In this document: positions 1 to 54,827 of the stretch, one piece after another | Layout of the letters: each line of letters begins with the position of its first letter | Numbering within the stretch: position 1 is the stretch's first letter | Source of the DNA: Minisyncoccia bacterium | GTDB taxonomy: Bacteria; Patescibacteriota; Minisyncoccia; Phycocordibacterales; JAACPR01 | DNA length: 54,827 bases | Direction: 5' to 3' | NCBI GenBank assembly: GCA_044375695.1 | Contig: JBILMG010000001.1 | Location: 1-54,827 of the forward strand | Position numbers and translations under genes: made by a program | The notes under the pieces: generated by a model | The model's database searches: none | What the model was told of the DNA's origin: nothing | The model's input: the letters and a program-made list of their open reading frames with translations, nothing else

Positions 1-50
1 GGGACCAAAAAGAAAGCCGCGCAACGAAGCGCGGCTTTCTTTTTGGTCCC
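1..50 (-). terminator. Perfect hairpin downstream of tRNA-Met; its 3' arm overlaps the tRNA ACCA end
   Basis: GGGACCAAAAAGAAAGCCGCGC-loop-GCGCGGCTTTCTTTTTGGTCCC, a 22-bp perfect inverted repeat with T-rich tails on both strands. Confidence 0.6.
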
Positions 51-120
51 GGGGGTCGGACTCGAACCGACGGCCTGAGGCTTATGAGTCCTCCGCTCTA
101 ACCACCTGAGCTACCCCGGG
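44..120 (-). tRNA. tRNA-Met (anticodon CAT; an Ile2/lysidine type cannot be excluded); CCA is encoded
   Basis: Reverse complement folds as a cloverleaf: CCCGGGG TA GCTC..GAGC, loop CT-CAT-AA, GTCGG TTCGAGT CCGAC, CCCCGGG A CCA. Positions 1-72 are paired, so it is not an initiator type. Confidence 0.85.
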
Positions 121-260
121 ATTCGGGGAGAATATAGCACCTGAGGCCGCCTGTCACCCTTTACGGCTGGGTCCGGTCGACCGCCGATTGATCTTGCTCG
201 GGCCGTGCTTCCACAGATTCATTGCCCTGGTCGTCCGCCAGACCGTCTTAGGGCTTATAA

Positions 261-1019
261 TTGCGAAGACTAATGCGCCTAATCCTTTTCCTCTCGCTCC
301 TCATCGGCGCCTTCGCGGGCTACCTCTTCTGGTTTGCTGCGCCGGTCGAGGCGCCGCCCCCGCCCCCGCCGCCCCCTCCGGTCGAGCTGCACGTCGGCTC
401 GCTCGACTTAACCCTCGAGAGCTGGAAGATTTCGACGACGACAGAGTCCTCTAAGATTTACGTCGAAATGGAAGACCCGGGTCCTCGCCGCGCCGAGGTG
501 GTGAGCTTCGTCGAGCGCATCCTCTACGGCTACGTGGACATGATTGACCCAGCTGCCATGCCCGTCGACGAGCTCACCTGGATCCGCGAGTCTGGCCGCC
601 CCTACGATTTCTCGGCGTCTGGCTACCTCACGCTCGGCGAGGGTGGCCGCTCGAGCTATCGCCTCGAAATTGGCTACGACACCGGCGGCGCGCACCCCAA
701 CAGCGTCGTCGTGACCGAAAGCTACGGTCCGAACGGGGAGCGTCTCACGCTCGAAGATGTGCTCGGGCAAAACCAGACGCTCGCGCGGCTGTCGGCGGCT
801 ACGCGCCCGCGCCTCCTGGCAAAAATCCGCGAGTGGGTGGGGGACGAGGAACCCTACGAGCCAGGCGAAGATTTCGACGCCGGCACCGCGCCCTCGCCCG
901 AGAACTACCAGAGCTGGTACCTCTCGGGAGGGGATATTGTGATCTCGTTCGGCTCGTACCAGGTCGGCCCGTACACGCTCGGCAGCTACGACGTACCGGT
1001 GCCGATCGGGGAGGTTTAG
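261..1019 (+). CDS. Membrane-anchored DUF3298/DUF4163-like protein
   Basis: N-terminal TM helix, a proline run, and the motif YDTGGAHPNS typical of DUF3298; high GC3 in this frame. Confidence 0.6.
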   Translation: MRRLMRLILFLSLLIGAFAGYLFWFAAPVEAPPPPPPPPPVELHVGSLDLTLESWKISTTTESSKIYVEMEDPGPRRAEVVSFVERILYGYVDMIDPAAMPVDELTWIRESGRPYDFSASGYLTLGEGGRSSYRLEIGYDTGGAHPNSVVVTESYGPNGERLTLEDVLGQNQTLARLSAATRPRLLAKIREWVGDEEPYEPGEDFDAGTAPSPENYQSWYLSGGDIVISFGSYQVGPYTLGSYDVPVPIGEV

Positions 1020-1050
1020 GTAAATTCTCGCGGTCGCAGACAGGGCTCCG

Positions 1051-1117
1051 CGGCATCGCTGCGGCTTTCGAGTCCCACCGCGGGACGCGCAGGCGTCCCG
1101 CTTCGCTCGCGCAAATG
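1051..1117 (-). repeat. Second copy (5' part only) of the tRNA-Asp-matched structured element
   Basis: 67 bp identical to 1351-1417, exactly 300 bp away. Contains the anti-acceptor GCGAGCG, the hairpin GGGACGC-CTGC-GCGTCCC, TGGGACTCGAA and the start of the scaffold. Confidence 0.85.
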
Positions 1118-1152
1118 GAAACCGCCTACTTTTGCCGGGCAGTCTTCGTTTT

Positions 1153-1212
1153 CGCAGCTAGGGACTCGGTCACGAATCACTAAGTCTTTCGGAGTCCTCT
1201 GTTTCTAGAGTC
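1153..1212 (-). repeat. Degenerate 3' fragment of a tRNA-linked structured element
   Basis: The minus strand reads ...GACTTAGTGATTCGTGACCGAGTCCCTAGCTGCG, matching the scaffold 3' end CTTAGTGACTCGTGACCGAG plus a decayed CCTAG..GCAG-like tail. Confidence 0.55.
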
Positions 1213-1249
1213 AGGCGCCGAACGATCAATCAGTGCCGATTGCGCACGA

Positions 1250-1412
1250 CTCGGTCACGGGTTACTAAGCCGTTTGGAATCCTTTGATTCTCGAGCGGAT
1301 TCCAAACGTCTAAGTACCCGCGACCCCGCCTCGCGGCCGTTGGCGGCCAACGGCATCGCTGCGGCTTTCGAGTCCCACCGCGGGACGCGCAGGCGTCCCG
1401 CTTCGCTCGCGC
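1250..1412 (-). repeat. tRNA-linked structured element, tRNA-Asp-matched copy (candidate structured RNA, same sense as the tRNA)
   Basis: The minus strand reads GCGAGCG-AGC-[GGGACGC CTGC GCGTCCC]-GCG-GTGGGACTCGAAAGCCGCAGCG...GGGGTCGCGGGTACTTAG..hairpin..CTTAGTAACCCGTGACCGAG. The arms are the reverse complement of the tRNA-Asp T loop, T stem and acceptor. Confidence 0.8.
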
Positions 1413-1450
1413 AAATGAAAACGCCCCCTTGCGGGGGCGCGTTTTCATTT
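1413..1450 (-). terminator. Terminator hairpin after tRNA-Asp
   Basis: AAATGAAAACGCGCCCCC-GCAA-GGGGGCGTTTTCATTT on the minus strand; the stem extends into the tRNA 3' end and the element 5' end. Confidence 0.7.
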
Positions 1451-1451
1451 G

Positions 1452-1525
1452 CGCGAGCGATGGGACTCGAACCCACAGCCTCCCGCGTGACAGGCGGGTG
1501 CTCTAACCAGTTGAGCTACGCCCGC
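1452..1525 (-). tRNA. tRNA-Asp (GTC)
   Basis: GCGGGCG TA GCTC..GAGC, CCCGC CT-GTC-AC GCGGG, GTGGG TTCGAGT CCCAT, CGCTCGC G; no encoded CCA. Confidence 0.9.
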
Positions 1526-1615
1526 AAGGTTAGACGGCGAAAATCTAGCAGAGCTGAGCCGGGGGCGCAACGCGCCCCTTTCCCTAAAGGTTCAAAAGGG
1601 GTAATATCCACCCGA

Positions 1616-2155
1616 ATGCGTGAAAACAAGCGGTCCGTCGGGCGCTACCTCCGGTTAATTCCGGGAGAAAACGCCCGGCGGGCCGCCGCGCTTTTGGGGG
1701 CCGAAGAGGCTCGCTTCCTGGCAGCTCCTGGGTCTTCCTCCAAGCACCAGGCCTGGGCTGGGGGCTACCTAGATCACCTAGCCGAAACCATGTGGTTGGC
1801 CGAAAACTTGTACCGCGAAATGTCGGCGGCGCGGCCGCTGCCTTTCTCGCTGGGCGACGCGGTGCTGGTGCTGTACCTCCATGACCTAGAGAAGCCGTGG
1901 AAGTACCTCGAGCCGTTCGCCCGCTTCGCCGATGAGGGCGAGGAGCATCGGTTCGTCGGAGAAATCTGCGCCAAATACGGCATCGCGCTCTCGGCCGAAC
2001 ACGAGAACGCGCTCGAGTACATTCACGGCGAAGGCGAGGCCTACAGCCCGACCGAACGTCGCCAGGGTCCGCTCGCCGCCTTCTGTCACGTGTGCGACGT
2101 GCTGTCGGCTCGCGTGTGGCACGACGAGCCGGGGCGACGCCTTCCCGGGGTTTAA
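1616..2155 (+). CDS. HD-domain-like phosphohydrolase (hypothetical)
   Basis: The ORF in the track starts at 1274, but that N-terminus overlaps tRNA-Asp and the repeat, so I trimmed to the ATG at 1616. Motif LYLHDLEKPWKY. Confidence 0.55.
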   Translation: MRENKRSVGRYLRLIPGENARRAAALLGAEEARFLAAPGSSSKHQAWAGGYLDHLAETMWLAENLYREMSAARPLPFSLGDAVLVLYLHDLEKPWKYLEPFARFADEGEEHRFVGEICAKYGIALSAEHENALEYIHGEGEAYSPTERRQGPLAAFCHVCDVLSARVWHDEPGRRLPGV

Positions 2156-2204
2156 AAGCCGGGTTAGAATTCTGAGGTCACCCTTACCCTAGCCGCACCA
2201 ACCA

Positions 2205-3209
2205 ATGGAATCCCCCGAAAATATTCCCGCCGCCCCGGCTGTGCCCGAAAGTCTCGACGCGCTGCTCGCTACTATTCAGGGCGAGGTTCCCGCCGAGACG
2301 CTCGCCGCGGCCTCTGAGACCGGCGCCGAGGATGAGGCCCGACGTGCCCTCGAGGCCGCCGAGTCGCAGCGCGAGGCATACGAGCGCCTGCGGCCGCAAC
2401 TGGACGCGCTCGCCGAGCTCGCGCACGACCAGGACATCGCGCGCGGCGAGAAAACGTACGTTGCGCTCGTCGGCGACGTCGCGGGGTACGTGGCCGTCCA
2501 GCAAGCCGAGCGCGATCGTCACTACGAAGCGGGGGTCGCGATGAAGGAGGTTACCGAAGATTTCAAGGCGGCCACGGGGAAGACCTTCTACTTCTGTTCT
2601 GTTCCCTGGGAGCACCGGAACCACGACCTCGGCGTCTCGTACGTCGACGGCTGGTACGCGCACGCGGCTGACCTCGAGGGCAAAGACAAGACGGCTTACT
2701 TCGCCAATCGCTACGCGAAGCTCGACGTGGAATTTCCTCCAGAGGCGACGATTCAGGCCGCGCGGGCCGACGCCCGCAGCCGCCAGTACGGGCACGGCGG
2801 CAAAATCGGCGGCGAGCAGCTCCCGACTGTTTCGACGCCCGCCGAGTACCTCGACCGCACCCAGAAGTGGCGGGCGTACGTGCAGAGCAAGGAGTACCAG
2901 TTCAACGCCGAGGGTGCGGAGTACAAGGATCCGACGGTCCTGCCCGATAAGAACATGTACAGCTACAGCTTCTGCGTCGAGGCGCAGGGCATGACCCTCG
3001 CCGCGCTGCGCGCGCACGATCCAGAGGTCGCGGCCAAGGCGCTCGCGTTCGCCGAGAGCCTCCGCGGGATGAGCTCGCGCACGCTGGCGCGGGTCGGCGG
3101 CGGTATCAAGGCACTCTCGCCCGACGAGAAGGCAAAATTTCTCACCAAGTTCCAGGAGGAGAAGCGGAAGTTCGCGGAGAAGGTCGAGGCCGAAGCAGCC
3201 GCGGCCTAG
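2205..3209 (+). CDS. Hypothetical acidic protein
   Basis: 334-aa ORF with protein-like composition; the longer antisense ORF 2184-3371 is Arg/Leu-rich high-GC noise. Confidence 0.6.
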   Translation: MESPENIPAAPAVPESLDALLATIQGEVPAETLAAASETGAEDEARRALEAAESQREAYERLRPQLDALAELAHDQDIARGEKTYVALVGDVAGYVAVQQAERDRHYEAGVAMKEVTEDFKAATGKTFYFCSVPWEHRNHDLGVSYVDGWYAHAADLEGKDKTAYFANRYAKLDVEFPPEATIQAARADARSRQYGHGGKIGGEQLPTVSTPAEYLDRTQKWRAYVQSKEYQFNAEGAEYKDPTVLPDKNMYSYSFCVEAQGMTLAALRAHDPEVAAKALAFAESLRGMSSRTLARVGGGIKALSPDEKAKFLTKFQEEKRKFAEKVEAEAAAA

Positions 3210-4081
3210 TCTCGGATTCGCGCGGAGAAGCCCGCGGCGCCGTAGGCGTCGCGGGCTTTCTGTCCGATCTTTGCCTTCTCTTCTAGCTCCGCGAACGACG
3301 TTGCGCCGTCGCCGACTAGGCCGAGGTCGTAGGCGAGCTCGCCGGAGAAGCCCGGCAGGACGTAGCGCCACGAGAGGGGAATGCTGACGCCTGTAGCCTC
3401 CTCTGCGTGCATGACGATGCGCGTGGTGCAGCTGTTCCAGAGCGTGCCGTAAAACTCTGGGGCGGCGCGTAGCGAGTCGGCTGTCAGCGCCATGCCGGCG
3501 AAGAGGTCGCGCAGCGCCGGTGGGGTCGCTTTCAGCGGGTAGCGGTAGAGCTCGTGCCCGCGGGCGACGGCGCGCAGCGCTACCAGGTCTTCCTCGCTGC
3601 CAATCACGTAGGCTAGCTCGTACTGGTTGAACAGGCCTTTCCAGGTCGAGAACGGCTCGCCGCGCTCGCGGCGCGTCTCCATAGAGATGACGACGTGCCT
3701 GGGCGCGCCGCCGTCTTTGGGGCGGAACTCGAACGAGAGCATGGTGTGCGCCGCGCCGACGGCGCCGAACGGCTCGACAATGAAATCGGCGGCTACAAGC
3801 TCGTCTAGGTTGAACGTTTCCGTGCTCCAGGTTTCACGAGATGGCACATTCGGCTGGTCCCACCGGAAATCTCGAAAATTTTCTATGACAATAGCGTTCC
3901 CGTCGAACGAGGCGACCGCGGGTGACCGCTCCCAGTCTGGCTCCCAGTCTCGGTCGGCGCGCGGGTGCCGGAAAAGGTTCGCGGCCACGAGGGCTACCGC
4001 TACGATCCCGAGAACGGAAAATAAAATTCGGCGAGCGAAGCGCAGGGCGGTCCGGGTGATTCTGAGCGCGCGGCTGCTCAC
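3206..4081 (-). CDS. DUF4105 (Lnb N-terminal periplasmic domain) protein
   Basis: TM anchor, RDWEPDW, AHTMLSFEF, ISMETRRERGEPFS, YELAYVIGSEEDL, FYGTLWNSCTT; these match the DUF4105 pattern from memory. Confidence 0.75.
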   Translation of the reverse strand: MSSRALRITRTALRFARRILFSVLGIVAVALVAANLFRHPRADRDWEPDWERSPAVASFDGNAIVIENFRDFRWDQPNVPSRETWSTETFNLDELVAADFIVEPFGAVGAAHTMLSFEFRPKDGGAPRHVVISMETRRERGEPFSTWKGLFNQYELAYVIGSEEDLVALRAVARGHELYRYPLKATPPALRDLFAGMALTADSLRAAPEFYGTLWNSCTTRIVMHAEEATGVSIPLSWRYVLPGFSGELAYDLGLVGDGATSFAELEEKAKIGQKARDAYGAAGFSARIRD

Positions 4082-4090
4082 GGCTCAATC

Positions 4091-4756
4091 TTACGCGTTC
4101 GCCGCGGCCAGGTCTTCGGGCGTGTTAATCGGACGCCACGAAGGCAGCTCGACGGCGCAGAGCGGGTGCTCGCGGGCAGCGGCGCGCAGGGTCTGCGGGA
4201 GCCCCAGTTCGCCGCCCGCAATCGCGACCGGCGAGAGGCTAAAGACGCCGCGGTCGAGCGCGTACCCGCCGGTGGCAATCAGAATACCGGCCTGGCGCTC
4301 TGCCTCTGTCGGCTGGCGAAAGCCGAGCACCGTGCCGTCCTCGGCGACCTCGACGTGGTGGAAGTAGCCACGGCTGGCGCGGCAGACGCCGAAGCCGCGC
4401 GGCGCGCTGGCCAGCTTGGCTAGATCTTCGGCCGATACCAGGTCGTCGCCACCGAGCACGAGGAAGCGCTCGCCGAGGTGGGGCTCCGCGGTCTTGAGGG
4501 CGGCGAAGGTACCGCGCTCGGGGATTTGCCGCAGGCAGACGATGCGCCCCGCGTCTGGGCGTCCCGCGCAGTACGCCTCCACCTGGCTAGCCAGGTGCTC
4601 GACGATGACGAATACCCGCTCAATCTGCGGCGGCAGGGCGTCGAGGGTGCGGCCAAGGATAGGCGAGCCGTGCACGCCGAGCAGCGGCTTCGGGGTGGCG
4701 TCGGTTAGTGGCGCGAGGCGGCTGCCTTTCCCGGCGGCGAAGATTACGGCGTCCAT
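4091..4756 (-). CDS. Sugar-phosphate nucleotidyltransferase family protein
   Basis: MDAVIFAAGKGSRLAPLTDATPKPLL is the NTP-transferase G-x-G-x-R-L signature; an alternative GTG start lies at 4774. Confidence 0.8.
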   Translation of the reverse strand: MDAVIFAAGKGSRLAPLTDATPKPLLGVHGSPILGRTLDALPPQIERVFVIVEHLASQVEAYCAGRPDAGRIVCLRQIPERGTFAALKTAEPHLGERFLVLGGDDLVSAEDLAKLASAPRGFGVCRASRGYFHHVEVAEDGTVLGFRQPTEAERQAGILIATGGYALDRGVFSLSPVAIAGGELGLPQTLRAAAREHPLCAVELPSWRPINTPEDLAAANA

Positions 4757-4832
4757 GCCCGGCAAACTTATCACAGCGGCGCGATGGCGCGGTAAGGAGA
4801 AAGAAAAGGGCGGCTCACGCGAGCCGCCCGGC

Positions 4833-5384
4833 TTAGAATTCGAACAATTCTGGCGTCACAACGCCTGGGCAGAAAGCCGTCGTCGAGAACGCCACCTTAT
4901 CCTTCATGAGGCCTTCGACCTGCCCGAGGGTGCCGCGAACGAGCGCCCGGCCGAGCAGGCGCAGGCACGACGTGCCGAAGCGCGCCTCGCCGGCGCGGAA
5001 TATCTCGAGAGGGGATTCGAGCCGCTGGTTCGCGGCTTCGTCGTTGGGGTAGGGGGCTACCGTTTCAAAGTCGACGTGGACCTCGAAGGCGAGCAGCAGC
5101 CCGTCGAGCAGCGGCCCGTGAGGGTCGTTGCCGCGGCTCTTCTGCGCGAAGGTGCCCCAGTGGAGTAGGGAAGACTCGGGCAGGTCGATGCCGAACTCTT
5201 CCAGCAGCTCGCGCCGGGCAGCCGCGCGCGGCGTCTCGCCGCCGTAGATGCCCCCGCCGGGGAGCATGCCGAGACGGCTGCCGTACGTCGCGTCGGCGAC
5301 GAGAATTTTGCCGCTCGGGCTAATGACGATGACGAACGCGCCGTTACGGTGGTCGTCTCTTTGGTCTGGTGTATCAGGGTTCAT
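4833..5384 (-). CDS. NUDIX hydrolase
   Basis: Nudix box GGGIYGGETPRAAARRELLEEFGI. Confidence 0.8.
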   Translation of the reverse strand: MNPDTPDQRDDHRNGAFVIVISPSGKILVADATYGSRLGMLPGGGIYGGETPRAAARRELLEEFGIDLPESSLLHWGTFAQKSRGNDPHGPLLDGLLLAFEVHVDFETVAPYPNDEAANQRLESPLEIFRAGEARFGTSCLRLLGRALVRGTLGQVEGLMKDKVAFSTTAFCPGVVTPELFEF

Positions 5385-5475
5385 GGTTTCGCGGGAAGGC
5401 TAGCGCGCCTGCGGGTAAAATCAAAAATGCGACAAAGTTGCTTTTATTGGGCCGTGAGGTTAGCCTGACGGGGCA

Positions 5476-6246
5476 GTGCAGAACCTCTTGCCGGCCATTC
5501 TCGCCGCCTTCGCCGTGGCGCTCACCGCTTTCTCCGGCGCAGCTTTCCTGTCGCGCCGACTGGGCGAGTGGATCTCGGCGCGTCTCTCGCTCCTGGTGGC
5601 GCTCGCCGCCGGCGTGCTCGCCACGGTGTCGTGGCACGTTCTCGAGGAGGCCGCGCACGAGCTCGGTGCCCCGGTAGCGCTCGGCGTCGCCGCGCTCGCG
5701 GCTGCCGTCGCCTGGGGCGACCACCGCCTGGTGCCAGAGTCTCACTGCCACGACGAAGACGGCGTCGCCGGCCACGCGCACGGCCACTCGCACGTGCGGT
5801 CCGCGCGCTCGGTCATTGCCGGCGACGCGCTGCACTCGGCGGCGGACGGCCTCGCGCTCGGCTCGGTGTTCGCGCTTTCTCCGGCCGCCGGCTACGCCGC
5901 CGCGGCGGGAATCTTCCTGCACGAGGCGGTGCGCCAGTCTTCCCAGTTTTTCATTTTCCGCGCGGCGGGCTTCTCTCCGGCCCGGGCCATCCGCACGAGC
6001 GTGCTCCTCGCCTTCGCCGTCGTGCCCGGCGCCGCGCTCGGCGTCAGCCTCTCGGGTCTCGCCGACTGGGTAGCCCCGACTTTGGCCGCGCTCGCCGCCG
6101 GGGCCTTTGCCGAAATTCTCTTCTTTGACCTAGCCCCTTCGGTCGCCCGGGCCGCGCGCTCGTCGCGTCCGCTGCGCCACGTTGCCTCGTTCGCGGCCGG
6201 CGTCGTGATCGCCCTCGTCGCCTCGTCTCTCGGCGAAGGGCACTAA
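5476..6246 (+). CDS. ZIP family metal transporter
   Basis: Multi-TM protein with a His-rich loop (HCHDEDGVAGHAHGHSH), GDALHSAADGLALG and FLHEAVRQ. Confidence 0.75.
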   Translation: MQNLLPAILAAFAVALTAFSGAAFLSRRLGEWISARLSLLVALAAGVLATVSWHVLEEAAHELGAPVALGVAALAAAVAWGDHRLVPESHCHDEDGVAGHAHGHSHVRSARSVIAGDALHSAADGLALGSVFALSPAAGYAAAAGIFLHEAVRQSSQFFIFRAAGFSPARAIRTSVLLAFAVVPGAALGVSLSGLADWVAPTLAALAAGAFAEILFFDLAPSVARAARSSRPLRHVASFAAGVVIALVASSLGEGH

Positions 6247-6280
6247 AGGGCCTGTCTGTCGCCTGCGCTACAATGGGGGC

Positions 6281-7186
6281 ATGAAAAACGTTGTTATTGC
6301 CGGCGGAGCCGGTTTTGTCGGCGAGGCAGTCGCCGCGTCGTTCCTCGGCGACGAGTACGGCGTCGTGGTGCTCGATCGTGTCGCGCCCCGCTTCCCGAGC
6401 GTCGCCTACGTCCCGGCCGATCTTTCGGCCGCCGTCCCGGAAGACCCGCTCCTGCGGTCGCCCGAGGTGGTAGTGAACCTGGCCGGCGCGCCGGTTTTCC
6501 AGCGCTGGACCGCCGACTCCAAGAAGCAGATTATCGACTCGCGCACGCTCTCGACCCGTAACCTAGTGGCCAGCTTCGCCGACCCGCGCAACCGTCCGAA
6601 GGTGCTCGTGCAGGCTTCGGCGGTCGGCTACTACGGCGACGGTGCCGAGACCCACCTCGACGAATCTTCTCCTCGCGGCCTCGGCTTTTTGGCCGACGTC
6701 TGCGAGGCCTGGGAGGCCGAGGCCAAGAAGGCGGAAGCGTTCGGCGTCCGCGTCGTGATTCTGCGTCAGGCGACCGTGCTCGGGCCCGGCGGCTACCTCG
6801 CGGCTATCGCCCCGCTCGCCAAGTGGGGCTTCGCCGGCCGCCTTGGGTCTGGTTCCCAGTTTCTCCCGTGGATCCACCGCGAAGACCTCGGTGCGCTCTA
6901 CCTCGCGGCCGCCAAAGACGCCACGGTTTCCGGTGTGGTTAACGCGGTGGCTCCCGAGCAAATTCGGCAGCGCGAATTTGCCGCTACGCTGCGCCGCGCG
7001 CTCGGCGCTCCTTGGGAGTTCCCGGTACCTGCCTTCGCGCTGCGCCTTCGCTTCGGGGAGATGGCCGACGAGCTTGCCTTGGCCAGCCAGCGAATCGAAG
7101 CGACCCGCCTGCCGGCCGGCTTCTCCTTCTCGTACCCGAAGATAGAAGGCGCCCTTCAGGAGGCGTGCCTCGTCTGGCGCGGCTAG
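6281..7186 (+). CDS. TIGR01777/YfcH-like SDR epimerase family protein (DUF1731 C-terminus)
   Basis: N-terminal GGAGFVG Rossmann motif, SGSQFLPWIHREDL, C-terminal LASQRIEATRLPAGFSFSYP. Confidence 0.8.
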   Translation: MKNVVIAGGAGFVGEAVAASFLGDEYGVVVLDRVAPRFPSVAYVPADLSAAVPEDPLLRSPEVVVNLAGAPVFQRWTADSKKQIIDSRTLSTRNLVASFADPRNRPKVLVQASAVGYYGDGAETHLDESSPRGLGFLADVCEAWEAEAKKAEAFGVRVVILRQATVLGPGGYLAAIAPLAKWGFAGRLGSGSQFLPWIHREDLGALYLAAAKDATVSGVVNAVAPEQIRQREFAATLRRALGAPWEFPVPAFALRLRFGEMADELALASQRIEATRLPAGFSFSYPKIEGALQEACLVWRG

Positions 7187-7245
7187 GGCTTGGTTCTCGC
7201 GGGTGGTTTGAAAAGGGGAGGCATCCACGGTAGATTCCTCTTCGC

Positions 7246-7317
7246 GCCAGCGTAGCTCAGGGGTAGAGCAGCTCACTCGTAACGAGCAGGTCGGAGGTTC
7301 AAATCCTCTCGCTGGCT
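7246..7317 (+). tRNA. tRNA-Thr (CGT)
   Basis: GCCAGCG TA GCTC AGGGGTA GAGC A GCTCA CT-CGT-AA CGAGC AGGTC GGAGG TTCAAAT CCTCT CGCTGGC T; positions 31-39 form an A-C mismatch; no CCA. Confidence 0.88.
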
Positions 7318-7327
7318 CAGCGCGCTT

Positions 7328-7357
7328 CGAAAACCCTCCCGTCCGGGAGGGTTTTCG
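7328..7357 (+). terminator. Terminator hairpin after tRNA-Thr
   Basis: CGAAAACCCTCCC-GTCC-GGGAGGGTTTTCG followed by TTTT. Confidence 0.75.
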
Positions 7358-7364
7358 TTTTGCT

Positions 7365-7531
7365 CGCGCTGAGCCAGCGAGAGGATTTGAAGGCCGCAGC
7401 CGACCGAGCGTAGCAAGGTCCGGCCCCGTCCGAAGGGGCCGGCGGCGAGGCGGGGTCGCGGGTACTTGGCGGATCGGCGCTCTGGCCTTCAGAAATTTGA
7501 AGAGTGCTGATCCGCTTAGTAACCCGTGACC
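7365..7531 (+). repeat. tRNA-linked structured element, tRNA-Thr-matched copy (no regenerated 3' tRNA end)
   Basis: 7365-7391 is the perfect 27-nt reverse complement of 7298-7324 (tRNA T loop to trailer). It is followed by the scaffold GGCCGCAGC...GGCGAGGCGGGGTCGCGGGTACTTGG..hairpin..CGCTTAGTAACCCGTGACC. Confidence 0.8.
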
Positions 7532-7632
7532 AAATCCCCGAAATCAAGCCTGAGGCGCCTTTTCCGTGAGGACCTAGCACCGGCCTGAGCGCGACGGCGG
7601 GGCCGAGAGCGGTGACCACCCCCACCTCGCCA

Positions 7633-9177
7633 CTAGCGACCCGCAATCGATTCCGCTATCTGCCGGAGCCGTTCTTCGATTATCGGCGACGCCAAATCTT
7701 CGATGGGGGAGCGGTCGTCCGACAGTGGCTCTTCTTTCGGCATAGCCGCGATTTCTTCGGCGTTGGCCACCGAGAGGCCGTGCGCCGCGGCGGCCTTCGC
7801 GAGCGCCGTGGCGGTCGGGCCTTCGCCTTCCCAGGCGAGCAGCAAGATGTTCTGCGTCTGGCTCGCGGGGACGCCCGCGGCGTACAGAATCTCGACCCTC
7901 GCGAACGCCTTCTTCGCGCTCGCCAAAATAGCCGAAGAAATTTTGGCGGATTCGCCGGCGCGCGCGCCTATAACGTTCACGGATACCGCGCTATCGGGAG
8001 CCATCCGTTCGCGCAGCGACGCGAAGAACTCTTCTGTTACCAGGTGGTAGGGCGTCGTCGCGGCTCCGCCGAAGGCGTCCAGGGCCGCCGAGCCGTACTT
8101 TTCTGATGACCGTTCCAGGAGCGGGCGCGCGTCTCCGTGGGTGACGCGGACGAGCGGGCTGTCTGTCGCCCCAAAGAATTGGCGTGCCAGGTCAGTCATT
8201 CCCGGATCAATTTCGAAGACGTCTACCAGGTGGCCCCGCGCGGCCAGGTGCCGCGGGAAAGACAGGTTGCAGCCGCCGATCACGAGTGCCGTCTTCTGCT
8301 TGGCCGTCGAAAGCTCGGCGGCGAGGCCTAGCCACCTCGTGTAGGGAATCGGCAGGGAAGAGGTCGCCGCGTTCGGGCTCTCGTCCGCGTAGCCGGCGCA
8401 CTGCACGCCGAACGGGTCGGTGATGACGGCCAAAATTTCTCGTCCGCCGCTATCGTGGCCGCGCTCGATCAGGACCCGCGAGTAGCGGGTGTCGGTATCC
8501 GCCGCGTAAATTGAAGGCAGCGGCGCGGCGGTGGCGCCGAGCGCGAGCAGCGCGCCCGCCGCGGCCACAACGGTGGCAGCCCGGCCAACCAGGCGTCGCG
8601 GCGCGAGTGAAAGAATGGCGGCCCCGACGGCCAGCGCGAAGGTTGTCGCGGCAAAAGTCGCCCCTGTGCCAATGCTCGGAAGGGCGACCGCGCCGGTGAG
8701 GACGGTGCCGAGGACGCTTCCGCCAGCCCCCGCCGCGCCTAGGCGACCCATCGTCCGCCCGGTGCGCCCGATTGAGGCGAGAGAAATTTTAGCGGCCAGC
8801 GGCGATATTGCCCCGATGGCTAGGGTGGCGGGCGCGATGGCGAGGAGCGCCGCTACGGCGGCGCCGGTAAAAAGGCTGCCCGATACCGCGGCGGACGCGA
8901 GGCCAAGGGCGGCCATTTGGTCCCGCGCGACCGCCGTCACGCCGGCAAATAAAGCCGCTAGCCCCACTGCCGGCGCGAGCGCGCGTTCGGGCGAGGCGAG
9001 CCGGTCCGCTAGCGTTCCGCCCGCCCACGCGCCAGCCGCGAGCGCCGCGAGCGTAACCGCGATTACCGCAGACCAAACCTCCGTTGAGGTTCCCAGAAAC
9101 GGCCCCGCTGATCGGGCGAACGCGAGCTCGAGCGCCATGCCGGCGGCGCTGGTCAGGAGAACGGCGAAAGTGGGCAC
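7633..9177 (-). CDS. Fused polytopic membrane / spermidine-synthase-like methyltransferase protein
   Basis: About 200-aa multi-TM N-terminus, then VIGGCNLSFPRHLAARGHLVDVFEIDPGMTDLARQFFG (SAM-MTase / spermidine synthase fold). Confidence 0.7.
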   Translation of the reverse strand: MPTFAVLLTSAAGMALELAFARSAGPFLGTSTEVWSAVIAVTLAALAAGAWAGGTLADRLASPERALAPAVGLAALFAGVTAVARDQMAALGLASAAVSGSLFTGAAVAALLAIAPATLAIGAISPLAAKISLASIGRTGRTMGRLGAAGAGGSVLGTVLTGAVALPSIGTGATFAATTFALAVGAAILSLAPRRLVGRAATVVAAAGALLALGATAAPLPSIYAADTDTRYSRVLIERGHDSGGREILAVITDPFGVQCAGYADESPNAATSSLPIPYTRWLGLAAELSTAKQKTALVIGGCNLSFPRHLAARGHLVDVFEIDPGMTDLARQFFGATDSPLVRVTHGDARPLLERSSEKYGSAALDAFGGAATTPYHLVTEEFFASLRERMAPDSAVSVNVIGARAGESAKISSAILASAKKAFARVEILYAAGVPASQTQNILLLAWEGEGPTATALAKAAAAHGLSVANAEEIAAMPKEEPLSDDRSPIEDLASPIIEERLRQIAESIAGR

Positions 9178-9224
9178 TGCGGGGAAGATTGTACCGCGCT
9201 AAATTGGTCCGCCGGCGTTTGCCC

Positions 9225-9258
9225 ATAGATTGACTAAAAGGTCAATCTATGCTATATT
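9225..9258 (+). promoter_or_regulatory. Sigma70-type promoter with an overlapping 10-bp perfect palindrome
   Basis: TTGACT (9230-9235), 17 nt, TATATT (9253-9258). ATAGATTGAC-6 nt-GTCAATCTAT (9225-9250) covers the -35 and spacer. Confidence 0.6.
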
Positions 9259-9303
9259 TATAAAGAGTTTTGCGCGCTAGCCGCGCGCCTGCTCGTTATA
9301 CAA

Positions 9304-9564
9304 ATGAAAACACGAACCGCCCTGCTGGGTGTTTCCTTGCTGCTCTTCGCCGTTCTCGGCGGGTGGCATCTCGGCAACACAAAACCCGAAACCAACCCTC
9401 AACCCAAAGCCGCGCGCTCCGCGCCCGCGCTCACCGCAACCGTGGTGGCGCAGGCTAAGGTGCACCCGGCCGAGTCTGAACTCAACGAGTTTGGACTCAC
9501 ATCCACGACAGGCATCGGCGTCCGCGTCGAAGCCGCGAGCTCTAGCAAAGGAGGTAGCCAGTAA
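9304..9564 (+). CDS. Small secreted/membrane-anchored hypothetical protein
   Basis: ATG start, signal/TM segment LLGVSLLLFAVLGGW; its stop overlaps the next start (TAATG). Confidence 0.55.
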   Translation: MKTRTALLGVSLLLFAVLGGWHLGNTKPETNPQPKAARSAPALTATVVAQAKVHPAESELNEFGLTSTTGIGVRVEAASSSKGGSQ

Positions 9565-10838
9565 TGAGAACCACTCTTCTACTTGCCCTCTCCGCGCTGG
9601 CGTTCGCCGCCGCTCAACCCGCCTTCGCCGACTCGCCAGCCGTGGCCGCCGCTTTCGCCGCAGCCACGCCGACGCGCTACGAAGGTAGCGCCACGTTCCA
9701 GCAAGACGACCCCGAAAGCGGCAACATCCGCCTTCGAACTTACGTGTTCGTCATGGATGCGTCGTTCCGGGTCAACTCTCTGGTGGTCGACGGACGTCGG
9801 ATCAACGGTGTCTCTCCCGAGACGCCGCTCTTGGCACTGCCTTACCCCAAGAAGGGAATCGTGAGGAACTTCCACCTGTCGCTTCAGGCCTGGGACGATC
9901 TGTCTCCCGCTCAGCCGTCGCCCGTTTATTCGGGTCCGGTCGCTGGCGTCCTTCCGGGCGGGGGTACTTCCACGACTGTCCAGGTGAGCGGTTTTGACCT
10001 CGTCGCGGAAAACGAAAACGTCTCGGTCTCCGAGGTTGTTGTCGTCCCGCACGGGCAGCAGGCCTCGGGCGGACCTCGCGCCGCCGGCATCGGCTACGCC
10101 GAGCACGAACTCCTCAACCGAGGAGACTCGGTGACGGTCTGGCTCACGCCAGCCGACCTGGTGCGGTTCATTCCGTTGCCCGAAGGAGCCGGCCCCGAAG
10201 GCTGGTCTCTCGTCATCGGCGCCGGCACCACCTCAGGTCCGGTGCTGGTCAATGGTCAGTGGGGCTTCTGGGCATTCCTGGACCCGACCTACCAGTGGGG
10301 CTACAGTTTCTGGCTCAGCGGCCCGGGTGGTTTTGTCGATTTCGGCCCTCTCGACCCAAACGGGTCTATGCCGGACAAAACGTCGATTGCCCTCGCCCAA
10401 AACAGGGTCGGCGGTGTCGAGGTGGTGGATCTTCGGCAGACCTACCCCCTTTGGAAAATCGTCTCGTCGGTCATCGACGGCCAGTTTTCCGCAGGCGAAG
10501 GCTACTCGACCAGCCCCAGCCACACCGGCGAAGCTGTTTCGGTTAGGAACTCGACGTGGGCCTCTGGGATCAACGTGTACTACGCAGGCCCGGCGGCTTA
10601 CGTGGTGGTGCGCGAGCTCGACGAGAGCGGCGCCCAGACCAAAAACGGCGACGGCACGCCGCGTGAGTGGCTGGTATCTGCCGCCATGGCGAACTACGGG
10701 ACGCGCGAGAGCACTATCTCTGGTTTCGCGCCGGTGCAGACGGGTCGGTCAGTCATTCTGATCGTTCCTACAAGGAACGAGTCGGCTTACGGCTCTTACA
10801 ACCTCCTGGTTGAAAGCGTCGAGCCGGCCAAAGGCTAA
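9564..10838 (+). CDS. Secreted hypothetical protein
   Basis: Strong SD AAAGGAGG at 9547-9554; signal peptide MRTTLLLALSALAFAAAQPAFA; no family recognised. Confidence 0.7.
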   Translation: MRTTLLLALSALAFAAAQPAFADSPAVAAAFAAATPTRYEGSATFQQDDPESGNIRLRTYVFVMDASFRVNSLVVDGRRINGVSPETPLLALPYPKKGIVRNFHLSLQAWDDLSPAQPSPVYSGPVAGVLPGGGTSTTVQVSGFDLVAENENVSVSEVVVVPHGQQASGGPRAAGIGYAEHELLNRGDSVTVWLTPADLVRFIPLPEGAGPEGWSLVIGAGTTSGPVLVNGQWGFWAFLDPTYQWGYSFWLSGPGGFVDFGPLDPNGSMPDKTSIALAQNRVGGVEVVDLRQTYPLWKIVSSVIDGQFSAGEGYSTSPSHTGEAVSVRNSTWASGINVYYAGPAAYVVVRELDESGAQTKNGDGTPREWLVSAAMANYGTRESTISGFAPVQTGRSVILIVPTRNESAYGSYNLLVESVEPAKG

Positions 10839-10853
10839 TCTGCCCAAACTTCG

Positions 10854-10888
10854 GGCGCGGCGATCTATTCGCCGCGCCTTTTCTTTTT
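10854..10888 (+). terminator. Intrinsic terminator
   Basis: GGCGCGGCG-ATCTATTC-GCCGCGCC followed by TTTTCTTTTT. Confidence 0.75.
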
Positions 10889-10916
10889 GAAATAGAAAAG
10901 CCCGCTCGCGCGGGCG

Positions 10917-11426
10917 TCAGATTTCTTCGGGCTCGGCTTCCACTATCTCCATCTCGTCTGCGTTCTTGATGAGCAGGATGGAGTGTCGGACGCCTTCGGT
11001 TGCGAGCTGGCGCTGGATCGCGCGGGCGAGCAAGAGGAGCGGGTAGGTTTTGGATCGTTGGTCTACGTGCGCGCGCAGCGTGATGCCGGTTAGGCGTCTG
11101 GAATTCCTGTCTGAGGCCTCGTCGTAGCAGAACGCCTTCGCGTGATCGAGCAGCATGCCGTCGGTCAGGTAGATGTTCGACACGCCGCCCTCTCGGCCGA
11201 GCTCCCGTAGGTAGTCCGGGAACCGCCTCTCGTTCCTTGGATGGATCGCCTTCAGGAGACGCTGCAGGAGCGCGTTGTATCCCTGGGGCGTGTTGGCGGG
11301 CAGCTCAATGTGCACGAAGGGCACAAATTCTTGCTGGAGGTCCTGCAGCTGCGGGAAGCTCAGGCGGGTATTCCATTCTTCGTCGCTGATTTCGGGGAGG
11401 TTGGGGAACTGAATTTTGGGGTACAT
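10917..11426 (-). CDS. Hypothetical protein
   Basis: ORF 10917-11477; the ATG at 11426 (MYPKIQF) is preferred over the upstream TTG; no family recognised. Confidence 0.55.
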   Translation of the reverse strand: MYPKIQFPNLPEISDEEWNTRLSFPQLQDLQQEFVPFVHIELPANTPQGYNALLQRLLKAIHPRNERRFPDYLRELGREGGVSNIYLTDGMLLDHAKAFCYDEASDRNSRRLTGITLRAHVDQRSKTYPLLLLARAIQRQLATEGVRHSILLIKNADEMEIVEAEPEEI

Positions 11427-11548
11427 AGATTTTTCCGTGTTCCTTCGAACACTGCTCTGGCTTTTCCGCCCTGTCAAAGCTCTTTGTGCTGGCTGCGCGC
11501 CCGCCTCGTCGCCAAAAGAAAACGGCCGCTAGGGCGGCCGGGTTTAGC

Positions 11549-12001
11549 CTAGGGGTAGCGCACCTTGGTGAAGGCGACGTACCGACCTTCGGCGTCCTCG
11601 CCGCCGGGAGTCACCTCGAAGCGGCAGCGTAGGTGGTCCCACGCGGCGTGGCAGTTCCGGGCGAAGCCCGAAGGGTCGGGCGCGTAGAAGGCGTCGCCCT
11701 TCGCCAGAAACGATGCCGACAGGCGAGGGAAATCGGCGGCGTCGACCAGGGCCTTGGCCTGGTGCAGGCGCGTCGGCTCGTAGCCTTCGGCTTCCAGGGC
11801 GGCTACCTCGTCCGCGAAGTCGAGGTCGCCCGGATCGAGCAGCCTGGTCGTCTCGAGCCGGCCGCCCGCGCGCACGGTCACCTCGCGCAGGAACGGGTCG
11901 ACGCGCTCGGCGAGGCGTTCGCGAAAAACTGGCCGCACGGCCGGCGCGCGGCGGGGGAGGAAGAGCGGCGCGGCCGCTCGGGGCATGGCTAGGGTGGTCA
12001 T
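11549..12001 (-). CDS. Hypothetical protein
   Basis: ORF 11549-12046; the ATG at 12001 (MTTLAMP) is preferred over the GTG at 12046; no family recognised. Confidence 0.5.
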   Translation of the reverse strand: MTTLAMPRAAAPLFLPRRAPAVRPVFRERLAERVDPFLREVTVRAGGRLETTRLLDPGDLDFADEVAALEAEGYEPTRLHQAKALVDAADFPRLSASFLAKGDAFYAPDPSGFARNCHAAWDHLRCRFEVTPGGEDAEGRYVAFTKVRYP

Positions 12002-12103
12002 ATTTTTTGAATGTTTAGGTTCGGGCGGCATTGTGCCCGGAGGCACCTTTCGCGCCGCTAAGCCGCAGATCGCGGGGCGGTGGGGGAGGGTCTCTGCCGA
12101 ACT

Positions 12104-12133
12104 TTGACTTTTTTGAAAATAAGTGCTTATCTA
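12104..12133 (+). promoter_or_regulatory. Possible promoter for 12169 gene
   Basis: TTGACT, 18 nt, TATCTA in an AT-rich patch. Confidence 0.4.
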
Positions 12134-12168
12134 ATCCCCGTACAGTTCAGTGAAACTGTTCTCCAAAA

Positions 12169-12564
12169 ATGAATACATCCTCGCTCATCAAAGTCGACGC
12201 CGCCGGCCGCTCTATCGCCGCCGGCGTATCCGCCACCATCGAAACGGGCACCTCGCTCAAGCCGCAGTGGCACATGTGGGCCGCGCTGGGCCTCGGCCTG
12301 CTCGTCTCGCTGTTCGTGACTCCAGGCGTCTCGCTGTTCGCGGTCGTGGCAATTGTCGCGGTCGCCGTTATCCCGGAGGCCATCCTTGGCCACGACGAAA
12401 CCGGCGCCAAGATGCGCCTCGGCGCTACCGCGGCCCTGGTCGCGTTCACGGTGCTCACCGGTGGACTGTTGGGGCATTGGCCTGTTTACGTGGTCCTGGC
12501 CGCCGTTTGGATCGGCGCCGCCAACTGGCAGAAACCTAAGCCTCCCGCCGATTCTGGCGAGTAG
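12169..12564 (+). CDS. Small integral membrane protein
   Basis: Four hydrophobic segments and an ATG start. Confidence 0.55.
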   Translation: MNTSSLIKVDAAGRSIAAGVSATIETGTSLKPQWHMWAALGLGLLVSLFVTPGVSLFAVVAIVAVAVIPEAILGHDETGAKMRLGATAALVAFTVLTGGLLGHWPVYVVLAAVWIGAANWQKPKPPADSGE

Positions 12565-12656
12565 CGTCTCCCGCCCTCATCCGCGCCGCCTCTGTGCGGC
12601 GCGTTTTCATTTGAAAAATCGTCTCCGGTGGTTTAGTATCGCCCAGCTCGCCCGAA

Positions 12657-12729
12657 GCCAATGTAGCTCAGCTGGTAGAGCACCCCCATGGTAAGGGGGA
12701 GGTCGCCGGTTCAATCCCGGCCATTGGCT
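12657..12729 (+). tRNA. tRNA-Thr (GGT)
   Basis: GCCAATG TA GCTC AGCTGGTA GAGC A CCCCC AT-GGT-AA GGGGG AGGTC GCCGG TTCAATC CCGGC CATTGGC T. Confidence 0.9.
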
Positions 12730-12733
12730 CAGA

Positions 12734-13498
12734 TTGTCAGACGCACCGAAAACCCCGATCGAGAAGGCTCCCGAAGCCGCCCGACTGGCGGCCAAGGCTA
12801 AAGACGCGCTCGAGAACTTTCTCGGGCTCGGCCTCGTCATAGTTGGCATCGTTGTCGCCGTGAAGTACTTCGGCGGCGACCAGCTGCGGGCGGCGGTCGA
12901 AGGCGCCGGCGCCTGGGCCCCGATCGCGCTTATTGCCGCCAAGGCGACAACCGTCGTCGCCGCGCCGCTTTCTGGTGGCCCGCTCTACCCGGTAGCCGGG
13001 GCGCTCTTCGGCGTTTGGCCGGCGATTCTCTACCTCTTTCTGGGTGACCTGCTCGGCGGCTCGATTGCCTTCTTCGTGGCGCGTCGCTTCGGCCGCGGCC
13101 TCGTCGAGCGCATCCTCTCCAAATCGAACGACGGATTCCTCGATAAGGCGCTCGGCCTCATGGGGACCGTGAAGGGCTTTTTCGTGGCGCGCGTCTGCTT
13201 CGTGGCGCTGCCTGAAGCGGTCGCCTACGGCGCGGGGCTCACCAAGCTGCCGTACCTGCCGTTCGCGCTGATCTACTCCTCGATCGGGCTCATCCCGACG
13301 GCGATCCTCGCGTGGGTTGGCGACGCGTCGATTTCTGCCGGTAGCGGCTGGATGGTCGGCGTTGGACTTATTGGCGGCGGTATCGCGGCCGCGGCCGGCG
13401 GGCTCCTCTTCGCGAAGCTTGCCGGCAAAGAGGCCGAGCGCGCCGCGGCGGCCACGCCAGCAGCCGCGCCAAGCTCGACTAACGCCGATGGCCAGTAG
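12734..13498 (+). CDS. TVP38/TMEM64 (DedA-related) family membrane protein
   Basis: TTG start 5 nt after the tRNA; VAAPLSGGPLYPVAGALFG and FFVARRFGR motifs. Confidence 0.7.
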   Translation: MSDAPKTPIEKAPEAARLAAKAKDALENFLGLGLVIVGIVVAVKYFGGDQLRAAVEGAGAWAPIALIAAKATTVVAAPLSGGPLYPVAGALFGVWPAILYLFLGDLLGGSIAFFVARRFGRGLVERILSKSNDGFLDKALGLMGTVKGFFVARVCFVALPEAVAYGAGLTKLPYLPFALIYSSIGLIPTAILAWVGDASISAGSGWMVGVGLIGGGIAAAAGGLLFAKLAGKEAERAAAATPAAAPSSTNADGQ

Positions 13499-14408
13499 CG
13501 ACCGCGCCGCCGTCGAGGCGAAAATCGCCGCGCTCGAGGAGGCGATGTGCGCCCCCGATTTCTGGGCTGACTCGGCCAAGGCGCAGGCGGCTATTCGCGA
13601 GGTTCAAGATCTGAAACTCGCGCTCGAAGGCGGCAGCCGGCACGACCGCGCCGGCGTTATCCTCAACTTCTACGCCGGCGCCGGCGGCGATGACGCCGAG
13701 GACTGGGCGCGCATGCTCGTCGAAATGTACCGCCGCTACGCCGAGTCGAAAGGCTGGCAGTGGTCCGCTCTCTACGCGAGCCCGAACGATCAAGGAGGCT
13801 ACCGCTCGTACACCGCCGAAATTGAGGGGAAGGGGGCTTACGGCGAGCTCAAGCACGAGTCTGGTGTGCACCGCCTGGTGCGCCTGTCGCCGTTCGGCGC
13901 CAAGGACATTCGCCAAACCTCTTTCGCCATGGTCGAGGCGCTGCCCTCGAAAATTGACGTCGCCGAGGCTGGCCTCAAAGCCGAGGACGTCGATGTTTCC
14001 TTCACGCGCTCCGGCGGCCCTGGCGGCCAGAACGTCAATAAGCGCGAGACCGCCGTGCACGCCGTGCACCGGCCAACGGGCTTCGCCGTGCGCGTCGACT
14101 CCGAGCGCAACCAGCACCAGAACCGCGAGCGCGCCCTCGAGATTCTAGCCGCCAAGGTGGCCAAGCTCCGCGAGGACGAGGCGCGCGCCAAAGAGGACGG
14201 CATCGCCATTTCCAAAACTACCGACGCCGCGTGGGGCAACCAGATTCGCTCCTACGTGCTGCACCCGTACAAGCTCGTCAAAGACCACCGCACCGGCGTC
14301 GAGATCCGGAACGCCGAGAAGGTGATCGAGGACGGCGCCATTCAGGAGTTCATCGACGCCATGAAAGAGGGAAGGAAGGCCGGGGAGGGCGCCGGCGAGG
14401 GAGAGTAG
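13488..14408 (+). CDS. prfB: Peptide chain release factor 2
   Basis: SPF tripeptide (RLSPFGA), GGQ motif (SGGPGGQNVNKRETAV), HRTG; single uninterrupted frame; the ATG overlaps the upstream stop. Confidence 0.9.
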   Translation: MASSDRAAVEAKIAALEEAMCAPDFWADSAKAQAAIREVQDLKLALEGGSRHDRAGVILNFYAGAGGDDAEDWARMLVEMYRRYAESKGWQWSALYASPNDQGGYRSYTAEIEGKGAYGELKHESGVHRLVRLSPFGAKDIRQTSFAMVEALPSKIDVAEAGLKAEDVDVSFTRSGGPGGQNVNKRETAVHAVHRPTGFAVRVDSERNQHQNRERALEILAAKVAKLREDEARAKEDGIAISKTTDAAWGNQIRSYVLHPYKLVKDHRTGVEIRNAEKVIEDGAIQEFIDAMKEGRKAGEGAGEGE

Positions 14409-14415
14409 GGGGTAT

Positions 14416-14444
14416 TTGACAAGATTTTAAGTATCTGATACAGT
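14416..14444 (+). promoter_or_regulatory. Sigma70-type promoter
   Basis: TTGACA, 17 nt, TACAGT immediately after the prfB stop. Confidence 0.55.
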
Positions 14445-14450
14445 TCTATA

Positions 14451-14607
14451 CGTAGACACAGCGGCCAACGTAGCCGCTCTCCCCAAGAGCCCGAAAGTAC
14501 GAAAAGAGACGGAACTGATTCAACTTTAAAAGTCTCTCGTTACCGCCGAGTTCTCAAGCCAGGAAGTTTCTACAGCCCGCCCGCGCGCAAGCGCGGGCGG
14601 GCTTTTT
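14451..14607 (+). ncRNA. Candidate small RNA or cis-regulatory leader (class unknown)
   Basis: AT-richer stretch of about 155 nt between the promoter and a strong terminator (AGCCCGCCCGCGCGC-AA-GCGCGGGCGGGCT+TTTTT, 14575-14607). Internal hairpins AGCGGC/GCCGCT and AGAGAC/GTCTCT; no ORF. Confidence 0.4.
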
Positions 14608-14685
14608 ATCTACACCCCCGCTTCCGCGTTTCGCGGCCGCGGGGGAGAATGCGGGGACACCCCTAAAATATCTCACCCCGCTCCC

Positions 14686-16314
14686 ATGAAGACGCTCGCC
14701 CTGCCGCTCGCCGCCCTCGCGCTCCTCCTGTCCCTCGGCCTCGCCCGCGCGGCGGCCCCCGCCCTCTCCCTCGGCTGGTACGGCGCCGCCTGCGACGACG
14801 GCGAGGCGCAGAACCCGGGCGACCCCGCCGGCTGCCGGTACGACGCGCGCGAGCGCGCCTGCGGCGACGGCGTCGACAACGACTCCGACGAGCGCGCCGA
14901 CGGCCAGGACCCGGACTGCTGGCACGGCGACCCGGTCTGCGAGAGCGAGTCCGCGGCGAACCCCGGCGGGACCGGCGGCTGCGACGGCCTCGCGCCGGCC
15001 CACTGCGGCGACGGCCTCGACAACGACGCCGACGGCGCCTACGACTGCTCGGACATGGACTGCGACGAGTCGCCGAACTGCCGCGTCTGCGCCGCGGTGG
15101 TGGAGGTCTGCGACAACGGCGCCGACGACGACTGCGACGGCCTCGCCGACGGCGAAGACCAGGACTGCGGGTGCGCCGACGCCTGGTACAACGTCTGGGA
15201 CCCGCGCTGCGCCTGCCCGGCGACCGAGCTCGACGCCGACGGCGACTGCGCCCCCGACGCCTACTGGTGGTGGGGGACCGCCTGCGCCGACGGGAAGGAC
15301 AACGACGCGGACGGGCTGTACGACTGCGCGGACCGCGCCGACTGCGCGGGCGACGCGGCGTGCCACGGCGGCCCGGCCGCCGAGGACTGCGGGAACACCC
15401 TCGACGACGACGGCGACGGCGCGGCGGACTGCGCCGACGGCGACTGCGCGGGCGACTACTACTGCGTCACCTTCGGCAATCCGGGGAATCCGGTCAACCG
15501 GGGGAGCGTGTACAACCCGGGGAACGCGTACTCCGGCGGCACCGGCGACGCCGGCACGTCGGGCAGCGCGGGCGCGGGCGGTGCCGGCAATCTGTTCGAC
15601 GGCAGCCTGGGGAGCCGCAAGCCGGGCGGCTTGGGAGATCCGGCGACTATGGGAATTGAAAATCCTTCCCGAAACGGAAATTTGGGTGGGTACGGCCCCG
15701 AAAACACACCAGATAGCTGCCACGACGGCATCGACAACGACGGCGATTTGCAGATTGACTGCGGGCAAGACTCAAGCTGCCTCAATAACGACTGCGATGA
15801 GAGCACCTTCTGTTCGGATGGCCTCGATAACGACTGGGACGGTAAATCTGACTGTGCGGACTCGGAGTGCGAAGGGAAGGCTGCTTGCGCGGGTGACGAA
15901 GATAACTGCGTCGATCGCAAAGACAACGATGGCGACGGTTTTGCCGACTGCGCCGACTTCGACTGTTCCGGTTTAGCGAACTGCGTAGAGGAATTTTACA
16001 AGTGCGAAGACGGCATGGACAACGACGGCGACCGCCTGGTGGACTGCTGGGATCCGTCTTGCAGAGGCGATATCGCCTGCGTGGAAGGCGATGGGGATGG
16101 AAGGTTCCCCATAGACACACAAATCAACTGCGAGGACGGCAAAGATAATGACCTCGACGGCAAGATTGACTGTCGCGATCCAGGCTGTTCTGGCGCACAT
16201 GATTGCACGGAGATATTTTGCAATGACCAAAAGGACGACGACGGCGATGCCCTCACCGATTGCAACGACTCCGACTGCGCCGACGATTACTGGTGTCGAA
16301 AAAAAAACGAATAA
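14686..16314 (+). CDS. Secreted Cys/Asp-rich repeat protein (about 11 C-x-DG-x-DND-x-DG-x-x-DC-x-D-x-x-C units; MopE-like putative metal/Ca-binding motif)
   Basis: Signal peptide MKTLALPLAALALLLSLGLARA; repeats such as GLDNDADGAYDCSDMDC and RKDNDGDGFADCADFDC. Confidence 0.8.
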   Translation: MKTLALPLAALALLLSLGLARAAAPALSLGWYGAACDDGEAQNPGDPAGCRYDARERACGDGVDNDSDERADGQDPDCWHGDPVCESESAANPGGTGGCDGLAPAHCGDGLDNDADGAYDCSDMDCDESPNCRVCAAVVEVCDNGADDDCDGLADGEDQDCGCADAWYNVWDPRCACPATELDADGDCAPDAYWWWGTACADGKDNDADGLYDCADRADCAGDAACHGGPAAEDCGNTLDDDGDGAADCADGDCAGDYYCVTFGNPGNPVNRGSVYNPGNAYSGGTGDAGTSGSAGAGGAGNLFDGSLGSRKPGGLGDPATMGIENPSRNGNLGGYGPENTPDSCHDGIDNDGDLQIDCGQDSSCLNNDCDESTFCSDGLDNDWDGKSDCADSECEGKAACAGDEDNCVDRKDNDGDGFADCADFDCSGLANCVEEFYKCEDGMDNDGDRLVDCWDPSCRGDIACVEGDGDGRFPIDTQINCEDGKDNDLDGKIDCRDPGCSGAHDCTEIFCNDQKDDDGDALTDCNDSDCADDYWCRKKNE

Positions 16315-16344
16315 CAAAAGCTAACCGAACCGGACGAAGAACCC

Positions 16345-16402
16345 CCTCCCTCTCGCCGCCCGCGCGCTCTACCTCGGCTGGTACGCTGGCGACCGCGACT
16401 AG
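16345..16402 (+). pseudogene. Fragment resembling the N-terminal coding region of the Cys-rich repeat gene
   Basis: CTCTACCTCGGCTGGTACGCTGGCGACCGCGACTAG compared with CTCTCCCTCGGCTGGTACGGCGCCGCCTGCGACGAC at about 14760. Confidence 0.35.
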
Positions 16403-16423
16403 CGGTGGCAAATAAAGACCGGA

Positions 16424-16464
16424 GACCCGGCCCCGCGCGCAAGCGCGGGGCCGGGTCTTTTTTT
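16424..16464 (+). terminator. Intrinsic terminator
   Basis: GACCCGGCCCCGCGC-GCAA-GCGCGGGGCCGGGTC followed by T7. Confidence 0.8.
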
Positions 16465-16580
16465 CCGAAAGTTTTTCCCGTCGCGAGCGCCGCTCAGAAA
16501 ATAAAATAATGCCGGCCGGAGAGTTGCCTCTCCGGCCGGGTTTGTTGTTTTGCGTGCTTGCGGTTTCTTCCAGTGCCTTA

Positions 16581-16637
16581 TGGCAGGGAACGTTCCAAGG
16601 ATGACCTCGGTTTTGAGCCGTGGCAGAAGGAACGTTC
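16581..16637 (+). promoter_or_regulatory. Direct repeat of TGGCAG(N0-2)GGAACGTTC upstream of ftsE (candidate operator)
   Basis: TGGCAGGGAACGTTCC (16581-16596; GGAACGTTCC is palindromic) and TGGCAGAAGGAACGTTC (16621-16637). Confidence 0.35.
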
Positions 16638-16735
16638 GGGCGTAAATCTAGCGCCGGCGCTCTACGGCGTCAAATCCGATAGTTTTCCCCGCGTTCCTCC
16701 CGTGGCGGTCGGCTGCTACAATGCGCGGGCTAACG

Positions 16736-17416
16736 ATGATTCACTTCGACCGCGTCACCAAGGTATACGACGACGACACCGCGGCTGTCCGCGACGTGTC
16801 GCTGCGCATCGAGCCGCAGGAGCTCGTCACCATTGTCGGCCGCTCGGGCTCGGGCAAGACCACGCTCCTCAAGATGCTCTTCGCCGAAGAGTCGCCGACC
16901 TCGGGCGCGGTCTACTTCGAGGGCGCCGACGTGCACGCCATGCGCCGCCGCGAGCTCCTCGAGCTTCGCCGCCGCATCGGCACCGTCTTCCAGGACTTCC
17001 GCCTGCTGCCGAATAAGAACGTCTTCGAGAACGTCGCCTTCGCCATGGAGGTGGCCGGCCGCCCGGAAGAGGAGATTCACGCCGATGTGCCGCACGTGCT
17101 CGAGCTGGTCGATCTGACCTCGAAGGCGTGGAACTTCCCGGACGAGCTCTCGGGCGGCGAGCGCCAGCGCGTGGCGATTGCCCGCGCCATCGTCAACCAG
17201 CCCGACATCCTGGTGGCCGATGAGCCGACCGGCAACCTCGACCCCGAGAACACCTACGAGATCGTGCAGATCATTAAGCGCGTGCACGACCTCGGCACCA
17301 CCGTGCTCCTCACCACGCACAACATCGGCGTCGTCGAAGAGCTCGGCTGCCGGGTGGTGACCCTGGATCGCGGCGTTATTACCCGAGACGATCCTAAGGG
17401 CGGCTACGCCCTCTAG
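16736..17416 (+). CDS. ftsE: Cell division ATP-binding protein FtsE
   Basis: Walker [18 protein letters not shown] signature, Walker [13 protein letters not shown]; followed by ftsX; an alternative ATG lies at 16721. Confidence 0.88.
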
Positions 17417-17555
17417 AGCATGTCCAAAAAACTCTCCGGCTTTGTTGCCTTCGTCGCGCGACCCCTCACCGTACAGCAGTACGGCTCGGGCTCGAGCTCC
17501 TCGGCGCCTCGCCGGGCGAGCTTTTTATCCACGCTCTAGGAGCTAAGACAAAGAA

Positions 17556-18479
17556 ATGTTTTCCACCAACCTCCGCCGCATCTTCCGAACCGGATTCCTG
17601 CACTGCGTGCGCAACGGCTTCGTTTCTCTTTCCGCCGTCGCGGTGATGGTGGTGGCGCTCTCGGTCATCGCGGGCACCGCGATCGCCGGCGGCCTCCTGC
17701 GCACCTCGCTCTCCGCCATCGAGGAGAAGGTCGACATCAACGTCTACCTCACCACCACGGCCACCATGGAAGAGGCGACCGCGCTGCGCGTCGCCATCGA
17801 GACCCTGCCCGAGGTTGCGGGCGTCGAGCCGATCTCGGCCGAAGAGCGCCTGGCGCGCTTCAAGGAGCGAAACCAGCACGACCAGCGCACCATTGAGGTC
17901 CTCGACGAGCTCGAGGTAAACCCGCTCGGGCCGGCCCTCCTGGTGAAGGCGAAGACGCCGTCGCAGTACGCGGGCGTCGCCAAGTTCCTCGAGCAGAACT
18001 ACCCGGTCGGCTCCTCGGTGGTTGCCGACGTGAACTACTTCCGCAACAAGGAGGTGATCGACCGCCTCTCGAACATCATCGACGCGGGCGACAAGCTCGG
18101 CGCGACCGTCGCGATCGCGCTCATCCTGGTTGCGGTCGGCGTGACCCTCAACACCATCCGCCTGGCCATCTACGTCTCGAAGGACGAAATTTCCATCATG
18201 AAGCTGGTCGGCGCCGAGCAGAGCTACATCGCGGGACCGTTTTTGGTTGCCGGCGGCATCTACGGCCTTGCGGCGGCCGCCCTCACGCTGGCTATCTCGT
18301 TCCCCGCGGCCTACTACCTGGCGCCCGCCACGCAGCAGTTCTTCGGGGAATCCTCCTCGTTCGCCTACCTGATGGGGAACTTTGGGCAGGTGGCCCTCCT
18401 GGTCGTCGGCTCGGGCCTCCTCGTCGGCGTCGGCTCCTCGCTCATCGCGGTGCACCGCTACCTCCGGGGGAAGGCCTAG
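17556..18479 (+). CDS. ftsX: Cell division permease-like protein FtsX
   Basis: TM1, large extracytoplasmic domain, then 3 C-terminal TM helices; MKLVGAEQSYIAGPF motif; sits next to ftsE. Confidence 0.85.
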   Translation: MFSTNLRRIFRTGFLHCVRNGFVSLSAVAVMVVALSVIAGTAIAGGLLRTSLSAIEEKVDINVYLTTTATMEEATALRVAIETLPEVAGVEPISAEERLARFKERNQHDQRTIEVLDELEVNPLGPALLVKAKTPSQYAGVAKFLEQNYPVGSSVVADVNYFRNKEVIDRLSNIIDAGDKLGATVAIALILVAVGVTLNTIRLAIYVSKDEISIMKLVGAEQSYIAGPFLVAGGIYGLAAAALTLAISFPAAYYLAPATQQFFGESSSFAYLMGNFGQVALLVVGSGLLVGVGSSLIAVHRYLRGKA

Positions 18480-18501
18480 CCCGAGCTCTCGGTGTCAGCC
18501 C

Positions 18502-18561
18502 GAGTCCGACGAGAAACGTCCTCAGGTACAGGTGTGCCTGAGGACGTTTCTCGTCGGACTC
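18502..18561. repeat. 25-bp perfect inverted repeat (hairpin) without a T-tract
   Basis: GAGTCCGACGAGAAACGTCCTCAGG-10 nt-CCTGAGGACGTTTCTCGTCGGACTC. Confidence 0.8.
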
Positions 18562-18692
18562 GCGATTGGCAAAGAAACCCGCGTTAGCTCGCCGCGGTCT
18601 TCGTGCCAGGCATCTGCGTATCTGGCGGAAATATTCCGAAAAATTTAAAAAGAAAAACCCGTCCGCGGCGAGCGGGCAGGCCAAAGTTTGGT

Positions 18693-19244
18693 TTACGGCT
18701 GAGCTGGCGGTTGCCACTGCCGGTGCAGGTTTATCGCCTCGTTCTCGTTCTGCGCGAAAGGTTCGAAACCTTTCGGCAAATCAGACAGCCTGACCGGCGA
18801 CGTCCGCCATTTCCACGAGGTAACCTCTTCGCCTACGACGCCGACGCGAGGCACGCCTAGATTTTTCGTGGCGTACTCGAACGGGCCACCCGGAGAGAAG
18901 TGCGCGGGAAACTCGGTTCTGAGGGTTCCGCGGCGGATTTCCACCGAAGTTCCGGCGAACAGTATTCGCGGGTACAGGTGAGCGTCTTTGGCGGGGAAGC
19001 CGAAGCGTTGCTCGAAAGCGGCGCGATCGGCTTTTCGCTCCTGGGCGAGCTCTCGCTCCACCCGACGGTCGAACTCGATTCTTTTCGCCTCCGCGGCTTC
19101 TTCGCGAGCCTTCCGGTCTTCGGGGCTCTCTTCCGGCTCTGCCGCGGGGGTGGCCGGGTAGTAGTAATTGTTGACGACGGTCGGCTTGCAGGAGGAGAGG
19201 GCGGCAGCCGCGATCAGGACTAACGTGAGGATGGTAAGGTGCAT
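18693..19244 (-). CDS. Lipoprotein, hypothetical
   Basis: Signal peptide with lipobox MHLTILTLVLIAAAALSSC. Confidence 0.65.
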   Translation of the reverse strand: MHLTILTLVLIAAAALSSCKPTVVNNYYYPATPAAEPEESPEDRKAREEAAEAKRIEFDRRVERELAQERKADRAAFEQRFGFPAKDAHLYPRILFAGTSVEIRRGTLRTEFPAHFSPGGPFEYATKNLGVPRVGVVGEEVTSWKWRTSPVRLSDLPKGFEPFAQNENEAINLHRQWQPPAQP

Positions 19245-19253
19245 ACGAAAATT

Positions 19254-19282
19254 ACTATAATTATGATTATTAATATTGTCAA
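19254..19282 (-). promoter_or_regulatory. Sigma70-type promoter (near-leaderless) for the 19244 gene
   Basis: Minus strand: TTGACA, 17 nt, TATAGT, then 9 nt to the ATG. Confidence 0.65.
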
Positions 19283-19323
19283 ATAACGTGCGCCAGCCGT
19301 GCGGCGCTTAACAGGGGATAATG

Positions 19324-19351
19324 TTGACTTTTTAAATAATTATGTTAATAA
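19324..19351 (+). promoter_or_regulatory. Sigma70-type promoter for the 19361 gene
   Basis: TTGACT, 16 nt, TAATAA, then 9 nt to the ATG. Confidence 0.6.
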
Positions 19352-19360
19352 TATTTCCGT

Positions 19361-19885
19361 ATGGAACACCTTTTTAAAATCACAATTTCCGCTCCTCACA
19401 CCCGCCAAATCGATTATTTCGACGGAGGCATTCACGAAGTCGACGCCGAGGTCTCCCTCTGGGACCTGGCGCACCGGGGCGACGTTCGCACGCTGTCCGG
19501 AGATTACCTGGATAGCTGCCATTTCGAGAAGCCGTTCGACGGCGTCCGTCGCGTCAGCACCTTGGTCTTGGCGCTGAAGGCACTCGACGAGCGCCTGTCT
19601 AGGTCGGAGTACTCTTGGGTCCTCGAGAACTTGGATGGGGGCACCTGGAGATCTGCGTCTGCGCACACCTTGCTGACCTTTGCCTCGGCCGAAAAATCTC
19701 GCGTCGAGGGGCCGCTGATCGCCATGGGGTCGCTTTGCCTCGGTCACTACGGCCATAAGCAGGGGCTCCCGCTTTCGTTGAGCGAAAAGACAAACGTGAG
19801 CCCCCGGCAAGTCAGGATTCATGGATTCGATTCATTTTTCGGTGGCGGGTACACGTACTTCCTGCTCGAGAGGGATGCTGCGTAG
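19361..19885 (+). CDS. Hypothetical protein
   Basis: 174-aa ORF with its own promoter; no family recognised. Confidence 0.55.
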   Translation: MEHLFKITISAPHTRQIDYFDGGIHEVDAEVSLWDLAHRGDVRTLSGDYLDSCHFEKPFDGVRRVSTLVLALKALDERLSRSEYSWVLENLDGGTWRSASAHTLLTFASAEKSRVEGPLIAMGSLCLGHYGHKQGLPLSLSEKTNVSPRQVRIHGFDSFFGGGYTYFLLERDAA

Positions 19886-19955
19886 TCCTAATTTACCGAC
19901 CTCTGCCAGCGGCTCTCAGCCGCTGGTTTTCTTTTTCCGGTCCTCGCGGCAGTGT

Positions 19956-19984
19956 TTGACATTAATTTAAAAATGATGTAATAA
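19956..19984 (+). promoter_or_regulatory. Sigma70-type promoter, leaderless geometry
   Basis: TTGACA, 17 nt, TAATAA, with the ATG 7 nt after the -10. Confidence 0.65.
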
Positions 19985-19991
19985 ATTTTAG

Positions 19992-20567
19992 ATGGATCCA
20001 TTAACCAAAATAGAATTAGTTAGCGTCCGGTCGGTCGTCACGAGGGAATTCTCTTTTGGCGATCGCCGGTTCTCGTTCACGGAGTACCCGCCGATCTCGG
20101 TCGACTACCGGTCGGCGCGTTCGAGCCAGTATGGCTACGCGGCAATGCTTCGGCCGATCTACGTCAATATTCGTGGCGACGACAGCAAGGTTCGGGACTT
20201 CTTCAAGAGGTTCCCGCCCGTTGGCGGCAACGCCAAAAAGCCGACACTTCTCGAAGTGGCGGTGGTGGCGTTCGTGGGTGCGGTCGAGATCAGTTTTGCC
20301 GAGCGGGTAATCTCGCTCATCGACCCGCAAAATCCGTGGCAGAACGCCGACGTTGCGGCCGGTTGCGCCTTCGTGGCGTCTGCCGAGCTTGCTCTGTACG
20401 ATCGCGAAATCGTGGTGGCGGGGTCTCGGGACCAGCGAGGAGATTCGCTCGTCTTCTCCAGGGACGACGAATCAGGCTGCCTCTCGCTGAGAGATGCATA
20501 CCTGTCCGATTCTGGCGCCAGGGCCGAGGCTTTCCTCGTCGCCAGAAGGCCTAAGCCACAGCCTTAA
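19992..20567 (+). CDS. Hypothetical protein
   Basis: 191-aa ORF; no family recognised. Confidence 0.55.
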   Translation: MDPLTKIELVSVRSVVTREFSFGDRRFSFTEYPPISVDYRSARSSQYGYAAMLRPIYVNIRGDDSKVRDFFKRFPPVGGNAKKPTLLEVAVVAFVGAVEISFAERVISLIDPQNPWQNADVAAGCAFVASAELALYDREIVVAGSRDQRGDSLVFSRDDESGCLSLRDAYLSDSGARAEAFLVARRPKPQP

Positions 20568-20698
20568 TTTTGTGATCTATGTCTTCGGCGGCCACGTTTA
20601 CGCGGCCGCCGATTTTCTTTTTCCGAAACTTAGAAATAAGTAAAAGATTGTGTCTAGTCGCGCGCGTCGCCGCGGGTGCGGTAAAATGCCAGCCGCAA

Positions 20699-22432
20699 AT
20701 GGCCGACGCGAAGAACCTCAGGAAAGCTTCCGCGAAAGGCCGCCCCGCCGCCTCTCCCTCTAAGAAGGCCGCTCCCCAAAAAGCGCCCAAGGCTCGCAAA
20801 TTCATTTTTGTGGTCGGCGGCGTGATGTCGGGCGTGGGCAAGGGGATCGCCACCGCGTCTCTGGGCACCATCATTCAGGGCATGGGCCACCGGGTGAACC
20901 TGGTTAAGGCGGACCCTTACCTCAACGTCGACGCCGGCAACATGAACCCCACCGAGCACGGCGAGGTGTTCGTGATGCGCCACGGTCTCGAGACCGACCA
21001 GGACATGGGGAACTACGAGCGCTTCCTGGACCGCGACCTCACCGACGAGGACTACATGACCTCCGGCATGGTCTACAAGGCGGTCATCGACCGCGAGCGC
21101 TCCTTGGGCTACGGCGGCAAGTGCGTCGAGGCGATCCCGCACGTGCGCGACGAGATCGTGGCCCGCTTCGAGCGCGCGGCCGAAGCGTCCGACGCCGACG
21201 TCACCATCGTCGAGATTGGCGGCACCATCGGCGACTTCCAGAACGCGCTCTTCTACGAGGCCGCGAAGTTCATGAAGCTGCGCCGCCCGGCTGACGTCGT
21301 CTTCGTGATGGTCTCGTACCTCCCGGTGCCGGGCGCGCTCGGCGAGATGAAGACGCGTCCCACGCAGAACGCGGTCAACCAGCTGGCCGCCTACGGCATT
21401 CAGGCCAACTTCATCATCGCCCGCGCTCCGGAACCGGTCGACGAGCGCCGCAAGGAAAAGATTGCCGCCGCCACCGGTATTCCCGCCGATCACGTGATTT
21501 CGGCGCCAGACATCGCGTCTGTCTACGACGTGCCCGTCAATTTCGAGGCCGACAAAACCGGCGAGAAGATTGCGCACGCGCTCGGCATCAAGAATGGCGG
21601 CGTCGACCTGCGCCGCTGGAAGGCCTTCGTCAAAAAGGTGAAGGACGCCGCCGCGCGCCCGGTCAAAATTGCGGTGGTGGGGAAGTACTTCGATACCGGC
21701 GACTTCGTGCTCTCCGACAGCTACCTCTCGGTCATCGAGGCGCTCAAGTATTCCGGCTACCACCTGGGCGCGAAGCCCGCCCTCACCTGGATCAACTCCA
21801 AGAGGTACGACGACGACCCGAAGCTGGTCAAAGAGCTCGCCGACTTCGATGGCGTGGTTGTGCCGGGCGGCTTCGGCACCTCCGGCATCGAGGGCAAGAT
21901 CGCGGCTATCAAGTTCTGCCGCGAGCAGAAGATTCCGTACTTTGGCCTCTGCTACGGCATGCAGCTCCTCACCATTGAGTTCGCGCGGCACATGGCGGGC
22001 CTGGCCGGCGCGCAGACCGCCGAGATTGATCCGAAGGCCGCGCACGTCGTCATCGACGTCATGCCTGATCAGAAAGAAAAAATCGCGCGCGGTGACTACG
22101 GCGGCTCGATGCGCCTAGGTTCCTACCCGTGCCGCCTCAAGAAGGGGACAATCGCGCGCAAGGCCTACGGCGCGGATCTGATCACCGAGCGCCACCGCCA
22201 CCGCTACGAGGTGAACCCCGGCTACGTCGCCGACCTCGAGGCCGCCGGGCTCATCTTTTCCGGCACCTCGCCCGACGGTCGCCTGTGCGAAATCGCCGAG
22301 CTGCCCAAAGAGGCGCACCCGTTCATGCTCGGCACCCAGTTCCACCCGGAGTTCCTCGCCCGCCCGCTCTCGCCGCACCCGCTCTTCACCGCGTTCATCG
22401 AGGCGGCGCTCGCGAGGCAGGGTAGGGGGTAG
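20699..22432 (+). CDS. pyrG: CTP synthase, with a Lys/Ala-rich N-terminal extension
   Basis: FIFVVGGVMSGVGKGIATASLG, DPYLNVDAGNMNP, and the GATase part GLCYGMQL...HRHRYEVN. The ATG at 20699 is preferred to the ORF-track start at 20579. Confidence 0.92.
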   Translation: MADAKNLRKASAKGRPAASPSKKAAPQKAPKARKFIFVVGGVMSGVGKGIATASLGTIIQGMGHRVNLVKADPYLNVDAGNMNPTEHGEVFVMRHGLETDQDMGNYERFLDRDLTDEDYMTSGMVYKAVIDRERSLGYGGKCVEAIPHVRDEIVARFERAAEASDADVTIVEIGGTIGDFQNALFYEAAKFMKLRRPADVVFVMVSYLPVPGALGEMKTRPTQNAVNQLAAYGIQANFIIARAPEPVDERRKEKIAAATGIPADHVISAPDIASVYDVPVNFEADKTGEKIAHALGIKNGGVDLRRWKAFVKKVKDAAARPVKIAVVGKYFDTGDFVLSDSYLSVIEALKYSGYHLGAKPALTWINSKRYDDDPKLVKELADFDGVVVPGGFGTSGIEGKIAAIKFCREQKIPYFGLCYGMQLLTIEFARHMAGLAGAQTAEIDPKAAHVVIDVMPDQKEKIARGDYGGSMRLGSYPCRLKKGTIARKAYGADLITERHRHRYEVNPGYVADLEAAGLIFSGTSPDGRLCEIAELPKEAHPFMLGTQFHPEFLARPLSPHPLFTAFIEAALARQGRG

Positions 22433-22536
22433 CTGATTTGCCGGCGACCTGGCTGCGCCCAAGTGGCGCCTTTTCTTTTGGCGTGTTCCGGTGTATGTTC
22501 CGCGGCCGACGTCAGACCTTTTCCCAAAAAATAAAA

Positions 22537-23151
22537 ATGCTTCCACCGCACCCAATTACTCACCCAGCAATTATCCTTACCGGCACCTCGACCGCCGGCA
22601 AGAGCACTCTCGCCAAAAGGCTCGCCCAAGAAACCGGCGCTCGACGCGTGAGCGCCGATAGCATGCGCGTCCGCCTGTACCGCGACAACGACTACGGACC
22701 GGCTGCCCGCTTCTACGCCGATCAGCCGTGCCAGCAAACCTACTTCGATTCGACCGATCCCGACGCGCGCTGGGAACACCTGCGCCGCCAGTCGCGCAAG
22801 CTCTGGATGGCGATGTACATGCAGTTCGTCTGCGGCTACAGAATCAGTCCCGGGCCCGTGGTGTTCGAGGGGGTAAACCTGCTGCCGAACATTGTTTCCG
22901 AAGACCTGCGCGGCATTCCGATTGTCGCCGTTGTTTGCGACGACGAAGAGGCAATCCTGGCGCGCCTCGCCGAAAAGCCGCGATGGGGGACCACCCCCGA
23001 GCTGCAGGCGCTCGAGGCGCGGCAAATTGCCCACGAGCAGGCGCCGCGCTACCGCGAGCTAACCCTCGCCGCCGGCGGCCACGTTTTCTCGTCGGTCGAG
23101 GAGGCGATGCCGCACTGCCTCAAGATTCTCTCTGGCGCCGGCGCGTCCTAG
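22537..23151 (+). CDS. P-loop NTPase / kinase-like protein
   Basis: Walker A GTSTAGKSTLAKRL near the N-terminus; ATG at 22537. Confidence 0.55.
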   Translation: MLPPHPITHPAIILTGTSTAGKSTLAKRLAQETGARRVSADSMRVRLYRDNDYGPAARFYADQPCQQTYFDSTDPDARWEHLRRQSRKLWMAMYMQFVCGYRISPGPVVFEGVNLLPNIVSEDLRGIPIVAVVCDDEEAILARLAEKPRWGTTPELQALEARQIAHEQAPRYRELTLAAGGHVFSSVEEAMPHCLKILSGAGAS

Positions 23152-23234
23152 CCGGCCACCTTGACCCGCGAGCCCCTGGCTCGCGTTTTCTTTTTTCGGT
23201 TCCCGGCGAGGCTCGGGTGAACTAGAATAGGCGC

Positions 23235-24260
23235 ATGGCTAAAAAAACTATTCAGACCGTGTTCTTCTTCGCGCTCCTCTTGGCGGCGCTCGCGGCGTCG
23301 GTGGCCATGTTCATGCCGTTCTTCAACGTGATCGCGCTCTCGGCGATCCTGGCGCTCACGTTCCAGCCGCTCTTCCGTTTCCTGCGCGACCGCGTCTGCT
23401 TCCGCCGCGGCACCCCGGCGGCGCTCCTCACGCTCCTCGTCATCGCGGGCCTCGTCATTGGCCCGCTCTCCTGGATCGGGGCGCGCGTCCTCGATGAGTC
23501 CCGCGAGGTTTACGCCAACCTTTCGCAGGCGAGCGCCGCGAGCTTCTCGGCCCGCCTCGAAGGCTGGGTCGAGGCGCCGGTGCGCGCCTACGTCGACGGC
23601 TTCGAGCTCGACCTACGCGCTTACGCCTCGGCGGTGTTCCGCTACCTGGCCGGAAACGCCGGCGCGGTGCTCTCGGGCGCGCTGTCGGCGGTCGCCTCGC
23701 TCGCGCTCACCCTCATCGCCACCTTCTTCTTCCTCAAGGATGGGCCCGCGCTGCTTGCCCAGCTGCGTCGCCTGTCGCCGCTCGACGAGGACGACGACGT
23801 CGCCATTGGCGGCAAGGTAGCCGCCGCGGTCCGCGCGGTGGTGCACGGCGTCGTCCTGGTGGGCGCTATTCAGGGCATCCTCGTCGGCGTCGGCTTCGCG
23901 GTGTTCGGCGTTGGCAACGCGACCCTCTGGGGCACGTTCGCGGCGCTCCTCGCCATGGTGCCAGGCCTCGGCACGGGCGTGGTAACCCTGCCGGCTGTCC
24001 TCTACATGCTGGCGGCGGGGAAGACCGGCGCGGCGATCGGCGTCGGCGTCTGGGGCTTCGCCGTCGTCGGCCTAATCGACAATTTCCTGGCGCCGTACTT
24101 CTATAGCAAGGGCGTGCACATTCACCAGGTGGCCATTCTCTTCGGCGTGCTCGGGGGCATCGCCCTGTTCGGGCCGCTCGGGTTCGTCTACGGCCCGGTG
24201 CTCCTGGCGCTCCTGCACGCGCTGGTTTCCTCGTACCGCGAGCGGTTCATGGGGCAGTAG
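23235..24260 (+). CDS. AI-2E family transporter (UPF0118/PerM-like)
   Basis: Eight hydrophobic segments in the typical layout, including ...FFFLKDG... and NFLAPYFYSKGVHIH. Confidence 0.75.
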   Translation: MAKKTIQTVFFFALLLAALAASVAMFMPFFNVIALSAILALTFQPLFRFLRDRVCFRRGTPAALLTLLVIAGLVIGPLSWIGARVLDESREVYANLSQASAASFSARLEGWVEAPVRAYVDGFELDLRAYASAVFRYLAGNAGAVLSGALSAVASLALTLIATFFFLKDGPALLAQLRRLSPLDEDDDVAIGGKVAAAVRAVVHGVVLVGAIQGILVGVGFAVFGVGNATLWGTFAALLAMVPGLGTGVVTLPAVLYMLAAGKTGAAIGVGVWGFAVVGLIDNFLAPYFYSKGVHIHQVAILFGVLGGIALFGPLGFVYGPVLLALLHALVSSYRERFMGQ

Positions 24261-24498
24261 GGGAAAGGCTTTTTTGGGAGGGTGGCGCGCCGGAACGGCG
24301 CGCCACTTGCTTTTATAGTAAAATATGTTATCTTTTTCCGACCGCAGTCACCCCACGCTTTAGGGAGAACGGCCTCGCCGCAGCGCGAGCCCAGGAACTC
24401 CACGGATTTGGGTAGCACGAGCCGCTAGGCTCTCTCGGACCACTTTAGGTCTCAGTGCGGCTTACGCTAACGGGCGCAGAGCGCCCACCCAACAAAAA

Positions 24499-25977
24499 GT
24501 GAACAATCAGTCTTCTCACGGTCGCTCCGGCGGCCCTCGCCGTTCGTTCGGCGGCCCGCGCCCTCAGGGTCAGGGTGCTCCTCGCCGTTCGTTCGGCGGC
24601 GGCCACGCGCCCCGCGCCGAAGATCGCGGCGTTTTCCGCGGCGATGACCGCGCCCCGCAGGGCGGCGGTCACGGCTCTTCCTACGCCGGCGGCTCCCGCG
24701 GCTACCAGAGCGGCGGCCAGGGCTCTTCCCAGGGCGGCTACGCGCCCCGCTCCGGCGGCTATGCCGGTCGCTCCGGCGGCAGCCGCTTCGGCGGCCAGGG
24801 CGGCTCTCGCGGCGGCTTTAGCGGCGGTCGCTCCGGCGGCTTCGGCGGCCGCGGCAAGCGCGGCGGCCAGACCATCGACGTCGAGCGCATCATCCGCGAG
24901 GAGCGCGAGCGCGCGGCGCACCAGGGCCCCGTTGCCGTCGTGAAGATCGAGCACTCCTTCGCGGAGTTCCCGTTCCTCCCGCGCATTCACCAGAACATCG
25001 AGAACCTCGGCTACAAGCTGCCGTCCCCGATTCAGGACCGCTCTATTCCGGCCGCGCTCGCGGGTTCCGATGTCATCGGCCTCGCGGACACCGGTACCGG
25101 CAAGACCGCTGCGTTCCTGCTCCCGCTCATCGATAAGGTTCTCAGGAAGCCCGGCGAGCGCGTCCTCGTGATCGCGCCGACCCGCGAGCTCGCGGTGCAG
25201 ATCGACGAGGAGCTCCAGAAGTTCTCGTCGGGCACGCACGCGCGCGGCGCGGTGTGCATCGGCGGCGCGCCGATGGGCAAGCAGATTCGCCAGCTGCGCG
25301 AGATTCCGTCCTTCGTGATCGGCACCCCGGGCCGCCTCAAGGACCTCCGCGACCAGCGCGTCCTCAAGTTCGAGGAGTTCCGCAACGTCGTCCTCGACGA
25401 GGTGGACCGCATGCTCGACATGGGGTTCATCGCCCCGATCCGCGCCATCATGCGCGAGACCCCAGGCGACCGGCAGACGCTGCTCTTCTCGGCCACCATG
25501 CCGCCGGAGATTCGCGCCCTCGCCGCGGAGTTCCTCCGCAATCCGGTGACCATCGAGATCGCCTCGAACCGCTCGTCGTCTTCGGTCGAGCAGGAGGTCA
25601 TTCGCGTCGATTTCGCCAAGAAGTACGACGCGCTCTGCGAGCTCCTGAAGCGCCCGGAGATGGCCCGCGTCCTCGTCTTCAACGAGACGAAGCACGGCGC
25701 CGAGAAGCTCGCCAAGAACCTCCAGAAGGACGGCTTCGCGGCGGACGCCATTCACGGCGGCCGCAGCCAGCCGCAGCGCCAGCGCGCGCTCAACGCCTTC
25801 AAGTCGGGCGCCGTTAAGGTGCTCGTGGCGACCGACGTGGCCGCCCGCGGCATCGACGTGAAGAACGTCTCGCACGTGGTGAACTACACGCTCCCGCACA
25901 CCCGCGAGGACTACGTGCACCGCGTCGGCCGCACCGGCCGCGGCGGCGAGACCGGCAAGGCGTACTCGTTCGTCTAG
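24499..25977 (+). CDS. DEAD-box ATP-dependent RNA helicase with an N-terminal RGG/GS-rich tail
   Basis: Q motif, ADTGTGKTAAF (motif I), DEVD (motif II variant), SAT, ARGIDV, HRVGRTGR; GTG start. Confidence 0.9.
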   Translation: MNNQSSHGRSGGPRRSFGGPRPQGQGAPRRSFGGGHAPRAEDRGVFRGDDRAPQGGGHGSSYAGGSRGYQSGGQGSSQGGYAPRSGGYAGRSGGSRFGGQGGSRGGFSGGRSGGFGGRGKRGGQTIDVERIIREERERAAHQGPVAVVKIEHSFAEFPFLPRIHQNIENLGYKLPSPIQDRSIPAALAGSDVIGLADTGTGKTAAFLLPLIDKVLRKPGERVLVIAPTRELAVQIDEELQKFSSGTHARGAVCIGGAPMGKQIRQLREIPSFVIGTPGRLKDLRDQRVLKFEEFRNVVLDEVDRMLDMGFIAPIRAIMRETPGDRQTLLFSATMPPEIRALAAEFLRNPVTIEIASNRSSSSVEQEVIRVDFAKKYDALCELLKRPEMARVLVFNETKHGAEKLAKNLQKDGFAADAIHGGRSQPQRQRALNAFKSGAVKVLVATDVAARGIDVKNVSHVVNYTLPHTREDYVHRVGRTGRGGETGKAYSFV

Positions 25978-25993
25978 CCAAACTTTAGCTACG

Positions 25994-26032
25994 AAAAAGA
26001 CCGGCGGCCGCTTCGCGGCCGCCGGTCTTTTT
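25994..26032. terminator. Bidirectional hairpin terminator
   Basis: AAAAAGACCGGCGGCCG-CTTC-GCGGCCGCCGGTCTTTTT between convergent genes. Confidence 0.8.
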
Positions 26033-26078
26033 GTCTGTAAAAGAAAACCGTCGCCGAGGCGACGGGCATGAGCTGGCG

Positions 26079-26528
26079 TTAGGCGCCGGATACAATCTTG
26101 AGCGAGAGCACGCCGAGGAGCTGCTGCAGGGCGAGGGCGGCGTCAATCTGCTGGCCGAAACGCTCGTCGATGAGCGTGACGGTAACCTCGTCTAGGCGCG
26201 TCAGGAGGCCGATTCCCGTGTCCGTGATTCGGACCACCACCTTGCGGCGATCGTCGACGGCGTGGCGGCGCTGGAGGAAACCTAGCTTCTCGAGGCGGTC
26301 TACGGTTCCGGTAGCCGACGCGGTCGAGGTGCCTAGCCACTTCGCGACATCCGTCATTATGACCTCTCCGCGCTCCGCGGCGATGTGCCGCATCAGGTTG
26401 GACTGCCTAGGGCTGACGTTCTCCTTGTTGAGGATTGGCGCGAGCGCGGGGGCTACCTCCACCGAGAGCTGGTGAAGGATAATGGAGAGGGCAATTGCGT
26501 TCTGTCTTTGGTTTCTTGTCTTTTGCAT
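26079..26528 (-). CDS. MarR family transcriptional regulator
   Basis: Winged-HTH pattern ...MTDVAKWLGTSTASATGTVDRLEKLGFLQRRHAVDDRRKVVVRITDTG; the ATG at 26528 is preferred to 26729. Confidence 0.8.
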   Translation of the reverse strand: MQKTRNQRQNAIALSIILHQLSVEVAPALAPILNKENVSPRQSNLMRHIAAERGEVIMTDVAKWLGTSTASATGTVDRLEKLGFLQRRHAVDDRRKVVVRITDTGIGLLTRLDEVTVTLIDERFGQQIDAALALQQLLGVLSLKIVSGA

Positions 26529-26777
26529 TTTCGTATTTCTTTGTCGGCGGGTTTTCCCCGCGCTGCTTTGGCATTCCCATCCGCACGGGTAGCCGATTGG
26601 TTCGCGGTGCGGCCGCGGCCGGAGGCGTTCATCGTCAGCTTCGCGGGCAAGAGCCCGGAGAGGCGACGCGTTAAGGCCGGCATGTCGTCTTTTTCGGTTT
26701 CGAAAGGACGTCGCGCCAACTTTTAACACATTTTCGTAAATTTGCCATTACCCGACGCGGCGGGTAGGGTGGCCGCC

Positions 26778-27350
26778 ATGTTCATTACTAAAGGTATCGA
26801 CGCAGACTGCTTCGCCGAAATGCGCGGCGGCAAAAAGTTCTACGAGCTGCGCCTGGGAGATTTTCCCGGCCGCGCGGGCGACATTCTGGCTCTCAGGGAA
26901 AAAGGTGCCGACGGCAGCTACACCGGCCAGGTGCTGGCCTACCAGATCACCTACGCCTCGACGTTCCGCCTCGACGCGCTGCCCTGGCCACGCGAGGAGG
27001 TCGACCGTCTGGGCATCGCACTCATGTCGGTCGAGCCAATCGGCGGAGGGCGGCAAGACGGCGACGTGCCGCTCAAGACCTGGCCGACCTACTTCGAAGA
27101 GGTCTTCGTTGGCCGCAAGCGCCACGAGTTCCGCCTGGGCGATCGCCTGTACCCGCCCGGCACGGTTCTGCTCCTAGAGGAGTGGGACCACGAGGCTAAG
27201 CCTCCTGCCTACACCGGCTGCTACTGCCGCGTCCGCGTGACGCAGTCGCGCCGCTGGAGCCTCGCCGAGCTCGGCCGCTTCTGGTCGCTCGCCGAAATCG
27301 AGGAGAAGGGCCTCTGCGCGATTAGCCTCTACCCGCTCGACGCCGCCTAA
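26778..27350 (+). CDS. Tandem ASCH/DUF3850 (PUA-like) domain protein
   Basis: The second half, LKTWPTYFEEVFVGRKRHEFRLGDRLYPPGTVLLLEEW, matches the DUF3850 signature; the first half has a similar KKFYELRLGDF pattern. Confidence 0.7.
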   Translation: MFITKGIDADCFAEMRGGKKFYELRLGDFPGRAGDILALREKGADGSYTGQVLAYQITYASTFRLDALPWPREEVDRLGIALMSVEPIGGGRQDGDVPLKTWPTYFEEVFVGRKRHEFRLGDRLYPPGTVLLLEEWDHEAKPPAYTGCYCRVRVTQSRRWSLAELGRFWSLAEIEEKGLCAISLYPLDAA

Positions 27351-27693
27351 CCGGGCGGCTTTTCTTTTTCCGCGGGGAGGGTAGGGTGGGGCGGATGACC
27401 GCGCTCGCACCTTCACGTTCCAGTGGCCAGAAATCGCCCAAACAGAAACCCTTCCGCCTCCCGTTCCGCACGCTGCGCCCGCAGCCGCCGCGGCGAGATT
27501 TCGGCGGCCGCCCGCCGCTTAACGTGTGTGGCCCGGAGGCGGGGAAGAGCCCGACCCCGAGCCACGCCCGGCGTTCGTGCCCACCTACATCGCGGGCGTG
27601 CCGATCCTCGGCTTTGCCGGCTTCCGGCTCGTCCAGCCCCGCTCCTAGGAGGGGGCTTTTCTTTTTCAAAATATGTGTTAGGGTTTGGAACGA

Positions 27694-28089
27694 ATGCCCC
27701 TTCGAACACCTCGTCTTTTGATGACGTTGGTAGTCGCGCTGTCCGGGGCTGCCATAGCCGCCCCGCGTCGCCCCGACGATCCAATCGCCGTCGCGTGCGG
27801 TCCGCCTCCGGCTCTCGAGCCGGTCGAGCTGCCGGACATGGCCGCGCTCGCCCAAGAGTACTCGTTCTCGGCGTTCGAATCGCAAGACGACCTCTACTAC
27901 GAGCCCACGGCCGAACCACCGCCCCCAGCGATTTCCCGCCACGTCGACCTCGCGTCGTCGCAGCGGGCCTCCGCCGGAACCAGAACCAAAACCGCGGGAC
28001 GAGTCCGCATCCGCGGACCTCCAGCAAAAAGCAGAGCAGCCCACTCACTCATGGCGGGCTGCTCTTTTCTTTTGGCCGAACGGCTATAG
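27694..28089 (+). CDS. Possible secreted hypothetical protein (weak)
   Basis: Signal-like MPLRTPRLLMTLVVALSGAAIA, but the ORF reads through a terminator hairpin (about 28033-28070) and its C-terminus looks non-protein-like. Confidence 0.3.
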   Translation: MPLRTPRLLMTLVVALSGAAIAAPRRPDDPIAVACGPPPALEPVELPDMAALAQEYSFSAFESQDDLYYEPTAEPPPPAISRHVDLASSQRASAGTRTKTAGRVRIRGPPAKSRAAHSLMAGCSFLLAERL

Positions 28090-28299
28090 CCCCTGCAGGA
28101 CGTCGAGCCCGCCGGTGTAGGCCGAGAGACCCGAGAGCATGCTGGGCAGGGCGAAGGCGAAGAGGAGCAGGGGAATCACGAAGGCGGCCACCGTGATGAT
28201 GCCCGTCCACAGGAAAATCGTGTACAGGCGCTTGGTGACCTTGGCCACCTCGTCAATCTTGGCTTCGAGCGCCGCGAGGCGCGCTTCAATTTCTGGCAT
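28084..28299 (-). CDS. Small membrane protein with an N-terminal coiled-coil segment
   Basis: MPEIEARLAALEAKIDEV followed by two TM segments; an alternative GTG lies at 28323. Confidence 0.5.
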   Translation of the reverse strand: MPEIEARLAALEAKIDEVAKVTKRLYTIFLWTGIITVAAFVIPLLLFAFALPSMLSGLSAYTGGLDVLQGL

Positions 28300-28370
28300 G
28301 GGCCTATTGTACCCCCGCTCCACAAGGTCCCCATCGTCGGCTCATCGGCCGGCGGTATAATCGCCCCACG

Positions 28371-28865
28371 ATGCTGAGCCAAAGAGACCTAGAGCAGATT
28401 CGCCAAATCACCCGCGAGGTATCCGCGGAGGTTTCCAGAGAGGTTCTTCGGGAAGAGCTACCCAAAGCTTTCGAGATTTTCGAAATCAGAATGGACCGAA
28501 AAATGGACGCTCGCTTCGCCGCGCAGGAGCGCTGGATCACCACCCGCTTCGATCGGCTCGAGGGCGAAATCGACGGCTTGGCCCAGGCTACCGCGGCCGG
28601 ATTTGCCCGCGTGGACGAGCGCTTCGCTCAGGTGGACGAGCGCTTCGCTCAGGTGGATGAACGCTTCGATCAGGTGGATGAACGCTTCGCTCGGGTAGAT
28701 GAGCGCTTCGATCAAATGGACGAACACCTTACCCAGGTCGACGCCCGGCTGGAGCGCGTCGAATCCAGGCTGGGCGCGGCTGACGCCCTCGACCCGGATG
28801 CTCCCGACGGCGAGGCGGGGGAGGGCCCGTGGCTCCCGCCGCTTCGCCCCGCGCCCGAACGTTAA
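28371..28865 (+). CDS. Coiled-coil protein with VDERFAQ heptad repeats
   Basis: TATAAT at 28356-28361, 9 nt before the ATG; six tandem heptads. Confidence 0.65.
   Translation: MLSQRDLEQIRQITREVSAEVSREVLREELPKAFEIFEIRMDRKMDARFAAQERWITTRFDRLEGEIDGLAQATAAGFARVDERFAQVDERFAQVDERFDQVDERFARVDERFDQMDEHLTQVDARLERVESRLGAADALDPDAPDGEAGEGPWLPPLRPAPER
28611..28736 (+). repeat. 21-bp tandem repeat x6 (in-frame heptads)
   Basis: GTGGACGAGCGCTTCGCTCAG repeated, with increasing divergence toward the 3' end. Confidence 0.9.
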
Positions 28866-28992
28866 GGCTTGGGGCCTTTCCCGGCCGTCCCCGTCCTTGA
28901 AGAAACCCCGAAACTAAGGTAATTTTTGCCCGTCCCGTCCGCTATTTGCCCGCCGCCCGTCTTGCCCTTTGCCCCCGTCCGTCCCTACCCAT

Positions 28993-29063
28993 TGCGGGAT
29001 CGTCTAATGGTAGGACCCACGACTCTGAATCGTGTTATCTAGGTTCGAATCCTAGTCCCGCAG
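28993..29063 (+). tRNA. tRNA-Gln (CTG)
   Basis: TGCGGGA TC GTCT AATGGTA GGAC C CACGA CT-CTG-AA TCGTG TTAT CTAGG TTCGAAT CCTAG TCCCGCA G; no encoded CCA. Confidence 0.9.
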
Positions 29064-29109
29064 CAAAAACGAAAGCCTCGCCGCTAACCCGGCGAGGCTT
29101 TCGTTTTTG
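29064..29109 (+). terminator. Terminator hairpin after tRNA-Gln
   Basis: CAAAAACGAAAGCCTCGCCG-CTAACCC-GGCGAGGCTTTCGTTTTTG; the helix can extend outward into TCCCGCAG/CTGCGGGA. Confidence 0.8.
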
Positions 29110-29297
29110 CTGCGGGAAGCAACCGTGCGGGGCACGGTTGCGCCTAGGATTCGAAGGCCGCAGCGGGGTACCCGTCGCCCGGCCCTGCGGCGATGGGTCG
29201 CGAAGCGGGGTCGCGAGCACTTTGGCTTTTGGAATCCGTTCCAGAATCAGAGGATTCCAAAAGACTTAGTGACTCGTGACCGAGCCTAGTCCCGCAG
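29110..29297 (+). repeat. tRNA-linked structured element, Gln copy A
   Basis: CTGCGGGA-AGC-[AACCGTGC GGG GCACGGTT]-GCG-CCTAGGATTCGAAGGCCGCAGCG...GGGTCGCGAGCAC..hairpin..CTTAGTGACTCGTGACCGAG-CCTAGTCCCGCAG, then CCA. Confidence 0.85.
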
Positions 29298-29375
29298 CCA
29301 GCTTGAGCGAGGTTCCCATGTCCGAGGTGCCCTTGGTTCCAGCAGCAGAACCGCTGAAATCTCCTTTGTGTTACT

Positions 29376-29939
29376 ATGGTGATTATGGAAAGCGTAGGCG
29401 TGCCGGAGAGAAACTCTCTTGATTCGACGGAGGGTGTCATGACAGAAAAGGTCGGAGAAAATATCCGGACAATTCCTGAATACAAGACAAAAGGGAAGCT
29501 TTCAGAATTCGAGGAAGACAAGGTGCCGCATCCCAGGAAGATACCCGACATCCGGGAGGTGAAGCTGTGGACTCTTGCCGGGAAGGATAGCGAAGCCTTC
29601 ATCCAGAGCGTGCACAAAAAAATCCTTCGAGTTGGTAAAAAATCTCCGGTGCTCGGGATAGAGGCTGCAAATTTCTTGCTTGCGAATGCGCCAGATGAAT
29701 GGAAGGGGTCCCGTATCCTGCTCTGGGACTTCTTCAGATCAAAGGATGATTTTCCCGTACTGAAGTACCTGGAGTTCGATACCGAAAATGAGGTCTGGCT
29801 GGTGAAGAACATCACCCTTGATGTGGGTGGTCTTGCGACGCCTGGTTTGCCGGGGGCCCACAACGGGACGAACATATGGGGCGATACGTGGAAAGTTCCT
29901 TTCGTGACTGAGCCTTTTGAAGAGTCGTACGACCTGTAG
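29376..29939 (+). CDS. Cassette ORF 1, hypothetical protein
   Basis: 187-aa ORF, visibly AT-richer than the backbone. The antisense 316-aa ORF (29144-30094) is Ser-rich and spans the repeats, so I rejected it. Confidence 0.6.
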   Translation: MVIMESVGVPERNSLDSTEGVMTEKVGENIRTIPEYKTKGKLSEFEEDKVPHPRKIPDIREVKLWTLAGKDSEAFIQSVHKKILRVGKKSPVLGIEAANFLLANAPDEWKGSRILLWDFFRSKDDFPVLKYLEFDTENEVWLVKNITLDVGGLATPGLPGAHNGTNIWGDTWKVPFVTEPFEESYDL

Positions 29940-30027
29940 GAATTTTTGGCGTCCGATGTGCCTCGTTTTATTGCCAAGACGAGTGCTTGCGGGGCAACGC
30001 CCGAAACAGCTACGAGCCCGAGCTGCC

Positions 30028-30079
30028 CAGCAAAAAAGAAGCCCGGCCACCTTGGGGTGGCCGGGCTTCTTTTTTGCTG
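30028..30079 (+). terminator. Terminator hairpin preceding Gln copy B
   Basis: CAGCAAAAAAGAAGCCCGGCCAC-CTTGG-GGTGGCCGGGCTTCTTTTTTGCTG. Confidence 0.75.
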
Positions 30080-30259
30080 CGGGAAGCGAGGCAACTGCTT
30101 GCCTCGCGCCTAGGATTCGAAGGGCGCAGCGATGCCGGAGGCTTTGCGACGGCCGCGAGCCGGGGTCGCGGGTACTTAGCCGTTTGGCGGCCAGAAAAAG
30201 AAACTTCACCTTCGCCGCCAAATCGGCTTAGTAACCCGTGACCGAACCTAGTCCCGCAG
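30077..30259 (+). repeat. tRNA-linked structured element, Gln copy B
   Basis: Same architecture as copy A. The variable hairpin is GAGGCA-ACTGCT-TGCCTC, the basal helix is the GGGTAC/GTAACCC variant, and it ends CCTAGTCCCGCAG then ACA. Confidence 0.85.
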
Positions 30260-30290
30260 ACAGCTTGAGCGAGGTTCCTGTGTCCGAGGT

Positions 30291-30824
30291 ATGTTGATGC
30301 TATATAATCTCGTCATGAAAAAATTAGACAAGAAAGCGGTCTGGCTCTTCTTTATCGGCTCGCTCGGAACAGTCGTCATTCTGTTCGTGGTGCTTGCGCT
30401 CTACGCACTTATCGAATCCCAGGCCGTGAGGGAAATTATCGAGCCCGATGTCGTCCTCCCCTGGGTCACCGTTGCAGCCGTCGCGCTGGTCGTGATTTCC
30501 TACATCTGGGCTCGGCTCACGTACCAGTTTTACCGCTACAACCTGACCGACCAAGGCTTCCAAAAAGAGTACGGAATCATCTGGAAAAAGTACGTCACCA
30601 TCCCGTACTCGCGCATCCAGAACGTGGACATCTACCGCGGTCTGCTCGCGAGGATTCTCGGTCTCTCCGACCTCAACATCCAGACCGCTGGCGCCGGCGT
30701 GCCCTCTGGTTCCGCTGCTGGATTCGGCGCCGAAGGGCGGTTGCCCGGCCTGTCTCGTGCCGACGCCGAGCACGTGCGCGATGAGCTCTTGCGCCGCGCG
30801 GGCTCGAAAGGTCAAGGTCTCTAG
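30291..30824 (+). CDS. Cassette ORF 2, bPH_2 (YdbS/YdbT-like, DUF304) membrane protein
   Basis: Two TM helices, then YRYNLTDQGFQKEYGIIWKKYVTIPYSRIQNVDIYRGLLARILGLSDLNIQTAG; an alternative ATG lies at 30315. Confidence 0.7.
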   Translation: MLMLYNLVMKKLDKKAVWLFFIGSLGTVVILFVVLALYALIESQAVREIIEPDVVLPWVTVAAVALVVISYIWARLTYQFYRYNLTDQGFQKEYGIIWKKYVTIPYSRIQNVDIYRGLLARILGLSDLNIQTAGAGVPSGSAAGFGAEGRLPGLSRADAEHVRDELLRRAGSKGQGL

Positions 30825-30863
30825 GGTCCGTCGCTAATTCCGGGAAATATAGTGCCGCGCCCC

Positions 30864-30923
30864 GTGGGGTAGCCATCACCCCGCCACCAGAAAGGTTCTA
30901 ACGTCGTCCAGCGCCCGCAGCCA
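30864..30923 (+). repeat. Short variant inter-cassette element 1
   Basis: Hairpin GTGGGGT-AGCCATC-ACCCCGC followed by CACCA, then AGGTTCTAACGTCGTCCAGCGCCCGCAGCCA. Confidence 0.7.
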
Positions 30924-30983
30924 ACGTTTTTGAGAGAGGTCCGTGTGTTCGGTCCGTTTCAGGCTCCGAGTGGCTGGTATAGA

Positions 30984-31883
30984 ATGTTGCCCATGGAAAA
31001 AGTAAATCCCAGCGGGTTGATTAGGAGAGGTTTCGCCTATCTCGTCGACTTTGTCGCCCTGTTTATTTTTTGGGCTTTCGTCGCAGGAAAATCATTCCTA
31101 ATCTCGGCTAACTGGAGCACCTATGACGGAAATTGGGTGACCGATATTAATTATCAGAATCCAGGAAACGCGCTCCTGTTCCTCCTGCTGCTCGTGGTGT
31201 ACTTCGCGGTGTGCGAAGCGGTGTCCGGGCGCACGCTTGGGAAGGTCGTCCTCGGCATCCGCGTCGTCGACGTTGTGTCTGGTAATCGTCCTGGTGCCCG
31301 CGCCGCTCTGCGAAACTTTCTCAGGCCTATCGATTTGGGCCTCGGGGTAATTTTTGCGCTGCTCTCCGGAAGGAATCAGACCCTGGGAGACCGAATTGCG
31401 GGAACCGTAGTTGTCCGGAACGGCGGGGAGGGTTTTCCCGTCGCCAAGCCGCCTACGGTTGGCAGGAAATTTCTTGCCGCCCTTCTTCTGCTCGGAGCAA
31501 TTTCTGGAGCCGTTGGCGTCGCGATGGCGATTCCCGAAATCTCATCGGCCAACAGGGCGGTGCTCGAGGTGGTGGGTGCGGCTCGCGCCGCGACGGTAAG
31601 CGGAGAGTACCTCCTGGTCCACGACCGCTTTGCCACGGCCTTTCAGCGGGAGATGCCGCTCGAGCGGCTCCCGGCTCTTTTCGAAGACCAGCGAGCCGGC
31701 GAGCTCTTCCAGCTTCTCGACCTAGAAAAGCTGAAGTTTGTGCGGTGGATGTTCGCCGGCGACCAGGTGGCTGTGTACGGATTGGACGGCACATCATCCC
31801 TCGTCTTTGTTTTCCAGAAGGAAGGCGATCCGGCCACCTGGAAAGTTCTCTCGATGGTTATCGATAACCCCACGGTTCAGTAG
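30984..31883 (+). CDS. Cassette ORF 3, RDD family membrane protein with a C-terminal extension
   Basis: RRGFAYLVDFV and GRTLGKVVLGIRVVD motifs; the start is uncertain (30984 or 30993; the track gives 30930). Confidence 0.7.
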   Translation: MLPMEKVNPSGLIRRGFAYLVDFVALFIFWAFVAGKSFLISANWSTYDGNWVTDINYQNPGNALLFLLLLVVYFAVCEAVSGRTLGKVVLGIRVVDVVSGNRPGARAALRNFLRPIDLGLGVIFALLSGRNQTLGDRIAGTVVVRNGGEGFPVAKPPTVGRKFLAALLLLGAISGAVGVAMAIPEISSANRAVLEVVGAARAATVSGEYLLVHDRFATAFQREMPLERLPALFEDQRAGELFQLLDLEKLKFVRWMFAGDQVAVYGLDGTSSLVFVFQKEGDPATWKVLSMVIDNPTVQ

Positions 31884-31888
31884 CTCGC

Positions 31889-31949
31889 GGTGGGGTAACC
31901 CTCACCCCGCCATCGCCCAGGTTCGAACGTCGTCCAGCGCCCGCAGCCA
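31889..31949 (+). repeat. Short variant inter-cassette element 2
   Basis: Hairpin GGTGGGGT-AACCCTC-ACCCCGCC, then CAGGTTCGAACGTCGTCCAGCGCCCGCAGCCA; collinear with 30864-30923. Confidence 0.7.
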
Positions 31950-32019
31950 GCTTGAGCGCGCCACGACCGTGTCCGAGGTGCCCCCCCCCAATGGAGGCGG
32001 CACGTGGTAGAATTTATCT

Positions 32020-32577
32020 ATGCAAACTGAAAAGTCTTTGTTATTCAGAATGTTTTCTGGCCGCCTCAACCGTCGTGGCCTACTGGTTGGCGTCGTCTGT
32101 TTGTGGCTTCTCGAGTACGCCGCGACGATCCCTACCTACATCATGCTCTTTACGTCTGGATCTCTTGGCGATTTGGCGACCGCTTCCGCTAGGGACGTAG
32201 ACCTCGCCATTGCCTCAAATTTTTTCAGCTTTTCAACTCCTTCTTATATCTACTGGGCGCTGTCTCTCGTCGTTCTGATTTCGGGTATCGGGGTGTTTGT
32301 CAGGCGTCTGCACGATATGGGTAGGGGGCCTGTCTTGGCAATTATCCTTGCCGTGACCACCGCGTACCCTACTGTCTTCGGGGTCTTTGCGTACAATTTT
32401 TCCCCCGACGTCCTAAAAATTCATGCCGGGTCAGTCTTCTTTACCGATAGCGTGATTGGAATTTTAAATTTAGGCCTGCTCCTGTTCCTCTTGCTGTCTC
32501 GCGGCGTTCCTGGCCCGAATCGATACGGTGAAGTCCCGCCGGAGAAGCAAAAAGTAGCAGAGGTGCTGCTCGGCTAA
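32020..32577 (+). CDS. Cassette ORF 4, DUF805 family membrane protein
   Basis: N-terminal FSGRLNRRG and VRRLHDMGRGP, typical of DUF805 (YhaH/YhaI-like). Confidence 0.7.
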   Translation: MQTEKSLLFRMFSGRLNRRGLLVGVVCLWLLEYAATIPTYIMLFTSGSLGDLATASARDVDLAIASNFFSFSTPSYIYWALSLVVLISGIGVFVRRLHDMGRGPVLAIILAVTTAYPTVFGVFAYNFSPDVLKIHAGSVFFTDSVIGILNLGLLLFLLLSRGVPGPNRYGEVPPEKQKVAEVLLG

Positions 32578-32659
32578 TTGCCGTCCGAGGTGCCTCCGTC
32601 TGTCGTCTGATGGATTGATTGCGGGGCAAAGGCTGAACCAGCCACGAGACCGAGGTGTC

Positions 32660-32711
32660 CAGCAAAAAGAATTGCCGGCCACCCCAAGGTGGCCGGCAAT
32701 TCTTTTTGCTG
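32660..32711 (+). terminator. Terminator hairpin preceding Gln copy C
   Basis: CAGCAAAAAGAATTGCCGGCCACC-CCAA-GGTGGCCGGCAATTCTTTTTGCTG. Confidence 0.75.
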
Positions 32712-32898
32712 CGGGAAGCGAACGTGGTGAACCCACGTTCGCGCCTAGGATTCGAAGGCCGCAGCGGGGTACCCGTCGCCCGGCCCTGCGGCGATGGGTC
32801 GCGAGGCGGGGTCGCGAGCACTTAGCCTTTCGGAATCCGTTCCAGAGTCAGAGGATTCCAAAAGACTTAGTGACTCGTGACCGAGCCTAGTCCCGCAA
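32709..32898 (+). repeat. tRNA-linked structured element, Gln copy C
   Basis: Near-identical to copy A except for the variable hairpin GAACGTGG-TGAAC-CCACGTTC; it ends CCTAGTCCCGCAA then CCA. Confidence 0.85.
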
Positions 32899-33124
32899 CC
32901 AACTCGTGCCAGGTTGTCGCGCTCGAGACGCGTCGGTGCCAGATAACGGGTATTCTCTTTTCGTATCTAAATGGGTGGGCGCTTACCAAAGACGGTAAGG
33001 TGTGCTAACGCACCATAACTTTTTGAAGTGCGAGAGACGCGGCGCTCTGGTTTTTAAAAAAATCACCAAACGGACTAGCTCAGCCTTAGCCGGCGGCGGC
33101 CCTCCTGGGCCTGCCCGACAAAAT

Positions 33125-33152
33125 ATTGACATAATATCTATATATTATATAA
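33125..33152 (+). promoter_or_regulatory. Consensus sigma70 promoter
   Basis: TTGACA, 16 nt, TATAAT in a very AT-rich patch. Confidence 0.7.
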
Positions 33153-33186
33153 TATTAATCGTCGTAGACCCTTCAAAAATTTGAAT

Positions 33187-33239
33187 TTGTCGCGGCGCTC
33201 AGAAGCTCGGCTGACTTAGGCTTTTGAGCGCCGCGACAA
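33187..33239 (+). promoter_or_regulatory. 15-bp perfect stem hairpin in the 5' UTR of the 33289 gene
   Basis: TTGTCGCGGCGCTCA-23 nt-TGAGCGCCGCGACAA, with no T-tract on the plus strand. Confidence 0.5.
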
Positions 33240-33288
33240 AAATCGCCGCATCAAAATTAGGCAAACAATTCACAACGAAGACGCAATT

Positions 33289-33663
33289 ATGAATATCCAA
33301 ACGTACATTCTCCTCGGGGTTATCCTCGGCCCAATCTTCTTGGCCGCCCTTGTCTCGACCTGGTCCCAGCTGTCTCCCTACGGGCACGGTTTGGTCGCCG
33401 GCCCCAAGGATGAGCGAGTCCTCGTTACCCGCAAATCCTGGTCGCCCATCAACATCGAGGTGCTCCGCCTGGTTCTCACCAGGAGCTGGGCGCTGAAATG
33501 GAAGTGGTTCCGCGCCAAGTGCGTCTGGGAAATGTCGCTCGTGCTGGTGTCCTGCGTGGCCTTTTGGCCGCTCGTGGCGCTGCAGGCGATCGTCGCTTAC
33601 GCAATATTTGTGGCAAGGAAGCTGCTTTTTCCGGTTACGGAAAAGAGGGTGTCGGCGCAGTGA
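33289..33663 (+). CDS. Small membrane protein, hypothetical
   Basis: 124 aa with N- and C-terminal TM segments. Confidence 0.5.
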   Translation: MNIQTYILLGVILGPIFLAALVSTWSQLSPYGHGLVAGPKDERVLVTRKSWSPINIEVLRLVLTRSWALKWKWFRAKCVWEMSLVLVSCVAFWPLVALQAIVAYAIFVARKLLFPVTEKRVSAQ

Positions 33664-33841
33664 GATGCCCCCGCTGCCCGGTGTCCCGATCTGGCGCTGC
33701 TCCTCCGGAGCGGCGCTTTTCTTTTTTTGGACCCTGCCGAGATCGAACCCCTGCGCCCGCGACGTCGACCTTGCCGCGCGAACCGCGGCGCACTTTGGCA
33801 CCCACACCCCTCACCCAGGGTGTACACTCCCACCACAACTA

Positions 33842-34492
33842 ATGCGTAAAAAAATGATCGGAACCTTCGTGGCCGTAGCCGGCATCTTGGTTCTCTGGTC
33901 GGTTTGGGGCTACTTCGGCTCTCGGGTGGAGCAGGCTGACTACGTTGTCCTGCGCCGGGCAGACGGCTACGAGGTCCGCGAGTACCCGGCGCGCATCGTG
34001 GCTCAGACGACGGTGGCGGGCGCTCACGACGAGTCTATGGGCGAAGGCTTCCGCATCGTGGCGGGCTACATCTTTGGCGGCAACACCAGGCGGGAGGTCA
34101 TCGCCATGACCGCGCCGGTGTTCGCAGAGGCTCGCGGCGCCGCGTCTGGCTCGGAGAACATCGCCATGACCGCGCCGGTCGTGGTTTCGCCCGAAGGCGA
34201 ATCGCAGGTGGTCTCGTTCGGCATGCCGCGCGCCTACACCCTCGACACGCTGCCGACGCCGAGCGACCCGCGCGTGAAGATTGTGGCCCTCCCCGCGAAG
34301 AGGTACGCGGTCGCCTCGTTCTCGTGGTACCGCTCGGACGCTCGGGTGGCGCGCGCCAAAGAGGCGCTGCTTTCGGCTCTGGCGCGCGACGGCGTCACGG
34401 TAAAGGAAGGTGTCGCCTACGCTGGCTACAGCGCGCCCTGGACGCCGCCGTGGATGCTGCGCAACGAGGTGCTGGTGGAGGTGGCCGGGTAG
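33842..34492 (+). CDS. SOUL heme-binding family protein
   Basis: YEVREYPARIVAQT, FRIVAGYIFGGN, IAMTAPV (twice), ...AYAGYSAPWTPPWMLRNEV; the ATG at 33842 lies within ORF 33608-34492. Confidence 0.75.
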   Translation: MRKKMIGTFVAVAGILVLWSVWGYFGSRVEQADYVVLRRADGYEVREYPARIVAQTTVAGAHDESMGEGFRIVAGYIFGGNTRREVIAMTAPVFAEARGAASGSENIAMTAPVVVSPEGESQVVSFGMPRAYTLDTLPTPSDPRVKIVALPAKRYAVASFSWYRSDARVARAKEALLSALARDGVTVKEGVAYAGYSAPWTPPWMLRNEVLVEVAG

Positions 34493-34649
34493 CTCTCTGC
34501 CGCGCCAGCTTTGCCGGTGTCCCAGGTTTCGTTTGAGGCGCGCCCCGTCGCGCGACGGGGCGGGTCTTGGCTTCTTCGCCTTTCGCCCGTGGCCCGGCTG
34601 CCGCTGAGCCTCTCTGTTCAAAGTGCTAGCCGCGGGCCATACTCGTCCC

Positions 34650-36155
34650 ATGAAAGTCGCCGCGCTCGTCTACCCGCACCAGCTCTTCGAGGAGCACCCG
34701 GCTGTCGCGCGGGGCGCTACGGCCTACGTCGTAGAAGACCCGCTCTACTTCTCGCGGTACAAGTTCCACAAGCAGAAGCTGGTGCTGCACCGCGCGAGCA
34801 TGCGGGCGTACGCCGACGCGCTGCGGGCGGAAGGCTGCGACGTGCGGTACGTAGAGCACGCGCAGGCCGCCGCCACGCCGCTCAGCCAGCTGCTCAAAGC
34901 TGACGGCGTGACCGAGGTGCGCGTAGCCGACGTCGTGGACGATTGGCTCGGCAAGAAAATCGCCCGCGAGGCGCGCCTCGCGGGCGCCGCGCTCGTCTGG
35001 CTCCCGACGCCCCAGTTCCTCACGTCCGACGAAGACGCGCGAGCGTACCGGCGCACCAGGAAAAGCCTTCTGCACCACGCGTTCTACACGTGGCAGCGCA
35101 AGCGTCTCGGCGTGCTTGTGGATAGCGGGAAACCGCGCGGCGGAAGGTGGAGCTACGACGCCGAGAACCGGCAGGCGCTCCCGAAGGGTGTGGCGCTGCC
35201 AAAGGATTACGCCGCGCCGCGGAACGCCTACGTCGAAGAGGCGATCGCGTACGTGGAGAAAAATTTTGGCGGCCACTACGGTCGTTCCGACGCCTTTGCG
35301 TACGCGGTTACCCGCGAGGATGCCCGCGCCTGCCTGCAGACTTTCCTGCGCGACCGCCTCGATCTCTTCGGCGCCTACGAGGACGCGGTGAGCGCGCGGG
35401 GGCACGTGCTCTTCCACAGCGCGCTGTCGCCGTACCTCAACAACGGGCTCTTGACGCCGCGCGAGGTGCTCGACGCGGCGCTCCGCTACGGCGAGAGGCA
35501 CGCGACGCCCATCGCGTCGCTCGAGGGCTTCGTGCGGCAGCTCATCGGGTGGCGAGAGTTCGTCCGCGTGGTGTACGTGTGCGACGGCGCGCGAATGCGC
35601 CGCCAGAACGCGCTCGGGGCGAACCGAATCCTGACGGGCGCCTGGTGGGACGGCACGACCGGACTCCTGCCCGTAGACGAGTCTATCAAGCTGCTCGAGA
35701 GGTACGCGTACACCCACCACATCGTGCGCCTGATGATTCTCGGCAACGTAATGACGCTGCTGGGCGTTCACCCCGACGAGGGCTACCGGTGGTTTATGGA
35801 ATGGTACATCGACGCCTACGATTGGGTCATGGTGCCCAACGTGTACGGAATGGCGCTCTTCGCCGACGGCGGGAGTATGGTCACGAAGCCGTACGTCTCG
35901 TCTTCGCGCTACGTTCTCAAGATGTCCGACTACCCGAAGGGGGACTGGTGCGGCAAGTGGGACGCGCTCTACTGGACGTTCGTGCGCGACCACGCGGAGC
36001 TGCTGTCGCGCAACGTTCGGGCCTCGTTCGCCGTCTCGCTGCTCGCGCGCCTCGCCGAAGGGAAGAGGCGGGAACACTTTCGGGTCGCGGACGAGACTCG
36101 CGAGGCGATTACCGGCTTGGGGGAGCGGCCGCCGCGAAATAGAATAGAGGGATGA
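34650..36155 (+). CDS. Cryptochrome/photolyase-related protein (COG3046-type)
   Basis: HHIVRLMILGNVMTLLGVHPDEGYRWFMEWYIDAYDWVMVPNVYGMALFADGGSMVTKPYVSSSRYVLKMSDY. Confidence 0.8.
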   Translation: MKVAALVYPHQLFEEHPAVARGATAYVVEDPLYFSRYKFHKQKLVLHRASMRAYADALRAEGCDVRYVEHAQAAATPLSQLLKADGVTEVRVADVVDDWLGKKIAREARLAGAALVWLPTPQFLTSDEDARAYRRTRKSLLHHAFYTWQRKRLGVLVDSGKPRGGRWSYDAENRQALPKGVALPKDYAAPRNAYVEEAIAYVEKNFGGHYGRSDAFAYAVTREDARACLQTFLRDRLDLFGAYEDAVSARGHVLFHSALSPYLNNGLLTPREVLDAALRYGERHATPIASLEGFVRQLIGWREFVRVVYVCDGARMRRQNALGANRILTGAWWDGTTGLLPVDESIKLLERYAYTHHIVRLMILGNVMTLLGVHPDEGYRWFMEWYIDAYDWVMVPNVYGMALFADGGSMVTKPYVSSSRYVLKMSDYPKGDWCGKWDALYWTFVRDHAELLSRNVRASFAVSLLARLAEGKRREHFRVADETREAITGLGERPPRNRIEG

Positions 36156-36562
36156 GCCCCGAACAGTTGTCCTGGTACTCGCAGCTAGCCAAGCCCGTCT
36201 GGGCCCCGCCGAGCTGGGTTTTTGGGCCGGTCTGGACCGCGCTCTACGCAATTATTGCCGTCTCGTTCGGCGCGGTTTTCTACCGGGCGTTCAAGGGGGA
36301 GGTGCCGCGCGCCGTCGCGCTGCCGTTCGCGCTCAACCTCTTCTTCAACTTTATCTTCACGCCGATTCAGTTTGGGCTTCAGAGCAACGTGCTCGCGGCC
36401 GTCGACATCCTGCTGGTGGTCGGCACGCTCGTCTGGGCGCTCGTCTCTATCGGGCGCGTCTCGCCTCGTCTTCGCTGGGTGGCCTACGCCAACATTCCGT
36501 ACCTGCTGTGGGGCAGCTTCGCCACCGCGCTGCAGCTGACCGTCACGTACCTGAACTGGTAG
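36152..36562 (+). CDS. tspO: TspO/MBR tryptophan-rich sensory protein
   Basis: WYSQLAKPVWAPPSWVFGPVWTALY; 5 TM helices; ATGA overlap with the upstream gene. Confidence 0.8.
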   Translation: MSPEQLSWYSQLAKPVWAPPSWVFGPVWTALYAIIAVSFGAVFYRAFKGEVPRAVALPFALNLFFNFIFTPIQFGLQSNVLAAVDILLVVGTLVWALVSIGRVSPRLRWVAYANIPYLLWGSFATALQLTVTYLNW

Positions 36563-36585
36563 AGGCTATTAGAAAAACCTAGCCC

Positions 36586-37122
36586 ATGAGCAAAAATTCA
36601 ACCCAAGCCCTGCTGGAGTCCCACGTCCGCGACGAGTACCAGCGCCACCACGCGCTGATGGTCGCGACGGCTATGGAAGGCTACGCGCAGAAGCTCGGCG
36701 AAGACGCCGCGCTTTGGTACGCGACAGGCCTCTTGCACGACGTCGACTACGAAGAGCACCCGCACGAGCACCCGGGGCCGTCTTTGGGCTGGCTGAAAGA
36801 GTGGGGCTACCCGGACGAGATGATCCACGCGGTCGAGGCGCACGCCTACGGCTACAACGGCTTCACGACGCTGCCGCAGACGAAGCTGGCGGCTGCGCTG
36901 ATGGCCTGTGACGAGCTGTGCGGCATCTTCTACGCCTACAAGAAAATGAACCCCGTGCCGTACGGGCAGATGAAGGCGAGCTCGATCAAGAAGAAGTTCG
37001 CCGACCCAAACTTCGCCGCCAAGATTAAGCGCGAGGACATCGTCCGCGGCGTCGAGGCTTTAGGCGTCTCGCTCGACGAGCACATTCAGAACCTGATTGG
37101 GTTTCTGGCGAAGCTGGACTAG
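36586..37122 (+). CDS. HD-domain hydrolase (COG2316-like)
   Basis: LLHDVDYEEHPHEHP and HAVEAHAYG. Confidence 0.65.
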   Translation: MSKNSTQALLESHVRDEYQRHHALMVATAMEGYAQKLGEDAALWYATGLLHDVDYEEHPHEHPGPSLGWLKEWGYPDEMIHAVEAHAYGYNGFTTLPQTKLAAALMACDELCGIFYAYKKMNPVPYGQMKASSIKKKFADPNFAAKIKREDIVRGVEALGVSLDEHIQNLIGFLAKLD

Positions 37123-37157
37123 GCACGAGGTCTCTTTGGGCGTGATAAAGTTTTTGC

Positions 37158-37604
37158 ATGGAACAAGCCGACAACGTCTCCGCGCAGAAAACTAAGAAGA
37201 AAAAACCGGCAGTGTGGAAGTCGGCGCTCGTGGCGATGATGATCCCCATTGGCCTGATCGTCGTAATCGTGAACTTTAAGTACCCGCTCGGTTTGATTGG
37301 CTTCAATTACGAGTACAGCGAAGGCGTCCGCGTCGGGCGCGTGGTTAAGGTGAGCGAGCGGGGAGTGATCTGGAAGACTTTCGAGGTCAGCTTGGGCGTT
37401 ACTCAGAGCGGCGCCTATATTGAGAAGTGGGACTTCTCCGTCGACTCTGCTGACGCTGGCGGGGAACAGCTAAAGCAAGCTCTCCTTGCGGCCGCCAGGA
37501 GCGGCCAGCTGGTCGAGGTGAAGTACTCGCAGCGAATCGGCGCTCTTCCTTGGCGGTCTAAAACCTCCTACCTGGCGGAAGAGGTGACCCCGCTCAGCGA
37601 GTAA
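37158..37604 (+). CDS. Membrane-anchored hypothetical protein
   Basis: Lys-rich N-terminus and one TM helix. Confidence 0.5.
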   Translation: MEQADNVSAQKTKKKKPAVWKSALVAMMIPIGLIVVIVNFKYPLGLIGFNYEYSEGVRVGRVVKVSERGVIWKTFEVSLGVTQSGAYIEKWDFSVDSADAGGEQLKQALLAAARSGQLVEVKYSQRIGALPWRSKTSYLAEEVTPLSE

Positions 37605-37661
37605 TCGTGACGGAGCAAGTTTCGGCACTAAGCTACCTATCGTTCAGCTAAAATCCCTCCC

Positions 37662-38468
37662 ATGAAATTCAACGAGGTCACCTGGTACTCCAAGCTCGCG
37701 GCGTCTGTTTTCTTTATCGGCGTCCTGCCGTCGATGACGTTCGTGCTCGGCGCGCGGTACCAGGAGGCGAATGACATCGTGGAGTCTGCGGCGATGCTCT
37801 CGGCGGCCGAAGCTACGCCGCCGCGATCGTCGGGCAAAATTAGCTACGTCACCAAAGAGATCAACGGCTTCGCCGTGCCGCAGGTCGTCGGCTACCGCGA
37901 CGCGGCGGTCATGGACAGAGTGAACACGCGCCTCTCGGATATGGCGTACGAGGCCGGCTGCGATCCAGAATTCCTGGCCCAGCCCGACGCGCCAGAGACC
38001 TACTACGATGCCAGCTTCTCGGTGTCGTACGCCGAGAACGATGTCCTCAGCGTCTACCTGCGCGCCTCGTGGTACTGCGGCGGCCCGTACCCGACCAACG
38101 GCGCCAACCATTCGGTCACGTTCGATATGCAGACGGGAGAAGAGGTGGCCTTCGCCGACCTGTTCGATCGCTACGTCCGAAACCGGAGCGCCATCGCGGC
38201 CACCATTTTCGCCGAGCAGATTCAGAAGTACGACGGCCCCGAGGACGGGCAGTCTTGCAATGGAATGTACTCGCTCCGGTTCGAGAATGATCAGCCGACC
38301 CTTTTCAGCTTCGCCGACGATCTCGCGTACCGCATCGAGGGCGGGGACGTCGTGGCGGAGCCAATCTTCCCGCACGTGATCGCGGCCTGCGCGGAAGAGG
38401 GGAGGGCGTCGGCCGCGAGCCTGTCTAAGTTCTTCGCGTCGGGCAGCCTGCTCTCGCGGGTTCGCTAG
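37662..38468 (+). CDS. DUF3298-like domain protein (distant paralogue of 261-1019)
   Basis: TM anchor; WYCGGPYPTNGANHSVTFDMQTGEEV resembles the DUF3298 core. Confidence 0.55.
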   Translation: MKFNEVTWYSKLAASVFFIGVLPSMTFVLGARYQEANDIVESAAMLSAAEATPPRSSGKISYVTKEINGFAVPQVVGYRDAAVMDRVNTRLSDMAYEAGCDPEFLAQPDAPETYYDASFSVSYAENDVLSVYLRASWYCGGPYPTNGANHSVTFDMQTGEEVAFADLFDRYVRNRSAIAATIFAEQIQKYDGPEDGQSCNGMYSLRFENDQPTLFSFADDLAYRIEGGDVVAEPIFPHVIAACAEEGRASAASLSKFFASGSLLSRVR

Positions 38469-38543
38469 CCGCGAGATTTCTTTTCTCGAGAAATTCAAAA
38501 AAGAAAAGGCTCCCCGCGACGCGGGGAGCCTGGCGTTTCGAAA

Positions 38544-39101
38544 CTACGCTTCGCCCGGATGGTTCCAGTCGAAGAAGGCGACCTTCTCGCGGGCGCTCAC
38601 GTCGCCCTTGAGCTCGCCGATGTCGGGCCCGGGGTAAACCGAGTGAATGATGACCGCGACCTGCTGATCTTCCCGGCGAACCTCGTAGACAAAGGTAACG
38701 AGGTTGGTTTTCGGGGCAATGAGGCCAGCGCCGAGGCGGGCGCGTTTGCCCCAGCTCCCGCGGTTGAGGTCGAAATCTTCGAGGTCTCCCGCATCGATCT
38801 GCTCGAGTGGTGCGGTCGAGGCCCAGCCGACGGGGCCGTCGAAGGCGACGGTCGAGCTGAAAGTGCCGGGCCCGCCATCTTCGCCGTAGTAGGTCTGGAC
38901 GATGGTGTCGGCCAGCTCTTTCAGCGCGCGGCTCCCGTCAAGGGAAAGGAGCTCGGGAATGCTGCGCGCCGTGAAAAAGTTTCCGGCGAGAGGTTCCTGG
39001 GTCCGGCGGAAACATTTTCCGGCCAGCCGGTCTTTGGTGCCACTGCGCGCGATGAGCGCGACGGGGAGGGTGTCGATTTTGCGATTGGTTTTAACGAACA
39101 T
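38544..39101 (-). CDS. Hypothetical protein
   Basis: 185-aa ORF with its own promoter; no family recognised. Confidence 0.55.
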   Translation of the reverse strand: MFVKTNRKIDTLPVALIARSGTKDRLAGKCFRRTQEPLAGNFFTARSIPELLSLDGSRALKELADTIVQTYYGEDGGPGTFSSTVAFDGPVGWASTAPLEQIDAGDLEDFDLNRGSWGKRARLGAGLIAPKTNLVTFVYEVRREDQQVAVIIHSVYPGPDIGELKGDVSAREKVAFFDWNHPGEA

Positions 39102-39175
39102 ACTGCCAGTTTCTTTCTGGTTCAGCGCCGCTTTAGCCGCGGCTGGCTTTGGGGCAGGGTGCCCCTACGAGTTAC

Positions 39176-39204
39176 TAATTACAATATTTAAAGTTTATTG
39201 TCAA
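39176..39204 (-). promoter_or_regulatory. Sigma70-type promoter for the 39101 gene
   Basis: Minus strand: TTGACA, 17 nt, TAATTA. Confidence 0.6.
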
Positions 39205-39263
39205 TAATTACGGCGCGCCGCCTTGGGGCAAAAAGAAAAGAGCCCGTTTCGGGGCTCTGCGCG

Positions 39264-39902
39264 TTACAGGTCGTCGCCTGCCGTTTCCGCCGCTACGGTT
39301 CGGTAGTCGATGCCGGTTATTTCTATTTCAGAGCTCGGCGCGAGCATTTCCGCGAGGCGCGAGGCGGTGCGGCCGGACGGGTCACATTCCGCAACTCTTC
39401 CGAGTATCCCCTCCGTGAAGGGGAAGTTGGTCGTCACGATTACGATCCGGCGCTCTTCGTACATCTGCCGCACGAAGCGCATGAAGCACTCGACGTCGGT
39501 ATTCGGGTGGAGCTTGCTCACATCTTGGAATTCGACGAACAGGTCATCCGGAATGACGATCGGGGCGCCGCCGTAAGGGACCGATGGGCGTATGATGTTG
39601 TCGAGCGTAAAGTCTGATCGGGAAAGCCAGATTTTCTCTACGATATCTGGCGCAACCTGCCTGAGGTGGTTTACCAGCGCCTCTACCAGGTGCGTCTTTC
39701 CTCGTCCGGGTTTGCCCCAGAACGCGAAAATTCGGGCCCGCTTGAACGGGTGCTCCTCGTTGAGAATTTGGTCGCGCATGCTCGCCAGCTTTTCGGCTAA
39801 GCCGCGGGCAGCGTCTAGAGCGGCGCGCCTTTCTGGCGCGCTGGCGTCGAATGAATCGAAGGTAGAATTTTCCCGAACTTGGGGAATGCAGTTTTTGGAC
39901 AT
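39264..39902 (-). CDS. DnaC/IstB-like AAA ATPase
   Basis: FDSFD N-terminal motif, Walker A GKPGRGKTHL, Walker B VIPDDLF; no adjacent IstA/transposase. Confidence 0.65.
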   Translation of the reverse strand: MSKNCIPQVRENSTFDSFDASAPERRAALDAARGLAEKLASMRDQILNEEHPFKRARIFAFWGKPGRGKTHLVEALVNHLRQVAPDIVEKIWLSRSDFTLDNIIRPSVPYGGAPIVIPDDLFVEFQDVSKLHPNTDVECFMRFVRQMYEERRIVIVTTNFPFTEGILGRVAECDPSGRTASRLAEMLAPSSEIEITGIDYRTVAAETAGDDL

Positions 39903-39977
39903 GATTGGAAAGAGGGGATTTGGTGTCGTTTTTGATATAAAAACATAATTTTGTCAAATATAGGGACGGCATAAAGT

Positions 39978-40007
39978 TTGACAATAAGCATATTTTATGA
40001 GTAATTA
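39978..40007 (+). promoter_or_regulatory. Sigma70-type promoter for the 40060 gene
   Basis: TTGACA, 18 nt, TAATTA. Confidence 0.55.
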
Positions 40008-40059
40008 TTGAACGTAAAGCATCCCGGCTGAAAGTCGGAGGCACATTCCAAAACCACAC

Positions 40060-41196
40060 ATGAACCAAGAAATAAGATACAAAATTGCCGCCCTGCACAA
40101 GACACCCGCCAAGATCTGCCTCGTGGTGACCGGCGCTTCCGCCGGCTGCCAGCAGCTCATCACGTCGGTTCCGGGCGCTTCGGGCACGCTGCTCGAGAGC
40201 CGCCTGCCCTACGATCGCGTGGCGCTCTCGCGCTTCATGAAGCGCCCCGAAAAGGTCTACCCGGTAACGGAAGAGACCGCGCTCGATATGGCCGCTAGGG
40301 CCTGGCGTAACGCGAGGGGAATTATCCTGAGCCAAGAGGGAGACCCCGAGCAGGCTTTCGGCGTGGCTGTGACCGGCGTCATTGACGCTGGGCGCGCTCA
40401 GCGCGGCGAGCTCAGGCTCCACATGGCCGTGCGCGGCTCGAACGACTTCCTGGTCGCGAACGTCATGTTCGGGAAAGACGCGGACAACCGCTCTGTTCTC
40501 GGGCGCGAGCGGGAAGGGGAGCTCTCCGACCTGATGGCCCTCAACCTGATTCTCCTGGCCTCTGGCCTAGATCAGATCGCCTTCCCAAACGATCACCTCT
40601 CCGGGAACCTGGCAGACATGGGCGGCGCTGGATCAATCCTGGCTCCATTCCGCGTCTTGCCGACGGTGACCTCGACCGAGGTTGATCCGAACCGGCACGT
40701 GCTGTTCGATGGCTCCTTCAACCCGTGGCACCACGGTCACGAAAATATCGCCGACGAGGTGGAATTGAGGACCGGAAAAAAGGTGGTCTACGTGATCACC
40801 GACAGCCATCCGAACAAAGGTCCGGTGCTGCCGGAAGAGCTCAGCGCGCGCGTCGGGCAGTTCTGTCGCCTCGCGCCGGTCCTCGTGACGAAAGGGCTCA
40901 AACTCTACGTGGACAAGGCAGAGGCGCACCCAGGCTTCTCGCGCGTTATCGGCGCAGATAGCCTGTGCCGCCTGCTCGATCCGGTGTACGGCGTCCCCGC
41001 TTCAGAGGTCCTGCAGAGGCTCCGCGATAGCGGCGCGCACTTCTTTGTGGCGGACCGTCCTCACGGTGCCGACGCGGCAACCTTCGAGGAAGTGTCTCGG
41101 CAGATTCCGCCGATGTTCCTGGACATGTTCACGCGTCTCGGCACGGTCATCGACGCGTCTTCGACCGCGGCCCGTGCCGCCGCCAAAAAGTCCTAA
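40060..41196 (+). CDS. Fusion protein: CinA-C/PncC-like domain + NadD-like nucleotidyltransferase
   Basis: The N-terminal half has VVTGASAGCQQLITSVPGASGTLLESRLPY (PncC-like pattern). The C-terminal half has FDGSFNPWHHGHENI (HxGH) and ...DASSTAAR (ISST-like). Confidence 0.6.
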   Translation: MNQEIRYKIAALHKTPAKICLVVTGASAGCQQLITSVPGASGTLLESRLPYDRVALSRFMKRPEKVYPVTEETALDMAARAWRNARGIILSQEGDPEQAFGVAVTGVIDAGRAQRGELRLHMAVRGSNDFLVANVMFGKDADNRSVLGREREGELSDLMALNLILLASGLDQIAFPNDHLSGNLADMGGAGSILAPFRVLPTVTSTEVDPNRHVLFDGSFNPWHHGHENIADEVELRTGKKVVYVITDSHPNKGPVLPEELSARVGQFCRLAPVLVTKGLKLYVDKAEAHPGFSRVIGADSLCRLLDPVYGVPASEVLQRLRDSGAHFFVADRPHGADAATFEEVSRQIPPMFLDMFTRLGTVIDASSTAARAAAKKS

Positions 41197-41268
41197 ATTC
41201 AGGCGCCCCTCAAGCGGGGCGTCTTTTCTTTTTGGCAAAAAGAAAACCCAGGAAACCCTGGGCGCTAA

Positions 41269-41652
41269 TCATTCGCAGAACCATTCATCGGGGAACTCTT
41301 CGATTCCGAGGCCGAGCGCGGCCGCTTTGGCTCGTTCCCACTTGGCGCCGGTCGAGCTTTCCCAGCCCGACAGGAACATGGTGGCGGCGAGGGCGCCCGA
41401 GGTGAAGATGCGGTTGTAGTAAACCTCGAGAACCTCGTAGCAGTAGCCGCCTTCTTCCGGTCTGTCCGCGCAGAGGCGCACGAGCGTCTCGAGGAAGGGC
41501 CCCTGATCGAAGGCGACGATGCCGCGTCCGCGGGCGATTTCGACCGCGCGCTCGACGCGGGCGATATTTTCCTCGAAGCTGCCGGCGCCGCCGGTGGTCA
41601 TGGGGCCGCAGATCTGCACGACCTTAGAGCCGTCTTCGGCGAGGCGCCGCAT
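41269..41652 (-). CDS. DUF4406 (nucleoside deoxyribosyltransferase-like) protein
   Basis: QICGPMTTGG and the overall size match the DUF4406 pattern. Confidence 0.5.
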   Translation of the reverse strand: MRRLAEDGSKVVQICGPMTTGGAGSFEENIARVERAVEIARGRGIVAFDQGPFLETLVRLCADRPEEGGYCYEVLEVYYNRIFTSGALAATMFLSGWESSTGAKWERAKAAALGLGIEEFPDEWFCE

Positions 41653-41811
41653 GACGCCGATTGCAATTTCGGCTGCGTCTTCAAAGGTTTGTACTTCCTT
41701 GAGGCGTTGGAGCTCTTGGGGGTTTGCTTGGTGTATTTTGGAGGGTGCAATTTCGCGTAATTTGCTACGTTATTTTATTGGTTTTGTCTAGTTTTGGGGT
41801 AGGGCAGAATA

Positions 41812-41840
41812 TTGACAATACTTAAATAAATGTGTATAAA
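41812..41840 (+). promoter_or_regulatory. Sigma70-type promoter for the 41886 gene
   Basis: TTGACA, 17 nt, TATAAA. Confidence 0.65.
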
Positions 41841-41885
41841 TAAAAAGAGCAATCTGGCGCAAATGCGCCGGCCTCCTCCTTCAAA

Positions 41886-42653
41886 ATGAATAAAAGACCT
41901 CTCTACTACTGGGGCATTGGCGCCGTGTGCGCCCTTGCCGTGGCTCTCCTGTGGGGCATCTTCGGAACTCACTCGGTCTCGCTCGGCGAGGACGAAGTTC
42001 GAAGCCGCATCAGGCAGCACCTCAACGAGGACTTCCCGGTGACGGGGCTCGCCCAGGTTGCTATCAAGAGCGTGCGCCTAACCGACGCTGACCTGCGTCT
42101 CGGGGACGGCAGCATCGCCGCCGCCTTCGATGTTGGCGGCCAGCTGCGCTTCGGCAAAGAGTTCTCGATGCGCGTCCGCGCGGCGGGCATTCCTCGCTAC
42201 GAAGCCGGAGCGTTCTACCTGCACCCCGAGAAAATCGAGGTGCTGAGCTTCGCCTTCAGCGGCGAGAAGCCGTCTGAGGCGCTCTCCGCTGCGGCCGACC
42301 GGTACATCTCGGACCCCAAAAAGGTCACGCTCGCGAAGGATATCTCCGCGAAGCTCGAGGGTTGGGCTACCTCCGCCGCCGAAAGCGCCGCGACCTACGC
42401 GCTGTCCAAGCGCCCGGTCTACCAGCTCAAGGATGACGGGAAGGGTTGGGTCATTCAATCCGCTCTCAAGTCCCTCAAGGTTGAGCCGGGCAAGGCGACG
42501 GTAACGTTCAGCCTGACGCAGCTCACGATCTCTGTCGTGACCGGATTCTTCTTTATGGTCCTCGGAATCGTCGGGTTCGTGGTGCTGATCGCTCACCCCA
42601 CGTGGGGCGCGCCTGGTCGGGCCGTGCTCGAGGCGGCTACCGTCTTCGGGTGA
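41886..42653 (+). CDS. Hypothetical membrane-anchored protein
   Basis: N-terminal TM and C-terminal TM segments; no family recognised. Confidence 0.55.
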   Translation: MNKRPLYYWGIGAVCALAVALLWGIFGTHSVSLGEDEVRSRIRQHLNEDFPVTGLAQVAIKSVRLTDADLRLGDGSIAAAFDVGGQLRFGKEFSMRVRAAGIPRYEAGAFYLHPEKIEVLSFAFSGEKPSEALSAAADRYISDPKKVTLAKDISAKLEGWATSAAESAATYALSKRPVYQLKDDGKGWVIQSALKSLKVEPGKATVTFSLTQLTISVVTGFFFMVLGIVGFVVLIAHPTWGAPGRAVLEAATVFG

Positions 42654-42670
42654 TGGCCGTCCGGTAATTT

Positions 42671-42704
42671 AGAGCCGCTCTCCGGAGCGGCTCTTTTCTT
42701 TTTT
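42671..42704 (+). terminator. Intrinsic terminator
   Basis: AGAGCCGCTC-TCCG-GAGCGGCTCT followed by TTTCTTTTTT. Confidence 0.8.
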
Positions 42705-42750
42705 GTGTGAAAGCTCGCCGCGCGCGCTGCCAGGGGGTTACCATTGCGCC

Positions 42751-43206
42751 ATGAGAAAAATCTACCTAGTCGCTCTGCTGCTGGCCTTGGCCGGCGCAGC
42801 CGCGGCCGCGTACCGTCTCGCCGTCCCGAACGAGAATGCAGTCCCCGCGCCCGCGCAGATTCCCGCGCCGGCTACCTCTGCGCCCGCGTTGCCCGCCGCC
42901 ACACCGAGGCCAATCGTTGCGCCCAAGCCTGGCGCGGCGGTCTTTACCGCTCCGCTCGAAGAGGTCAACACCGGCTGCTTCGCCGACGGTGAGTGCTACG
43001 TCGTGGTCGGCGGCCGCCACGTCACCGTGCTCGTCGGGCGTCGCGCGGGGCCGGTCGGCTCGCTCATTGGCGTCGCGAGCATTGGCGACCTCGAGCCGCT
43101 CGTCGGCCGAACCTTCGAGGTGGTCGCCGCCGAGAATCCAGACGGCACCTACACCCTCTACGGCGACGTCGACTACCACGTTGCCCTCGTCGCGTCCCAT
43201 AAGTAA
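42751..43206 (+). CDS. Secreted hypothetical protein
   Basis: Signal/TM segment MRKIYLVALLLALAGAAAAAY and a Pro/Ala linker. Confidence 0.55.
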   Translation: MRKIYLVALLLALAGAAAAAYRLAVPNENAVPAPAQIPAPATSAPALPAATPRPIVAPKPGAAVFTAPLEEVNTGCFADGECYVVVGGRHVTVLVGRRAGPVGSLIGVASIGDLEPLVGRTFEVVAAENPDGTYTLYGDVDYHVALVASHK

Positions 43207-43278
43207 TGCGGACCCTTCATCCGTAAGGGTTTTTGAGCCCAAAGCTTCCGCTCCCGATTCGTAATAGAATAGGGGTAT

Positions 43279-44196
43279 ATGAAAAAAATCCTTATCGCGG
43301 TTGTCCTGCTCGCGGCCGTCGGCGCTGGGGTCTATTTCTTCCTTAACCGCAGCGCCGCTCCGGCGGCTGTTGCCCCGGCCGCGCCCGAGCCGGTAGCTAC
43401 ATCTACCGTTCCCGCGGCCACCACGACCGTCGCCGTTAACGAAAAAGAGACGGTCATCGGCAAGTCTGCCGGCGGCCGCGACATTGTTGCCTACCACTAC
43501 GGCGCATCTTCGGCCTCGACGACCGCGGAGCTGCTCCTCGTCGGCGGCATTCACGGCGGCTACAGCTGGAACACCGCCGCCGTCGCCTACGAGGCTATGG
43601 CCTACCTCGACGAGACCTCGGCCGCGATTCCCGAGGGCACGCGCGTCACGGTGGTGCCGGTCCTGAACCCGGACGGCCTCTCTAAGGTCGTCACCGATAT
43701 TTCTCCGTTCTCGAAGGACGACGTTAAGGCTTCCGAGGCGGTCCGCGTCGCCTCTCGCTTCAACGGCAACAACGTCGACCTCAACCGCAACTTCGACTGC
43801 GACTGGCAGCAGAAGGGTACCTGGCAGAGCAAGACCGTGGACGGCGGCGAGGCTGCCTTCTCGGAGCCGGAGAGCCAGGCGATTAAGTCTTACGTCGAGG
43901 CTCACGACATTGCCGGCGCCATTGTCTGGTACAGCTCGGCTGGCGGCGTCTTCGCCTCGAACTGCCACGACGGCGTTCTGCCCGAGACAGCTTCGCTCGT
44001 GAAGACCTACTCGGCTGCGTCTGGCTACGCCGCGCACGAAGAGTTCGACTTCTACGAGGTGACCGGCGACCTCACCAACTGGCTCGCCAAGCGCGGCACC
44101 CCGGCGATCAGCGTGCTCCTCACCACCCACGAGGATACCGAGTGGTCCAAGAACCAGAAGGGCATCGCTGCGGTCCTCGCTAGCTTCGCCGAGTAA
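43279..44196 (+). CDS. M14-like metallocarboxypeptidase family protein
   Basis: GGIHGGYSWN, NPDG, DLNRNFDCDW; TM anchor. Confidence 0.6.
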   Translation: MKKILIAVVLLAAVGAGVYFFLNRSAAPAAVAPAAPEPVATSTVPAATTTVAVNEKETVIGKSAGGRDIVAYHYGASSASTTAELLLVGGIHGGYSWNTAAVAYEAMAYLDETSAAIPEGTRVTVVPVLNPDGLSKVVTDISPFSKDDVKASEAVRVASRFNGNNVDLNRNFDCDWQQKGTWQSKTVDGGEAAFSEPESQAIKSYVEAHDIAGAIVWYSSAGGVFASNCHDGVLPETASLVKTYSAASGYAAHEEFDFYEVTGDLTNWLAKRGTPAISVLLTTHEDTEWSKNQKGIAAVLASFAE

Positions 44197-45095
44197 TGCC
44201 GCCTCGCCCGCGCTTCCGCTGGCGGATTGCGCTCGCCGTCTTCGCGCTGCTGGCGCTCGGCTTGCTCGCCCTCTGGCTACGTGAGCCCGCGGCTGCGCCG
44301 GCCGAACCCGTGGCGCCGCCGGCTCCGGTTTTGCCCGTACCGGCCATGCCCGCTCGCGCCACCGTCGGCACTTCGGTCGAGGGGCGCACGATCGAGGCGT
44401 ACACCTACGGCAGCGGCGAAACCCGGCTGCTCTTCGTCGGCGGCATTCACGGCGGCTACGAGTGGAACAGCGTCGTCCTCGCCTACCAGATGATGGACTA
44501 CCTCGAGGCTAACCCAGCCGCCATTCCGGGCAACCTGTCCGTGACGATCGTGCCGAACGCGAATCCGGACGGCGTTTTCAAGGTGGTGGGGAAGGAGGGG
44601 CGCTTCACGGCCGCCGACGTTCCCGCGGGAACCGATCAGTCGCTCGGTCGCTTCAACGCGCGCGGCGTCGACCTCAACCGCAACTTCGACTGCCGCTGGC
44701 AGCCGGAGAGCACCTGGCGCAGCAAGATTGTCAGCGCCGGAACCGCGCCGTTCTCGGAACCGGAAGCGGCCGCGCTGCGCGACCTCGTGGCTAAGGAAAA
44801 GCCGGTCGCCGCCGTCTTCTGGCACAGCCAGGCGAACGCGGTGTACGCCTCGGCGTGCGAGGCGGGCGTCTTGCCCGAGACCCGCGCGATTATGTCGGCC
44901 TACGCCGCGGCCGCGGGCTACTCGGCCGTCGAATCCTTCGACGCCTACCCGGTGACCGGCGCCGCCGAAGACTGGCTCGCGTCAATCGGCGTGCCGGCGA
45001 TCACCGTCGAATTTTCCTCGCACGAGAGCCTCGACTGGGAGAAGAACCTGGCCGGAGTGCGCGCGCTCCTCGCTCGCTACGCGGCCGACGTCTAG
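44196..45095 (+). CDS. M14-like metallocarboxypeptidase family protein (tandem paralogue)
   Basis: GGIHGGYEWN, NPDG, DLNRNFDCRW; TAATG overlap with the upstream paralogue. Confidence 0.6.
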   Translation: MPPRPRFRWRIALAVFALLALGLLALWLREPAAAPAEPVAPPAPVLPVPAMPARATVGTSVEGRTIEAYTYGSGETRLLFVGGIHGGYEWNSVVLAYQMMDYLEANPAAIPGNLSVTIVPNANPDGVFKVVGKEGRFTAADVPAGTDQSLGRFNARGVDLNRNFDCRWQPESTWRSKIVSAGTAPFSEPEAAALRDLVAKEKPVAAVFWHSQANAVYASACEAGVLPETRAIMSAYAAAAGYSAVESFDAYPVTGAAEDWLASIGVPAITVEFSSHESLDWEKNLAGVRALLARYAADV

Positions 45096-45100
45096 CCTCG

Positions 45101-45133
45101 GAAAAAGAAAAGCGCCCCGGGAAATCCGGGGCG
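45101..45133 (-). terminator. Intrinsic terminator for the 45149-46186 gene
   Basis: Minus strand: GCGCCCCGG-ATTTC-CCGGGGCGC followed by TTTTCTTTTT. Confidence 0.8.
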
Positions 45134-45148
45134 CGCTAGTTCGTGGCA

Positions 45149-46186
<1,038 letters not shown>

Positions 46187-46387
46187 AATTTTCGTTTTCT
46201 GCGTGCCCTATTGCGGGCTTCTGTTTTTTTGGTTGCGCCTCACCGCGAGGCTCGGCTTCAAAGATCACCCGCGGGCAACCTCTGGAGCCGGCCCGGACGA
46301 CTGAACGTCCGGGCACGCCTTCGCGGGTACCTTTGGCCGGCAGGTTCTAGCAGAGCAGGGGAGCGGGAGGAAGCGGCCGCGGAATAA

Positions 46388-46416
46388 TTGACATATAAAT
46401 AAAACTATGCTAATAT
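46388..46416 (+). promoter_or_regulatory. Sigma70-type promoter for the 46459 gene
   Basis: TTGACA, 17 nt, TAATAT. Confidence 0.65.
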
Positions 46417-46458
46417 TTTAAGGCAAGTTCCATAAAAACCGAATAAGCATCAATACAA

Positions 46459-47799
46459 ATGAATCACACCTCTCGCAAAGGCCGCGCCTTTCGGCGCGGC
46501 GAAGTCGACCCTCAGACCCTCGTGGTCTTCGGGTCAGTCATGGTCATCTTGGTGACCCTCGCCATCTTGCTCTTCTCGGGCGACGGCGGGTACGGCGGCA
46601 AGCTGCTCCTGGTGGTCCGCAGCAATGTGGGCTTCTGGGTCATGCTGACTGTCGCCGTCGCGTTCGGGATCTACCGCAAGGTAACCAACCCCGACCGCTT
46701 CCACTGGCACGAGCTGCCGGTGCAACTGGCAGTTTCTCTCGTGGTTTTGCTGCTGCTCTCCTGCCTGTTCTTCTCGACGTCGGCCAACTTGAGCGACACC
46801 GAGATTTGGAACGGGCACGTCACCGGCGCCGAGTACCACGAAGAGTGGACGGAAAGGGTGACAGAGAGGTACTGCAACGGGCACGGTAGCGGCAAGAACC
46901 GCAAGACGTGTAGCGGGTGCAAGACCCGGACGCGACGGGTTTACCACGACCCTTACTGGATCGTGAACACCACCGTCAGCTCGCTCTCGGTAAACTCGCA
47001 GACGTACCGCAACGTGGTTAGCCACTTCGGCAACGAGCGCAAGATCGACCTGTTCCACTCGGGCCAGGTGAGCGTCGGCGATGGCGACAAGTTCGAAACC
47101 ACCTTCAACCCCTCGCAGGCGGAGCGCTTGATTCCGGCTTCGGACTCGCGCTCCTTCGTAAACTACTTGCAGGCTTCAGAATCCGTCAAAAAGATTCGTG
47201 GGCACGGACAGCTCTTCCCAGAGCTCATCCGACCCTACCCGCAGGTTTACGCCGGCCGCTTCGGCCACCTCGAAATCGACCGCGTCATCGACGCCGGTGT
47301 CGGCCTTCCGGCCACCTGGAAAAGAACCGTCGACCGCGCGCTCGAAGAGGCGCTGGTGCAGCTTGGGCACAGGAAGCAGGTGAACGTAATCGTCTACGCG
47401 GCCAAAACCGCCGACCAAACCTTCGCCTACGCCCTCGACCAAGCCTGGAACAAGGGCAAGAAGAACGACGTCATTGTCGTGCTCGGCCTGGACGCGTTCC
47501 CGAAAGTTTCCTTCGCGCACGTGATGGCCTGGACCAAGGTAGAGCAGTTCCCGATTAACCTCCGGAACCGCATCCTGGAGATGCCAAATCTGAGCGACGG
47601 CAAGGCGCTGGCCTCGGCCATTGTCGAAGAAATTTCGAAGCCCGCTTCCCAGGGCGGCTTCGAGCGAACCCCCATGTCAGATCTCGAGTATCTCATCGCG
47701 GATATCGAGCTGCCCATGTGGGCCCAGATCCTCATCGTCCTTTTGGGCGGCGCGGCCAGCTGGGGCACGTCGTCGTTCCTCATCAGGAACGACTTCTAA
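46459..47799 (+). CDS. Membrane protein, hypothetical (upstream partner of LemA)
   Basis: 3 N-terminal TM helices, a large soluble domain with a CxxxxxxxxxCxGC cluster, and a C-terminal TM helix. Confidence 0.6.
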   Translation: MNHTSRKGRAFRRGEVDPQTLVVFGSVMVILVTLAILLFSGDGGYGGKLLLVVRSNVGFWVMLTVAVAFGIYRKVTNPDRFHWHELPVQLAVSLVVLLLLSCLFFSTSANLSDTEIWNGHVTGAEYHEEWTERVTERYCNGHGSGKNRKTCSGCKTRTRRVYHDPYWIVNTTVSSLSVNSQTYRNVVSHFGNERKIDLFHSGQVSVGDGDKFETTFNPSQAERLIPASDSRSFVNYLQASESVKKIRGHGQLFPELIRPYPQVYAGRFGHLEIDRVIDAGVGLPATWKRTVDRALEEALVQLGHRKQVNVIVYAAKTADQTFAYALDQAWNKGKKNDVIVVLGLDAFPKVSFAHVMAWTKVEQFPINLRNRILEMPNLSDGKALASAIVEEISKPASQGGFERTPMSDLEYLIADIELPMWAQILIVLLGGAASWGTSSFLIRNDF

Positions 47800-47850
47800 G
47801 GAAAGCAGAGAAAAACAAAAAAACATCAAGCAAGAAATTAGATCAAATCC

Positions 47851-48450
47851 ATGAATACCCAAATCGCAGCAAAGAAACCCTCTGGCAGCATCAACCCGCT
47901 CTTTCTCATCCTGCTCGGCATCGGAGCCGTCCTCCTCGTCGGCTTCGTCAGCTTGCGCAACGGCCTCGCCCGTCAGGAAAACGGCGTGGTCGCGGCTCAC
48001 GAAGAGCTGAAGAATGTTCACTCGAGCATCTTTAACCAGATGAAGTCGCAGGGGCTCGCCATCGAGAAATACGGCGACCTGGTGATCAAGGCTATCGAGG
48101 TTTCCATGACAGGCCGCTACGGCGAAACCGGCTCCAAAGCCGGGGTCCAGTGGATCAAGGAGCAGAACCCAGAAATCGATGTGAAGATCATGGACAAGCT
48201 CCAGGTCGCCATTGAATCTGGCTACAAGGAGTTTCAGGCGCGCCAAACCACCAAAATCGACCTGATTCGGGTCTACGACAACTCGCTCGATACCTGGCCT
48301 TCGAGCTGGGTCGCGTCCATTGCCGGATTCCCGAACAAGGTTACCGCCGATATGCGCAAAACCATCTCATCGGCCGCAACCGACGACATGATGCAGCGGA
48401 AACAGTTCGACACGATCAACCCGTTCTCGACACCTGCCGAGGCTAAGTAG
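47851..48450 (+). CDS. LemA family protein
   Basis: N-terminal TM helix, then NGLARQENGVVAAHEELKNV ... RVYDNSLDTWPSSWVASIAGF. Confidence 0.7.
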   Translation: MNTQIAAKKPSGSINPLFLILLGIGAVLLVGFVSLRNGLARQENGVVAAHEELKNVHSSIFNQMKSQGLAIEKYGDLVIKAIEVSMTGRYGETGSKAGVQWIKEQNPEIDVKIMDKLQVAIESGYKEFQARQTTKIDLIRVYDNSLDTWPSSWVASIAGFPNKVTADMRKTISSAATDDMMQRKQFDTINPFSTPAEAK

Positions 48451-48527
48451 CCTACGGCCCACGCCGGTGCGCGCTGCGCCCGGCTTTTCTTTTTGTTGCC
48501 AAAGTGCCCTCAGGATAGAATGCCCTT

Positions 48528-48908
48528 ATGGATGAAGAGAAAATCTTTGGCCCGCTCTCCCTCCGGCAATTCTTGTACGTCGCCGTCGCGGCCGGGGCCG
48601 TATACGCCGCGTACCTGTTCCTGCCGCTCTGGGGCGCTGCCGCGGCGGCCGTTGCCGCGGCTATCGTTACGCTGCCCCTCGTCCGAGCTGTCGAGCCGCC
48701 ACCCTTCGACCAGAAGTTCATTGATGCCAAGAAGGCGTCGCTCGCCCCTGAAGATTTCCAGCGGTGGCAGCGTCGCAAGGTGGCCGAGCTGCAATCTCAA
48801 ATCTCTGCCCGCGCCGAGCGTGGGCTCTCCGCCGATCCGGAGCTCGAGCGCGCCAAGGCTATGGTCGAGGCGACTGCCGGCGAAACCAGGCAGGCTCCGT
48901 CTCTTTAG
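48528..48908 (+). CDS. PrgI-like small membrane protein
   Basis: KIFGPLSLRQFLYVAVAAGAVYAAY N-terminal pattern. Confidence 0.55.
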   Translation: MDEEKIFGPLSLRQFLYVAVAAGAVYAAYLFLPLWGAAAAAVAAAIVTLPLVRAVEPPPFDQKFIDAKKASLAPEDFQRWQRRKVAELQSQISARAERGLSADPELERAKAMVEATAGETRQAPSL

Positions 48909-48910
48909 CT

Positions 48911-49234
48911 GTGGCGACCCGCCCCGACACCGTCGAGTTCATTCTGGGAAAGCTGCGTCCGGCAGAGCGCTTCCGCGTGCGCGCCATGTTCGGCGAGTAC
49001 GCGCTCTACGCCGACGGGAAGGTTGTCGCGCTCGTGTGCGACGACCAGCTGTACGTGAAAATTGTGCCCGCGAGCGCGTCGCTCGCCGAATCGTGCGAGC
49101 GGGCGTCGCCGTACCGCGGCGCGAAGCCTCACTACCTGGTAGAGGAGTGGCAGCTCTCGTCGATCGACGGCCTACCCGCGCTGCTCCTCGCCGTGGCCGA
49201 AGGGCTCCCGAACCCGAAAAGGAAAGGGAAGTGA
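48911..49234 (+). CDS. TfoX/Sxy N-terminal domain protein
   Basis: GTG start 2 nt after the upstream stop; RAMFGEYALYADGKVVALVCDDQLYVK. Confidence 0.7.
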   Translation: MATRPDTVEFILGKLRPAERFRVRAMFGEYALYADGKVVALVCDDQLYVKIVPASASLAESCERASPYRGAKPHYLVEEWQLSSIDGLPALLLAVAEGLPNPKRKGK

Positions 49235-49375
49235 CGCCCGGGTTACGTGGCTTCCTGCCGGTCGCGGCCGGCCGGCGCTGTCGGCCGGGTTGGCCCGTAA
49301 CCGCGGCGGCACAAAAATTCCGCGAGACCCTTTTGAGGGTCTTTCTTTTTGCGAACGAGCCTGTAGAATTCTTCG

Positions 49376-49726
49376 ATGAAGACCCCCGTCTACCGAGGCG
49401 CGGTCATCGAGGAAAGCCTCGATGACCGCGCCGTACTCGTTTCCCTGAAGACCCTGCACGTGACCGAAACCAGCGACCCCGACCTGGCCGCCCGCTGCCG
49501 GGTGCGCACGGTAGAGGGTAGTCGGGAAGCGTTACGGGCGCTCTCGCGGCACCTGAAGCCCGTCGGCTGGCACGCCCAGTTCTGGGACTCTCGGCAGAAC
49601 ACCATGATTGTCTTTCGCGGGCGGGTGTTCGAGTTCCGCTTGGCCGATCGCCGCGCCTGGGGCGAGGCGATACGCCACGGGCTCGCCGTCGGCGTGCCGC
49701 GCGAGCGGCTCGGCTCTCCCGCGTAG
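49376..49726 (+). CDS. Hypothetical protein
   Basis: 116-aa ORF after a terminator; no family recognised. Confidence 0.5.
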   Translation: MKTPVYRGAVIEESLDDRAVLVSLKTLHVTETSDPDLAARCRVRTVEGSREALRALSRHLKPVGWHAQFWDSRQNTMIVFRGRVFEFRLADRRAWGEAIRHGLAVGVPRERLGSPA

Positions 49727-49754
49727 GAGATGCGCGAACCTTTCTCTATTCTGC

Positions 49755-50726
49755 CTACCGGCAGTCTTTCTTGCAGAAGAACCTGGTCGGGCCGGCGCCG
49801 AAGGCGAGCAGGATGATAGCCGCCGAGTAGACGGCGAGGTCTTCGACCTCCCACGCGCCCACCTGAACGAGCATCGTCACCACCGAGGCGGCGAAGAAGG
49901 CGGCGATGGTGGCCGTGTTGATGCGGGTGACGTAGCCGAGGATGAACACGACGCCGAACACCAGCTCGACGAAGCCGGTCGAGAGCACGAAGAGCTTGTC
50001 GGTGAACCAGTCGAAGCCGAGCGCCGGCATGAAGTTCCAGCCGTGGTTACCGAGGAAGGCGAGCGAGAGCTCTGGGTACATGAGCTTCTCGGTGAGCGCG
50101 AGCACGATGAGAGAGACGCCGACCGAAATGCGCACCACTTCGACGCCGTAGCGGTCGAGGCGTCGCAGCGGCGACCGGGCAGGCGAATCGTTGACCAGAA
50201 AGTAGAAGGCGAGGCCGGCGAGGAGCACGTTCTCGGCGAGCGCCGCGAAGCCCACCTCCACGCCGACCGCGAGGTGGAGCGCCACGAGGATGGCGGCGCC
50301 GACTCGAGGCCAGACGTTCGCGATGAGCATTAGCCCGGAAATGATCTGAGCCGCCCAGAGCCAGGTGCTCCACCCGCCGGTGACGGGAAACTCTGGCACC
50401 AGGACGAGGTTCCAGACGAGCGCTACCGTCACCAGGAAGAGGCCGAGAACAGCCTGCGCCGCGCGGTTAATGGCGCGGCGGTTCCTGGCCGCGAAGGCGG
50501 CGACCGCCCGAGGTTCGGGCAGCACGCGCGACAGGAGGGCGGCCACGACCACCAGCAGGAAGCCGATAGCCGACCAGGCGACTACCTCGGCGCTGGTGAG
50601 GTAGTAGAACGGCTCTTCGCCGTGGCGCGCGGCGGTAACGGCGGCGCTGTCCACGAACCACTTAACGTGGGCCGAGGCGGTGGCCGGAACGAGCAGCAGG
50701 CAGGCGAACCCAAAAAATTTCTTCAT
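49755..50726 (-). CDS. Polytopic membrane protein (DoxX-like?)
   Basis: Signal peptide plus about 8 TM segments. Confidence 0.55.
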   Translation of the reverse strand: MKKFFGFACLLLVPATASAHVKWFVDSAAVTAARHGEEPFYYLTSAEVVAWSAIGFLLVVVAALLSRVLPEPRAVAAFAARNRRAINRAAQAVLGLFLVTVALVWNLVLVPEFPVTGGWSTWLWAAQIISGLMLIANVWPRVGAAILVALHLAVGVEVGFAALAENVLLAGLAFYFLVNDSPARSPLRRLDRYGVEVVRISVGVSLIVLALTEKLMYPELSLAFLGNHGWNFMPALGFDWFTDKLFVLSTGFVELVFGVVFILGYVTRINTATIAAFFAASVVTMLVQVGAWEVEDLAVYSAAIILLAFGAGPTRFFCKKDCR

Positions 50727-50859
50727 AAGTTGATACTACACCCGCGCCAGGCGCCGCGCCGGTGGAAAAGCGCCCCAGGCGCCGCGCAGAGACGAACGGT
50801 CGCGCATCCGGTATAGTTTCCGTGGCGAGCGATTAGCGACGCCGCGGCAAAAAACTGAC

Positions 50860-51144
50860 ATGAACAGCTTCGAACGAATGGATATTTTTTTCGCCGTCAC
50901 GACCGTAGCGGTCGTGGCCGTGGCGCTGGTCGTGTGCCTGATTGGCTGGCGTCTGGCGCGGCTCCTCAGGGCGATTGGCCGTATTTCAGAAGAAGCCGCC
51001 GACGAGGCGCGGGCGCTACGCGCCGACCTCGGCGACGTGCGCGAGACTGTGCGCCGCGAAGGGTTCAAGCTACGGCACCTTTTCGGTTTGGCTGGTAAGG
51101 TCGGCTCCCGCTTCGCCGGGCGCGGCCGCAGCAAGAAAAACTAA
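50860..51144 (+). CDS. Small membrane protein
   Basis: One TM helix and a basic C-terminus. Confidence 0.45.
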   Translation: MNSFERMDIFFAVTTVAVVAVALVVCLIGWRLARLLRAIGRISEEAADEARALRADLGDVRETVRREGFKLRHLFGLAGKVGSRFAGRGRSKKN

Positions 51145-51161
51145 CTTTCAAAACAACCTCT

Positions 51162-51614
51162 ATGGCGAACGCAAAAAAGAAGGCGGGTAAGGTCAGCGGC
51201 AAGGTGGCGGCCGGCGTCGGTGCGGGCCTTGTGGCCGCCGCCGCTGCCGCGGGCGCGGGCTACTACTTCTACTTCGGCAAGCAGGCGAAGAACCACCGCC
51301 GCATCGCGGCGAAGTGGGCAGGTGACCTCAAGAAAGAAGTCGCCAAGCAGGTCAAGAAGGCGAAAGCCGCAGAGCGTCAGGCGGTCGTCGCGATCGTCGA
51401 TCAGGTTTCGTCCGCGTACCGCGGCGCGAAGTCTGTCGACGCCAAGGACCTCCTCCTCGCCGCGGGTGAGCTCAAGGACAACTGGCAGGAAATCGCCCAC
51501 GAGATTAAGGTTGCCGGCCGTGGCGCCGTGAAAAAAATTCGCACCGTCACCGCGAAGGCCAAGAAGGCCGTCGCGGCGGTGAAGAAGGTAGCCAAGAAGC
51601 CGGCTCGTCGTTAG
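51162..51614 (+). CDS. Lys/Ala-rich hypothetical protein (YtxH-like?)
   Basis: N-terminal hydrophobic segment and charged helical repeats. Confidence 0.45.
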   Translation: MANAKKKAGKVSGKVAAGVGAGLVAAAAAAGAGYYFYFGKQAKNHRRIAAKWAGDLKKEVAKQVKKAKAAERQAVVAIVDQVSSAYRGAKSVDAKDLLLAAGELKDNWQEIAHEIKVAGRGAVKKIRTVTAKAKKAVAAVKKVAKKPARR

Positions 51615-51682
51615 CCCGCAAATATAGCAACGCCCGCCCGCGCCATTTCTGGCGCGGGCGGGCGTTGCTATACAATTGGCCC

Positions 51683-52150
51683 GTGAGAAAAATTCTTGCC
51701 GCCACGCTCGTGGTCGCCGTCGCGGCGGGCCTCTGGCTGTATTTCGATATGGCACCGGAGGGAAAGCCGGCCCCGGCCGAAAAGGCGACACCGCAAACCC
51801 AGAAGAACCTACGCCGCGAAGATATTTCCTGGGCCACCGAAGAGGCTGGACAGAAGCCCGACGAGGAAGGAGCCGCGCCGCTCGTCGACCTGAGCGTATC
51901 GATTGAGGGCAACCCTTACCTCGTCGGTCGCTTCGAGGGTTCCTGTTGGCCCGACGGGGCAAAAGATCTTAGCGGCGGGGAAATTTCTGGGGCCACCTGC
52001 TGGTGGGCTGGCTTCGGGCAGGAAATCAGGGCTGTTCAACGGGGCGGCGCGATTGAAATTCTGCGCCGAGAAATTGGCGAAACGGAAAACGGCGAGGCGC
52101 CGTTCGTCGGCGAGTACTCGCGCGTCTTGCGGGTAGAGCTTCGCCGGTAG
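51683..52150 (+). CDS. Secreted hypothetical protein
   Basis: The GTG at 51683 is preferred because 51665 lies inside the upstream terminator hairpin; signal segment ILAATLVVAVAAGLWLYF. Confidence 0.5.
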   Translation: MRKILAATLVVAVAAGLWLYFDMAPEGKPAPAEKATPQTQKNLRREDISWATEEAGQKPDEEGAAPLVDLSVSIEGNPYLVGRFEGSCWPDGAKDLSGGEISGATCWWAGFGQEIRAVQRGGAIEILRREIGETENGEAPFVGEYSRVLRVELRR

Positions 52151-52207
52151 CGCCGCGCGCCGAACTTTTGACAAAGGCCAAACTTGTTTGTAGCGTCTGA
52201 GGCCGCT

Positions 52208-52672
52208 ATGCCCCCTACAAAAGAAGAACAAATTCCCGTAACGCCCAAAGTTGGCGTCGGGCTCGTCGTAACCAAAACGGATGCCGGCGGCCGGCTGCAG
52301 ATTCTGATGGGTCGCCGCCGAGGCGCCCACAGCGCCGGCGACTGGGCTGTGCCCGGAGGCCACTTCGATTTCGGCGAAGAGATCGAGGCGACCGTCCGCC
52401 GAGAGGTGCAAGAAGAATGCGGCCCGGACCTCAGGTTCGGCGACATGAAACCTCTGTGCATCTCGAACGTGCGCGCGTTCCTGCCGGATCGCCACTACCT
52501 GGACCTCGTGTTCCGGGCAGAATGGGTCTCTGGGGAGCCTCAGAACATGGAGCCCGATAAGTGCGAAGGCTGGCACTGGGTTTACGCGGACGAGCCGCCG
52601 ACGCCCCTCTCGCCGTTTTCTGGCCCAATGCTCGAGGCGCTCGCGACCGGCAAGCTGGTTCACGAATGCTGA
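52208..52672 (+). CDS. NUDIX hydrolase
   Basis: Nudix box GGHFDFGEEIEATVRREVQEECG. Confidence 0.8.
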   Translation: MPPTKEEQIPVTPKVGVGLVVTKTDAGGRLQILMGRRRGAHSAGDWAVPGGHFDFGEEIEATVRREVQEECGPDLRFGDMKPLCISNVRAFLPDRHYLDLVFRAEWVSGEPQNMEPDKCEGWHWVYADEPPTPLSPFSGPMLEALATGKLVHEC

Positions 52673-52733
52673 CCCCGTCGCCCAATTGGGCGACTTTTCT
52701 TTTTGTCCGTGCGGCGCCTGGTAGAATCTCGCG

Positions 52734-53798
52734 GTGACCACCCGAACTTACCCCAGGCGTTTCGTCGCCGCTTTCGCCGCGCTCCTCTTGGCTTTTTCGC
52801 CGCTCGCCGCCTCGCCTATTGCCGCCGCGTCTAGCCTCGGCTTTACCCGCGTCTTCTATTACCGCGACGGGCCGAAGGCGCTCGCCTCGCTCAAGAAGAA
52901 CTACCGCTCTATCGACATTCTCGCGCCGCAGAGCTACACCATCGACGGGGCGGGCAACCTTGCCGGCGAGCCGCCGAAGAAGGCGCTCCGCTTCGCCAAA
53001 GGGAAGGGGATTGCCGTGGTGCCGCTCGTCACCAACGGCGCCTTCGAGGCGGCTTCGGTGAAGGCTTTTCTGGAAGACGAAGGTGCTCGCGACGCCGCGG
53101 TGAAAGCTATGCGCGACGAGGCCGAGGCACGCGCCTACGCTGGCTGGCAAATCGATTTCGAGCAGGTGGACGCCTCGCTCAAGGACGAGTTCACCGCGTT
53201 CGTGGCCGAAGCCGAGCGCGCGCTCGAGGAAGACGGACGCTCGCTGTCGGTCGCCGTGGTGGCGAAGGTGTCCGACGTGCCGGCCGACTACCCGAACGAC
53301 CTCTGGCAGAAGCTCATCGGCGTCTACGATTACGAGGCGCTCGGCGAGGCAGCCGACTTCGTGAGCGTGATGTCCTACGACGAGCCGTACAAGACGGGCC
53401 CGGTATCGCCCTACCCGTGGCTCGAGCGCGTGCTCACCTACACCCTCGAGAAGGTGCCCGCCGAGAAAATTTCGCTCGGCGTTCCGACGTACTACTGGGA
53501 GCGCGAGGTCGGCGGCAAGAACCGCATTATGGAAATTGGCGGCGCCGCGGGCGTGGCCCTTGCCAAGGAAGAGCGCGGGGCTAAAACCGGCTACGACGAA
53601 GAAATGAAGACCGCTTTCGTGAAGTACCGCACCGCGACGGGCGAGGAGCGGCTGGTGTGGCACGAGAACCGCCGATCTATCCAGGACAAGCTCCTCTTGG
53701 CGACCGAAGAGGGCCTGCACGGCGTTTCTGTTTGGGCGCTTGGCCTCGAGCTGCCCGAGACGCACCGGGCGTTCCAGGCGGCTATCAAGAAAAAGTGA
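52734..53798 (+). CDS. Glycoside hydrolase family 18-like protein
   Basis: Signal peptide; GWQIDFEQV (DxxDxDxE-type catalytic strand); MSYDE; YYWE. Confidence 0.65.
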   Translation: MTTRTYPRRFVAAFAALLLAFSPLAASPIAAASSLGFTRVFYYRDGPKALASLKKNYRSIDILAPQSYTIDGAGNLAGEPPKKALRFAKGKGIAVVPLVTNGAFEAASVKAFLEDEGARDAAVKAMRDEAEARAYAGWQIDFEQVDASLKDEFTAFVAEAERALEEDGRSLSVAVVAKVSDVPADYPNDLWQKLIGVYDYEALGEAADFVSVMSYDEPYKTGPVSPYPWLERVLTYTLEKVPAEKISLGVPTYYWEREVGGKNRIMEIGGAAGVALAKEERGAKTGYDEEMKTAFVKYRTATGEERLVWHENRRSIQDKLLLATEEGLHGVSVWALGLELPETHRAFQAAIKKK

Positions 53799-53886
53799 CG
53801 CCCGCTAGGTGCCTGCTCGTCGGGAGGTCTGCTCTCGTAGGTTTCGGTCGCTGGCCGCTCGAGCGGCCAGCCCGCGGCCAGAGGTC

Positions 53887-54441
53887 CTAGCGGCCGGCAC
53901 GCGTCGGCGCGAGCCGCCGACGCATCGCGATTGCGCCGGCGGCGCCAGCAGCAGTGGCCAGCCCGTAAGCAATGACAATTTCCTGAAAGCCAAACCTCGC
54001 GGGCAGGTCTACCGCGCCGAGGACGAGCGCCGTGGCCCAGGAAGCCCCGGAGAGTGCCCCCGAGAAGAGCATCCACGGTCGTAGGCGGACGAAACGGCGC
54101 TCGTCGCCAGCTGCCCGGGCCGCGATGGCCGGCACGTGAATCCGGTGAAAGATGAGGCCGTTGAGCGTGAGCACCCCTACCGCGAGCATCTTGGCGGCGA
54201 ACTCTGGGTCAGAAAGGTATTTCGCGGGGTTCATCGCGAAGAGGCCTGCGCCCGAGAGCAGCAGAACGGCGAGGCCGAACCAAACCAGGCGGCTGCCCAG
54301 CTTCACGAAACGAACCTCTGGCTTCGTTACCCGACGGTTCGCCGCCGCCGTGAGGAAAATGAAATCTGAAACTACGGCACCGCCGAAGCCAACCGCGAGG
54401 CCGGCCAGGTGCGCTACCGTCAGAGCGTCTGGGATTGTCAT
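53887..54441 (-). CDS. Membrane protein, hypothetical
   Basis: 184 aa with 4-5 TM helices. Confidence 0.5.
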   Translation of the reverse strand: MTIPDALTVAHLAGLAVGFGGAVVSDFIFLTAAANRRVTKPEVRFVKLGSRLVWFGLAVLLLSGAGLFAMNPAKYLSDPEFAAKMLAVGVLTLNGLIFHRIHVPAIAARAAGDERRFVRLRPWMLFSGALSGASWATALVLGAVDLPARFGFQEIVIAYGLATAAGAAGAIAMRRRLAPTRAGR

Positions 54442-54538
54442 GGCGTGATTCTACCTTGGGCAAAGACGGTGCGTTAGGCGCTTTACCGGCCGGCGTACCC
54501 AGGCGATAATGAGCGGAACGAAACGGTAACCTACCATC

Positions 54539-54827
54539 ATGCGCCACCGCTCAGCCGCCCTCCTGTCCGCCGCCGCGCTCGCCCTCCTCGTGTCTCTTGG
54601 CCTCGCTCGCGCCGCGTCTTCCGCCCTCTCGTTTGCCTCTCTGCTGGGCCTGGGCGAGGAGCGCTGCGAAGGTCGCGCCTCGTGGGAAGCTCGCAACCCA
54701 GGGGCAGCTGGAAAGTGCCTGCCCCCCGTGCCCGAGATCGAATGCTTCGACGCTATCGACAACGATTCGGACGAGATGGCCGACTACCAGGACCCGGATT
54801 GCAACGAGTATTACGGCAACGGTGACG
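54539..54827 (+). CDS. Partial (5' end) paralogue of the Cys/Asp-rich repeat protein
   Basis: ATG at 54539; signal peptide ...LLVSLGLARAA resembles that of 14686; first repeat CFDAIDNDSDEMADYQDPDC; it runs off the window. Confidence 0.65.
   Translation, partial: MRHRSAALLSAAALALLVSLGLARAASSALSFASLLGLGEERCEGRASWEARNPGAAGKCLPPVPEIECFDAIDNDSDEMADYQDPDCNEYYGNGD

Follow-up and report, generated by a model that had tools for sequence, protein, structure and literature searches.

A structured repeat with target-derived arms at tRNA 3′ ends in Patescibacteria, and its cassette-like array behind a tRNA-Gln gene

The array downstream of tRNA-Gln(CTG)

The window analysed here, a stretch of 54,827 nt from a Minisyncoccia bacterium, carries three copies of one element that alternate with four AT-richer ORFs 3′ of tRNA-Gln(CTG). 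The last 13–20 nt of this tRNA gene, S, serve as the repeated target sequence. The features of the array are as follows (R1 is the covariance model of the element).

28993–29064 (+): tRNA-Gln(CTG), the attachment point (ARAGORN; Rfam tRNA, 61.9 bits)
29056–29117 (+): hairpin T_A, perfect 28-bp inverted repeat, terminator-like, with A-run/T-run (repeat search)
29110–29297, with CCA to 29300 (+): element copy A (R1, 93.3 bits)
29110–29117 (+): copy A, anti-acceptor
29118–29142 (+): copy A, auxiliary hairpin AGC..GCG
29143–29155 (+): copy A, anti T-stem/T-loop
29156–29280 (+): copy A, three-way-junction core (P2, P3)
29281–29297 (+): copy A, sense tRNA-tail copy
29298–29300 (+): copy A, displaced CCA
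29298–29331 (+): flank module F, CCA GCTTGAGCG N GTCCGAGGTGCC, the native downstream sequence of tRNA-Gln in relatives
29376–29939 (+): cargo ORF1, 187 aa, no Pfam or family match, GC 0.51
29951–30030 (+): second 12-mer copy GTCCGATGTGCC and a degenerate tRNA-tail-like stretch of about 65 nt ending ..CCGAGCTGCCCAG
30028–30079 (+): hairpin T_B, perfect 24-bp inverted repeat (repeat search)
30077–30259, with ACA to 30262 (+): element copy B (R1, 90.4 bits)
30291–30824 (+): cargo ORF2, bPH_2/YdbS-like membrane protein, own TGCTATATAAT promoter
30857–30923 (+): short variant 1, hairpin and degenerate tRNA tail ..CGCCCGCAGCCA
30993–31883 (+): cargo ORF3, RDD-family membrane protein, own TGGTATAGAAT promoter
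31883–31982 (+): short variant 2 (..CGCCCGCAGCCA), then module F with the exact 12-mer at 31971–31982
32020–32577 (+): cargo ORF4, DUF805 membrane protein, own TGGTAGAAT promoter, GC 0.52
32583–32662 (+): exact 12-mer GTCCGAGGTGCC and a degenerate tRNA-tail-like stretch, paralogue of 29951–30030
32660–32711 (+): hairpin T_C, perfect 24-bp inverted repeat (repeat search)
32709–32898, with CCA to 32901 (+): element copy C (R1, 95.8 bits)

The initial annotation had placed three copies here, each preceded by its own hairpin terminator, begun by antisense and ended by sense sequence of the tRNA-Gln 3′ part, and our analysis bears this out. All three start with CTGCGGGA, a hairpin and CCTAGGATTCGAA, which together form the hairpin-interrupted reverse complement of tRNA-Gln 54–73, and all end with CCTAGTCCCGCA(G/A); the 18-mer GCGCCTAGGATTCGAAGG occurs exactly three times (0.1 expected). 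The terminators are perfect inverted repeats of 24–28 bp, each followed by a T-run. The left arm of T_A takes in the tRNA 3′ end and its right arm enters the 5′ arm of copy A, while the loop of T_C is the reverse complement of that of T_B. Copies A and C (93% identity over 182 nt) have a common core and different hairpins; B and C have a common hairpin type. Copy B differs from A by compensatory changes at the tips of the auxiliary hairpin, P2 and P3. Folding against shuffled sequences gave z = −6.9 and −8.0, in line with the folded appearance noted earlier. The array was recovered in six independent metagenome contigs at 99.8–100% identity, ruling out an assembly artefact as its source, and no polymorphism of the window population was seen across these six.

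Pfam upheld the identities first given to the four ORFs (unknown, bPH_2/YdbS-like, RDD and DUF805), and their lower GC, previously judged by eye, was measured at 0.51–0.58 against 0.64–0.66 in the flanks. GC3 was 0.59–0.66 for ORF1, ORF3 and ORF4 and 0.75 for ORF2, with all other called genes at 0.69–0.93. A −10-like TGTTACTAT was read by eye 5′ of ORF1. Module F is repeated after copy B, short variant 1 (degenerate), short variant 2 and copy C (degenerate). The stretch at 29951–30030 had no significant structure and has a homologous stretch in the relative L128. As folded elements the short variants were rejected (z = −0.4 and −0.75), and variant 1 lacks the three-way-junction core and gave no R1 match; both are tRNA-tail copies with native tRNA flank.

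No integrase, transposase, recombinase or reverse transcriptase domain was found among the 50 window proteins, as the initial annotation had noted for integrase, transposase and reverse transcriptase genes. Around 114 copies of the element, to a distance of 3.5 kb, no protein family was overrepresented, and no IS110, IscB, TnpB or Cas-like gene was present within that distance or in the window. We infer that the enzyme, not being encoded beside the elements, must act in trans.

An element family behind tRNA genes

R1 recovered all five long copies in the window, at 1245–1376 (−), 7382–7539 (+), 29146–29289, 30112–30251 and 32747–32890. Units behind other tRNA genes are listed below.

7246–7546 (+): tRNA-Thr(CGT) (7246–7318) and element unit (R1, 81.1 bits)
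1022–1525 (−): tRNA-Asp (1451–1525) and element unit (R1, 99 bits and 12.8 bits)
1–120 (−): tRNA-Met (44–120), then a hairpin, then TGGTCCC; the window edge cuts the unit

The tRNA-Thr(CGT) unit runs from the tRNA through a hairpin, an inverted 3′-end copy (7370–7391, a 22-nt exact reverse complement of this tRNA's own 3′ end) and the core to a truncated sense copy, CAAATCC. Behind tRNA-Asp come a hairpin, anti-tRNA-Asp arms with the auxiliary hairpin and the core (the R1 match at 1245–1376), followed by two more partial copies reaching about 1022. TGGTCCC behind tRNA-Met is the beginning of an inverted copy of that tRNA's 3′ end, and the orthologous tRNA-Met in CAZNOT (L032) has a full element behind it. 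No element lies behind tRNA-Thr(GGT). The arms are re-derived from whichever gene stands upstream.

A core pattern search returned at least 111 loci, nearly all from Patescibacteria and none from viral contigs among the matches listed, and the element had no Rfam match, HEARO and IS605-type RNAs included. The repeat is a member of a previously uncatalogued family of highly structured DNA/RNA elements, hosted mostly by Paceibacteria/Parcubacteria-type genomes; in a whole class of tiny “candidate phyla radiation” bacteria it stands close behind the majority of tRNA genes. It had been described as punctuating this array, and it is no punctuation mark peculiar to it: the element is found at many tRNAs and far beyond this locus, and most copies of the family have no ORF.

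An R1 search gave 146 non-overlapping copies in 100 loci. Flanks long enough for scoring were available for 129 of the copies, of which 94 (73%) immediately follow a tRNA on the same strand and 15 follow another element copy; tmRNA, rplL and ftsZ were other upstream genes. The orientation was always that of the upstream gene. Inverted copies of a tRNA's own 3′ end (at least 9 nt of the last 22 nt, within 250 nt) were found downstream for 90 of 156 tRNAs versus 4 upstream, and direct copies for 71 downstream versus none upstream. The outer stem always pairs a direct copy of the upstream gene's 3′ end with the reverse complement of that end. Copy junctions are sharp, with the inverted copy starting from T54, the direct copy from C56, or both at the extreme 3′ end, and preservation is usually better in the inverted copy than in the distal direct one. 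The 5′ segment (5–27 nt) is exactly complementary to the adjoining target, and a conserved part of about 130 nt comes next.

The element folds as a three-way junction with strong covariation: 94% of cells were paired, whereas shuffles reached 70% and slid controls 32%, and compensatory change was seen in 27 of 28 pairs. The fourth pair of P3 was G·U in 140 of 149 copies, A-U in 2 and G-C in none, a tally that includes subfamilies which the search pattern had not picked out. Across pairs GU outnumbered AC (73 vs 45), and at P2 tips GU numbered 42 on the plus strand and 18 on the minus. Triloops made up 39% of hairpin tips, with C(GNA)G at 37 versus GNRA at 6, and GCGAAGC occurred 28 times versus once for GCGAAAGC. 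Among DNA mini-hairpins, d(GCGAAGC) is a classic example of a hyperstable one. These tips hint that the tRNA-sense strand may adopt a folded ssDNA form.

Empty sites and signs of movement

In the syntenic relatives L121 and L124, tRNA-Gln-CCA-GCTTGAGCG is found with no element, and the orthologous tRNA-Gln genes of L121, L124 and L128 all encode CCA followed by GCTTGAGCG. As these sites are empty, copy A is a ~235-bp insertion with a 13–14 bp target duplication, CCTAGTCCCGCAG(C). The empty junction earlier predicted at CCTAGTCCCGCAG is present in relatives. Both empty sites are free of any hairpin, which means that the hairpin arrives with the element. The window's own tRNA-Gln gene reads CCCGCAGCAA, whereas CCCGCAGCCA follows copy A, copy C (there as CCCGCAACCA) and the two short variants (at 30914 and 31940), just as first reported. 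The sense copy with CCA is no sign of a mature-tRNA-like RNA end; the “extra” CCA is explained by displacement of the original, CCA-encoding tRNA-Gln 3′ end by the insertion.

The locus behind tRNA-Gln is a cassette hot spot: between this tRNA and the SOUL/DPRP genes, the syntenic relatives carry entirely different genes. L128 has the order tRNA-Gln-CCA, promoter and ORF, hairpin, element, tRNA-tail copy, next promoter and ORF, so that it shares with the window the series S, F, promoter and ORF, hairpin, RC(S) (the reverse complement of S), core, S′, F and next ORF. Such cargo-carrying units have so far been found only in the window's own lineage. Presence and absence of copies differ between relatives, L066 having one unit more than its orthologous loci L038 and L060, and behind tRNA-Thr(CGT) every module differs between the window and L126. 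One MAG (CAZMPG) carries one unit twice at 98.5% identity, both at the context GGGCGGAC^AAGGAAACA, with sites at tRNA-Lys(TTT) and at a duplicated tail behind tRNA-Lys(CTT). Copies form tandem arrays, including arrays of different subfamilies. For 40 of 104 copies the nearest neighbour lay within the same genome (2.5% by chance), and the closest pairs sit at isoacceptors with a common S.

A mobile element and its alternatives

On a narrow balance, we regard the repeat as probably a non-autonomous, gene-less mobile element of tRNA and tmRNA (occasionally other gene) 3′ ends, with an integron-like layout. An integrated unit consists of S (the host gene 3′ end), a perfect hairpin/terminator or a cargo gene and hairpin, RC(S), often split by the AGC..GCG hairpin, the ~130-nt core, a second, direct S and the original flank. 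The most economical mechanism is Campbell-type recombination, in which a small circular or folded form would carry one S and recombine with its identical counterpart in the host gene. With S paired to RC(S), the folded form would present the chromosomal target as a duplex. Integration would rebuild an intact tRNA, supply a new terminator and leave S duplicated, and a later unit entering the duplicated S would give tandem arrays. The family, its covarying structure, the target-derived arms, insertion as against empty sites, re-insertion in tandem, clustering within genomes and units with cargo are observed; we infer the intermediate, be it circular or folded, as well as what kind of recombinase acts and whether ssDNA or RNA is the active folded form.

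Several observations count against this reading. Neither a recombinase nor a circle junction nor an excised form was seen, and the window population was uniform over the six contigs; hairpin modules and cores have different histories; and simple Campbell recombination does not account for an RC(S) that matches a new, unrelated tRNA. The better-kept inverted copy suggests that the S:RC(S) hairpin is under selection, or that copying takes place in a way outside the model, for instance by fold-back synthesis. The phylum-wide core conservation, the conserved G·U and the GU excess would suit a functional cellular RNA equally well.

Such an RNA, transcribed with or after each tRNA as a mimic of its tail and spread only secondarily, is the strongest rival, which we consider unlikely. 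It would combine an acceptor/T-stem minihelix with the conserved three-way junction. Its role could lie in maturation of the tRNA 3′ end, in termination or in quality control; it might, for instance, let RNase P/RNase Z enter, or give the 3′ half of the tRNA an alternative pairing partner in read-through transcripts. Many lineages conserve the core sequence and the junction purines, P3 keeps its wobble on the tRNA-sense strand, GU exceeds AC, including the strand bias at P2 tips, the orientation is constant, P1 recreates the acceptor/T-stem stack with its 3′ discriminator, and relatives whose proteins are only 62% identical still have an element behind tRNA-Thr(CGT). However, a perfect terminator hairpin separates tRNA from element and leaves no space for a promoter, P1 often has a decayed or truncated distal arm (the Thr and Asp copies of the window are examples), and the arms replicate gene and trailer rather than mature tRNA. 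Relatives with an element-free tRNA-Gln (L121, L124) do well, tRNA-Thr(GGT) has no element, copies also stand behind rplL and ftsZ, the tips are DNA-type triloops and not GNRA/UNCG, and tandem arrays mix subfamilies.

We think it improbable that the element is a guide-RNA scaffold comparable to bridge RNA, omega RNA or seekRNA, whose 5′ arm, complementary to the tRNA gene, would bring a recombinase or nuclease encoded in trans to the 3′ ends of tRNAs. The exactly complementary 5′ segment before a conserved scaffold fits this, as do P1 arms complementary to one strand each of the target duplex and a target choice, reaching tmRNA, rplL and ftsZ, that looks programmable; but the “guide” matches the element's present site, is base-paired in P1 or a long palindrome and lies downstream of a terminator, and the gene and Rfam searches above gave no hit of this kind.

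Very improbable, in our view, is an origin needing no dedicated machinery, by which replication fold-back and template switching at terminator palindromes and the palindromic T-loop TTCGAA make S-hairpin-RC(S)-S′ and ectopic gene conversion alone spreads the core. The 24–28 bp palindromes are perfect even between the diverged paralogues B and C, whose palindrome differences are all mirrored with the loop flipped; Class I junctions fall exactly within the self-complementary T-loop; and two CAZMPG copies have homologous flanks on both sides, which gene conversion requires. This would leave unexplained a covarying 130-nt core with conserved junctions in many genomes, copies at non-tRNA genes lacking TTCGAA and the existence of cargo-carrying units, and the hairpin-free empty sites of L121 and L124 also speak against it. 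Recent segmental duplication confined to the tRNA-Gln locus, to which the A/C identity, the paralogous stretches 5′ of B and C (74% over 144 nt), the repeated module F and the lack of strain-level variation would point, is hardly credible and is refuted by the same core, with arms specific to each, behind the window's tRNA-Thr and tRNA-Asp and behind many different tRNAs at the loci of other genomes.

To return to the mobile-element reading, the units at tRNA-Gln carry promoter-bearing single genes, which gives the array its integron-like layout, the tRNA tail taking the attI role and RC(S)-core-S that of attC. The initial annotation had likened the layout to an integron-like or tandem-att cassette platform seeded at a tRNA; the hot spot, the L128 layout and the attC-like architecture support it, whereas the defining integron tests failed. 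The array differs from an integron in having no IntI and no R/L boxes, and its cassettes bear promoters. Like integron attC, the element consists of an attachment-core reverse complement, a folded centre and an attachment core, and its copies at tRNA-Gln mark the ends of small cassettes, as attC sites do in integrons.

The tRNA-Gln array and its syntenic relatives

Three element copies of about 190 nt each were located downstream of tRNA-Gln(CTG), as the initial annotation had described.

28993-29064: tRNA-Gln(CTG), start of the array
29110-29300: copy A
30077-30262: copy B
32709-32901: copy C

Copies A and C are 93% identical, and an 18-mer common to A, B and C occurs three times vs. 0.1 expected. 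A perfect inverted repeat of 24–28 bp with A/T runs precedes each copy, where a hairpin had been noted, and the folding energies of the copies were 7–8 standard deviations better than those of shuffles. The copies do open with anti-tRNA-Gln sequence: CTGCGGGA-(AGC..GCG hairpin)-CCTAGGATTCGAA is the reverse complement of tRNA-Gln positions 54–73. The 3′ end of every copy is CCTAGTCCCGCA(G/A), and the CCA reported after this terminal sense copy is present in A, C and two short variants (tRNA-tail copies without the folded core, lying between the cargo ORFs).

The cargo consists, in order, of ORF1 (no family match), ORF2 (bPH_2), ORF3 (RDD) and ORF4 (DUF805), and no cargo protein matched an enzymatic family. 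These ORFs are indeed AT-richer than their surroundings (GC 0.51–0.58 vs. 0.64–0.66 in the flanks). The GC3 of ORF1, ORF3 and ORF4 (0.59–0.66) was the lowest among called genes (others 0.69–0.93), with that of ORF2 (0.75) inside the range of the other called genes. Read directly from the sequence, an extended −10 lies upstream of ORF2 (TGCTATATAAT), ORF3 (TGGTATAGAAT) and ORF4 (TGGTAGAAT), and a weaker −10-like TGTTACTAT upstream of ORF1. The native flank module, F (CCA GCTTGAGCG .. GTCCGAGGTGCC), is repeated after A, B and short variant 2 and is degenerate after short variant 1 and C; a 12-mer direct repeat brackets ORF1 and ORF4. Neither the short variants nor the sequences ahead of B and C were significantly structured (z = −0.4 to −1.3), which rules them out as folded elements, and we read both as decayed tail-plus-flank copies. 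The array was reproduced in six independent metagenome contigs at 99.8–100% identity, so the arrangement is real, yet invariant in that population. Metagenomes containing this strain include JGI 3300044616, 3300034096 and 3300059473.

Just 5′ of tRNA-Gln, a 164-aa ORF with weak PHROG matches to uncharacterized families contains six tandem 21-nt repeats (28590-28757) that encode a reiterated, coiled-coil-like VDERFAQ heptad. Elsewhere in the window, a 542-aa protein with no Pfam match (14686-16314) carries about 20 degenerate Asp/Cys-rich repeats (CxDGxDNDxDGxxDCxD-like), and a similar repeat begins at the right edge (54716-54802). Two adjacent paralogous Peptidase_M14 genes (43279-45095), 74–76% identical over DNA stretches, also occur as a pair in the syntenic relative L121.

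The empty junction envisaged by the initial annotation was present in two syntenic relatives, L121 and L124, in which the DPRP neighbor is 88–90% identical and the gene order is MarR ... tRNA-Gln ... SOUL-DPRP-TspO. In both, the tRNA-Gln end reads ..CCTAGTCCCGCAG-CCA-GCTTGAGCG..GTCCGAG(A/G)(T/A)GCC, and hairpin and element are both absent there. Copy A is therefore an insertion of about 235 bp with a 13–14-bp duplication, the duplicated stretch being CCTAGTCCCGCAG(C). Judged against these relatives, the sense copy, CCA and GCTTGAGCG that follow A are the displaced original 3′ end of the gene with its flank, so that the "extra" CCA after A is no longer puzzling.

The interval from tRNA-Gln to SOUL is hypervariable among the three loci: it holds four small genes and a 124-aa ORF in the window, the remnant of a diversity-generating retroelement (DGR; target-like gene, template repeat, bAvd and truncated RT) in L121, and a TPR protein in L124. 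The degenerate DGR (L121:7497-9170) lies immediately 3′ of tRNA-Gln; its 218-aa target-like gene ends in ..YRFLLVRN, the matching template-like repeat in ..NGNYRFLLVRH, and the bAvd gene is accompanied by a 53-aa N-terminal RT fragment. A perfect sigma-70 consensus promoter (TTGACA-16-TATAAT) stands in an AT-rich island both in the window (33126-33240), where a 21-bp GC-rich hairpin follows (33186-33240), and in L121 (7283-7420). This promoter-hairpin arrangement is conserved in L121, and lies upstream of the 124-aa ORF in the window and of the DGR target gene in L121.

A metagenome scan for the predicted empty junction yielded a further locus, L128. Its first part runs tRNA-Gln-CCA-F, promoter and 158-aa ORF, 12-mer, degenerate tail and hairpin, and its second part exact inverted tRNA-Gln tail, core, direct tail-CCA-F′, and promoter with a DUF3850 ORF (promoters TGCTAGAAT and GATGATAGAAT). 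The unit in L128 is thus identical in kind to ORF1→B and ORF4→C of the window array. If S denotes the 3′ end of the upstream gene (13–20 nt at tRNA-Gln), RC(S) its reverse complement and S′ the distal direct copy, all these units have their cargo placed after the tRNA tail and before the distal RC(S)-core-S. Cargo-carrying units were documented only in the window's lineage; one candidate outside it, L064, was looked at and proved unconvincing.

Distribution, target genes and gene-derived arms

The initial annotation had allowed for an element found only at this locus. Instead, the same core was found in other genomes and behind further tRNA genes of the window.

7382-7539: core behind tRNA-Thr(CGT); 5′ arm is a 22-nt exact reverse complement of the tRNA 3′ end
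1245-1376, minus strand: core behind tRNA-Asp; 5′ arm TGCGCGAGCGA(hairpin)GGTGGGACTCGAA
Window edge: tRNA-Met, with the beginning of the element pattern

No element was found at tRNA-Thr(GGT) in the window. Behind tRNA-Asp, a 72-nt segment made up of the hairpin right arm, the anti-tRNA-Asp arm, the auxiliary hairpin and the core start is present twice, 300 nt apart (1051-1122 and 1351-1422, 99% identity), which indicates that a partial re-insertion or duplication took place very recently.

When one genome was scanned for each species, the core pattern was found in at least 111 loci. Among the matches listed, nearly all were from Patescibacteria (Yonath-, Kaiser-, Nomura-, Campbell- and Niyogibacteria, Paceibacteria and Minisyncoccia), though many MAGs have only generic taxon labels. 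The pattern gave 0 matches in IMG/VR, and a phage origin was rejected on this result. Searching with a covariance model of the element (R1), as had been proposed, returned 146 non-overlapping copies in 100 loci and establishes a family. A same-strand tRNA, of any specificity, lies directly upstream in 94 of the 129 copies with scorable flank, and another copy in 15 of them; several of the remaining copies stand behind tmRNA (L006, L017, L031) or behind protein genes, such as rplL (L040) and ftsZ (L003/L086). At the three tmRNA loci the T-arm/acceptor end of tmRNA reappears, reverse-complemented, as the 5′ arm. Behind protein-coding genes (these two and L008/L023), the inverted copy takes in 30–40 nt of the coding sequence at its 3′ end, and the terminator of the gene forms the palindrome center.

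Many tRNAs without an R1 match nonetheless carry a palindrome, an inverted T-loop and a different kind of core, so the superfamily is wider than the R1 model. At least two further subfamilies have the same architecture and G.U position but different core sequences (GGGTCG(G/T)G..CCTGAC, and GAACCGAGCCCCG..GGCCGATGG..GAGTGGC); they were seen at L059:420-595, in the first units of L053 and L066 and at tRNA-Leu of L049, interleaved with canonical units in tandem arrays.

The arms are target-derived. Every R1 copy has as its 5′ arm the inverted 3′ end of whichever feature stands upstream, and a direct copy of the same end after the core. At tRNA-Gln the arms are tRNA-tail sequences (CTGCGGGA..CCTAGG / CCTAGTCCCGCAG), and they differ with each host gene. 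In the 250 nt next to each of 156 tRNAs, the last 22 nt recurred as an inverted copy of 9 nt or longer downstream of 90 vs. upstream of 4, and a direct copy of the tail was found downstream of 71 vs. upstream of 0. Junctions fall into two classes: one has T54 as the end of the inverted copy and C56 as the start of the direct copy, and in the other both are confined to the last ~5 nt and the trailer. Target duplications vary from about 3–5 nt to more than 20 nt, and RC(S) is usually better preserved than the distal direct copy. The arms match gene plus trailer, not the mature CCA-ended tRNA. This led us to reject the idea of a primer-binding site, in which the arm would pair with mature tRNA; the complement of CCA is moreover missing from the arm where the gene has no CCA.

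Fold, mobility and a possible mechanism

An alignment of 61 copies gave a three-way junction for the core (..GCCGCAG..hairpin..CGAGGCGGG GTCGCGRGYACTTAG..hairpin..CTTAGTRACYCGTGAC). P1 is formed by the gene-derived arms, P2 contains a conserved AG/GAG internal loop, and in P3 the lower half is conserved and the tip varies, GAG-minihairpin-CGAA being frequent there. Across 150 model-aligned copies, 94% of cells were paired, vs. 70% in shuffles and 32% in slid controls, with compensatory changes in 27 of 28 pairs. Of the "folded RNA" of the initial annotation, the fold stands, with covariation beyond controls; folded single-stranded DNA fits equally well.

The fourth pair of P3 is G.U in 140/149 copies and G-C in none, and this wobble is kept in subfamilies outside the search pattern (L053, the first unit of L066 and the middle unit of L059). 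At other pairs GU exceeds AC (73 vs. 45), and P2 tips have 42 GU on the plus strand vs. 18 on the minus strand. The kept wobble together with the GU excess identifies the tRNA-sense strand as the active one. An active minus strand was rejected, as the conserved G.U pair would turn into A.C there and the antisense covariance model scored 25 bits vs. 95.

Triloops make up 39% of hairpin tips, which is unusual for RNA: C(GNA)G was counted 37 times vs. 6 for GNRA and 1 for UNCG, and GCGAAGC 28 times vs. 1 for GCGAAAGC. d(GCGAAGC) and GNA triloops form hyperstable DNA mini-hairpins, and the tips are a hint, short of proof, that a folded single-stranded DNA form matters. The over-representation of GCGAAGC/C(GNA)G triloops is striking, for example in L018, L020 and L024; the window copies have other loops. 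In the auxiliary AGC..GCG hairpin, the loop is very often CTGC.

The element might alternatively act as a cellular RNA, as a tRNA-tail mimic, a processing signal or an alternative pairing partner of the tRNA 3′ half in read-through transcripts. The conserved, covarying structure would suit such an RNA, as it would folded single-stranded DNA, but a terminator stands immediately 5′ of the element and no promoter-like site for an element transcript was found, and we consider this role rather unlikely as the primary explanation. It would be compatible with mobility and need not exclude it.

Further identities were rejected. At the Rfam 15 gathering threshold only tRNAs passed in the window, and at E ≤ 10 the only additions were spurious miRNA or leader matches on hairpins; in 18 further loci tRNA, tmRNA and LOOT passed, none of them on an element, and a known RNA family was rejected at both levels. 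The LOOT RNA (Rfam RF03000, 53 bits) lies at L028:850-971 and is unrelated to the element. ARAGORN found no tmRNA, permuted tmRNA or extra tRNA at the elements, and GGAUUCGAA resembles a tmRNA 5′ region because the T-loop is palindromic. Hammerhead and other small ribozymes were dismissed, as the junctions appear not to fit the hammerhead consensus and Rfam gave no matches. A 5′ leader or riboswitch of downstream ORFs was likewise rejected, since most copies have no co-oriented ORF downstream and the window ORFs have a promoter-like −10 between element and start codon. A narrow full-text literature search, which is no proof of novelty, found no description of the element. Within what was checked the family is undescribed, in agreement with the initial annotation, which had recognized nothing described.

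Comparisons between and within genomes document insertion and re-insertion. At orthologous tRNA-Lys loci, L066 has one extra unit, of another subfamily, relative to L038 and L060. One MAG carries a unit twice at the identical context GGGCGGAC^AAGGAAACA (98.5% identity over 130 nt), at the true tRNA-Lys(TTT) end and at a duplicated tail behind tRNA-Lys(CTT). The nearest neighbor of a copy was in the same genome in 40/104 cases (2.5% by chance); copies group by genome and not by tRNA, the most similar pairs being at isoacceptors with identical tails. Between the window and a 62%-identity relative, the tRNA-Thr(CGT) elements differ in hairpin, auxiliary hairpin, P2, P3 and direct-copy extent, which indicates turnover and not simple inheritance. 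No recombinase had been visible initially, and the 50 window proteins have no integrase, transposase or RT domains. All ORFs within 3.5 kb of 114 copies were clustered, and this gave only scattered housekeeping families, with no recombinase, RT, nuclease or other protein family enriched; no excision junction and no enzyme were seen.

Here we infer the intermediate, the enzyme, and the DNA or RNA nature of the folded form. A small circle ordered S-hairpin/cargo-RC(S)-core could recombine with the chromosome by a single crossover within S, and the expected product would be S-(hairpin or cargo)-RC(S)-core-S′. In the circle S would pair with RC(S), giving a compact branched rod that bears a duplex replica of the target, and with excision and integration the empty junction would read GGTTCGAATCCTAGTCCCGCAGCCAGCTTGAGCGAGGTTCCCATG and the circle or tandem junction would join ...CTCGTGACCGAGCCTAGTCCCGCAG to CAAAAACGAAAGCC. 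By itself, a plain crossover leaves unexplained the match of RC(S) to an unrelated new tRNA and the usually better preservation of RC(S) than of the distal copy. This leaves either selection on the S:RC(S) palindrome, which might serve as an extended terminator, or a copying (fold-back) step during integration. Perfect, fast-evolving palindromes fit a copying step; between B and C, for instance, the differences are mirrored and the loop is flipped.

The element family lacks defining features of integrons, tRNA islands, CTXphi, MITEs, REPINs and IS200/IS605 derivatives, and we have therefore treated it as a new kind, working like an integron anchored on tRNA tails. The boldest reading, possible though less likely than not, is a previously unrecognized cassette-recombination system of Paceibacteria, integron-like but tRNA-based, in which a folded strand RC(S)-junction-S with reprogrammable arms serves a recombinase acting in trans. 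The folded single strand would show a duplex tRNA 3′ end to this putative enzyme, which would place an "empty" terminator unit downstream of most tRNAs or, at hot spots like that of tRNA-Gln, genes that bring their own promoters. As the arms of the element would themselves specify the target, the specificity could be reprogrammed.

If this reading is right, the least-understood major bacterial radiation would contain a mobile or recombination element of a new kind. In genomes of about 1 Mb, a large fraction of the tRNA genes would have the element on their 3′ side and owe their terminators to it, and gene cassettes would be gained at tRNA hot spots without an element-encoded enzyme. With arms copied from or matched to the target, the putative enzyme may read a structure-plus-sequence substrate and take its specificity from base pairing, a property relevant to programmable DNA insertion. 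If the element is a cellular RNA instead, few uncatalogued structured RNAs of Patescibacteria would be as abundant, and it would bear on tRNA transcript termination and processing in reduced organisms. For annotation, the element accounts for the pseudo-tRNA fragments, the long palindromes and the assembly breaks that recur behind tRNA genes in CPR MAGs.

Comparison with known systems

The integron-like character proposed by the initial annotation holds for tandem single-gene cassettes with folded sites, and fails for IntI, R/L boxes and promoterless cassettes. In integrons the tyrosine recombinase IntI, encoded next to attI, recombines attI with attC as folded single strands, and attC has extrahelical bases besides its boxes. 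As in integrons, a single attachment point anchors an array of single-gene units, an imperfect-palindromic fold with RC(core) and core as its outer arms closes each unit, direct repeats of the core bound tandem cassettes (window 29065-32901, L128), ORF-less units occur, and single-stranded DNA is hinted at as the folded form. In contrast to integrons, there is no IntI gene, Phage_integrase or other recombinase domain among the window's 50 proteins, nor one enriched near the 114 copies, and the element has no R″-L″...L′-R′ boxes (RYYYAAC / GTTRRRY), as had been noted, its arms being tRNA-tail sequences that vary with the host gene. Its attachment core is 13–20+ nt of tRNA 3′ end and changes with that gene, and its center is a conserved 130-nt three-way junction where attC has a variable loop. 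Element cassettes bear their own promoters, whereas integron cassettes are mostly promoterless and expressed from Pc, and most element units are empty and scattered behind many tRNAs.

Genomic islands and prophages that integrate into tRNA or tmRNA genes by tyrosine integrases share the target, the 3′ part of tRNA/tmRNA genes with crossover in the T-loop or extreme 3′ end; Williams is said to have described these T-loop and 3′-end "sublocations" of integration in 2002. They also share the tRNA-tail direct repeats flanking the insert, the regeneration of an intact tRNA, tandem accretion and the hypervariable hot spot. Unlike them, with their integrase encoded at one island end, the element has no integrase in cis (window and within 3.5 kb of 114 copies), has units of about 230 bp, adds an inverted tRNA-tail copy and a conserved structured core, and uses one core at dozens of different tRNAs in one genome. 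CTXphi (an IMEX) likewise has inverted target copies folded into a duplex replica of the chromosomal site, forms tandem arrays and relies on a host enzyme in trans (XerCD for CTXphi, a presumed one for the element), but it targets dif and not a tRNA tail, and the element has no phage genes.

REP/REPIN-RAYT, MITE, Correia/ERIC and PATE sequences are also short, gene-less, highly structured intergenic repeats that multiply within genomes, often serve as terminators and depend on an enzyme in trans. The element differs in having arms copied from the target, in lying strictly at gene 3′ ends and co-oriented, and in a core kept across many genomes and not species-specific. It lacks the constant terminal inverted repeats and fixed-length target duplication of MITEs. 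A REP is a 20–40-nt species-specific palindrome with a conserved 5′ tetranucleotide, in contrast to a core of 130 nt with a three-way junction; RAYT genes are flanked by REPs, and Y1_Tnp (RAYT) had no match in the window. IS200/IS605-derived PATE, omega and reRNA sequences have subterminal LE/RE hairpins and insert 3′ of a fixed tetra- or pentanucleotide target without duplication, whereas the element's target is variable and duplicated; no TnpA or TnpB was found in the window or within 3.5 kb of 114 copies, and no IS605/HEARO-type Rfam match on the elements.

In tRNA-like RNAs (the tRNA-like domain of tmRNA, mascRNA, YrlA/Y RNA and viral examples) the resemblance lies in P1, which mimics an acceptor-stem/T-stem stack, and in the discriminator and sometimes CCA that the element carries. 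Its mimicry, however, is a by-product of neighbor-tail duplication and its CCA a displaced genomic one, and it has no intact T-loop, no analogue of a D arm or anticodon arm, and no Rfam match. Conceptually, the closest relatives are the integron attC (RC(core)-fold-core) and the folded single-stranded attP of CTXphi, and for target choice the closest system is the tRNA-integrating islands.

Follow-up and report, generated by a model that had tools for sequence, protein, structure and literature searches.

A gene-free, strongly folded cassette with arms matching its host gene lies downstream of most tRNA genes in a Minisyncoccia genome

Introduction

What occupies the space immediately 3′ of the tRNA-Gln(CTG) gene in the window, the 54,827-nt stretch of a Minisyncoccia bacterium contig (JBILMG010000001.1) that was analyzed, and does it act as a folded strand? 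A sequence-only reading of positions 29110 to 29297 had proposed, from compensatory changes among a few copies and from G-T pairs restricted to one strand, that this region folds as RNA or as a single strand in the tRNA sense. These positions hold one copy of a strongly folded cassette of about 190 bases, here called E, that carries no gene and appears to be undescribed. We describe its architecture, its relationship to the host gene, its distribution and turnover, and the evidence for selection on its fold, and then weigh what it may be. The genome of the window (G000) is 0.85 Mb with 63% G+C, assembled in 70 contigs and 87.5% complete; G001 and G002 denote two congeneric genomes.

Results

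Architecture of the cassette at tRNA-Gln

The tRNA-Gln(CTG) gene (28993 to 29064; ARAGORN, Rfam, and sequence) lies on the forward strand, as do all parts of this copy, and is followed directly by CAAAAA rather than CCA. Just upstream of it, a 164-aa coiled-coil ORF with only weak coiled-coil matches in Pfam carries six in-frame 21-nt repeats (VDERFAQ-like heptads; 28611 to 28736). Downstream, positions 29065 to 29108 form a symmetric hairpin of the layout A5-stem-loop-stem-T5, recognized by sequence and by the matching layout after most tRNAs, with its stem prolonged outward on its two sides by the tRNA end and the 5′ arm of E, respectively. This hairpin, the sequence of which is unique to each copy, appears to resemble a two-way terminator; a simple terminator scan did not flag it. 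With the hairpin included the unit spans about 230 bp, while E proper has about 190 bases and its core 126 nt (29156 to 29281).

The 5′ arm is built of two parts. Part 1, GCTGCGGGA (29109 to 29117), is the reverse complement of the acceptor 3′ strand of the tRNA plus N73-C74; part 2, CTAGGATTCGAA (29144 to 29155), corresponds to the reverse complement of tRNA positions T54 to 65, covering the T loop plus the 3′ strand of the T stem. Between them, exactly at the acceptor/T-stem boundary of the arm, is the junction hairpin AGC-AACCGTGC-GGG-GCACGGTT-GCG(C) (29118 to 29143), without which GCTGCGGGA plus CTAGGATTCGAA is the exact reverse complement of tRNA-Gln from T54 to C74. The core follows in two halves: (i) GGCC-GCAGC...GCGAAGC (29156 to 29206), in which sequence, alignment, and fold delineate a 3-bp helix, a conserved 3x2 G-N-A/G-A internal loop, and a variable middle hairpin; and (ii) a long hairpin, GGGGTCGCGAGCAC...GTGACTCGTGACC (29207 to 29281), defined by sequence, alignment, and covariation, with a conserved G.U, a bulged A, and a covarying distal stem. 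The trinucleotide GAG separates the core from the 3′ arm (29285 to 29300), which consists of CCTAGTCCCGCAGC plus CA, is a direct copy of the tRNA tail, and runs into the flank GCTTGAGCGAGGTTC. The same CCTAGTCCCGCAGC forms the final 14 nt of tRNA-Gln (29051 to 29064) and occurs for the second time at 29285 to 29298.

When folded, the sense strand of the full Gln element is predicted at −112.8 kcal/mol (z −7.5) compared with −99.8 kcal/mol for the antisense strand, and it adopts exactly the architecture outlined by the sequence-only reading. The minimum free energy (MFE) fold of 29109 to 29300 pairs GCUGCGGGA + CUAGG with CCUAG + UCCCGCAGC and terminates in CCA; the proposed 13-bp minihelix ending in G-CCA does exist in this copy, in the sequence as in the MFE fold.

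Further copies and relics in the window

The 16-mer TTAGTRAYYCGTGACC, which lies in the core, occurs six times in the window where 0.03 occurrences are expected. Two additional forward-strand copies belong to the tRNA-Gln locus: copy 2 (30076 to 30262), with its own hairpin at 30040 to 30075 and the 3′ arm CCTAGTCCCGCAGACA, and copy 3 (32708 to 32901), likewise preceded by its own hairpin and ending in the 3′ arm CCTAGTCCCGCAACCA before an unrelated flank. Another forward-strand copy follows tRNA-Thr(CGT) (7370 to 7537); its 5′ arm is continuous, without a junction hairpin, and its 3′ arm is AAATCC only. On the reverse strand, the copy after tRNA-Asp (1248 to 1412) has the junction hairpin GGGACGC/GCGTCCC and a 3′ arm of only GAGTC, and relics of older copies are found beyond it (1058 to 1183), consisting of a GAGTCCC-bearing 3′ end and of another 5′ part, which is truncated. 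Also on this strand, the hairpin and first bases, TGGTCCC, of a copy after an initiator-type tRNA-Met (1 to 43) are cut by the contig end.

Between 29300 and 32700, small accessory genes stand in tandem at tRNA-Gln (a gene with no Pfam hit, bPH_2, RDD, and DUF805). The genes, of which the last three encode small membrane proteins, are spaced by copies of E or by short relics of the tRNA-Gln 3′ end (30864 to 30923 and 31889 to 31949), each of which ends in ...CCCGCAGCCA followed by GCTTGAGCG, and a congener has the same island left end after its tRNA-Gln and tRNA-Asn genes. Besides bearing E, the tRNA-Gln locus is a classical island array, in which copies 2 and 3 appear to have been earlier occupants that subsequent island integrations displaced.

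The arms follow the host gene

Among the copies parsed, the arms track the T-loop variants of the adjoining tRNA: AATCGAA is found for TTCGATT and ATTTGAA for TTCAAAT, and even the unusual T loop TGCAAAT is matched by an arm reading ...TTTGCA. The 5′ arm stops opposite T54 in 62 of 76 copies and continues for 1 to 3 more tRNA-matching nucleotides in 11, while the 3′ arm begins at C56 (50 copies) or, in two copies each, at T55 or T54. Several of the departures of the 5′ arm from perfect complementarity leave a G.U with the partner on the sense strand. One identical junction hairpin (AGCGAGGCAACTGCTTGCCTCGCG) is found between arms specific for Gln, Lys, and Gly.

Arm length differs between lineages. 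In most G000 copies the 3′ arm is shortened to 6 to 12 nt and the acceptor half of the minihelix is missing, whereas in lower-copy genomes it usually extends at full length to N73 and sometimes to CCA; in other lineages a full-length 3′ arm is often combined with a 5′ arm that covers just the T part. A few copies are located upstream of a tRNA, between pieces of its 5′ portion, or adjoin non-tRNA sequence. The former were observed in two genomes (L037 and L038 in G023, L110 in G277), and in G023 the copies have tRNA positions 1 to 12 on one side and, on the other, a piece beginning within the D loop, as though E had entered the D loop of an additional, incomplete tRNA copy. The latter include two loci (L103 in G327 and L104 in G240, around 1370 to 1640) at which the arms of E repeat a non-tRNA sequence (…CGAAAACAATCCCCGAACGCTGCAGTAA…), where an Rfam search found no gene.

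Where the 5′ arm meets the tRNA end, the two form a long perfect palindrome around the hairpin. After tRNA-Phe (contig C13 of G000, 6095 to 6150) and other tRNAs that are free of E, the hairpin likewise pairs with the last six bases of the tRNA (CGGCAC…GTGCCG), and the lineage seems generally prone to long palindromes that take in the tRNA end. The core-less palindrome GGATTCGAATCC was considered as a pre-existing insertion site and rejected, none being found next to a tRNA.

Abundance and distribution

The 16-mer TTAGTRAYYCGTGACC occurs 38 times in G000, compared with 0 to 1 hits for a control pattern, and nhmmer searches with two seed sets recovered about 55 copies of E, which fall into two subfamilies according to the last hairpin, long in A and short in B. 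By a strict parse, E follows at least 31 of the 45 tRNA genes of G000, plus the tmRNA gene, and reading downstream of every tRNA of this genome revealed the same layout after most of them. At the tmRNA locus (contig C60, 11115 to 11734, reverse strand), the gene is followed by a hairpin and then by an E with arms matching the tmRNA 3′ end; this arrangement was also seen in an unrelated genome of the phylum (L101).

The congeneric genomes yielded 63 and 34 motif hits and other genera of the order 0 to 7, with controls at zero. A covariance model of the core, with at most 13 candidates scored per genome, matched in 18 of 301 genomes of the phylum, spread over many families, and 27 of the 30 foreign copies lie 13 to 112 nt downstream of a tRNA or tmRNA on the same strand. 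Among viral contigs, 46 exact matches to the core 16-mer were detected and five of them reached an E-value of at most 0.01 by the model: one clear E locus (78.8 bits, with a second weak hit in its stack) and three weak ones at 24 to 27 bits. The clear locus, at the end of a 34.7-kb IMG/VR contig classed as viral (L128, 2840 to 3200, reverse strand), holds at least two stacked copies of E that have hairpins and tail repeats; in the surrounding 3.3 kb no tRNA was detected by ARAGORN, and no phage context for E emerged from the viral-contig matches.

Rfam, with its ribozyme and bridge and omega RNA families, matched only the five tRNAs of the window and not E, and when E-values up to 10 were admitted for 28980 to 29320 only chance-level hairpin hits were returned. 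A full-text literature search found no description of E; its nearest items were a tRNA-downstream palindrome of Methanopyrus and phage att sites in the T loop.

Insertion and turnover

At the tRNA-Gln gene of G001, the sequence reads ...CCTAGTCCCGCAGCCA|GCTTGAGCGAGGTTC (quoted also as ...CCCGCAGCCA|GCTTGAGCGAGGTTC), with the gene-encoded CCA joining the flank directly, and this junction recurs in the window after the 3′ arm of copy 1 (29285 to 29315) and of copy 2. Relative to the G001 state, the hairpin, 5′ arm, and core sit between two copies of CCTAGTCCCGCAGC. Since the congener has tRNA-Gln-CCA joined straight to the flank, the hairpin and E are shown by this comparison to be an insertion that duplicated the tRNA tail; an empty allele of the Gln locus would read ...CCCGCAGC joined directly to CAGCTTGAG. 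Gln is, however, the sole clean empty site, and the flank there is itself an island end, for which integration into the 3′ arm is in principle an alternative. The G-CCA end of the minihelix is most simply explained as the gene-encoded CCA of tRNA-Gln displaced by the insertion, because the right-hand tail copy keeps the original CCA and flank, and it is therefore not evidence for CCA addition at the RNA level.

Comparison of orthologous tRNA loci indicates that occupancy changes between congeners. The tRNA-His and tRNA-Pro-GGG loci have E in G001 and are empty in G000, with the Pro-GGG hairpin being orthologous in both; E is missing from Arg-CCT, Pro-TGG, Leu-CAA, and Arg-GCG in G001 and from Lys-TTT and Asp in G002. 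The Tyr and elongator Met loci have subfamily A in G000 and B in G002, and in G002 the 3′-terminal ~25 nt of an older A copy persist downstream together with its tail repeat. Relics of older copies are common (e.g., Ile-GAT, Asp at 1058 to 1183, and Ala-TGC). These comparisons show that E has been gained, replaced, and stacked on a short evolutionary time scale.

The core is selected to fold on the tRNA-sense strand

Each structural variant from which the fold had been proposed was recovered. The sequence-variable junction hairpins flanked by AGC...GCG are present in four versions at their places: AACCGTGC/GCACGGTT (29121 to 29139), GAGGCA/TGCCTC (Gln copy 2), GAACGTGG/CCACGTTC (Gln copy 3), and the Asp version given above. 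Both versions of the covarying basal helix were found, and the whole genome holds four (GAGCAC/GTGACTC, GGGTAC/GTAACCC, GAACAC/GTGATTC, and GGGCAC/GTGACCC) that have the bulged A in common. The three distal stems, unlike in sequence yet still paired, are as quoted, and the two G.T pairs of the Thr distal stem are real.

Whether the covariation extends to a larger alignment, the check that the sequence-only reading had called for, was examined with two sets of copies, and it holds in both. The 29 family-A copies of G000 gave an RNAalifold consensus of 32 pairs in which 96.8% of the cells are paired, versus 83.6% in shuffles and 33 to 40% in slid-structure controls; 19 of the 32 pairs changed on both sides, and none of 500 shuffles matched the observed value by any of five measures. 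For 30 distinct copies from 17 other genomes of the phylum (G+C 0.42 to 0.66), 94.7% of the cells are paired versus 65.5% in shuffles, with both-sided changes in 21 of 23 pairs and the observed values reached by none of 500 shuffles; this second alignment was fitted to the covariance model, which favors the structure.

The pairing is also strand specific. Cells with G.U outnumber those with A.C by 48 to 6 in the own-genome set and 45 to 6 in the foreign copies, or about 8 to 1, and the near-invariant basal-helix G.U, which sits in GGTCG/TGACC, is kept in all 29 own-genome copies and in 26 of the 30 foreign ones. The sense strand is the more stable in 47 of 47 cores (−63.2 versus −53.9 kcal/mol), and conservation extends to the positions of bulges and mismatches and to the unpaired core nucleotides GGAGC, GCGAG, and GGGG, which are kept across families of very different G+C content. 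We conclude that the core is under selection to fold and on the tRNA-sense strand only, as the larger alignments, other families of the phylum included, bear out. The junction hairpin, found in 50 of the 74 copies parsed from three congeneric genomes and some relatives, is almost always perfect, with 437 Watson-Crick to 20 G.U pairs and usually the loop CUGC; it has no sense-strand bias and so carries no strand information.

Genes that could move the cassette

No ORF was found within the cassettes or adjoining them in the tRNA-downstream listing, and a promoter scan found no promoter-like site. The reverse transcriptase profile RVT_1 matched nothing in G000 or G002 and gave a single weak hit in G001 (genomes 87 to 92% complete); with no reverse transcriptase found in G000, retro-mobility and a role as primer-binding site were set aside. 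Mobilization by a Y1 (HUH) transposase of the RAYT type was rejected in turn: G000 has neither a PF01797 match nor a tblastn hit, and the genes of the congeners, four in G001 and one in G002, are tied to a different palindrome, GGCTAAGGCTGGGTTTAT, that flanks them, with no hit to the E model nearby. These loci (L092 to L095 in G001 and G002) encode Y1 transposase-like proteins of 227 to 244 aa with the motifs YH.xNRG and LMPNH.HL. Each genome has one tyrosine recombinase (contig 23, 10933 to 11466, in G000), which is syntenic in G000 and G001.

Discussion

The reading that we favor, though with considerable reserve, is that E represents a phylum-wide family of non-autonomous mobile cassettes at the 3′ ends of tRNA and tmRNA genes, with the folded sense strand as the active form and Patescibacteria-type small genomes as the host range. 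The unit comprises (i) the symmetric hairpin; (ii) a 5′ arm complementary, in reverse, to the stretch of the host gene between T54 and the gene end, and frequently interrupted by a perfect hairpin where the acceptor and T parts meet; (iii) the conserved two-hairpin core; and (iv) a 3′ arm in which the host gene is repeated from C56 on. The folded strand, RNA or DNA, would be the propagating form, and its closing stem would present a double-stranded replica of the target from the T loop to the 3′ end. Arms of this kind may be templated on the local gene, with switch points within the T-loop sequence TTCGAA, which is palindromic and near-universal among tRNAs. Joining would presumably be performed by a host function rather than by an enzyme encoded on the element, and there are two candidates: the one tyrosine recombinase, putatively of Xer type, working on a strand folded back on itself, by analogy to integron attC and CTX phage attP, or template switching or recombination linked to replication or uptake and anchored on the conserved tRNA. 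The G.T wobbles and hairpins fit a folded DNA strand and an RNA equally well, and the tRNA-sense strand would also be the lagging-strand template if tRNA genes run with replication. Several points count against the mobile-cassette reading: no intermediate, circle, or excision product was observed; multi-step template switching is an uneconomical account of clean insertions that arose independently dozens of times; the conserved G.U, the conserved internal loop, and the position of the junction hairpin, which recalls a tRNA, are more RNA-like than recombination-site-like; and at the completeness of G000 an enzyme gene could be missing from the assembly. A bolder form, which we regard as unlikely, is that E is a self-programming mobile element free of protein genes, in which a folded core of about 75 to 125 nt moves among genes ending in a T arm, the arms are recopied outward from TTCGAA so that the strand becomes a replica of its insertion site, and catalysis comes either from a universal host enzyme that the core recruits or from the core itself.

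The main rival, possible but on balance doubtful, is that E is a functional noncoding RNA, produced by read-through of the tRNA, folded as a minihelix, and released by the tRNA machinery (RNase P, 3′ trimming, and the CCA-adding enzyme). Beside its acceptor and T stems, the junction hairpin would stand in for the tRNA body and the core for the T loop; the RNA would act in maturation or stability of the cognate tRNA or as a decoy, and it would spread passively by recombination with the tRNA and 3′ arm as homology. The strict co-orientation with the tRNA speaks for such an RNA, as do the sense-strand specificity of pairing and G.U conservation, the position of the junction hairpin exactly where a tRNA body leaves the acceptor/T helix, the retention in lower-copy genomes of a 3′ arm reaching N73 or even CCA, and the conserved G-N-A/G-A internal loop. 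Yet a strong hairpin with a T run stands between the tRNA and E, no promoter-like site was found, and orthologous tRNAs vary in occupancy and subfamily among congeners while relics accumulate, which is unlike the behavior of a needed RNA. The loss of the acceptor half of the minihelix from most G000 copies, the reduction of the 5′ arm to its T part in many lineages, and the copies upstream of a tRNA or beside non-tRNA sequence likewise fit this explanation poorly, and the CCA is accounted for by the displaced gene end.

That the apparent covariation merely reflects maintenance of DNA palindromes, with quasi-palindrome template switching copying one arm onto the other in a neutral repeat of no functional fold, is very unlikely. 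The junction and A-run/T-run hairpins do behave in this manner, being nearly always perfect, different in sequence, and without strand bias, and the long palindrome of 5′ arm and tRNA end, together with the extended palindrome at tRNA-Phe where E is lacking, would be in keeping with it. However, template switching would erase wobbles, and in the core one G.U is kept, and G.U exceeds A.C, at the frequencies given above; unpaired nucleotides, bulges, and mismatch positions are kept as well. It is highly improbable that the repeats are ordinary attL/attR relics of integrase-driven islands or prophages in tRNA genes: such islands are characteristically recognized by a direct repeat of the tRNA 3′ part and a true cassette array with tRNA-Gln 3′-end relics shares the locus, but most units are gene-free at ~230 bp, more than 30 different tRNAs are occupied in one genome whose sole tyrosine recombinase is a single syntenic gene, the same core is found behind different tRNAs, and an inverted target copy and a conserved structured core are foreign to att sites, so that this explanation suits the short relics inside the Gln array and not E.

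Genomes of the CPR (Patescibacteria) are minimal, and yet about 1% of G000 consists of one noncoding structured element tied to the genes of translation RNAs. If E is mobile without an enzyme of its own, it exemplifies a novel means by which DNA selects and copies its target and offers a natural scaffold with exchangeable, target-matched arms; if it is an RNA, almost all tRNAs of these organisms are accompanied by an unrecognized structured partner. Either way, E marks tRNA loci of accessory-gene exchange, and it likely breaks assemblies and misleads the annotation of tRNAs and islands in thousands of metagenome-assembled genomes.

Comparison with known systems

E resembles integron attC sites and the CTX phage attP(+) in that structure is conserved while sequence is not, with a strand-specific signal in the alignments, and by analogy to these sites its folded single strand may recreate a duplex recombination partner. 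As with attC, E occurs together with cassette arrays at one locus, and an Xer-type enzyme of the host could serve it. Unlike attC, E has no R/L boxes, no IntI-type integrase was identified for it, and most of its units are free of cargo; it also departs from both attC and CTX attP in that its stem replicates a different target in each copy (more than 30 tRNAs) and in the two-hairpin core at its apex.

With the islands and prophages of tRNA and tmRNA genes, in particular the class with crossover in the T loop, E shares a target extending from the T loop to the 3′ end, the direct repeat of the tail, and stacked insertions. A direct repeat bounding the insert, as expected of island att sites, is present at tRNA-Gln (14 nt, 29051 to 29064 and 29285 to 29298, with the empty-site comparison), whereas genes inside the insert are not found in E, the bPH_2, RDD, and DUF805 ORFs being cargo of the neighboring array. 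In contrast to such islands, E is only ~0.2 kb, carries no integrase or other gene, has an extra inverted target copy and a folded core, and occupies nearly all tRNA species with one family.

Like REP/REPIN elements with RAYT and like MITEs, E is a short, gene-free, multicopy hairpin repeat of intergenic regions with strand-specific structure and uneven copy number between lineages. It differs from REPIN/RAYT systems in that G000 has no Y1 gene and those of the congeners are flanked by another palindrome, and from REPINs and MITEs in that it lacks fixed terminal repeats, its ends being copies of the target. The stretch of about 21 nt complementary to a tRNA 3′ end recalls retroviral primer-binding sites; however, the complement fits the gene (…GCAAAA) rather than the mature CCA end, and no reverse transcriptase was found. 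Finally, the Gln copy has an acceptor/T-arm minihelix ending in NCCA, as do tRNA-like structures (the tmRNA domain, YrlA, and viral TLS). The coaxial acceptor and T-stem helix with 3′ NCCA is seen in the MFE fold of this copy and not in most G000 copies, and a free T loop or elbow for tRNA enzymes is not formed, as the 126-nt core interrupts it and the 3′ half pairs with the 5′ arm; in contrast to known tRNA-like structures, E has no Rfam match and bears its core in place of the T loop.
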